Part shown: positions 1 through 27,463 of the stretch, in pieces
How positions within the stretch are numbered: the stretch's first letter is position 1
Layout: each line of letters opens with the position of its first letter
IMG/VR virus record: IMGVR_UViG_3300014202_000478
Span: 1-27,463 of that record
Strand: one strand, 5' to 3'
Length of the DNA stretch: 27,463 nt
Source of the DNA: a virus
Translations under genes and position numbers: made by a program
The notes under the pieces: model-generated
Told to the model about the DNA's origin: nothing
Seen by the model: only the letters and a program-made list of their open reading frames with translations
Database searches by the model: none

Positions 1-346
1 ATAATGGACCCTGGACTGTCTTGGTATCACCTGTAAGGAGGATAATTTCACAGCCAGTGATATCACTGGCTAGTGCATCAGGCATACCAGAGACACGCTT
101 GTTATTGCCCGCTAACAATCGGGCCAATAATTTACAAAGGACTGTCTTTCCCGTGCCTGTGCCGCCTTCGCAGAGAACGTGTCCCGTGCCCAAGAACCTT
201 GAGCCATCAGGATAAAAGTCACGCTGACCAACGGCAAAAAGGGCCATAATGACACGGTTAATGACGTGTCGCTGACCCACAATGACTGATTCAATGGCTT
301 CCCTCAGCGGGAAGATATATTTGTTCAGAAGATTATCGAACTTCAT
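1..346 (-). CDS. MoxR-family AAA+ ATPase (5' part; runs off window start)
   Basis: Not in ORF track. Manual translation from ATG at 346: MKFDNLLNKYIFPLREAIESVIVGQRHV...GHVLCEGGTGTGKT (Walker A)...PDALASDITG...QGPL. These are MoxR-type VIVGQ, GHVLxEG, PDxxxSDITG and GPL motifs. ATGA overlap with the NUDIX stop. Confidence 0.88.
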   Translation of the reverse strand, partial: MKFDNLLNKYIFPLREAIESVIVGQRHVINRVIMALFAVGQRDFYPDGSRFLGTGHVLCEGGTGTGKTVLCKLLARLLAGNNKRVSGMPDALASDITGCEIILLTGDTKTVQGPL

Positions 347-909
347 TCTTCTTCCTCCACCATGTCGTAATGCCCGACCGAGTGAACAGTAACACTTATC
401 GGGTTGTCCATGCCATTAAAAAGCAACATCACTGTATGATAATTCTTTTTACGCCAATTGCCATCCAAATCCTGAATTACCCAATCCTTTGTACCACGAT
501 CCATTAAAGGAATTGTGAGACGTAAGTTCGGCATCAGATTTCGCAATTTCAATAAATCTGGCAGCGTATACCACTTTACTTCTTCTGTTTCGTTCGGTCC
601 AGGCTTTAACTCTTGCCTAGAACATATAGGCACCCGAACACAATGGATTGTAGAGTGCCCACCCTGGATAACCCCTAAATACTCTGGTGGGCAATAACAC
701 ATCGGGTCATAATCCTGAACTTGCTCTAAACCAGTCTCTTCAAGTAGCTCTCGCACCGCCGCATCAACTGGATTTTCGCCAGGATTAAGCTTGCCACCTG
801 GGAGATTAAGCATCCCATCCAAGTGCGCTGGCTTATCCTTCAACACTAACGGCAATCGGACGGTAGGACCATCTACAGCATACGGATATACAACTACATA
901 CTCAATCAT
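343..909 (-). CDS. NUDIX hydrolase
   Basis: Nudix box GGKLNPGENPVDAAVRELLEETGL. Confidence 0.9.
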   Translation of the reverse strand: MIEYVVVYPYAVDGPTVRLPLVLKDKPAHLDGMLNLPGGKLNPGENPVDAAVRELLEETGLEQVQDYDPMCYCPPEYLGVIQGGHSTIHCVRVPICSRQELKPGPNETEEVKWYTLPDLLKLRNLMPNLRLTIPLMDRGTKDWVIQDLDGNWRKKNYHTVMLLFNGMDNPISVTVHSVGHYDMVEEEE

Positions 910-1265
910 TAGTAAAGTCCATTATGTTCAGGAAGTTCATTCTCAGCTTGAAACCAAAACTCTTCGCCATTACATTCAGGTCGGCCAGCGGCTTCCCATA
1001 ATTGATAAGCGTTCTTTTGAACCATTTCCCAACGGCAGCCTGGTAATCGCGTGTCAGCCGCAGGGTCATAGCCCCGATATACCTTGCCGTCTGTATCAAT
1101 GACCCGCATCGGCCAGATACACCTAGCCATGTCTGCATTGCGCTCAAGCACTCGAATAGCCGTATCCAAATTATCAAATTCTTGATGACCAGCACGGTCA
1201 GAACTAATGGTTTCCCAACGGTGTCCGTGATATCCTGCGTGATTACTCTGAACTAAATATTTCAT
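909..1265 (-). CDS. Hypothetical protein with C-terminal DUF2934-like domain
   Basis: C-terminus VQKNAYQLWEAAGRPECNGEEFWFQAENEL fits the AYxLWExxGRP...WxxAExEL pattern. Coupled to both neighbours. Confidence 0.7.
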   Translation of the reverse strand: MKYLVQSNHAGYHGHRWETISSDRAGHQEFDNLDTAIRVLERNADMARCIWPMRVIDTDGKVYRGYDPAADTRLPGCRWEMVQKNAYQLWEAAGRPECNGEEFWFQAENELPEHNGLY

Positions 1266-1822
1266 TGTTCACTTCCAAGGTAATCGAAATCTGATAATGA
1301 TGCTATCCCAGCACGAATTGATTTTTCTTTAGTGATTTTCCTGCCAAGGCTCTTTTGTGCATTCCAGGCAATTGCTTTGCAGTAAGTGGAAAATTTATTG
1401 TCTATTTTGAGTGGTGAGTTCTTTTTAGGTCTTTCCCGCGATGGAACAAACTTCTTGACAATGCGATACAAGAGTTCTTCCTGGTAGGCACCATACTTCT
1501 GTCTATTTGCACCATGCCTAGTTCTGTTCCGCCAAAGATTCTCCAAACCTTCGACCAACTTGGATATGAATATATCCTTTACATGTTTTTTCGCAACCTC
1601 AAAACATTGCTCAATGTAGACTTGCCGTTTGTAGTAGGAACCTGCCCGAATCAAAGACATAATTAATTCTTGATTAATGTCCTCAAAGTCGTCGGTATGA
1701 TTATTCTTAGCATTTTTGCGGAGAAGTTGCCAAGATGCATACTTCGTTAGTTGTCCGAACGCCTTCTCCAAATCCATGTACTCTTCATTACTAATTGGGA
1801 AATTATCGGTTATACTCTGCAT
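1262..1822 (-). CDS. Sigma-70 region-2-like protein (divergent, with insertion)
   Basis: DDFEDINQELIMSLIRA...KFSTYCKAIAWN resembles the sigma region 2 pattern EDLxQE...KFSTYA. SD GAGGTG upstream. Confidence 0.5.
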   Translation of the reverse strand: MQSITDNFPISNEEYMDLEKAFGQLTKYASWQLLRKNAKNNHTDDFEDINQELIMSLIRAGSYYKRQVYIEQCFEVAKKHVKDIFISKLVEGLENLWRNRTRHGANRQKYGAYQEELLYRIVKKFVPSRERPKKNSPLKIDNKFSTYCKAIAWNAQKSLGRKITKEKSIRAGIASLSDFDYLGSEQ

Positions 1823-1851
1823 TCACACCTCTATTCATTCAATTCCTTTCT

Positions 1852-1880
1852 ATTATAGAGGTGCTTTTATATTAAATCAA
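1852..1880 (-). promoter_or_regulatory. Sigma70-type promoter TTGATT-N17-TATAAT for 1262..1822
   Basis: -35 at 1880-1875, -10 at 1857-1852, 17-nt spacer. Confidence 0.7.
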
Positions 1881-3166
1881 GCTAAAGTCTTTGATATTTT
1901 ACAGTTAGTTTTTAACTTCAAGCCTGGGAGTAAACTACTCTCTGCTTCCAAAACCTTTAAACATATGATTCTAGCCGCTTCAATTTGCTTATCATCACTA
2001 CGAACGACATAACCATCATGAATATGAGCCACTATTCTCCCATAATCTTGTAGGGCATCATGAAGATGAACCAACTTCTCAAGACAGAATATAGCCCCTG
2101 GAGATTGAATGATAAAGTTTCTATACTTATACTCTTCCCCTTCAGCGAAACGTCTCTTGCGACCTATGTAATCAACATATACGCCATTCTCAGCTTCATG
2201 ATTCTCAATCCATGCGAATAACGTCTTGAATTTAGTCTTCAAACTGGATATCAGCTTGCCCGCCTGTTCAATGGATACACCAGCACGCTCCCCTAATGTC
2301 TCCGCACCCTGCCCATACACCACGGGGAGGAATAAGCAATCCTTGCAGAATGCTCTCTTCTCATCCGTGTCACACTCTTCATTCAGCAAATGCGCATACA
2401 ACTTCCTGTAAAAGTCACCATCCCCTGAAACTAACTCCAAAAGCTTAGCATCCTGACTTAGCCAAGCCAAAATACAGACTTCATGAAAATGATAATCAAA
2501 CCAAAGAAAACTTAAACCGTTCCCCTTGGGCTGTAACTTAACCCTTTCTTCTTCCGACAAAGAATGCGGATTAAAGCAATTCTCATAAGCAAGTTGGGTT
2601 GATAGTCTACCACCCGTCTGCCCTTCAATCTCATAGTACGGGAACAATATCTGTCGCTTCTCTGTGTCAAATACCCCTTCTACTTCAATTTGCGGGATTA
2701 CCCTGGAGTATAAAGGGAGATATACCTTCTGGTGGATAGTTTTGAACTTGGGCCATGATGAATCATCAAATAACCGCTTTATCCTTTTAACCACTTCTGA
2801 GAAGCTGGCGGGGCAGCGGTCCCGCACCCCAACAAAACACTCGCCAAGCTTTAAGTCTAATAGCTTGCTCTCGAAATCTAAACAGCCGCCAGTATTCGCT
2901 AGGATATAAGTAAAGAGGTTCTTTAGATTCCAGCCTATGACTGAAACTCGCTTGTCGTCAAACAATGCGGTCTTGATAATTGAAAACGTCTCAATGATGT
3001 TATCGACGTTGATTTCAGTTTTAAACTCATTGCTTTTAGACCAGCAGACGAAATCAAAAGAAGCATTGCGGGTAAAATCCACAATCTCTGGTTCCAGCTT
3101 AACAAAAATAGTCGGCCCCGACTGGATTAGTTGATCCAGTTGGAGCGCTAATTGAATTTGTGTCAT
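1877..3166 (-). CDS. Family A DNA polymerase-like protein (short, divergent)
   Basis: GRLSTQ; motif A DYHFHEVCILAWLSQD; motif B RAFCKDCLFLPVVYGQG; NFIIQS; motif C HIHDG. Only 429 aa, with no clear exonuclease catalytic motifs. Confidence 0.8.
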   Translation of the reverse strand: MTQIQLALQLDQLIQSGPTIFVKLEPEIVDFTRNASFDFVCWSKSNEFKTEINVDNIIETFSIIKTALFDDKRVSVIGWNLKNLFTYILANTGGCLDFESKLLDLKLGECFVGVRDRCPASFSEVVKRIKRLFDDSSWPKFKTIHQKVYLPLYSRVIPQIEVEGVFDTEKRQILFPYYEIEGQTGGRLSTQLAYENCFNPHSLSEEERVKLQPKGNGLSFLWFDYHFHEVCILAWLSQDAKLLELVSGDGDFYRKLYAHLLNEECDTDEKRAFCKDCLFLPVVYGQGAETLGERAGVSIEQAGKLISSLKTKFKTLFAWIENHEAENGVYVDYIGRKRRFAEGEEYKYRNFIIQSPGAIFCLEKLVHLHDALQDYGRIVAHIHDGYVVRSDDKQIEAARIICLKVLEAESSLLPGLKLKTNCKISKTLA

Positions 3167-4347
3167 TCTTCTCTGATTCTCGGTGAAAGACCAATCTTCC
3201 CAAACTCTTCCGCCATGATCCGCTTGGCAGTGGATACATGCTCCGCTGTCGTCAGAATACTATCGTGAATGGTTCCTACGAACATGTCAGGATGTTCTTT
3301 CATAATCCTACCACAGATATTCGTGATTATCAATTTTGATTCATTCTTTTGCATCATCCAAGCTAATCGCCTGTAATCCTTACGCTTGATTCTCCTGACC
3401 TTTGCTCCAATGGTTGGAAATAGATCACAAAACAAACTACTCGTCTTCTTGCCAAAGAATGTCTCTCGGAAGAAGTTCTCTTTGAATGCGTTTCTATCCG
3501 TTTCACTTGCATGTTGCATCAAAAATTCGTACAACCTGCCCTGTTCCACAAGTCGTTTGTAGAGAAGCACATCGGGAGGAATATCATCAAAGTAAATGGC
3601 TCCTGTACATCGTATGGAGGAAAAGATGGATGGAATAGCTAAGAATAAAAGCAGAGGTTGAGAGTTAGCAATGTCGATATTTACCAAGTTTTGATCCTTG
3701 TAACTGAGGAACTTTCTCAAATCAGATTTGAGATTGGTAAAATTGGTATGCACTCTCCCAAATTCATCACGATGAATATAAAATTCCTTATTGTGTATCT
3801 TGTCTATTGATATTTTAACACTATTGTACTCATGCACTGGCAATTCATCTATTGATTTCAATGCTTCTTCGTAGTTAATTTCCACCATTTCTAAAAATGT
3901 ATAAATATGCCTATGAACCTTGGTAAACTTGTCTATCTTATTCCTTAAGTTACCATATGGTTTTCTTAATTCTTGCCACCTGATAATATTGTCTTGCAAT
4001 GATGCTGAATTAATTGAAATTTGCTTGTGGCGCACATCGGAGTAAGGTGCGCAAAGCTTGTAACCGTAAGACTTTTCGTTCTTGATATAGTGACGATCAC
4101 AAGCTATAACGCCTTTGTTAATTAATATGTTTATATAGTCGTTATAAGTAAAGCCAGACCGCCCTATCATTCTTCTCATGTATATGGCTTTAAGTGGAAC
4201 AAATTCTTCTGCGTTTTTGTAAAGTGTGCGTTGTTCGTAGATCAAGTTTATGATAAAGTGAAGTCTGTCTAAATCTCTAATGTTTTGGTATTCTCCCTCA
4301 AGCAGATCAGGCAAGTTCAGGTTGGAAGGAATATATATTTTCTTCAT
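3163..4347 (-). CDS. Second PolA/T7-RNAP-palm-like protein
   Basis: GRVHTNFTNL, NIDIANSQP (motif-A-like Asp), MQKNES, TIHDSI (motif-C-like). ATGA overlap with the downstream polymerase gene. Confidence 0.6.
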   Translation of the reverse strand: MKKIYIPSNLNLPDLLEGEYQNIRDLDRLHFIINLIYEQRTLYKNAEEFVPLKAIYMRRMIGRSGFTYNDYINILINKGVIACDRHYIKNEKSYGYKLCAPYSDVRHKQISINSASLQDNIIRWQELRKPYGNLRNKIDKFTKVHRHIYTFLEMVEINYEEALKSIDELPVHEYNSVKISIDKIHNKEFYIHRDEFGRVHTNFTNLKSDLRKFLSYKDQNLVNIDIANSQPLLLFLAIPSIFSSIRCTGAIYFDDIPPDVLLYKRLVEQGRLYEFLMQHASETDRNAFKENFFRETFFGKKTSSLFCDLFPTIGAKVRRIKRKDYRRLAWMMQKNESKLIITNICGRIMKEHPDMFVGTIHDSILTTAEHVSTAKRIMAEEFGKIGLSPRIREE

Positions 4348-4376
4348 GGTTACATTTTACCAGTGGAGCGCTACCG

Positions 4377-5054
4377 ATGGAATATAATCTCGATCCAATT
4401 TTCGAGTTCAGGATGAATGAAGAAGAAACTCTAGCATATAAGCTAGGATTGCTTTGGATGGCGATTTCCCATAAGTTATTTCCAGACTATAGACATGCTA
4501 GTGGCTTTCCAAAAAAAGGCGACCCTCGAAAAAGCAGTTTATTCAAATACTGCTATAAGCTTCAAAGAGAATCTAAAGGACTTATAGAGGCCAAAGACTA
4601 TAAAATATACATCGCCGCCCAACTTCATATGTTAAAAGCCATTGAAATTGGTAACACACACCCCTTGATCGGCCCGTGGTGTTTAGTTGGCGAGAAAGCC
4701 TGGGTTCGTTGGAAAGTATGGAAACGGAAGTACGATAATATCGGGAAATCGAAAACTTTGGAAGACGTGGGCCTGGATAAATCTAACTTTGAAGAAGTGA
4801 AGAAAGAGTTGGATAAGACCAAGAAGTTCATGGACAATAAATTTGGGTTACTTAACGAAGAGACTTTCCAACTGAAAGCTAAAGAGATTGAGCGCAATAT
4901 CTCTTTGGGTACAATCAGTGGATTCTATGCGGCCCTGTCACCGTGGGTAGGCAAACATTGTAAGTTAGGTGATTATGACCTAGCTTACTTCAAAACTACC
5001 GATGCGCAAGGCAGTGAGTATTTTAATAAGTTATTTCCAGAGCAAATAGTGTAA
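4377..5054 (+). CDS. Hypothetical protein
   Basis: 225-aa ORF with GGAG SD; divergent from 3163..4347. Confidence 0.75.
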   Translation: MEYNLDPIFEFRMNEEETLAYKLGLLWMAISHKLFPDYRHASGFPKKGDPRKSSLFKYCYKLQRESKGLIEAKDYKIYIAAQLHMLKAIEIGNTHPLIGPWCLVGEKAWVRWKVWKRKYDNIGKSKTLEDVGLDKSNFEEVKKELDKTKKFMDNKFGLLNEETFQLKAKEIERNISLGTISGFYAALSPWVGKHCKLGDYDLAYFKTTDAQGSEYFNKLFPEQIV

Positions 5055-5918
5055 AAGAGCCATGCGAACGTGTAAACCGTTTCTCACTTGCTCGAAATAC
5101 TTCGCTGTAGGGAGTTCATCCACATCAGGATGAATCTCTTCATTCCTGGGTAATGGATGCATAATAATTCCACCTGGCTTGATCGTCCTGGCAAGTTCTT
5201 TCGTCAATATGAACCTGCTTGGCTCTCCTTCAGGGAGTCTACCGCCGTTCATCCACCGTTCTTTCTGTGGACGAGTCATGTAAACTACATCTGCCATTTT
5301 TAATGAATCTGGTATAAGCCGCTCATCACCGTAGTTATAAGAAGGATCATCATGATTGATTAAGCTAGGATTGACCTTACTGGTAAACAGGAATTTTACA
5401 AAGTAGTCTTCACGTTTCAATAGGTCTACTAATGATGGAACCGTTCTGCTGTAGTATAAGTCCCCTGTGAACAAGATTGTGACTTCTTTTTTACCTTTGC
5501 AATACTTACGGATCGTATAAAGGTCTAAAAGAGCTTGGGTTGGATGGTGAAAGTTGGCTTCCCCTGCACTTATAACTGGTTTAGTAGTCGCGGCTGCCAA
5601 TGTTTCCATTACTTCGTCAGGGTGACGGATAACCAGCACATCAGCATATTCTGACACTGTTTTAATTGTGTCTAGGTCTGTTTCACCTTTCTTTTGTGAT
5701 GAATTAACAGGCAAGTCGATTACCTTGCCACCTAATTTATACATTGCTGATTGGAATGACATTTTGGTGCGGGTGGACGGCTCAAAGAACAGAGTCGCCA
5801 TGATCGGTGACATTGTATTACTGTAATCATAAGAACATGTCGTCATCATTGGCACACGACTAAAAATTTGCTCTATATCTTCTTTGTTAAGATCGTCTAC
5901 AGTTAGTAGATGGTGCAT
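5031..5918 (-). CDS. pyrB: Aspartate carbamoyltransferase catalytic subunit
   Basis: FFEPSTRT, KGET, IRHP, HPTQALLD, GDLYYSRT, TRPQKER, HPLPR motifs. Confidence 0.93.
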   Translation of the reverse strand: MHHLLTVDDLNKEDIEQIFSRVPMMTTCSYDYSNTMSPIMATLFFEPSTRTKMSFQSAMYKLGGKVIDLPVNSSQKKGETDLDTIKTVSEYADVLVIRHPDEVMETLAAATTKPVISAGEANFHHPTQALLDLYTIRKYCKGKKEVTILFTGDLYYSRTVPSLVDLLKREDYFVKFLFTSKVNPSLINHDDPSYNYGDERLIPDSLKMADVVYMTRPQKERWMNGGRLPEGEPSRFILTKELARTIKPGGIIMHPLPRNEEIHPDVDELPTAKYFEQVRNGLHVRMALLHYLLWK

Positions 5919-5947
5919 ACTTAATCTCCAAAAACTGGTCTATTGTA

Positions 5948-6739
5948 TCAATAGCAGTTGAAGTGTGCAAGGACAGCGTTGCTGATTTCTTCTTCTTTTT
6001 GGCCTGGTGCAAAGTGTTCGATAAAATCGGATGGATCGTAAATCCAACGGTGTTTGTCGATATCATCGCCCAATCCATTCCCAGCTATCTTAATGAAGCC
6101 TGTTTTATCTGAATATTCGACCTGAACGCATAATTTATCCAGTCGTTTCTGACCCCTGGCTTGTACGCCCATACCTGTAACGCCAAAATGTATAATATAA
6201 CTGTGGTGTTCTTTTAATACTCGAATACCTTCATACATGAATATCTTTTGGGTCGTCTTCCTTCTTAACTCACTAGCAATGCGGATAACAAGTCTTTCCA
6301 ATCCTTTAAAATCACCTTTTGGGGCGTCAATATCTTCGGCGTCCATTTCTGTCAACACTTCATTAATCTTAAAACTAAGGTTATCAGGGCGTGCGTCAAA
6401 GAAGTGTTTGACTTCTATAACTTTTTTGCAAATCCAGGTTGGGTCGCCCTCTAAGTTGTGACTTAATTTCCTAAGAACAACTCTAACGCCGCCTAGAGGA
6501 CTAAATGATAGTCTAACAGCACCATCGTCTTGACCCCATTGCAATTCTCCAAAAAAGTCGTTTGGTATAGAGTATTTCTCACCAAATGTTTTACCTTTAA
6601 GGGATTTGATGATGTATTCTATGTTGATTGGATGGAGTGGGTCTTCTTCGTTGGCCATATCTGGCACAACTGGCCTTTTGCTCATATCAAGACCGAAATC
6701 AGCGTACTCTAGCCAGGTATTAAATCCATAATGTTTCAT
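5948..6739 (-). CDS. Hypothetical, probable late/virion protein
   Basis: 263 aa; N-terminus MKHYGFNTWLE; TATATATA 7 nt upstream. Confidence 0.75.
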   Translation of the reverse strand: MKHYGFNTWLEYADFGLDMSKRPVVPDMANEEDPLHPINIEYIIKSLKGKTFGEKYSIPNDFFGELQWGQDDGAVRLSFSPLGGVRVVLRKLSHNLEGDPTWICKKVIEVKHFFDARPDNLSFKINEVLTEMDAEDIDAPKGDFKGLERLVIRIASELRRKTTQKIFMYEGIRVLKEHHSYIIHFGVTGMGVQARGQKRLDKLCVQVEYSDKTGFIKIAGNGLGDDIDKHRWIYDPSDFIEHFAPGQKEEEISNAVLAHFNCY

Positions 6740-6746
6740 TCTAACT

Positions 6747-6754
6747 TATATATA
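6747..6754. promoter_or_regulatory. Palindromic TATATATA, candidate bidirectional late promoter
   Basis: Lies in a 20-nt gap between divergent ATGs at 6739 and 6760 (7 and 5 nt away); no SD on either side. Confidence 0.6.
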
Positions 6755-6759
6755 CTGAT

Positions 6760-7194
6760 ATGCTCAAGACATTTACACTTTGGATGGAAGATAGAATGAA
6801 ACAGAAGCAACTTACCCGTCAATTGCTTCAAAACCTTGGCTACGATACTCATGCCTTGAATGGGCAGGATGTTGTTCTTACTGATCGCAAATATGATAAT
6901 ATCAAGGATGCTATCAATAGATTGGACGTGGATTCTGAAAATAAAGAGAATATGATTACATTTGTACAGAACCATCAAAAGGAAGATGGTTCTATTGTTG
7001 GGTTGTCGCTAAAAGCCTTGGCTGCAAAAATAAATGCCAATGATGCTGAGAGTCAGGATACAGCTTCTAGCAATCCTGCTGTATTGCCACAGGGACAACA
7101 GCCTGCACCAAAACCTTTTAATAAGCAACAACAGCAGATGCAACAACAAAATCAGCCGCCAATGGCGGCTGATCCTGGTGCTGGGGCTTTTTAA
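6760..7194 (+). CDS. Hypothetical, Q/P-rich C-terminus, probable late/virion protein
   Basis: 144 aa; N-terminus MLKTFTLWMED. Confidence 0.75.
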   Translation: MLKTFTLWMEDRMKQKQLTRQLLQNLGYDTHALNGQDVVLTDRKYDNIKDAINRLDVDSENKENMITFVQNHQKEDGSIVGLSLKALAAKINANDAESQDTASSNPAVLPQGQQPAPKPFNKQQQQMQQQNQPPMAADPGAGAF

Positions 7195-7198
7195 GTTA

Positions 7199-7435
7199 TT
7201 AACTACATGATGGACAGCTACTGATTTCTCCAAGAACCTCTAGAGTCATATGGTCAATGAAAGCAAAAGCTGGCATTTGACCAATGGTTTCTACAGTAAG
7301 ATGGTCAACATTCATACTGCCAAACTGGAAGAAACCTAAAACTTCCATAGTCATATGATCTATTAAGGCGTTCTGGAAGGTCATTTGTCCTAAAACTTCC
7401 ATCGTGATAGATTCTATTAAATCGCAGGTAGCCAT
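7199..7435 (-). CDS. Small protein of four ~18-aa repeats
   Basis: Start moved to ATG 7435 (SD GGAGA). Repeats IESITMEVLG / IDHMTMEVLG / VDHLTVETIG / IDHMTLEVLG. Confidence 0.7.
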   Translation of the reverse strand: MATCDLIESITMEVLGQMTFQNALIDHMTMEVLGFFQFGSMNVDHLTVETIGQMPAFAFIDHMTLEVLGEISSCPSCS

Positions 7436-7503
7436 TTTTTTCTCCAATAAAATTTACTGACACCATATATATAATTACGATTTCGAAATTAGGAGAATAA
7501 AAA

Positions 7504-8526
7504 ATGGCACTTAAATGGGTAGAAGGATTTGAGTCATATTCAAACTTAATCAGTTTCGTGCAGTTTCGTTACGCAAGCTTCATAGGCCCGTCCTCTACTT
7601 TTCAGCCAGGACGCGCCGTTGGCAATTGCCTAAACTTTAACGGCACATCTTTAATAACCCCGAACTTGGGCAACCAAGGCACTTATTTTGTTGGCTTTGC
7701 TTTCAGGAACGTAAATCTTGGAACCAGCAACGTTAACATGACCGTGCTTGAACTACGCGATCTTACGACTTCGCAGATCAGTGTAACGTTTAACCCAAAC
7801 ACAAAGCTATTCTCAGTATTCAGAGGCGCAACCCTCCTTGGTACTGGTACTTTTGCTTTGACAACTGGTTCCTGGTACTACATTGAAATCGGCGTCCTTG
7901 TTGACTCCGCAGTTGGTACTGTCACTTTCAAGGTTAACACTGTAAACGATGTAACCTTTGGTCCAGGTAATACTCAGGTCACAGCTAATGCTTATGCGAA
8001 CACCATAGCATGGCGTGGTCCAGCGGTTATCGGTCTAGGTGGAGCTTACCAGATTGACGATATTTATATTATCGACAGCACTGGTGCAACTAATAACACC
8101 TTCTTGGGTGATATGAAGGTTGAAGGCGTCCAGGTAATTGAGAGTGGTTTCCAGGCAACATGGGGCGTAAACGTCCCTGGCACACCAAACTTCCAGGCCG
8201 TGCAGGTCTTGAATGACGGGTTATATACCTTGTCGAACACTGTAGGACAGAAGGATACATTCGAATGCTCGAACTTGAACAAAATTACTTCTGACGTTAG
8301 AGGCGTATCCGCCGTTTATTGGACTCGTAACACTGACTCAACAACCCACTCGATTAACTCGGTTGTACGACAGACTGGTACTGATTACAACGGTACAGCT
8401 TTCACAGTCAATGATACAGCTTTCAAAGCATATCAGACGATTTGGGAACAAGACCCAGCCACCCTAGCAGCTTGGACTGTATCGGGCGTTGGCACAGCAG
8501 AATTTGGTTATAGACTTAACTCATAA
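7504..8526 (+). CDS. Probable virion structural/tail protein (beta-rich, LamG/concanavalin-like)
   Basis: T/G/N/V-rich; MALKWVEGFESY start; WYYIEI and IDDIYI motifs; SD AGGAGA; TATATA upstream; terminator downstream. Confidence 0.65.
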   Translation: MALKWVEGFESYSNLISFVQFRYASFIGPSSTFQPGRAVGNCLNFNGTSLITPNLGNQGTYFVGFAFRNVNLGTSNVNMTVLELRDLTTSQISVTFNPNTKLFSVFRGATLLGTGTFALTTGSWYYIEIGVLVDSAVGTVTFKVNTVNDVTFGPGNTQVTANAYANTIAWRGPAVIGLGGAYQIDDIYIIDSTGATNNTFLGDMKVEGVQVIESGFQATWGVNVPGTPNFQAVQVLNDGLYTLSNTVGQKDTFECSNLNKITSDVRGVSAVYWTRNTDSTTHSINSVVRQTGTDYNGTAFTVNDTAFKAYQTIWEQDPATLAAWTVSGVGTAEFGYRLNS

Positions 8527-8544
8527 CGAATTATTAAACTTCAG

Positions 8545-8576
8545 AAGCCTAGTTCCACAAGAACTAGGCTTTTTTT
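8545..8576 (+). terminator. Intrinsic terminator
   Basis: AAGCCTAGTTC-cacaa-GAACTAGGCTT followed by a T-tract. Confidence 0.85.
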
Positions 8577-8601
8577 ATGCGCTAATGACTATTATATCCC
8601 T

Positions 8602-8997
8602 ATGAAAAAACTCACTTCCGCCTCTCTTGAGAAAATCCTGGCTAACTACAAAAAAGACCCAAATGTTGACACAATGGAAGCTGCTTTTGAAGCCTTCTGG
8701 CTACTAGGATCAAATATCCTTAAAGCTGTCTCCTTCCCTGGATTAGAAGAAGCCTTCAAGAATAAAACTAGAACTATTCGAAGACTGGTATTCTTTGCCT
8801 TCATCAAATTGCCAAGATACGATGCTACGAAGGGTAAAGCTTTCAACTTTTTTACTACTATAATGCTGAGTTGGCTCCGACAAGTCTATAGAAGTAGCCG
8901 CAACTACGCTGAATTAAAGGCAACATATGCAGAAAAAATTAGAAATAGTAAAGGTCGAGAACAAAAATTATATTGTCCTAGAAAACGAAGCGTTTGA
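8602..8997 (+). CDS. Small sigma-factor-like protein (T4 gp55-like region 2)
   Basis: AFIKLPRYDATKGKAFNFFTTIMLSWLRQ resembles the FDPxKxxAFxYFTxI pattern of phage late sigma factors. Confidence 0.55.
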   Translation: MKKLTSASLEKILANYKKDPNVDTMEAAFEAFWLLGSNILKAVSFPGLEEAFKNKTRTIRRLVFFAFIKLPRYDATKGKAFNFFTTIMLSWLRQVYRSSRNYAELKATYAEKIRNSKGREQKLYCPRKRSV

Positions 8998-9184
8998 TTG
9001 GGAAGTCGAGCCTCAACAACTTAAAAACATAGAAATTAAAATTAACAATGACCCTGAAACTAGGGATAGTCTCATTGGTAATGTTTTTAACCATTTAACA
9101 TCTAGTTTTTCGAGTTTTGTAGGCAAGAAAATGTCTCTTAAGGACATAAATGACGCTCTTGAACAAGGATATATTGAAATATGA
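8927..9184 (+). CDS. Hypothetical protein
   Basis: 85-aa ORF with ATGA coupling to the SET gene. Confidence 0.7.
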   Translation: MQKKLEIVKVENKNYIVLENEAFDWEVEPQQLKNIEIKINNDPETRDSLIGNVFNHLTSSFSSFVGKKMSLKDINDALEQGYIEI

Positions 9185-9714
9185 ATTTCGTAGAAGAAAC
9201 AGATACAAGATTTTATATCAAAGAATCCACGCTGCCCAACGCTGGCTATGGTTGTTTTACCAACACCTCCCTCAAAGCTGGAGATTGGCTTGAAGTTATT
9301 GGCGTCTATGTCAAGACGGGTGGCTTGGCTGACGAATGCACCCACTACGCCAAGCGATACAAGTTCGCTGGAAGTCCTAAGAAGAACGCCAAGATCGTTC
9401 CTATGGGCTTTGGTGGCATTGTAAACCACAGCGATGACCCCTGGCTACAAAACTGTAGGCTGGAGTATGTAGCTGGTCTGAACAAGCGTAATGAGCATTC
9501 TGGACAAGTGATCTATCGCTTTACCAGAGATATCCTCGTCAATGAAGAGTTGATTGGTAACTACGGCCCCGATATCGGGGAAGAAATTAAGAAAATGAAC
9601 ACAAATGTTAATTTCCTCGACAGCAATATCGAGGAAATTAACCGATTCCTGAAGTTTGACCTTTATGATACAAATAGTATTGTTGACAAATTGCGCAAAA
9701 TTGGTATAAAGTAA
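9181..9714 (+). CDS. SET-domain protein (lysine methyltransferase-like)
   Basis: IKESTLPNAGYGCF, NHSDDP..N, RDILVNEELIGNYG (SET motifs GxGxF, NHS, ExLxxxY). Confidence 0.85.
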   Translation: MNFVEETDTRFYIKESTLPNAGYGCFTNTSLKAGDWLEVIGVYVKTGGLADECTHYAKRYKFAGSPKKNAKIVPMGFGGIVNHSDDPWLQNCRLEYVAGLNKRNEHSGQVIYRFTRDILVNEELIGNYGPDIGEEIKKMNTNVNFLDSNIEEINRFLKFDLYDTNSIVDKLRKIGIK

Positions 9715-9719
9715 CTTTC

Positions 9720-9809
9720 ATGTTCGCAGACACAATTATCTATGCCTTGTTTTTCTTCTTCGCCTATAAGATGGTTAACAAGGAACCTAAAAATCAATGT
9801 CGTCCTTGA
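9720..9809 (+). CDS. Putative 29-aa hydrophobic peptide
   Basis: MFADTIIYALFFFFAYKMVNKEPKNQCRP, downstream of TTGACA(9683)-N16-TATAAA(9705). Confidence 0.35.
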   Translation: MFADTIIYALFFFFAYKMVNKEPKNQCRP

Positions 9810-11211
9810 TTACCACTTCATGCTTTTCCTTCTTCAAAACCTTGATTCTTTGGTGCGAGTGGTCATCCAAATAAGGGTTGATTTCAAAGATAAAGTCATA
9901 GTAATTCAATATTTCCTTGTCAGCCGCCGTTCTCAAACCACGACCCATTCTCTGAATAATGTCATGCTCTGCCTTACCGCCAGCCGCATTAATCATGTTG
10001 TGGACGAAGAAGTTGATGCCAACGCTGAAAATACCCTGCGTAGCAATGGCCACAACGTTATCTTTAGCCTTCTGTAACTGTTCAATAACCTGCTCTCTTG
10101 TCTCCGTTGTATCCTTGCCATAAACCCACAGAGAGTTCGGAATCAAACGATTTAGAATATCCCCGTGAATAACCCTTTCTACCAAGATTAGTGTTCTGCC
10201 CTTGAGACTCTTCGCTAGCTTTTCCACCATATGATGGAAAGTCCAGTTATTGGCGATGCCATTCGTCACCGCGTCAATGTAGATATCATACGGAAGTTTA
10301 GGCTCAGTTACCTTGTAGAAAGTGCAGCGTGAGTCTGATACGGTGCCACGATCTTGTAAAAAGTTGGTAGTCAGGATGCCAGACTCAGTTATCTTTTTGT
10401 CAATTTTAAGGACTGGCCCAAAGTAACCCTTAACCGTGTATATTTGCACATCGTCTTTGCCACCATGCTTAAACGGAGTTGCGGACACCGCAAGACGGAT
10501 GGATGCACCTTTACATTTCTTGAAGGTAGCAATGCCTGTATCATTGCTCAACATGTGGATTTCGTCAGCAATAACCACTTGGAACTTAGGTAGCAACTTT
10601 TCTAAATGGTGGGCAGATTGCACGGTGGAGCATGTAATAATGTCTGGTTCATGATACTCGCCGTAGAAGCGACCTACGTTCTTTAGCCCCCACTGCTTCA
10701 TTCTGTTATAGTTTTGTGTAATCAATGACTTCCTGTTTGCCAGGAAAAGAATAGGGGTTTTGGGTGGCAAAGCCTTCATAATGGCAATCATTATTTCGGT
10801 TTTACCTGCACTGGTTGGAGCCTGGATGATACCTCTGCCGTGTTTAATCGACTTATTTACCAAATCTACCTGATAGTCATATAAGGTGATTGGGTTGTCT
10901 TTGCTGTTTAGGAAATTTTCATCTATGGACTCGTAAAGAAACTTCGTTATCTCCCGATCATCAACAACAGTGAAGGGAATGTTAAAATGATTAAGAACAA
11001 GACGTACTTCTGGCAATAGACCCGTCAGGAAACGACCTGTTTTCTTGTTGAAGAAGTCAATAAATCCATCCCAAATGCCTTGTTTGTAGGCGCGGGTGTG
11101 GAAGTATCCTTCTTTGCGGAAACGGAGTTTGGTCCAGAGAAGGGTTCTCACGTTTTGGTCGGTGGTGACGACGTAGCTGTAATCGTTATTAATTTTTAGT
11201 GTCGTGTCCAT
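9787..11211 (-). CDS. SF2 DNA helicase, UvsW-like
   Basis: LYDYQ, APTSAGKT, ADEIH, SATP, QRMGRGLR. Confidence 0.9.
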   Translation of the reverse strand: MDTTLKINNDYSYVVTTDQNVRTLLWTKLRFRKEGYFHTRAYKQGIWDGFIDFFNKKTGRFLTGLLPEVRLVLNHFNIPFTVVDDREITKFLYESIDENFLNSKDNPITLYDYQVDLVNKSIKHGRGIIQAPTSAGKTEIMIAIMKALPPKTPILFLANRKSLITQNYNRMKQWGLKNVGRFYGEYHEPDIITCSTVQSAHHLEKLLPKFQVVIADEIHMLSNDTGIATFKKCKGASIRLAVSATPFKHGGKDDVQIYTVKGYFGPVLKIDKKITESGILTTNFLQDRGTVSDSRCTFYKVTEPKLPYDIYIDAVTNGIANNWTFHHMVEKLAKSLKGRTLILVERVIHGDILNRLIPNSLWVYGKDTTETREQVIEQLQKAKDNVVAIATQGIFSVGINFFVHNMINAAGGKAEHDIIQRMGRGLRTAADKEILNYYDFIFEINPYLDDHSHQRIKVLKKEKHEVVIKDDIDF

Positions 11212-11218
11212 GAAGCTG

Positions 11219-11247
11219 ATTGTAGCAAATATGCAATTTATTGTCTA
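11219..11247 (-). promoter_or_regulatory. Sigma70-type promoter TAGACA-N17-TACAAT (leaderless helicase mRNA)
   Basis: -10 ends 7 nt before the ATG at 11211; no SD. Confidence 0.65.
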
Positions 11248-11289
11248 CTTGTATCTATCAAGATATTAATAAGAATACTAACTAATTGT

Positions 11290-12036
11290 ATGTTCCTAGA
11301 ATTTGTCAATCGTAAAAGAGCCAAGAAATTCAACGAAGATTTGATCCGTGCAACGGAAGGTAAGTCTGATTTGATGCAAATTGGCACAGAAAAGGACGAA
11401 CAGATATTCAAAGTTGTCATCAACCCAAAAGCGAAACAAACGATCTGTTTTATCGCAGGGATACACGGAAATGAACAGGCTGGACCTTACGGAGTGTTGT
11501 CGTTCCTAGAGAGTGGATATCAAGTTCCTAGTCACAAGCGGGTTATCATTATTCCGTTAGCCAATCCGATTGGATTTCAAAAGGATAAAAGAGAAAATGC
11601 CGATAATGAAGACATTAATCGGCATTTTCTCGACAAGGAACTAAAAGGTGAGTGCAAAATTCTATGGGATGCTCTCAAACAAGAAAATATAGATTTGCTC
11701 CATACGCTTCATGAAGACCCTTCTACAGATAAGTTCTATTTGTATTACACTCACCATAAAAAACTTGCCGAGGACTTAAGAGAGCTAGCTAAAAAATATT
11801 TCGATATTCAAGAAAAAGGTGAGGCTTTGTCTAAAGACGAAAAACAGGGGCAGGGAGATAAAGTCCATAATGGTTTAGTCCCACTGCCCCATGTAGTTCG
11901 AGGCTGTCTCGAAGACAAAGCAATTATCGAACGAGCCATACCGTATATTACTACGGAAAGTCCTGGCAAGGTTGATCTTAAAAAGAGAATCGCTTACAAC
12001 AAAGACGCTATTAAAATGTCAATTAATTCATTTTAA
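11290..12036 (+). CDS. M14-family zinc carboxypeptidase / succinylglutamate desuccinylase-like
   Basis: AGIHGNE, NPIG, RENADNEDINRHF, LHED, TTES. Confidence 0.85.
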   Translation: MFLEFVNRKRAKKFNEDLIRATEGKSDLMQIGTEKDEQIFKVVINPKAKQTICFIAGIHGNEQAGPYGVLSFLESGYQVPSHKRVIIIPLANPIGFQKDKRENADNEDINRHFLDKELKGECKILWDALKQENIDLLHTLHEDPSTDKFYLYYTHHKKLAEDLRELAKKYFDIQEKGEALSKDEKQGQGDKVHNGLVPLPHVVRGCLEDKAIIERAIPYITTESPGKVDLKKRIAYNKDAIKMSINSF

Positions 12037-13016
12037 CAAGGCGTTGACACTGGCTTAGTCTTCTCATAGATAATATGAGCAAACTCTGGAATTAAAAAGC
12101 TACCGTCTTTCCTACTGGAAATTAATCCTTGTTTCATTTCATAATTCTTTTGAGTTTGCAACTGCTTATATGCAACCAAAGAAATATGAGAAGGATAGTT
12201 TTCAGGGAAACGAGTATCTGGCTCATGTTCAAATAGGCTAGTAAGCCAGCCGCTTACATAATACTGGTGGCCAGACCCACATTGATCGAGCTTGAACATA
12301 TTCCTCCACAAGTCAGGATCATTGAAAGAAAGACAAATCCTTTCTATTGTGTCTTGAACGCGAGCCATGTAATCCTGATGCTTTGTAAACATCGGTGTAA
12401 TCTTACGCCAACTGTCTACTAATTTGGTCCAATCGCTCAAATCACCACGAACGTCAATGGCTGGGAAGCCACAGCAGTACATACAGTAATTGTAATATGG
12501 CGACACCATATCAGCAAATGCAGCATAACGTGCAAAAATCGACCGCTGGTTAGACGTAGAAAATTCAGGCAAGAATGCCTTAATCTCAGATGGAATCTTC
12601 TTCTCCAAAGCTGCCATTAGAGTGTCCAATGGCATTACTGTCAATGATGGAGAGTAAACAGTGATAGTTTCCTTTTCCTGGGATGTAGTGAATAAATCCC
12701 TGTAGGTATCAACGTGAGTAGCTACAATGCTTGTTAGCTCACACTGAAGAGTATACCAGATGATATCGGGATTGATAACAATGCCCCAATGAGAATCCCA
12801 CGCCGCCAACAGGTAGTCAATGTAGTTCTTATGAGAATACTCGCCAGTTATGTTGTCTTCAACATAAAATAGCTCTTGAACCTTTAGTCTTTTGCTATAG
12901 TTCTTCGGGTCGGGATATTCCGTCTTGGCATTAGACAATTTTTCAATTAGTTCATTTTTTGGATGCGGCTTGTAGTATTTTGATTCTTCTAGTTTTTCAT
13001 TCAGTGTGATAATCAT
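12033..13016 (-). CDS. DUF4419-like protein
   Basis: PDIIW, FSTS, CGFPAIDVRGDLSDW, GSG..YVSGW. Confidence 0.65.
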   Translation of the reverse strand: MIITLNEKLEESKYYKPHPKNELIEKLSNAKTEYPDPKNYSKRLKVQELFYVEDNITGEYSHKNYIDYLLAAWDSHWGIVINPDIIWYTLQCELTSIVATHVDTYRDLFTTSQEKETITVYSPSLTVMPLDTLMAALEKKIPSEIKAFLPEFSTSNQRSIFARYAAFADMVSPYYNYCMYCCGFPAIDVRGDLSDWTKLVDSWRKITPMFTKHQDYMARVQDTIERICLSFNDPDLWRNMFKLDQCGSGHQYYVSGWLTSLFEHEPDTRFPENYPSHISLVAYKQLQTQKNYEMKQGLISSRKDGSFLIPEFAHIIYEKTKPVSTPC

Positions 13017-13621
13017 TAGTGCCTCGGATACTTTCTTCTCAATAATCTAACTACATTCATTGCGTCTTCTAATGCAGTATGCTGGTTTTTCATTTCCAGG
13101 TTTGCTCGCTTCATGCAAACATCTGTGCTGGGCAGAGTGTCGGCGTCCAACTCTGGATCGAAATACAGCATTGCTGGGTCTAATATACGGTGATTGAACT
13201 TAACAAGCAAGTTGTGATGTGGTAATTTTTCCAAAAACTTACTGTCAAAGTTACCAAAATTCTTACCCGCGACATTGATCTTGATGATACCGAGATTGTT
13301 ACGCCCAAGTGGGTCTTTGGGGTTGGGATACCCAGCTAATGTAGTAAGGAATGTATGCAAACGCGGTAGTAAGTCAGCGGGAGAACACACATTAATGCCG
13401 CTCTTTTGCCAATTGCCTATCTTTTTGAAAATCTCAGCGTGCATCCCTAACGCATAAGGTTCGCCAATATAATGATCTTGCAGAATATAAGTCTGAAAGA
13501 CTGGTAGGCTTTCAATAGGTAATTGACATTTCAAATCGTCAGCAATGGCAGCAAATTCAATAATGTTACAAATATCGTGATTCAGACCAGTGGTTTCTAT
13601 GTCAATAGAGACGTATTTCAT
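13016..13621 (-). CDS. DEDDh 3'-5' exonuclease
   Basis: SIDIETTG, GKNFGNFD, HTALED. Confidence 0.88.
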   Translation of the reverse strand: MKYVSIDIETTGLNHDICNIIEFAAIADDLKCQLPIESLPVFQTYILQDHYIGEPYALGMHAEIFKKIGNWQKSGINVCSPADLLPRLHTFLTTLAGYPNPKDPLGRNNLGIIKINVAGKNFGNFDSKFLEKLPHHNLLVKFNHRILDPAMLYFDPELDADTLPSTDVCMKRANLEMKNQHTALEDAMNVVRLLRRKYPRH

Positions 13622-14004
13622 TTACTTTCTCTTCCTTTATCGGGAGTAGGGTCAGTAACTACACCATAGGTTTCTCTGGCTTCATGCCCTTCTGGTAGAT
13701 ATTCCGTTATTGGCAATCCATCAGGCCGAACAAATAATAGACAATGACAGAACTTGTACTTTTTCATCTCGTCACAAGCACAAACCCAACGCCGACCATT
13801 TTCTTCTAGTTCTTTTTTCTTGTCTGGATAGAAGTTACACGGGCATAAAGGACGGCCCACTTCTTCCATGTTGGCCGATAGACCCAAAACGACAGCTTCG
13901 GTTACACCCTCGTCAGGATGACCGTTAGTGCCAGTCTTAGTGCGATACTTCTCGACGTAATTGTTGATTTTCGCTTTAGTTTCTTCGCTGGGTTCTTTTC
14001 TCAT
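13618..14004 (-). CDS. Ferredoxin-thioredoxin reductase catalytic subunit
   Basis: CPC...CAC...CHCLLF Fe-S/disulfide motifs. Confidence 0.85.
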   Translation of the reverse strand: MRKEPSEETKAKINNYVEKYRTKTGTNGHPDEGVTEAVVLGLSANMEEVGRPLCPCNFYPDKKKELEENGRRWVCACDEMKKYKFCHCLLFVRPDGLPITEYLPEGHEARETYGVVTDPTPDKGRESK

Positions 14005-14035
14005 CACAGAATGATACGGTAATGAAAATTAAAAA

Positions 14036-14554
14036 TCAATAGTGCTTTGCGTTTTCATTGCTAATAACATCTGGTGCAAATTGACCAATAAGCTGCAATG
14101 GCTCATCCAAGTTGTGGATTGGCAAACCAAGCCTTGGCAACCACAATTTTAACATCGGAATTGATAATCCTTCATAAGTGATAATTTCTATTTTACAGTT
14201 ATAACTAACACCTATATTGATTGCACCTTGAGTGTTATTAATTCTTCCTTGGTAGGCTTGGTCCATGTCTTGATAGAATCCACCCTTGACCATCGACCTA
14301 GCGTTGGCCTCTGGCTCTCTAATAACGATGATAAAGGTGATTTCTTCAAACCCAGCAAGCCGCAGATCGTCAGGAATGGATTCTATATTAGGTGGATGAA
14401 TCCAGACAATATCTTTGGCGTCTAGTGGGATTTCACTTATAGATTTGGGCTGATTAGTGCTTCCTTCGCCCCAACAACCAGCACGGACTAGAATTGCACC
14501 AACAAGTCTATTGCCACTACTTGGCGGTCCACAAACGATAAATGCCCTTTTCAT
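14036..14554 (-). CDS. Sulfotransferase-like P-loop protein
   Basis: IVCGPPSSGNRLV (5'-PSB-like loop), IREP...S (3'-PB-like), ITYE. Confidence 0.55.
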   Translation of the reverse strand: MKRAFIVCGPPSSGNRLVGAILVRAGCWGEGSTNQPKSISEIPLDAKDIVWIHPPNIESIPDDLRLAGFEEITFIIVIREPEANARSMVKGGFYQDMDQAYQGRINNTQGAINIGVSYNCKIEIITYEGLSIPMLKLWLPRLGLPIHNLDEPLQLIGQFAPDVISNENAKHY

Positions 14555-14577
14555 ACCTTATATATGAAAAGGGCATT
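14541..14577. repeat. Perfect 15-bp inverted repeat covering the start codon of 14036..14554
   Basis: AATGCCCTTTTCATA-ccttata-TATGAAAAGGGCATT. Confidence 0.9.
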
Positions 14578-14758
14578 AGTATCTTAAACAATGATCGTAT
14601 GTAAAAGTATCAGATAAATAAACATACCTGTCTTTAATTTCTTTTGGTTTTTCACCATATACCCGCTCACGAAAAGACTTGTCCCTTCCGCAAACAGGAC
14701 ACTCCCCTACATGCATTTTATACCAGTGCTTTTTTGCTGGTTTTCTCTTCGTTTTCAT
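14576..14758 (-). CDS. Small basic CxxC protein
   Basis: Start moved to ATG 14758 (SD AGGAGG): MKTKRKPAKKHWYKMHVGECPVCG. Confidence 0.65.
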   Translation of the reverse strand: MKTKRKPAKKHWYKMHVGECPVCGRDKSFRERVYGEKPKEIKDRYVYLSDTFTYDHCLRY

Positions 14759-14945
14759 GTAGCCTCCTGTGGAGATTCTCCAATTCCTTAAGAGGTAGAT
14801 CATCAGCCTCAAACTGGTGTTTTTCCGCTAAATGTCTCTTTATGTCATCGGGAGTTAATGGGTGTGATGTTAAGTTCTTCAATGTCCATTCTGGCAACCT
14901 GCCAGGAATCCATGTTTTAATTCACAGAAAATCAATCTCTTCCAT
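14718..14945 (-). CDS. 75-codon gene with in-frame TGA at codon 8 (recoded or pseudogene)
   Basis: SD AAGGAG and TAATG coupling to the sirtuin stop. MEEIDFL*IKTWIPGRLPEWTLKNLTSHPLTPDDIKRHLAEKHQFEADDLPLKELENLHRRLHENEEKTSKKALV. Fills an otherwise empty gap. Confidence 0.55.
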
Positions 14946-15679
14946 TATGCTCCTTTTAACAACTGTTCCGCTAGCTTTGGCAATTCATCACCCGCCTTGC
15001 CAGTCAAGAGTGTATAATCCGCGATTCTCTTCGGATTTGGGTCAATGATATACTTGTTCTTGACCTGTGCGAAGAGTGGGATTAGTGCTGCGGCAGGATA
15101 GACCTGTGCCGATGTGCCCACACAAATGAAGACGCCATCGTTGTATTTAACTTCTTTAACCAACTCGCGGACCTGTTCAAAGTTAAATAGAACAGGTTCA
15201 TCGAACCAAACTACGTCAGGCCGCATCTGACCACCGCACATAATGCATTTGTCGCCTAGCTTTACCGCTTCTTTATGTTCTTCGGCAAATAGACAAGTGT
15301 ATCTGGTGTCACCGTCTAACATACAACAGCTTTTATGCCATTCACACTTGCGTAAGTTAATGCTGCCGTGCATATGCCTTACAAGGGCACAGCCTGCTCG
15401 CTCAAGCAAATCGTCAATGTTCTGTGTAATATTGACGACATTAAATTTGTCTTGGAGCTTGGCGATAGCCTTGTGTGCGGCGTTAGGCTCACACTTCTTG
15501 CATCCTTCGAAGCGTTGGCGGTAGAACTCAATGACTAGCTCTTTGTTTTTGGCCCAACCGCTAGGGTGTGCTACATCTTCGACCTTATGGTTTTCCCATA
15601 GGCCATTGGAATCCCTGAACGTTGGGACGCCAGATTCGGCAGATAATCCTGCCCCTGAAAAAACTACGATTGTTCTCAT
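14945..15679 (-). CDS. cobB: Sir2/CobB-family NAD-dependent deacylase
   Basis: GAGLSAESGVPTFR, TQNIDDL, HMHG, Zn-binding cysteines, MRPDVVWF, GTS. Confidence 0.92.
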   Translation of the reverse strand: MRTIVVFSGAGLSAESGVPTFRDSNGLWENHKVEDVAHPSGWAKNKELVIEFYRQRFEGCKKCEPNAAHKAIAKLQDKFNVVNITQNIDDLLERAGCALVRHMHGSINLRKCEWHKSCCMLDGDTRYTCLFAEEHKEAVKLGDKCIMCGGQMRPDVVWFDEPVLFNFEQVRELVKEVKYNDGVFICVGTSAQVYPAAALIPLFAQVKNKYIIDPNPKRIADYTLLTGKAGDELPKLAEQLLKGA

Positions 15680-15685
15680 GGTATA

Positions 15686-16282
15686 TTAGAGTGGGTTTGT
15701 TAGGGTTTTCTTAACGTCAGGATGCAGAAGTAAGTCTAGTTCTTTTTGATCTTTGGATTGAAGGGCGTTTCTCACTCTTGTTGAACTAAAACCATCTCTT
15801 GGTGTTGCCACCCATTGAAAACCGCCTTGATTAGCGATCCCTGGATACTTTTCTAGGCTGCAATTGTCTTCTCCACATACAAACATAACGTTGATATCAG
15901 GGTGCATTTGTCTTATTTTGCTAACAACTTCACTTTTATTGCGCGGTGAATTTTGTCTTGATTCCCAATCGAAAACTTTAATCCAATCCATTCCAGCATT
16001 ATTGATTGCCTGATTAATCATCCCGATACGTTGGTCTATATTGAAGAAAGGTTCCCCAGGCCGTAATTTGCTCTTAACATATTCGTCATGTTTAGGGCTA
16101 ATATAGCCGCCAACTATTTCATGTCCCTGTGATTCTAAATATTCTCTCGCCTGCCTAAACATGTCTAAATGTCCACGGTGGATTGGAGCAAAAGCACCAG
16201 TAGCTAGAAGAACCGCTTTTCCTGGCTCATTCGCCTCACATATGTCCTCTAAGAGACGTTTAAATACATAAAACCTAAACAT
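15686..16282 (-). CDS. NMNAT/NadD-like HxGH nucleotidyltransferase
   Basis: GAFAPIHRGH, GGYISPKHDEYV, WES, CGED, SSTRVR. Confidence 0.8.
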   Translation of the reverse strand: MFRFYVFKRLLEDICEANEPGKAVLLATGAFAPIHRGHLDMFRQAREYLESQGHEIVGGYISPKHDEYVKSKLRPGEPFFNIDQRIGMINQAINNAGMDWIKVFDWESRQNSPRNKSEVVSKIRQMHPDINVMFVCGEDNCSLEKYPGIANQGGFQWVATPRDGFSSTRVRNALQSKDQKELDLLLHPDVKKTLTNPL

Positions 16283-16293
16283 GGAATTATATA

Positions 16294-16560
16294 TTACTTC
16301 AATATCATTATTATAGAAAGAACTAATGACGCCAAAGAAGCTAGTGTGGACATGACAGTAAGAACGGTTATGACCTTGGTGAAATAAGCGAGGTCATAAG
16401 TGTATTTGAGCATTTTCTCGTTTAGTTTTTCATTCTCTCTTCGCACTAACTCTTCGCAGAAAAAGACTGGCCCTAGATTCGCAGACTCAGCCAGCTTGTT
16501 GAACTCTTCAATAAGCTCCTCATCAGACAGTTGTTTTAGTCTGTAATAGTCGTGCGGCAT
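16294..16560 (-). CDS. Small membrane protein
   Basis: C-terminal hydrophobic helix. Confidence 0.65.
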   Translation of the reverse strand: MPHDYYRLKQLSDEELIEEFNKLAESANLGPVFFCEELVRRENEKLNEKMLKYTYDLAYFTKVITVLTVMSTLASLASLVLSIIMILK

Positions 16561-16563
16561 CAA

Positions 16564-16734
16564 TTAGTTATGCAGGCGAAGATAATTGCAGCTTGGGCAA
16601 AATTTTCCATTTCTATAAGAAGGATGCTGAGCCAAACCTGTAAAGCAACGTGGACATTTATTGATTGACCAGATGAAGAACCACATTATTAATACAAATA
16701 CAATTACTGCTAAACACAGCAATACTGCGTACAT
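16564..16734 (-). CDS. Small membrane-anchored zinc-ribbon protein (56 aa)
   Basis: Manual translation: MYAVLLCLAVIVFVLIMWFFIWSINKCPRC...CPSCNYLRLHN. Confidence 0.65.
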   Translation of the reverse strand: MYAVLLCLAVIVFVLIMWFFIWSINKCPRCFTGLAQHPSYRNGKFCPSCNYLRLHN

Positions 16735-16735
16735 A

Positions 16736-16936
16736 TTAGTCCTTTGGCCAAACCCCTGATATATAACTACCTAATAACAACACAAATACAATTGCGGCAA
16801 TAGCTCCTGCGGCAGTGCCGTACCAAGCTGATTTTAACGAAATGTTAGAATGTGGATAGACAAATATCATCCAAAATAACCACAATGTAGATGCAAAAGT
16901 GCTAACGAACGAAAAAGTGAATTTTATAGTTTCCAT
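16736..16936 (-). CDS. Small membrane protein
   Basis: Two hydrophobic segments. Confidence 0.6.
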   Translation of the reverse strand: METIKFTFSFVSTFASTLWLFWMIFVYPHSNISLKSAWYGTAAGAIAAIVFVLLLGSYISGVWPKD

Positions 16937-16945
16937 TGGGTTCTT

Positions 16946-17104
16946 TCATTGAAATTTATCTAACTTTTTAAATTGTATTGCATCCGAAAAGTGTGTCCAA
17001 TAAGTCATGTTGTTGGCTTTTGGATTATTTATCTGCCACATAATAGATGTTAGGCTGACAAATATTAAAGCACAGGCTAAAAATGCTAAAAGCAGTTTTT
17101 TCAT
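16946..17104 (-). CDS. Small membrane/secreted protein (52 aa)
   Basis: Manual translation: MKKLLLAFLACALIFVSLTSIMWQINNPK...; SD AGGTG. Confidence 0.6.
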   Translation of the reverse strand: MKKLLLAFLACALIFVSLTSIMWQINNPKANNMTYWTHFSDAIQFKKLDKFQ

Positions 17105-17117
17105 ATTGCACCTGTAG

Positions 17118-17200
17118 TAGCCGAGGCGGGATTCGAACCCGCAAGCCCTAACGGGCGAGGGATTTTAAGTCCCTTGTGTATACCGTTCCACCACTCGGCC
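17118..17200 (-). tRNA. tRNA-Leu (TAA)
   Basis: GGCCGAG/CTCGGCT acceptor stem, AGGGA-CTTAAAA-TCCCT anticodon arm, long variable arm, GCGGG-TTCGAAT-CCCGC T arm. CCA not encoded. Confidence 0.95.
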
Positions 17201-17201
17201 A

Positions 17202-17462
17202 TTACTTTCCATAATTCAAACCAAATTCAAATGCCAGTCTCGACAAGTTACGAAACGCTGGATTTTCACGATCCGCCTTAGTCAGTCGTTTGTGCCGAAC
17301 CGCAAACCATTCATCAAACACCTTATCAATTTCATCTTCTGATAGTCTTGTTTCCAATTCCATAATACGCCTGTGAGCCGCACAATACCCTACTTCACCC
17401 CGATTCATTTCAGGGTCGGATGCCATGTTATACCTGATTCTCTCACATGCTTCACAAGGCAT
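17202..17462 (-). CDS. Hypothetical protein
   Basis: SD GGAG; N-terminal CxxC and a later CxxH. Confidence 0.7.
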   Translation of the reverse strand: MPCEACERIRYNMASDPEMNRGEVGYCAAHRRIMELETRLSEDEIDKVFDEWFAVRHKRLTKADRENPAFRNLSRLAFEFGLNYGK

Positions 17463-17473
17463 AACTCACTCCA

Positions 17474-17755
17474 TTATTTTTTAACTGGCATAGTTCCATA
17501 AACGTCACCGTTCTGCTTGATCTTTTCGTCTTCATAAGGCGCAGCAATACGTCGGTAGTATTCCTGCTTTACACATTCCAGAACGCCAATCACTTCATTC
17601 AGGTTAGCATAGTTCTTGCCTTTCACCTGAATGTAGGTGTCAACAATTCTGCTAATCAGGTAATTAAGTTCTCCTGCATCGGATGGCATTGTCTGGACGA
17701 GTTGATGCAGGAGATTTTCAAAGCGATTTCGGTTGGCTAATTTGATGTATGGCAT
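17474..17755 (-). CDS. Conserved phage protein (DUF6899-like)
   Basis: MPYIK...GELNY...[25 protein letters not shown]. Confidence 0.7.
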
Positions 17756-18240
17756 TAACGTCTCTGAACAAAGGATTTGGGGAGTGCGCCATAGCCGCTG
17801 CCCGACGAACTATTGTAGAGCGATTTCTTAGAGATTTCGATTCTCATGCCTTTAGGCAAATCGGGCGTCTTCGTAACCAGTTTCTCAATTTTAGCATTGT
17901 CCGTCAAGTAGAAACTGGTTACTTTTCCGTAAGACTGAATAGGCGGATCAGGATGTTCCAATGTAAAAACTGCATTCTCATCAGGCTGCAAATCAAGCAG
18001 CAATTCTATATTGTTACCAAAATACATTGCTTGGTTGATTACATCCCACTTTACTTTGGCTGCTGTTTTACCAGTATTCTTAATTGAATACATATAAACA
18101 TAGCCATCGCCAACTTTACTAACCTTACACGACATTTCTATAGAGGAATTGTCGCCGCCGAAACTACTTTTCATTTCTTGATCTAGTGGGTAGGGCGTTT
18201 GGGCGACTAATAACGACGACAGGGCTAGTGCCAAAAACAT
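17755..18240 (-). CDS. Secreted hypothetical protein
   Basis: Signal-peptide-like N-terminus; SD AGGAG. Confidence 0.7.
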
Positions 18241-18248
18241 AAAGACTC

Positions 18249-18461
18249 CTATGAGTTTACAAGATTCTCTTCTTTGTCAAAGTAGTATTTTAGCACATTT
18301 TCCATAGATGACCTAGTTTTTTTTAATTCTTTTACCAACGATTGTTCCATTTCATTAAGTGTGCCAAGATAGCCGTGTTCAACACAGTCTAGGTAGTTTT
18401 TCAATTGCATGTGGGCACCGATCAGCATAGAATGACGAACTCTGGTGGTTTGAAGGTCCAT
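18249..18461 (-). CDS. Hypothetical protein
   Basis: SD GAGGAG. Confidence 0.7.
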   Translation of the reverse strand: MDLQTTRVRHSMLIGAHMQLKNYLDCVEHGYLGTLNEMEQSLVKELKKTRSSMENVLKYYFDKEENLVNS

Positions 18462-18518
18462 GTTTTTCTCCTCATGGGAAATTCACAACATTTTAACGCC
18501 AGGGATATATAATACAAG

Positions 18519-19061
18519 ATGAAATTTTCACAATGGTTTGCTGAAATGGATCAACAACAGCCGCTACCCGACCCAAGGCAATTTTCCTATCTTGCCTGTG
18601 TCCTAGATTTGTCTAGTCAAACCCACTTGGAAGCCTTAGCAGAGAAGTGGGCTATGGAGAAAATGGGGCATAGTATTCCTCCTAACTGGCGTTGGCGTTC
18701 CCACCACATGACCGTCTTACCGCCTCGTAGCGGTGGTCTAACACTGCCAGACCTAGAACTTTATAAGCCATTCTTTGGCCAAACGGTCAAACTACATGTT
18801 ACCGCCATCGCCGCCGATGATAAATGCATGGCTGTAACCGTAAAAGCCGATCCAGCCAACTTCAAGATAGTTGCGCCAATACCTCATATAACTGTTGCAC
18901 ATAGCAATGATGTATCACCAGTTTACAGCAACAATCTATTGATGGATCGCAGTAAAATCCATGCTTTGGACACCACTGAACTTCTCTCAACATTTGTCGC
19001 TGTAAAGAGAAATCAGTCAGATGTTTGGCCTATGCCTAGATTCCAGATAGCTAAGGCTTAA
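18519..19061 (+). CDS. 2H phosphoesterase (cyclic phosphodiesterase-like)
   Basis: Two HxT motifs (HHMTV, PHITVA); N-terminus MKFSQWFAE; TATATA 7 nt upstream. Confidence 0.75.
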   Translation: MKFSQWFAEMDQQQPLPDPRQFSYLACVLDLSSQTHLEALAEKWAMEKMGHSIPPNWRWRSHHMTVLPPRSGGLTLPDLELYKPFFGQTVKLHVTAIAADDKCMAVTVKADPANFKIVAPIPHITVAHSNDVSPVYSNNLLMDRSKIHALDTTELLSTFVAVKRNQSDVWPMPRFQIAKA

Positions 19062-19623
19062 ATATAACCCGTCTACCAACAACCTCTAGTTTTTGGGCAG
19101 CAAACATGTTAATTGCCTGACGGTAAGCGACTTTCTCTTGTTCAAAGACCCTCGCCGCCAACGTCTCGGAAGTATCTTCAGGATAGACTGATACAGTTCT
19201 TTGTATTATTATAGGTCCGTGGTCGTACTCATTATCAACGAAATGCACCGTACAACCAGACACTTTTACTCCACTGGCAATTACTGCGTCGTGAACATGG
19301 TGCCCATACATCCCCTTTCCACAGAAGGATGGGATAAGTGATGGGTGGATGTTCATAACTCGATTAGTCCAGGCTGGCGGTATTTCTAGTAACTTAATCC
19401 AACCAGCCATGACAACTAAATTGACTGAATGACTTTCCATGTAAGGGAAAATGTCATTTGTGCATGTATAGGGTATGTTATTAGCTCTTGCATATTCTAT
19501 TCCTGGCACTTCTTTGTGAGCTACTACACACTGGACAGTTGCATATAGTATGCTTTGCTTAGACAGGTCTATCAGATGTTTTAGGGTTCTGCCCGTACCC
19601 CCGATTAAGACACCGATTTTCAT
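19051..19623 (-). CDS. purN: Phosphoribosylglycinamide formyltransferase
   Basis: LVVMAGW, NIHPSLIPSF, SGCTVHFVDNEYDHGPII. Confidence 0.9.
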   Translation of the reverse strand: MKIGVLIGGTGRTLKHLIDLSKQSILYATVQCVVAHKEVPGIEYARANNIPYTCTNDIFPYMESHSVNLVVMAGWIKLLEIPPAWTNRVMNIHPSLIPSFCGKGMYGHHVHDAVIASGVKVSGCTVHFVDNEYDHGPIIIQRTVSVYPEDTSETLAARVFEQEKVAYRQAINMFAAQKLEVVGRRVIFKP

Positions 19624-20273
19624 AGGTCCATCTCAAAAAGTTCTTCTTCACCAGAGAAAATACGTTTTACCGTTGCGTTCATTTCACCTTTAATTGAGTT
19701 GCGGTCTTTAGGGCTGCCGTGGAAGCCGATATCGTAGTAAATAGGGTGTAACACTTCCAATAACGTAAAGTTGGACGTGTAATCAATTACAGGCTTATCT
19801 TCTTTCTTCTGGTTTGGCCCCCAAATTTTGAATTTGGTGTTCAATTTCACTGGAACATGTGCAATATTACATAATTCGACATAGGAAAGACTAACCTGCT
19901 TGCCCTCTGTCTTGCTCTTACGCTTACGGACACCAAGCCATTCCAGCCAAATCTGGATATCTTTCTTCCATATCTGACCACTGCGGAAAATTTCAATGTA
20001 GGCTAGTTCATCATCCTTCTTAGCCTTACGATTCACTTCCTTATGCCAGTCGTCAATGCTGTTTATATCTGAATAAACGGAAACAATGGCAGAGAGAGCT
20101 TCATTGTTGGCGACGACGTTCATAATTTGTTTGAGCGTGACGCCTTCTTCGATATCACAGTGATGGTTAATGTGACGGGCAGGTTCTTTTTCGAGATAAA
20201 CTTCTTCTTTATCTAGTTTGTCATTCCAGCGGTAAGTTTTAAGGCCACGTTTCGTAAAAACGCAATAAGACAT
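19620..20273 (-). CDS. Hypothetical protein
   Basis: SD AGGAGA; own sigma70 promoter; coupled to purN. Confidence 0.75.
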   Translation of the reverse strand: MSYCVFTKRGLKTYRWNDKLDKEEVYLEKEPARHINHHCDIEEGVTLKQIMNVVANNEALSAIVSVYSDINSIDDWHKEVNRKAKKDDELAYIEIFRSGQIWKKDIQIWLEWLGVRKRKSKTEGKQVSLSYVELCNIAHVPVKLNTKFKIWGPNQKKEDKPVIDYTSNFTLLEVLHPIYYDIGFHGSPKDRNSIKGEMNATVKRIFSGEEELFEMDL

Positions 20274-20306
20274 TGTTTCTCCTAAGTTTTCAGGAAGTAA
20301 ACTCCT

Positions 20307-20335
20307 ATTATATTGTTATTTTATTATGGAGTCAA
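20307..20335 (-). promoter_or_regulatory. Sigma70-type promoter TTGACT-N17-TATAAT
   Basis: Near-consensus hexamers with a 17-nt spacer, upstream of the 20273/purN operon. Confidence 0.8.
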
Positions 20336-20349
20336 TGTAAATATACTTG

Positions 20350-21000
20350 ATGGAATTTCTTCTACAACATTACAAGATAATCAAGGAAGACAAAGAATTG
20401 GTCTATTTTGATGGCGGCATAGCTGTTCAAAAGGACCGTACTCAAAGTATTGAGTATGATAAAGACTACTTCGAAAAGTACACCAGCTATGAAGGTACGC
20501 CAATAGCTATTGTATTGAACGAAAGCCGCGTGTCAATCACGCAAAAATATTGTAAAAAAGCTTTACTTGATATCGGGATAGGTTCTGGAGAATTTATAAA
20601 GTCTTCAAGCCGTAAGGTTTATGGATTCGATATTAACCCTTTGGGGGTTGAATGGCTAAAATCCCGTGATTTGTATGTCAATCCCTACGAAAGTGTTCCA
20701 GAAGATTTAGGCGGCTGGACGTTTTGGGATAGTCTTGAGCATTTTGCGGAACCGCAGGACATTCTGACACAGATTCCAGCAAATCACTATGTATTTATAT
20801 CAATTCCCGTGTTTCATGATGTATTATTGGTCAAAGAGTGGAAACATTATAGACCTAATGAGCATTATTACTATTTCAGTTTTCGCGGAGTAGTCAACTA
20901 CATGAAACACTCTGGTTTCAAGTTAATAGACCATAACGATGAAGAAATTGTAGCGGGACGCCAGGATATACTTACTTTTGTGTTTCAGCGTCAACCATAA
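20350..21000 (+). CDS. Class I SAM-dependent methyltransferase
   Basis: LDIGIGSG, GFDIN, WDSLEH; TAAATA 6 nt upstream of ATG 20350. Confidence 0.85.
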   Translation: MEFLLQHYKIIKEDKELVYFDGGIAVQKDRTQSIEYDKDYFEKYTSYEGTPIAIVLNESRVSITQKYCKKALLDIGIGSGEFIKSSSRKVYGFDINPLGVEWLKSRDLYVNPYESVPEDLGGWTFWDSLEHFAEPQDILTQIPANHYVFISIPVFHDVLLVKEWKHYRPNEHYYYFSFRGVVNYMKHSGFKLIDHNDEEIVAGRQDILTFVFQRQP

Positions 21001-21193
21001 AGAACTTCAACTGAATATCGCCCAATTCAGTTGCAATTTCCTTCTTGGTGGCATTGGTCATGCCCTTGCGGTAGCAAATCCATACTGCCCATTTGCCATG
21101 TTCGTTCATTTCAACTTTGGAACTCTCGAAGAATGGCTGTCTTTTTAAGAACTCGCTGTAATTTCTTTCCAATCTTTTTAACTTATCAAACAT
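20972..21193 (-). CDS. Hypothetical protein
   Basis: TAATG coupling to the upstream gene. Confidence 0.65.
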   Translation of the reverse strand: MFDKLKRLERNYSEFLKRQPFFESSKVEMNEHGKWAVWICYRKGMTNATKKEIATELGDIQLKFFMVDAETQK

Positions 21194-21558
21194 TATTGAA
21201 CCTTGTCTTCTTTACCCCTTACTTGGACATAAAACACAAAAGAGTTTGGTAAAGGCTGTCCTGTCTTTTTATCAGTTTGTTGATGATAACGCAAGAATAA
21301 TTTAGTATTTCCTTGGTCATAATTCAAGATATCTTTCAATCTTGATGCACATGCATTGATAAACTGGTGGCTTCCCGTAACTCTTAATCCATCATACATA
21401 TACGTCGAGCCACGGTACTCATCTGGAACAATATTCAGTGGCTGAATTGGGATAGATGAGGGAAGTGTCTTCCAAAATTGCACTATCTCCTTCTTTTTAG
21501 CCTTCCAGGGCTTTTGGGTAAATTCTGCTTGTTCGCACCAATTCTTGAAACTGAACAT
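21193..21558 (-). CDS. Hypothetical, probable late/virion protein
   Basis: Start moved to ATG 21558 (MFSFKNWCE); CATAAATA 4 nt upstream. Confidence 0.7.
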   Translation of the reverse strand: MFSFKNWCEQAEFTQKPWKAKKKEIVQFWKTLPSSIPIQPLNIVPDEYRGSTYMYDGLRVTGSHQFINACASRLKDILNYDQGNTKLFLRYHQQTDKKTGQPLPNSFVFYVQVRGKEDKVQ

Positions 21559-21571
21559 ATTGTATTTATGC

Positions 21572-21898
21572 CTAGTTAGCACTTTTATATAAAATTACCC
21601 AAAATGGATCGGAAGGTTGATTTATTTTGTCGTGTAGGACATAGAAATTCAGCCTGTGGAACTTTCTAGGTGCCTTTAAAACAGCTTCAATCCCAAAGTT
21701 GGAATAACGCAGGTGATGTGCTATTCCAACTTTGGGACCAAATTCTGAGGGACAAGCTGGCTGTTTTCTCTCAGGGAAAATAACTGGTAAAACGTTAGGC
21801 ATTTTATTAAACCATGCCTTGGTTTCTGACGAACTTTTTACCAGAACTAACTCCTGCTCTAAAATAGCCTCGCCTCGGTTTAGCCAATAATTCATCAT
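21572..21898 (-). CDS. Hypothetical protein
   Basis: 108-aa ORF in operon orientation. Confidence 0.65.
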   Translation of the reverse strand: MMNYWLNRGEAILEQELVLVKSSSETKAWFNKMPNVLPVIFPERKQPACPSEFGPKVGIAHHLRYSNFGIEAVLKAPRKFHRLNFYVLHDKINQPSDPFWVILYKSAN

Positions 21899-21914
21899 CG
21901 TACAGTATGTACGA

Positions 21915-22711
21915 TTATTGGTTGATTAATAGTTCAAATTGTCCCTTTTTCAATATTGCGTCTACATTGGACACCTTTTTGTTAAATCGGTGATCTGTAA
22001 CCCTATGTTCTAAAAGGTTATAAGTTCTAATCTTATTGCCGCGATTACCGTCCATGAGTTCCTTCCTCATTTGGGAGTAAACTGACTGCTCCTTATTCTG
22101 GAGATAGTCATTCACTTTCGCGGTAATAATCCTAGTGGCTTCACGTTTGTTGCTATGCTGGTCACGTCCATTAATGAATACTTGTATCCCTGTGGGGATA
22201 TGACGCATACGAACAGCGCTAGCTGTCTTATTTTGGTGCTGTCCACCTGGACCGTGACCGCATTGTGTGGTAACATCCAATTCGTTCTGAGGAATTGGTT
22301 TCTGAGTGTTATCAGGTGGCAACGGTAAGATAGCAACAGCCACTACGGATGTTTGCTTTCTTCCCCGCGTCTCTGTAGGAGGTATACGTTGAATAATATG
22401 CTTGCCAGTTTCGTGCTTAAAGAAGCGTCCTGCCCCTCTACCACTCACTTTGGCAACCACATGGCCATTTTCAGAATCCAAAATCTCTACAGCCAGAGCA
22501 TGAGCCACAGCATATTTCACATATGCAGCGAATAAGTCGTGGACAAAGAGCTTGGAGTCTGTGCCACCTTCACCGAATTGTATTTCTAAAATTATTTCCG
22601 AACTTTTGTCAAAGACAGTCTAGGAGCGGAGATTGGGCGGGAGTGGTAGCGGAGCTAAAGAGACACCATTTTCTGGCCATTTTCTTGCGATTTCCAATTT
22701 TTCTTCTTCAT
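21915..22711 (-). CDS. RF1-type peptide chain release factor lacking domain 1; 5' end requires recoding
   Basis: QRIPPTETRGRKQTS (PxT), GPGGQHQNKT (GGQ), IRTYN, RVTDHR. Homology extends upstream of the GTG at 22520 (DKSSEIILEIQFGEGGTDSKLFVHDLFAAY) to an in-frame TAG at 22622-22620. The ATG with SD AAGGAGA is at 22711 in another frame. Confidence 0.85.
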
Positions 22712-22741
22712 GATACTTTCTCCTTTGGTAATATATAGAAC

Positions 22742-23068
22742 ATGAAAACATTTCTTTTTTGGCTTTTCCTTTTCGCCTTGATCTGGATTCACTCCGTAGA
22801 TATGGAGCTTACCAGATACTATATAGGCAATCAATGGGAAAACGAAACCTTCCCATTAATGAGGATGTGCATTAAAGAATTTGGCATTTATAATGCCCTC
22901 TGGATCAGTAGAGTATTTAGCTACCTATTTTTCTTCTTCTGTTTCCTTCGCAGGAAAGAAGACAACATTGTATTCATGATGTTCCTTATCACTATAATTT
23001 ATTACACAGGTATGATCCCGTGGCTGTTTAACTTGGGTCTAATGGAATGGCCACTGCCCCAATGTTAA
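22742..23068 (+). CDS. Membrane protein
   Basis: Three hydrophobic segments; TATATA 4 nt upstream. Confidence 0.7.
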   Translation: MKTFLFWLFLFALIWIHSVDMELTRYYIGNQWENETFPLMRMCIKEFGIYNALWISRVFSYLFFFFCFLRRKEDNIVFMMFLITIIYYTGMIPWLFNLGLMEWPLPQC

Positions 23069-23305
23069 TCACCACATGTAACGGACAAAGTTCCATATTT
23101 CTTCAGCCTCAAGCCAGAAGTCTACTTCGTGGTACATTGGCTTACCTTGTTTCTCCCACAATTTGTAAGCAATGTAGGCCAAAACCGTATCCTTGATAGC
23201 GTTGAAATCCTTGGCTTCTGGTCCCCAACCGTGTTGACATTGTGGTAACTTTTTAATTTCCTCGTCAATCTTTTTCTTGATTTCGAGAACTTCTAAGTCG
23301 TTCAT
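23069..23305 (-). CDS. DUF2934-like protein
   Basis: IAYKLWEKQGKP...DFWLEAEEI. Confidence 0.65.
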   Translation of the reverse strand: MNDLEVLEIKKKIDEEIKKLPQCQHGWGPEAKDFNAIKDTVLAYIAYKLWEKQGKPMYHEVDFWLEAEEIWNFVRYMW

Positions 23306-23952
23306 AGCGTACCTCGCATCCGTTCGGAAGTGTATCTAGTGCTTAAATTCCTGTAAAGCGCCCTGCCATCCTTCTTGGCGTAACACATATCATTGAAATA
23401 ATGACTTTCATCTTTCATCTGTTCATAAAATGCCCAATCGTTTGCTATGCCGTTCTTCAAATTGTAACAGGTGGAATACTTGTATTTCTCTGCCATCTTT
23501 CTTGAGAATGAATAATTGGCAATGTCAATCTTCCCCTTCACTATTGGGAAAATCGGCAGTTCAATTAAACCCTTAAACAGTATCTTCGAAAGGATAACAT
23601 CTGCCTTGTCGTGGACTCCAGCAACAACATCAAGGAAGTTATGAGCATATACCAATAGGTCGGCATCAAAGAAAAAGTAACGCTCCGATTTGAAGTTTTC
23701 AATAGCGTAGTTGCGTCTTTTGGCAATATTGACTAATATGGTTTCTAACTTTGGCGTCTCTTCATATGGCGTCTCAACGTATATGAATCGGTCATCGTTT
23801 GCTGCAATTACGATATTTTTAATAATTGGGGATGCGCCATTACTAATTAATATATGTTTGAAATTTTTATAAGTTTGATCTTTAAGGTCTTGGAGTAATC
23901 CAGGTACGGCTGCGAAAGCTTCATCAAAAACAGGTGTAATTATACAAAACAT
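23302..23952 (-). CDS. Glycosyltransferase family 2
   Basis: IITPVF, QTY, RNYAI, FFDAD (DxD), DW. Confidence 0.85.
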   Translation of the reverse strand: MFCIITPVFDEAFAAVPGLLQDLKDQTYKNFKHILISNGASPIIKNIVIAANDDRFIYVETPYEETPKLETILVNIAKRRNYAIENFKSERYFFFDADLLVYAHNFLDVVAGVHDKADVILSKILFKGLIELPIFPIVKGKIDIANYSFSRKMAEKYKYSTCYNLKNGIANDWAFYEQMKDESHYFNDMCYAKKDGRALYRNLSTRYTSERMRGTL

Positions 23953-23961
23953 AGGATATTT

Positions 23962-24576
23962 ATGAATAAATGGACCATTTTCGGTACTAGCGATTTAATG
24001 CTAGAAATGATAGACGCTATCTATGACACTGGTGATGAACTTCATCAAATAGTCATCAATATGCCCATCCCCGAAAAGTCTATGCCAGATATTAAAGAAT
24101 ATAATATCACTAAAATAGAAGATTATAAGCCAAATTATGAGCAAAATATATTTGGTTTCACCGATTGCAACAAAGATGCCTTTCTTAAAGCCTTGCCAGT
24201 CATTGCTTTTTCTAATCTGATCCATCCAGTTTCATATCAAGCTTCTACCGCCCATTTTGGGTGGGGTAATTATGTTGCCGCAGGCGCTGTTATTGGTGCC
24301 AAAGTAGTCTTTCAATGCCATAACATAGTGAATCGTAACGCTTCCATTGGGCATCACACCGAAATTGATTCATTTAACAACTTTGGGCCTGGAAGCATTA
24401 TTTGTGGGCGATGCCAAATAGGTTGTAAGAATTTCTTTGGTGCAGGTAGCATTGTCAAAGACCGAATACGAATAGGCAACAACGTCACCATAGGCGCTGG
24501 TGCCGTTGTTGTGAATGATATTTTAGATGCGGGAGTCTATGTTGGCATCCCAGCCAAGAGATTCAATCCTTCTTGA
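23962..24576 (+). CDS. NeuD/PglD-like sugar O/N-acetyltransferase
   Basis: NLIHP, hexapeptide repeats, IGHH, IGAGAVV, GIPAK. Confidence 0.88.
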   Translation: MNKWTIFGTSDLMLEMIDAIYDTGDELHQIVINMPIPEKSMPDIKEYNITKIEDYKPNYEQNIFGFTDCNKDAFLKALPVIAFSNLIHPVSYQASTAHFGWGNYVAAGAVIGAKVVFQCHNIVNRNASIGHHTEIDSFNNFGPGSIICGRCQIGCKNFFGAGSIVKDRIRIGNNVTIGAGAVVVNDILDAGVYVGIPAKRFNPS

Positions 24577-24994
24577 TCTTGTCGAGTAGAGCTTGCTTGT
24601 CAGCCAAAGGCAAATCCTGCCCCTTGGCACCTTCAGCCCTGGCTAGCATTTCTCGCACCTGTTCTGATGCTTCAGGTGACAATTTAACTTCGGCTTCTTC
24701 CATGTCGTCAGGGTCGCCCAAGCAAATTTCCATCCACCGCTTCATGGTCATTTGGGGAAGGGGTTGGGTTGGGTCTGTAAAGGTATCAGGCATTTGTTTT
24801 TCTAGCTTGGGTGGATTGGCCTGAAACCACACTTCGGCGGGATAATTACCAACTTTAATGCCAATCCCGAAGTTCGGGATGGACATTTGAGAGTCTTCAA
24901 GAAGACTTTCCAGGTTGGCTGCTGCCATTTCGGGGGTTGGCCCGTCCATGCGGATATTAACTTTGGCAACTATGCTAAATTCATAAACTGGCAT
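24563..24994 (-). CDS. Hypothetical protein
   Basis: Start moved to ATG 24994 (SD AAGGA). Confidence 0.7.
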   Translation of the reverse strand: MPVYEFSIVAKVNIRMDGPTPEMAAANLESLLEDSQMSIPNFGIGIKVGNYPAEVWFQANPPKLEKQMPDTFTDPTQPLPQMTMKRWMEICLGDPDDMEEAEVKLSPEASEQVREMLARAEGAKGQDLPLADKQALLDKIKKD

Positions 24995-25029
24995 GATTTT
25001 TGTTCCTTTGGGCAATATATAAGTTTATA

Positions 25030-25407
25030 ATGAAGACGTTTAAAGAGTATGTGGTTATGCGAGAAGATGAAGCACCACCTGTTGGTGTAGACCCTGACAT
25101 GTGGGCCGCTGCTAGTGAGCGTATGAGAAACTATTTGAGAACTCAAGCTCAAGGTGCCGTCCCACAGGCTCCACAGGCCATTCCACAGCAGCCTGTCACT
25201 TACAGGGCCGCTAGAGCGTTGGGCACTAGATCGTCGTTGGGTGGCCCAATCCAGGGTCAAACAGGTCAGGGACTAGAAAGTATCCCAGCAGGCGGTAGAG
25301 TACCTTCCCATTTAGTAGCCCAAATACCTAGTGGTGATATCGCCCCAGGTTGGGAAACCGCCACTAAGTTCTACAAGGGCCGCGACGGAAGAATCTACAA
25401 GAAATAA
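25030..25407 (+). CDS. Hypothetical, probable internal head protein
   Basis: Start moved to ATG 25030 (MKTFKEYVVMRE); TATATA 8 nt upstream. Confidence 0.7.
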   Translation: MKTFKEYVVMREDEAPPVGVDPDMWAAASERMRNYLRTQAQGAVPQAPQAIPQQPVTYRAARALGTRSSLGGPIQGQTGQGLESIPAGGRVPSHLVAQIPSGDIAPGWETATKFYKGRDGRIYKK

Positions 25408-25408
25408 T

Positions 25409-25603
25409 TTAACCAAATAGCTCACGACATATGATTTGTGCTTCCCGATCTTCGGGATCATTGTCAATTGCCTTTTTAGCACACTCCATGTGGACAAAAG
25501 TATCAAATTCAAAGCAGAACACAAGATCATCGTCTTTGGTGTTGCAATACCAACAACCGCCGTCTTGTGGCGAGCATGTCATAATACATTCCTTACAAAC
25601 CAA
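25409..25603 (-). CDS. Small Cys/His-rich protein
   Basis: CWYC, HMEC motifs. Confidence 0.6.
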   Translation of the reverse strand: MVCKECIMTCSPQDGGCWYCNTKDDDLVFCFEFDTFVHMECAKKAIDNDPEDREAQIICRELFG

Positions 25604-25764
25604 TTGAACATGAACCCTAACAGGAAGACCTGTATCAACAATGATATAAACCCGACATAAAAAGGATCAGTGTCGGAACACCATTCCAGTCGTCTGCTGC
25701 GGCCAATTAGATTGGCGGTGATGCTGATTAACAGACAGACGATGATTAACAGTGGGTAAATCAT
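25579..25764 (-). CDS. Small membrane protein
   Basis: Two hydrophobic helices; ATGA coupling. Confidence 0.6.
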   Translation of the reverse strand: MIYPLLIIVCLLISITANLIGRSRRLEWCSDTDPFYVGFISLLIQVFLLGFMFNWFVRNVL

Positions 25765-25988
25765 AGAATTAGGTCAATTAACCTCTCCCGAAGTTCTGCT
25801 TTCGTCCACTTATCAGTAGTGTATTGGGCAAACAGCAGTTTAATGCTATACACTAGCTTACTGGCGCGTTGATCTTTGGGGTCGATTTCCCAGGTGGTGG
25901 GAACGAACCAATCAGAAAATTCTTTGGCTGTGATAACGCCGTCGATGTATTTGCATAGTTTATCAATGATGGCGTTCTCAAGAGACAT
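25761..25988 (-). CDS. Hypothetical protein
   Basis: Start moved to ATG 25988 (MSLENAIID) to avoid a long overlap with 25978..26253. Confidence 0.6.
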   Translation of the reverse strand: MSLENAIIDKLCKYIDGVITAKEFSDWFVPTTWEIDPKDQRASKLVYSIKLLFAQYTTDKWTKAELRERLIDLIL

Positions 25989-26253
25989 TGGGTTGGCCTT
26001 TGGCGCAATCGAGGTAATCTTCGAGGGCTTTTTCCAAACCGTATTCCTCAATTTCATTGCCATAACGAATATTGAACTCATTACGGTCGCCAACGAAGAA
26101 CCTGTTTTGGCACGCATGGCATTCACACCCATTAGGAATGTAAGGGTATTCACGCTCTGAATGACTATCATATAGCCAGTTTACGGCTTTACACTTTGGG
26201 CAATAGAACTTCCTATAGAACTCATAAAATTCTTGGATGTATAAGTCGCTCAT
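25978..26253 (-). CDS. Zinc-ribbon protein
   Basis: CPKC...CHAC. Confidence 0.7.
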   Translation of the reverse strand: MSDLYIQEFYEFYRKFYCPKCKAVNWLYDSHSEREYPYIPNGCECHACQNRFFVGDRNEFNIRYGNEIEEYGLEKALEDYLDCAKGQPNVS

Positions 26254-26474
26254 GCGGTTGCTGCTTCACAATGTAACTTCAGTTTTTCTTGTAATTCTTC
26301 ATTGGTTTTGACACCGAATAAGAAGTTGATTGGGACATACACTGAATATCCCCCTTCTTTGTACCAAAGCCAAGTGCCATGCTTCCTAAAGATGGCTTCT
26401 TTGTCATTTAGATAATTGTTTGCTTTTTTCTCTCCTCGCGTTATTAAAGTATTCATGATTCGACTTTCCTCCAT
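26250..26474 (-). CDS. Hypothetical protein
   Basis: ATGA-coupled to the downstream gene; start uncertain. Confidence 0.6.
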   Translation of the reverse strand: MEESRIMNTLITRGEKKANNYLNDKEAIFRKHGTWLWYKEGGYSVYVPINFLFGVKTNEELQEKLKLHCEAATA

Positions 26475-26679
26475 TTTTTATATTGTCTGGTATGTAAACA
26501 CCACTCTTCGAATGCATTGCTTTTGATCCCATCATTTTACAAATTTGTTCCCCTAATACAAAACAGGCGAACCACTCTTGACATTCGGATTCATTTTCCA
26601 AGTCGATATCGTTTATCAGTGCCCATGTAGTGAAAGTCCTCCATAACGGATGATCTGCCAGCAAATTCCTATGTGGCAT
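26404..26679 (-). CDS. Hypothetical protein
   Basis: TAATG-coupled. Confidence 0.55.
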   Translation of the reverse strand: MPHRNLLADHPLWRTFTTWALINDIDLENESECQEWFACFVLGEQICKMMGSKAMHSKSGVYIPDNIKNGGKSNHEYFNNARREKSKQLSK

Positions 26680-26915
26680 TAATAGTCCCCTATAATAGTG
26701 TCGGTCGCACTGTCATATAGGCTGACTCTACGGATAATCTTCCTACTAGGAATCTTATCCACTTTCACACCAGCCAATGCCTGTAAATCACTTCGCTCAT
26801 CAACAAACACCACAAGCATCTTATCAAATGTCTGTGCGTCATGTGGAGCGTCAACTACCTCTAAAACACAATCTGCTTGTGCCCAAAACTTCTTCAATTG
26901 GTCTATTTTGCTCAT
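26679..26915 (-). CDS. Hypothetical protein
   Basis: ATG 5 nt after a TATAAT (leaderless). Confidence 0.65.
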   Translation of the reverse strand: MSKIDQLKKFWAQADCVLEVVDAPHDAQTFDKMLVVFVDERSDLQALAGVKVDKIPSRKIIRRVSLYDSATDTIIGDY

Positions 26916-26927
26916 ATACTATTATAG

Positions 26928-27050
26928 TGGCCAAGGCTGGAATTGAACCAACTCCTACGGAACAGAGGTAAGGTGCTTACTATGATGTGGGCATTTTCAG
27001 CCTCACGACACCTTACTTTTTCCGCCGCTCTGCCGTTGAGCTACTTAGCC
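26928..27050 (-). ncRNA. tRNA-Phe-like RNA with a 52-nt-extended anticodon arm
   Basis: GGCTAAG/CTTGGCC-A acceptor, TA-GCTC-AACGGCA-GAGC D arm, GCGGA/TCCGT anticodon stem enclosing 59 nt, GTTGG-TTCAATT-CCAGC T arm. Confidence 0.8.
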
Positions 27051-27208
27051 AGCTTTGCTTTAGCTTTCTCTAATTCTTGCTCAAGTTCTCGCAAGTCTTC
27101 TGGAACGTCTTCTTCATCGTGGCAGGACCGCTCACTATCGGATTCATACCAGCCAATAACATCCTCAGCCGCCTTTAGTGCTGCTTCCAGAAGTTTGATT
27201 TTGCTCAT
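27041..27208 (-). CDS. Small coiled-coil protein (55 aa)
   Basis: Manual translation: MSKIKLLEAALKAAEDVIGWY...ELEKAKAKLAK; its TAG lies within the first 10 nt of the tRNA-like RNA. Confidence 0.6.
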   Translation of the reverse strand: MSKIKLLEAALKAAEDVIGWYESDSERSCHDEEDVPEDLRELEQELEKAKAKLAK

Positions 27209-27395
27209 TGTCCAATTCCTGATAGTGTCGCTCCACCATAACCATAAACGGCATGGCTAGTGAGTAGCCTACCGTAATGGCGATGAATATTGGCCAGCTT
27301 GGAACAGGCCAACAGATAACCAGAGTGAATAAAATCCAAGCGTACCAAATCCAGTGAGTCCAGATACGCTTGATCGTTTTGAAATAGTTGTGCAT
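27165..27395 (-). CDS. Small membrane protein
   Basis: Trp-rich hydrophobic segments. Confidence 0.55.
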   Translation of the reverse strand: MHNYFKTIKRIWTHWIWYAWILFTLVICWPVPSWPIFIAITVGYSLAMPFMVMVERHYQELDNEQNQTSGSSTKGG

Positions 27396-27396
27396 A

Positions 27397-27422
27397 GAAA
27401 AGGGGGCGGGTTTCCCCGCCCC
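27397..27422 (-). terminator. Intrinsic terminator
   Basis: GGGGCGGG-GAAA-CCCGCCCC followed by CTTTTC on the minus strand. Confidence 0.7.
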
Positions 27423-27463
27423 ACCATTTTACTCTTTATCCCGCAGGTCTTTCAAGCTTTCTT

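Follow-up and report, generated by a model that had tools for sequence, protein, structure and literature searches.

The window, a 27,463-nt stretch of viral DNA, belongs to a 103-kb contig (G000), a virus record estimated to be 21% complete. On its minus strand lies the sole RF-1 match of the contig, a release factor (RF) core of 231 aa (21915-22610; Pfam PCRF plus RF-1) that ends at its own TAA at 21917-21915. The RF frame offers no ATG, GTG or TTG 5' of the EIILEIQ segment, as far up as a TAG at 22622-22620, which closes this frame to a -1/+2 slip or to a start close to the first of two shift sites. All features of the leader are on the same strand. A Shine-Dalgarno (SD) sequence, AAGGAG (22720-22725), precedes ATG 22711, from which a Lys-rich ORF0 of 18 codons runs, by frame reading, to a TAG (22655-22711). 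The end of ORF0 forms shift site 1, CTT TAG C (22654-22660), with an internal SD-like GGTG (22664-22667) 3 nt 5' of the CTT. A +1 shift there, from CUU to UUU, would enter a middle frame of 15 codons (22609-22656), whose RNA is predicted to be unstructured and which ends at the TGA of shift site 2, CTT TGA C (22608-22614), 46 nt from the first; a second +1 shift would enter the RF frame. Assuming +1 at both sites, the product has 264 aa (18 leader, 15 middle and 231 RF-frame codons), and both of its junctions are regenerated when CTTT is read as one step. The coordinates that the earlier note had given for the SD, the ATG, both sites, the blocking TAG and the 264-aa product all hold on re-reading.

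Between the RF gene and a divergent ORF lies a candidate phage promoter, TATATA (22732-22737, minus strand). It stands immediately 5' of the leader SD and is kept in 9 of the 11 aligned members of this phage's clade; TAWATA precedes 14 of 87 ORFs on the contig, against a background of 2.8%. The divergent ORF (22742-23068, plus strand; 108 aa) matches no known family, and its start region, head-to-head with the RF leader and kept in several relatives, shares the TATATA. The two ORFs at 21572-21898 and 21193-21582 (minus strand; 108 and 129 aa) likewise match no known family, and in most close relatives the RF gene is likewise followed by ORFs of these sizes, suggesting a possible operon. RF-gene neighbours comprise the divergent 108-aa ORF, a DUF2934 gene and a glycosyltransferase gene.

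The phage uses the standard code. All three stops close long ORFs on the contig (74/34/13), TAA accounting for 74 of 121, and ARAGORN found no suppressor tRNA there, so stop-codon reassignment is ruled out, as is simple TAG readthrough in the RF frame, where the conserved start is absent. ARAGORN did report 18 tRNA genes on this partial contig, spanning 17117-52131 with one inside the window (17117-17200), and all are Leu (10), Ser (5) or Tyr (3). These are the long-variable-arm identities, and several of the Leu genes are just 76 nt. One is a tRNA-Leu(GAG), a reader of the CUU shift codon. Searching both strands of the 103-kb contig for CTT-stop pairs 20-90 nt apart, in the right frame and with an open middle, returned the pair described here and one other. 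The latter, on the minus strand at offsets 5557/5585 from the contig end, is a TAG then a TGA, 28 nt apart, with an open +1 middle frame and no C after the stops, and is probably a chance occurrence.

Shift-site signals and the encoded protein

In bacteria the prfB frameshift consensus is AGGGGG-N3-CTTT, a stop and C; TGA is the stop in 98.6% and TAG in 0 of 8,164 motifs (PMC12421855). Site 1 follows the prfB signature SD-N3-CTT-stop-C, and G at -7 and -4 is found in 15/15 site-1 contexts. Site 2 retains TGT-CTT-stop-C. Both sites have the slippery CTT-T with the stop followed by C, a C that is found at 13/15 first sites and 14/15 second sites among relatives. Strength of pairing to the anti-SD separates the two: the site-1 duplex has a median of -7.4 kcal/mol over loci (-5.4 in this phage) and the site-2 duplex a median of -0.9 kcal/mol (+0.1 in this phage, which has no internal SD there), compared with -10.2 kcal/mol for a reference Salmonella-like AGGGGG duplex. 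The description of the leader as two tandem prfB-style sites thus stands for the CTT-stop-C motif at both, holds weakly for the internal SD at site 1, and fails for an SD at site 2. Shifting at site 2 may be of low efficiency, as the internal SD is absent in this phage's clade. RNA folding around the sites was no better than in shuffled sequences (z +0.8 to +1.9), giving neither a stimulator nor a hop structure, and there was no match in Rfam.

The RF core aligns to E. coli RF1 residues 110-341, and since the match starts at residue 110, domain 1 is absent; the leader, 33 residues long, does not correspond to it. An AlphaFold model (pLDDT 91) contains domains 2-4 of a class-I RF and is matched by Foldseek to ribosome-bound RF1 at TM 0.87-0.89. 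RF1 is the best match by both sequence and structure, although the protein falls below the family cut-offs: 205 bits against 423 for TIGR00019 (prfA), 156 against 370 for TIGR00020 (prfB) and 79 against 167 for TIGR03072 (prfH). The GGQ catalytic motif (22239-22247) is invariant in the family alignment, and an RF1-type PxT tripeptide, PPT (22374-22382), aligns to that of RF1 and is found in 85 of 101 family proteins. The RF1-type assignment, which the earlier note had based on PxT, is therefore supported by sequence and predicted fold. RF1 without domain 1 has been reported to be functional (PMC1586002). The best explanation of these features is that the gene would encode a functional, phage RF1-like class-I release factor lacking domain 1.

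The decoding loop retains the RF1 pattern Q-R-x-P-x-T-E, with H193 often replaced by Q. At the position of RF1 I192 and RF2 R213 this phage has Lys (22356-22358, by alignment to RF1 and RF2), and 98 of 101 family proteins have K or R there, compared with 0 of 76 bacterial RF1. By alignment, then, the loop is a hybrid of the RF1 PxT with an RF2-like K/R. R213 of RF2 is implicated in rejecting a third-position G, and R213I raises UAG reading by RF2 (PMC7530605). In addition, the hairpin near RF1 156-161 is shortened by 5-6 residues, close to where the RF2 mutations E167K-E172K relax specificity. Given both the RF2-like residue and the shortened hairpin, PxT alone would seem insufficient for reading the specificity of this factor.

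Frame relations in relatives

The two-stop arrangement is genuine and not an artefact. Both sites occur in the same frames in independent assemblies at 72-95% protein identity (L030/L031, L032, L033, L035-37, L165, L166 and L167-69), L033 being LR756511.1, a 595-kb uncultured phage that at 84% identity is the closest record in annotated collections. Logan contigs X1, X3 and X7, low-depth contigs of relatives from other runs, span the sites with no indel and no joint. X1 is ~95% identical over 21900-22901, and X7, built from RNA-library contigs, crosses both sites gap-free, although this is not proof of transcription.

We surveyed 60 non-redundant truncated-RF loci, drawn from collections of viral sequences, genomes and assemblies. 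Within 170 nt 5' of GxGG, a CTT-stop occurs 53 times at one +1 shift from the RF frame, 17 times at two +1 shifts and once in the RF frame itself, with 2.7 expected by chance for each frame. A downstream site, one +1 before the RF frame, is found at 52/60 loci. When any frame was allowed, 15 loci, this phage included, carried a further CTT-stop 15-100 nt 5' of site 2, and all 15 fell at a spacing of 1 mod 3, where chance predicts ~1.3 per class. The spacings take seven values (34, 37, 43, 46, 49, 52 and 70 nt). The middle frame is open in 15/15, shuffling giving an expected 9.6, and a sixteenth double-site locus, L273, brings this to 16/16; across the 16 loci the site-1 motif is CTT-TAG, CTT-TAA or CTT-TGA. 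Within the spacer, each of the 15 loci also has a stop in the RF frame, at seven offsets, where 5.0 would be expected to have one. This blocker is not universal: L273 has none, and the N-termini of about six more proteins suggest open RF frames. The start is equally consistent: at 14 of the 15 double-site loci an SD-led ATG lies in frame with site 1, and never in either of the other frames; the fifteenth, L259, has an ATG in that frame behind a weak SD. The length of ORF0 differs among close relatives in multiples of 3 nt. The survey thus recovers CTT-stop pairs in the same frame relation as in this phage, and so lend comparative support, from frame, spacing and the open middle frame, to the double +1 shift that the earlier note had proposed. 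Seven spacer lengths in one frame would be hard to obtain unless the spacer were translated.

Double-site genes are scattered on the family tree (9 changes, at least 3 of them forced by well-supported branches). This phage's clade holds 7 double-site and 4 single-site members, and in the latter the corresponding stretch is open from the ATG straight to site 2. Because 7 of the 16 double loci come from one clade, the counts above are not independent and their significance is overstated. As a control, similar motif pairs located elsewhere than at RF genes, found by DNA pattern in viral contigs, gave 52/8/6 over the three frame classes; coding repeats bias this control toward class 0. Among the 80 matches listed from the DNA-pattern scan of viral contigs there were no new RF loci, and the metagenome scan returned almost exclusively full-length bacterial RF1, which we took as controls. 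L154 and L271 were dropped as double-site candidates, as their spacing exceeds 100 nt, no start lies in frame and a good ATG is present in the single-shift frame.

Several variants were seen among the remaining loci. The single site of L135 reads GTT TGA and not CTT TGA, with the frame relation unchanged. L038, L123, L136 and L201 have no CTT-stop and carry an in-frame TGA a few codons past the start, which makes them candidates for gating by readthrough. A crude check of coding density in these four showed no clear TGA recoding, and the flanks of L136 gain most when TAG is read as sense. The in-frame TGA in these site-less relatives suggests selection for a stop-sensitive checkpoint, whatever its construction.

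Stop identity, proposed gating and alternative readings

We consider it very probable, from the frame relations described, that the factor is decoded by two serial prfB-type +1 shifts, each in competition with termination. Ribosomes would start at ATG 22711 and translate 18 codons, whereupon, once CUU occupies the P site and UAG the A site, the majority would terminate. A fraction, aided by the internal SD, would slip +1 and read the 15 middle codons to CUU-UGA-C, where again most would terminate and a fraction would slip into the RF frame. As output would be the product of two escape probabilities, the factor would be expected at a low level that rises steeply as termination capacity drops, and in this phage its synthesis would need slow termination at both UAG and UGA. 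Bacteria suffer toxicity when an RF is expressed without control (PMC12421855). Such toxicity would give a reason for a tight cap, one that a second site would tighten further, as has been argued for Mimivirus eRF1.

Three other routes to the product, or to none, were weighed against the double shift. A hop like that of T4 gene 60, from the CUU of site 1 to the UUU of site 2 with the spacer skipped, would yield 249 aa; it has in its favour the near-matched take-off and landing codons, the stop right behind take-off and a gap near gene 60's 50 nt. However, a hop would leave the frame of the gap unconstrained, whereas all seven spacings are 1 mod 3 (a chance of roughly (1/3)^6 = 0.001 for an unconstrained gap) and the middle is always open; CUU and UUU are a near match only, and the gap is open and 1 mod 3 in 16/16 loci. 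There is also no take-off hairpin, the nascent peptide is variable at 5-18 residues, and site 2 retains a full CTT-stop-C that would suffice alone in single-site relatives, so that we regard hopping as very unlikely. Still less probable is a main route that starts at the weak-SD ATG (22678-22680) and shifts just once, at site 2, to give 254 aa. This ATG is present and in the middle frame, but lies within a 21-nt insertion private to this phage and absent from L030, and six close double-site relatives keep both sites without any such SD-led ATG. At best, this ATG would let a minor share of synthesis leak past site 1. That the arrangement reflects an assembly error, a decaying gene or an ATA/ATT start just 5' of ILEI is barely credible. 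Annotated products are indeed N-terminally clipped, and L004, L122 and L151 start in frame right at the conserved strand, yet both sites recur in independent assemblies, motifs and predicted fold are intact, no SD precedes ILEI, and the shift signal is kept in 52/60 loci. Nor did a 46-nt insertion between direct repeats find support as the source of site 1, the shared sequence being just TCTTT and spacer lengths varying. Thus the alternatives raised in the earlier note (the ATG at 22680, the hop and the insertion) are each disfavoured.

What the gates sense is less clear than the double shift itself, and here the identity of the stops is informative. The 16 pairs are TAG/TGA (6), TAA/TGA (3), TGA/TGA (3), TAG/TAG (3) and TAA/TAG (1). 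Site 1 is therefore TAG or TAA in 13/16 and site 2 is TGA in 12/16 (Fisher p=0.004, uncorrected for kinship), and TGA followed by TAG or TAA never occurs. This order is what would be expected if the double shift had been selected as a gate requiring poor termination by both RF1 and RF2, with product feedback at site 1 and a sensor of host RF2 at site 2, the logic that the earlier note had put forward. The conserved PxT and a site-2 TGA in all 11 members of this phage's clade are also in its favour. Against it, the strict TAG/TGA pair makes up just 6 of the 16, pairs of TGA/TGA, TAG/TAG or TAA/TAG make up 7, and most of the family has a single TGA. An RF1-readable stop followed by TGA outnumbers the reverse by 9 to 0, but this bias shrinks to 4 to 0 (p=0.125) when this phage's clade is counted once and is not significant outside that clade (p=0.33). 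The gate logic fits this genome and a tendency in the family, and is not a rule; as the reason for the double shift we rate it unlikely, although not negligible. Some close relatives have TAA/TGA or TGA/TGA although their decoding loop is identical, and no link was found in the family between decoding-loop residues and stop identity. Any feedback of the product on UAG would be further complicated by the Lys at the R213 position, where RF2 discriminates against G as third base.

Among the 37 single sites, TGA is the commonest stop (25), followed by TAG (11) and TAA (1), and 8 of the 11 TAG sites belong to one cyanobacterial/Melainabacterial clade. Since a PxT factor should not read UGA, simple autoregulation does not account for all of the family. 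Over the family, what is conserved is the presence of one or two putative stop-sensing gates, not the identity of the stop. One way out, rather doubtful in our estimation, would be a UAA-preferring factor for which the TAG and TGA gates report host RF1 and RF2 only, the protein serving as back-up for the phage's genes, mostly UAA-ended, during a shortage of host factors. PxT would limit the second base to A, and the RF2-like K/R, nearly invariant here and absent from bacterial RF1, would disfavour G at the third, a role in which R213 is implicated (PMC7530605). TAA closes 74/121 long ORFs of the contig and 43/60 of the RF genes themselves, and this expected stop of the factor appears at one single site only. 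However, to assume that a residue does the same in two RF scaffolds is a weak argument, TAA stands at site 1 in 4/16 double loci, and the cyanobacterial/Melainabacterial copies with the same R all have TAG, which resembles feedback.

Alternatively, and we offer this as a tentative proposal, the short factor may be a natural broad-specificity RF (UAA/UAG/UGA) that limits how much of itself is made, by means of one or two +1 gates in series with interchangeable stops. If so, the TAG-then-TGA pair of this phage would sense total termination capacity through two inputs. As to the signal, feedback by such a broad-specificity factor on any stop is a serious candidate, falling just short of probable; RF1-type feedback at site 1 combined with host-RF2 sensing at site 2 may apply but seems unlikely, and sensing of host factors alone a shade more so.

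Relation to known systems

The prfB frameshift has hitherto been treated as single, UGA-specific and confined to RF2. Like bacterial prfB, the phage gene encodes a class-I RF and has a CTT-stop-C close to its 5' end, a short ORF0 ending at the stop and, at site 1, a weak internal SD 3 nt before the CTT. Unlike prfB, it has two serial sites, uses TAG and TAA, and lacks an SD at site 2; its sites lie within a leader of free length that replaces domain 1, and the product is RF1-like (PPT), domain-1-less and phage-borne, where prfB encodes RF2, with SPF. With bacterial RF1 (prfA; TIGR00019) it shares PxT, GGQ and the decoding-loop Q and TS, and differs in lacking domain 1, in scoring below cut-off, in K/R for I192 and often Q for H193, in the 5-6-residue deletion near 156-161 and in its regulation, as bacterial prfA shows no programmed shift (PMC12421855). 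PrfH/RFH (PMC1586002; TIGR03072) is also a class-I RF without domain 1 that starts at the same strand, but the phage factor has PxT and not SXY, scores 79 bits against 167, and lacks an RtcB-like partner gene immediately 5' of its own.

Among published systems, the closest analogue is the eRF1 of Mimivirus (R726) and Megavirus (mg280), a viral class-I RF decoded through two serial internal stops (PMC3521657), for which the double stop was proposed to give stronger autoregulatory buffering (Jeudy et al. 2012, PMC3521657). That factor is of the eukaryote/archaea type and belongs to an amoebal virus, and its decoding combines readthrough with frameshift on an unrelated signal. Retroviral Gag-Pro-Pol (PMC5009743) resembles the phage gene in that the final product needs two sequential programmed shifts, but these are -1 shifts on heptamers with RNA structures, at fixed ratios, far apart and not stop-sensing. 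T4 gene 60 shares the gap of ~50 nt and the stop behind the take-off codon, whereas the phage leader has neither hairpin nor fixed nascent peptide and its gap frame is open and conserved.

The prfB cassette, serial recoding in Mimivirus eRF1 and double -1 shifts in retroviruses are thus known already. In the literature searched, mostly without subscription journals, tandem prfB-type sites, their amber or ochre versions and their use before a domain-1-less RF1-like factor were not found, nor was any double-shift RF, in agreement with the earlier note. A UAG/RF1 counterpart of in-frame regulation was reportedly called unknown in a 2016 review. What this locus adds is a pair that mixes TAG with TGA, an analysis of stop order and a decoding loop of hybrid type. 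In huge phages the device appears doubled, with all three stops, before an RF1-like factor. These genes offer natural cassettes for studying how serial recoding may sharpen feedback and how CUU-stop shifting proceeds without an SD, and they make the question of a natural omnipotent bacterial RF directly testable on the 264-aa protein. On a practical note, gene callers annotate N-terminally clipped products, and databases lose the N-terminus throughout this family of short factors.

Two further groups were encountered in the survey. L262-L270 form a clade of apparently chromosomal short-RF copies in Obscuribacterales, Melainabacteria and one cyanobacterial MAG, on contigs of up to 1.1 Mb, each with a single CTT TAG C; this amber prfB-type cassette in bacteria is missing from the published prfB/prfA survey. 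In many smaller phages (L007-L029) there is, as a gene apart, a short ArfB-like one of ~110-130 aa with GGQ only.

What the first reader, a model, noticed from the sequence alone, without database searches (positions are those of the whole stretch)
26928..27050. tRNA-Phe-like RNA with anticodon loop displaced to the tip of a long extended arm
Seen: intact acceptor, D and T arms and a GCGGA/TCCGT anticodon stem enclosing 59 nt instead of 7. These 59 nt are a 20-nt insert (27020-27001), CTGAAAA (27000-26994) and a 32-nt insert (26993-26962). The inserts pair with each other (GTAAGGTG/CACCTTAC; GTG-A-GGC/GCC-CAC). Established: CUGAAAA is the canonical bacterial tRNA-Phe anticodon loop, and removing both inserts gives a normal GCGGA-CTGAAAA-TCCGT arm. 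This is not a position-37/38 intron, and it is too short for a group I intron. Inference: either a doubly interrupted tRNA needing cut-and-ligate maturation, or a non-decoding tRNA mimic (decoy for anticodon nucleases, synthetase/T-box ligand, or ribonucleoprotein scaffold).
Basis: partly seen in the sequence, partly recalled or inferred. Interest (0 to 1): 0.78.

Follow-up and report, generated by a model that had tools for sequence, protein, structure and literature searches.

The report
Phage tRNA carrying a T-loop head
A giant uncultured phage and its relatives carry a conserved tRNA-shaped gene whose codon-reading loop is replaced by a long arm ending in a compact, unchanging RNA module. 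It is most likely a stable non-decoding RNA that displays a binding surface, not a phenylalanine tRNA waiting to be spliced twice.

Summary
The element is real. Window 27050-26928 (minus strand) is a tRNA body (Rfam 47.6 bits) with 59 nt in place of the 7-nt loop, at the stated coordinates. I found 11 distinct syntenic copies in related giant phages: 98% of predicted pairs hold and 13 pairs show compensatory changes, 5 of them in the extension helix. The Phe reading is weak. The C of CUGAAAA is paired in an invariant GGC/GCC helix, so the loop is UGAAA plus 2-3 nt. That fits the riboswitch T-loop consensus, and the invariant UCAUA-GU next to it fits the T-loop receptor consensus. Forcing an anticodon register costs 9-11 kcal/mol. 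The body is not Phe-specific, and a complete relative's tRNA-Phe loops read UGAAGA. No single cut gives a canonical loop, and there is no BHB or group I signature. Best reading (about 0.65): a natural tRNA scaffold displaying a T-loop/receptor head at fixed distance from a second conserved junction (CUCU-R). The partner is unknown and expression is untested. The scan has noted other phage tRNA scaffolds with unrelated inserts; this family matches no Rfam entry or paper I searched.

The parts
26928..27050 (-). Whole RNA gene, 123 nt: tRNA body with extended anticodon arm. CCA is not encoded; it ends A73 then CUA like most tRNA genes of this contig
   Evidence: family model 135 bits
27044..27050 (-). 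Acceptor stem 5' strand (pairs with 26935-26929); overlaps the last codons of the upstream 55-aa ORF, whose stop TAG is tRNA positions 8-10
27027..27041 (-). D arm with G18G19; position 20 is C or U (no Arg A20); A21 is G in 2 of 11 homologs
27021..27025 (-). Anticodon stem 5' strand GCGGA (pairs with 26961-26957); 3 of 5 pairs change on both sides among homologs
27017..27020 (-). A-rich 5' side of the proximal internal loop; starts AA in all homologs, so no Y32-U33
27009..27016 (-). Spacer helix P2 5' strand (pairs with 26975-26968); 8-9 bp, free sequence, 5 of 8 pairs with double changes, basal GU/AC invariant
26987..27006 (-). Head hairpin: 3 bp, bulged A, invariant GGC/GCC closing the loop at 26999-26993 (UGAAA + AU; + AUU or AUG in 7 of 11): T-loop-type loop
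26976..26986 (-). 3' bulge strand with invariant UCAUA-GU-A (UCAUAGU at 26985-26979): fits the 5-nt T-loop receptor consensus UNANA followed by GU
26962..26967 (-). 3' side of the proximal internal loop, invariant CUCU then purine; places U-C-U-R at the positions of 34-37 relative to the stem
26936..26952 (-). T arm, loop UUCAAUU (U55 is C in L173)
27041..27208 (-). Upstream 55-aa acidic ORF of unknown function; directly precedes the RNA in most but not all relatives
26679..26915 (-). Downstream 78-aa ORF of unknown function, used to find relatives; also present where the RNA is absent

Best explanation
A non-decoding, unspliced phage RNA that uses a tRNA body as a chassis. Shown: tRNA body, covarying 8-9-bp spacer helix, invariant head and junction, single copy in the contig, patchy presence in the clade. 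Inferred step 1: tRNA maturation enzymes (RNase P, 3' trimming, CCA addition) release it from the early polycistronic transcript as a stable RNA of about 126 nt, as for engineered tRNA scaffolds. Inferred step 2: the tip loop UGAAA-NY folds as a T-loop and docks on the UCAUA-GU strand (in cis or between two copies), giving a compact head. Inferred step 3: head and CUCU-R junction, held at a fixed distance by the free-sequence helix, form a binding surface for one partner. The most likely partner is a protein of the host translation or tRNA-surveillance machinery that the RNA occupies as a decoy; an RNA partner is less likely. About 0.65 for non-decoding scaffold with a functional head; about 0.5 that the head is a T-loop/receptor fold; the partner is a guess.
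For: 11 distinct copies, 73-99% identical, score 129-157 bits against at most 55 bits for anything else searched. 98.4% of cells paired, 13 pairs with double changes, 0/500 shuffles as high, slid controls 35-45%. The RNA is more conserved than the adjacent ORF (0.83-0.89 against 0.66-0.83). Head core 23/28 columns and ACCUCU 6/6 invariant, against 17/30 and 20/37 in the body and 1/8 in the spacer 3' strand. Usually invariant tRNA positions drift (A21G twice, U55C once, A15-A48 twice), as expected off the ribosome. The tip fits (YGNRA)NY and the bulge fits UNANA+GU, with a 4-bp stem followed by AC or GC as in the FMN consensus (UGAAA)UU/AC/UGAAAGU (10.1101/2022.12.26.521914); joint chance about 4e-5 from genome composition, motif chosen after the fact. 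Up- and downstream genes change among relatives, which argues for action in trans. Engineered precedent: PMC3753655.
Against: No expression, processing or binding data. In FMN and cobalamin riboswitches the T-loop and its receptor sit on separate hairpins; here the receptor-like strand follows the T-loop stem directly and has no closing helix of its own. Seven of 11 copies have an 8-nt loop, not the 7-nt consensus. The auxiliary AC/GU helix is compatible in 10 of 11 but shows no double change, and the same bases covary with the 5' strand instead. The head is invariant, so it cannot be tested by covariation. The 11 copies are about 6-7 independent lineages. An exact CUGAAAA has only about 0.9% chance in a 59-nt insert, so a Phe origin is not excluded. 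Relatives carry other tRNAs with single removable inserts.
Confidence: 0.65

Rival explanations
1. T-box-Stem-I-like arm: the head is a double-T-loop platform that stacks on the elbow of another tRNA, while CUC (Leu) or UCU-R (Ser) in the junction pairs with its anticodon; the RNA would bind, shield or sequester class II tRNAs. This is a special case of the best explanation.
For: Same order of parts as Stem I: codon-like bulge on the 3' strand, fixed-length helix, two T-loop-like strands (PMC7583486). UGAAA fits UGxRA. The contig's 18 ARAGORN tRNAs are all Leu, Ser or Tyr.
Against: No AGAGA loop, no S-turn above the putative specifier, no antiterminator; CUC lacks the 3' purine and UCU breaks the C rule; the bulge is on the opposite side; Rfam T-box does not match.
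Confidence: 0.1
2. Doubly interrupted tRNA-Phe: proteins cut at 31/32 and 38/39, keep the 7-nt CUGAAAA piece and ligate twice.
For: The in-silico product is a clean tRNA-Phe in 11/11; CUGAAAA is invariant; one related phage tRNA-Phe has the same acceptor stem as L183; the complete relative encodes a T4-Rnl1-like ligase and a CCA/poly(A)-polymerase-family enzyme.
Against: One cut site lies inside the invariant GGC/GCC helix; no bulge-helix-bulge; no tRNA splicing endonuclease or RtcB found in LR756511.1 or in this 21%-complete contig; that relative already has two plain tRNA-Phe genes with UGAAGA loops; the body is not Phe-specific; invariance of UCAUAGU is unexplained.
Confidence: 0.06
3. Single 52-55-nt intron at 31/32 leaving a tRNA-Arg(UCU), or an unspliced RNA presenting U34-C35-U36-R37 in place as an Arg-like decoy.
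For: ARAGORN's call; CUCU then purine is invariant in the anticodon position; a long-arm RNA at LR756511.1 288201-288302 shares the AA..CUCU-R junction and gives a canonical UUUCUAA loop on one cut; single removable inserts exist in this clade.
Against: No single cut gives Y-U-NNN-R-N in any of 10 copies tested: C33 always, G37 in most; no A20; the relative has two plain tRNA-Arg(UCU) genes. It may describe ancestry rather than present function.
Confidence: 0.1
4. The tip is a Phe anticodon-loop decoy for an anticodon nuclease or PheRS in the unspliced RNA.
For: Exact canonical heptamer at an exposed tip, invariant in 11/11.
Against: The anticodon register is 9-11 kcal/mol worse; loop length varies 7-8 nt; the clade's own Phe loop differs.
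Confidence: 0.07
5. Decayed tRNA with a random insert, or a cis-regulatory or DNA-level element.
For: Absent from several relatives; a TATAAT overlaps its 3' end in most copies.
Against: Strong covariation and an invariant core; more conserved than the neighbouring ORF; flanking genes are exchanged.
Confidence: 0.04

Closest known systems
'Enigmatic' tRNA introns of Lak megaphages (Devoto et al. 2019, PMC6784885)
   Same: Giant-phage tRNA genes enlarged by a conserved insert in the anticodon loop, with no Rfam match and no shown splicing.
   Different: The Lak inserts I read are single, about 80-115 nt, AT-rich, placed just 3' of an in-place anticodon. Here there is no in-place Y-U anticodon loop, no single cut restores one, and the insert is a covarying arm with an invariant head.
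Engineered tRNA scaffolds (Ponchon and Dardel; PMC3753655)
   Same: Acceptor, D and T arms kept; a structured RNA is displayed in place of the anticodon loop and relies on tRNA processing for stability.
   Different: Natural, phage-encoded, under selection; cargo function unknown.
T-loop / 5-nt T-loop-receptor module of FMN and class II cobalamin riboswitches (10.1101/2022.12.26.521914)
   Same: Terminal loop YGNRA-NY, receptor UNANA followed by GU, 4-bp stem followed by R-Y.
   Different: Here both sit on one arm of a tRNA, the receptor has no own hairpin, 7 of 11 loops have an extra base, and there is no aptamer or expression platform.
T-box Stem I and the interdigitated double T-loop of T-box, RNase P and L1 stalk (PMC7583486, PMC4810234)
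   Same: Bulge, ruler helix, then two T-loop-like strands; UGxRA present.
   Different: No AGAGA, S-turn, K-turn or antiterminator; the bulge is 3' of the hairpin; the arm is mounted on a tRNA.
YrlA-type bacterial Y RNAs with Ro60 (own knowledge; TROVE in jumbo phages, PMC7824862)
   Same: tRNA-mimic domain fused to a second structured module, found in phages.
   Different: YrlA is circularly permuted; this RNA has a normal open acceptor end; no TROVE gene found in this contig or in two large relatives.
T4 RNAC and RNAD stable RNAs (PMC9697503)
   Same: Phage small stable RNAs of unknown function; tRNA-cluster location is from my own knowledge.
   Different: No sequence relation seen; no blastn match in 50,697 phage records.

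Membership tests
Elongator tRNA (RF00005) | Cloverleaf with 7-bp acceptor, D arm with G18G19, T arm | tested here: met
Elongator tRNA (RF00005) | 7-nt Y32-U33-NNN-R37 loop on the anticodon stem | tested here: not met
   59-62 nt enclosed, starting AA
tRNA-Phe | GAA presented in a 7-nt loop closed by 31-39 | tested here: not met
   C paired in GGC/GCC; anticodon register 9-11 kcal/mol worse; 8-nt loop in 7/11
tRNA-Phe | Phe-type body | tested here: inconclusive
   Nearest bodies mix Thr, Asn, Met, Lys, Leu, Phe; U59 and A73 present, U20 in 6/11
Single-intron tRNA (Lak type or 37/38) | One excision restores a canonical loop | tested here: not met
   0 of 8 cut positions in each of 10 copies
Archaeal/eukaryal protein-spliced tRNA intron | Bulge-helix-bulge at the cuts and a splicing endonuclease | tested here: not met
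   No BHB in the consensus fold; PF01974 not found in LR756511.1, G001 or G000 (G000 is 21% complete)
Group I intron | Catalytic core, 5' exon ending in U, terminal G | tested here: not met
   52 extra nt only; no Rfam match
FMN/Cbl T-loop and receptor module | Loop (YGNRA)NY | tested here: met
   Exact in 4/11; YGNRA plus 3 nt in 7/11
FMN/Cbl T-loop and receptor module | Receptor UNANA followed by two bases pairing just 3' of the T-loop stem | tested here: inconclusive
   UCAUA-GU in 11/11; pairing possible in 10/11 but no covariation
FMN/Cbl T-loop and receptor module | Tertiary docking of loop and receptor | not testable with these tools
   Needs probing or a structure
T-box Stem I | AGAGA plus UGxRA double T-loop, S-turn above an NNC-R specifier | tested here: not met
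   Only UGxRA present; no RF00230 match
YrlA Y RNA | Permuted tRNA domain and linked Ro60/TROVE gene | tested here: not met
   Normal 5' and 3' acceptor ends; PF05731 not found in three records
Any of the above | Expression, processing, aminoacylation | not testable with these tools
   Needs RNA from infected cells

The most novel reading that the evidence does not exclude
A tRNA that binds tRNA: the arm works like a T-box Stem I mounted on a tRNA chassis, gripping the elbow of a Leu or Ser tRNA with its double T-loop and its anticodon with CUCU-R, so the phage can shield or sequester class II tRNAs in trans.
Probability: 0.1. Interest if true: 0.9.

Novelty: new variant of a known kind. Interest (0 to 1): 0.57.

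Why it matters
Oversized phage tRNA genes are usually annotated as intron-containing or as pseudogenes. This family is a clear counter-example: covariation shows a deliberate arm, and the most conserved part is the insert, not the tRNA. It suggests that phages use tRNA bodies as natural display scaffolds and that a riboswitch-type T-loop/receptor module can be ported onto one. With 11 natural variants and several empty-site relatives, the structure and partner can be tested with a 126-nt transcript. If it binds tRNA, it would be a fourth kind of RNA elbow reader and the first to act in trans from a virus.

Tried and rejected
blastn of the gene and of the insert against 50,697 phage records: no real match. 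Rfam scan of the insert alone to E=10: chance hits only. Pattern scans for the body returned intron-containing Tyr-loop tRNAs, ordinary tRNAs with Asn, Lys or CUCUUAA loops, and chance hits. Sequencing runs: none was listed, no RNA holder listed; this is no evidence either way. Atlas searches of both flanking ORFs were uninformative. An alternative 7-bp pairing of G18-G24 with CUCURNN is possible in 10/11 but has no double change and does not beat shuffles; not used. From memory I compared the head with hammerhead, pistol, twister, hairpin, boxB, CsrA-site, K-turn, loop E and L1-site motifs and saw no full match; these are recollections, not tests. Ten literature searches found no description of this family. 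The host was not determined.

Full report
Observation. The minus strand at 27050-26928 holds a complete tRNA body: Rfam RF00005 scores 47.6 bits over the full model with a 59-nt insert in the anticodon arm. The predicted fold has the cloverleaf plus an extended arm and beats all 200 shuffles (z -3.75). ARAGORN sees nothing by default and calls it Arg(UCU) with a 52-nt intron when introns are allowed. CCA is not encoded; the gene ends A73 then CUA, like most tRNA genes of the contig.

Context. The window is the first 27 kb of a 103-kb virus contig, 21% complete by CheckV. The identical downstream protein also lies on a 623-kb contig. The region carries DNA polymerase A, Sir2, a release factor and an L7/L12 gene, and tail sheath and baseplate genes lie further on. 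The contig's 18 ARAGORN tRNAs are all Leu, Ser or Tyr. A complete relative, LR756511.1 (595 kb, release factor 85% identical), is syntenic, has about 60 tRNA genes elsewhere, and lacks this RNA: 1.6 kb here corresponds to 0.55 kb there. L179-L181 and L189 are also empty sites. The RNA is single copy in the contig.

Homologs. The two small flanking ORFs led to syntenic contigs from JGI, ENA, NCBI and Logan. They gave 11 distinct copies, 73-99% identical. A model built from eight scores the family at 129-157 bits and everything else searched at 55 or less. In the 11-row alignment 98.4% of cells pair, 13 pairs change on both sides, no shuffle reaches this, and slid controls pair at 35-45% (the first eight, aligned without a structure model, gave 96.8% and 12 pairs). 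Five of eight pairs of the extension helix and three of five of the anticodon stem show double changes. The RNA is more conserved than the neighbouring ORF (0.83-0.89 against 0.66-0.83). It is therefore selected, not decayed.

Anatomy. Conservation is inverted relative to an intron. The head (GAGGC, UGAAAAU, GCCC, UCAUAGUA) has 23 of 28 columns invariant and ACCUCU 6 of 6, while the body has 17 of 30 and 20 of 37 and the spacer 3' strand 1 of 8. Normally invariant tRNA positions drift: A21G in two copies, U55C in one, A15-A48 in two. The arm reads: anticodon stem, an A-rich/CUCU-R internal loop, an 8-9-bp helix of free sequence, an 11-nt 3' bulge, a 6-bp helix with a bulged A, and the tip loop.

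Is the tip a Phe anticodon loop? Probably not. The C is paired in an invariant GGC/GCC helix; forcing the anticodon register costs 9-11 kcal/mol in all 11, and the loop is 7 nt in four copies and 8 nt in seven. The GCGGA..TCCGTAGG body also occurs in ordinary tRNA-Asn genes and in intron-containing genes with an in-place Tyr loop. The complete relative's two tRNA-Phe genes have UGAAGA loops. A Phe ancestry is not excluded.

What the head looks like. A study of FMN and cobalamin riboswitches gives the T-loop terminal loop as (YGNRA)NY, the 5-nt receptor as UNANA, and the common module as (UGAAA)UU/AC/UGAAAGU, with GU pairing to the two bases just 3' of the T-loop stem (10.1101/2022.12.26.521914). 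The window has UGAAA-AU, a 4-bp stem followed by AC, and UCAUA-GU. From genome composition the two motifs together have about 4e-5 chance, but I chose them after looking. Limits: the receptor-like strand has no hairpin of its own, seven loops carry an extra base, and the AC/GU helix is compatible in 10 of 11 without covariation. Docking in cis or between two molecules is inference.

Splicing options. No single cut gives a Y-U-NNN-R-N loop in any of ten copies. The best, CCUCU-R-N, has C33, mostly G37, and the body lacks A20. Still, U-C-U-R sits exactly where positions 34-37 would be, and a long-arm RNA at LR756511.1 288201-288302 shares the AA..CUCU-R junction and yields UUUCUAA on one cut, so an Arg(UCU) ancestry is as arguable as a Phe one. 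No BHB is present; PF01974 and TROVE were not found in three records; RtcB was found only in the distant G001; LR756511.1 has an Rnl1-like ligase and a CCA/poly(A)-polymerase-family gene. The Lak introns I read are single inserts 3' of an in-place anticodon (PMC6784885), unlike this RNA.

Mechanism. Most likely (0.65) the gene is co-transcribed with its neighbours, matured as a tRNA, and persists as an unspliced RNA that cannot decode. This follows the principle of engineered tRNA scaffolds (PMC3753655). It presents a compact T-loop/receptor head and a conserved junction at fixed spacing to one partner, most plausibly a protein of the translation or tRNA-surveillance machinery. Flanking genes vary among relatives, which favours action in trans. 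The order of parts recalls T-box Stem I (PMC7583486), but AGAGA, the S-turn and a proper NNC-R specifier are missing, so this stays a 0.1 case. Structure and selection are shown; expression, processing, tertiary fold and partner are not.

Novelty. Earlier notes of this scan describe such scaffolds on other DNA; they are leads, not support. None matches this insert by sequence. I found no Rfam family and no paper for it. I rate it a new variant of a known kind (oversized phage tRNA genes, tRNA scaffolds), interest 0.57: solid and testable, but one of many such families and without a shown function.

Noticed in passing
L179:11716-11823 (empty allele window 17117-17200); L269:158-263 (empty allele G000 31389-31473); LR756511.1 220337-220430: Related phages carry tRNA-Leu(UAA), tRNA-Leu(UAG) and tRNA-Met(CAU) genes with single 21-24-nt hairpin inserts in the anticodon loop; one cut restores a canonical loop and insert-free alleles exist. 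Better intron candidates than the finding itself.
   Followed up: partly
LR756511.1 288201-288302, 289133-289258, 291310-291437, 48527-48647: The complete relative has several other long-arm tRNA-like genes with different inserts; two share ACTTGGA..GCATACAAACA motifs, and 288201 shares the AA..CUCU-R junction of the finding.
   Followed up: partly
L005-L124: IMG/VR holds many tRNA bodies with 35-65-nt inserts, in recurring families: A-run, hairpin, ACAGCAA (e.g. L007, L018, L041, L105); GTTACTT (e.g. L009, L014, L053); and a gut-phage family (L016 and kin).
   Followed up: no
G000 17117-52131: All 18 ARAGORN tRNAs of the contig are Leu, Ser or Tyr; four Leu genes have short variable arms; none encodes CCA.
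   Followed up: partly
window 27033-27027 with 26967-26961: D-arm strand G18-G24 is complementary to CUCURNN over 7 bases in 10 of 11 copies; a possible alternative fold, without covariation support.
   Followed up: yes
window 27208-27041 and 26929-26915: The stop codon of the upstream ORF is tRNA positions 8-10, and a TATAAT or TATAT follows the discriminator in 9 of 11 copies, just before the next start codon.
   Followed up: partly
G000 51846-52045: A strongly folding non-coding stretch inside the tRNA array, with a hairpin loop UGAAAUU that also fits the T-loop consensus.
   Followed up: no
LR756511.1 271894-271967, 276441-276514, 179589-179661: Both tRNA-Phe genes have G37 (UGAAGA loops); a tRNA with anticodon CUA is also present.
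   Followed up: no
window 18519-19061 (+); L173:17344-17886, L177:17975-18535: Relatives have a weak tRNA_lig_CPD (2H phosphodiesterase) hit in the syntenic 180-aa gene, a possible RNA end-healing enzyme.
   Followed up: no
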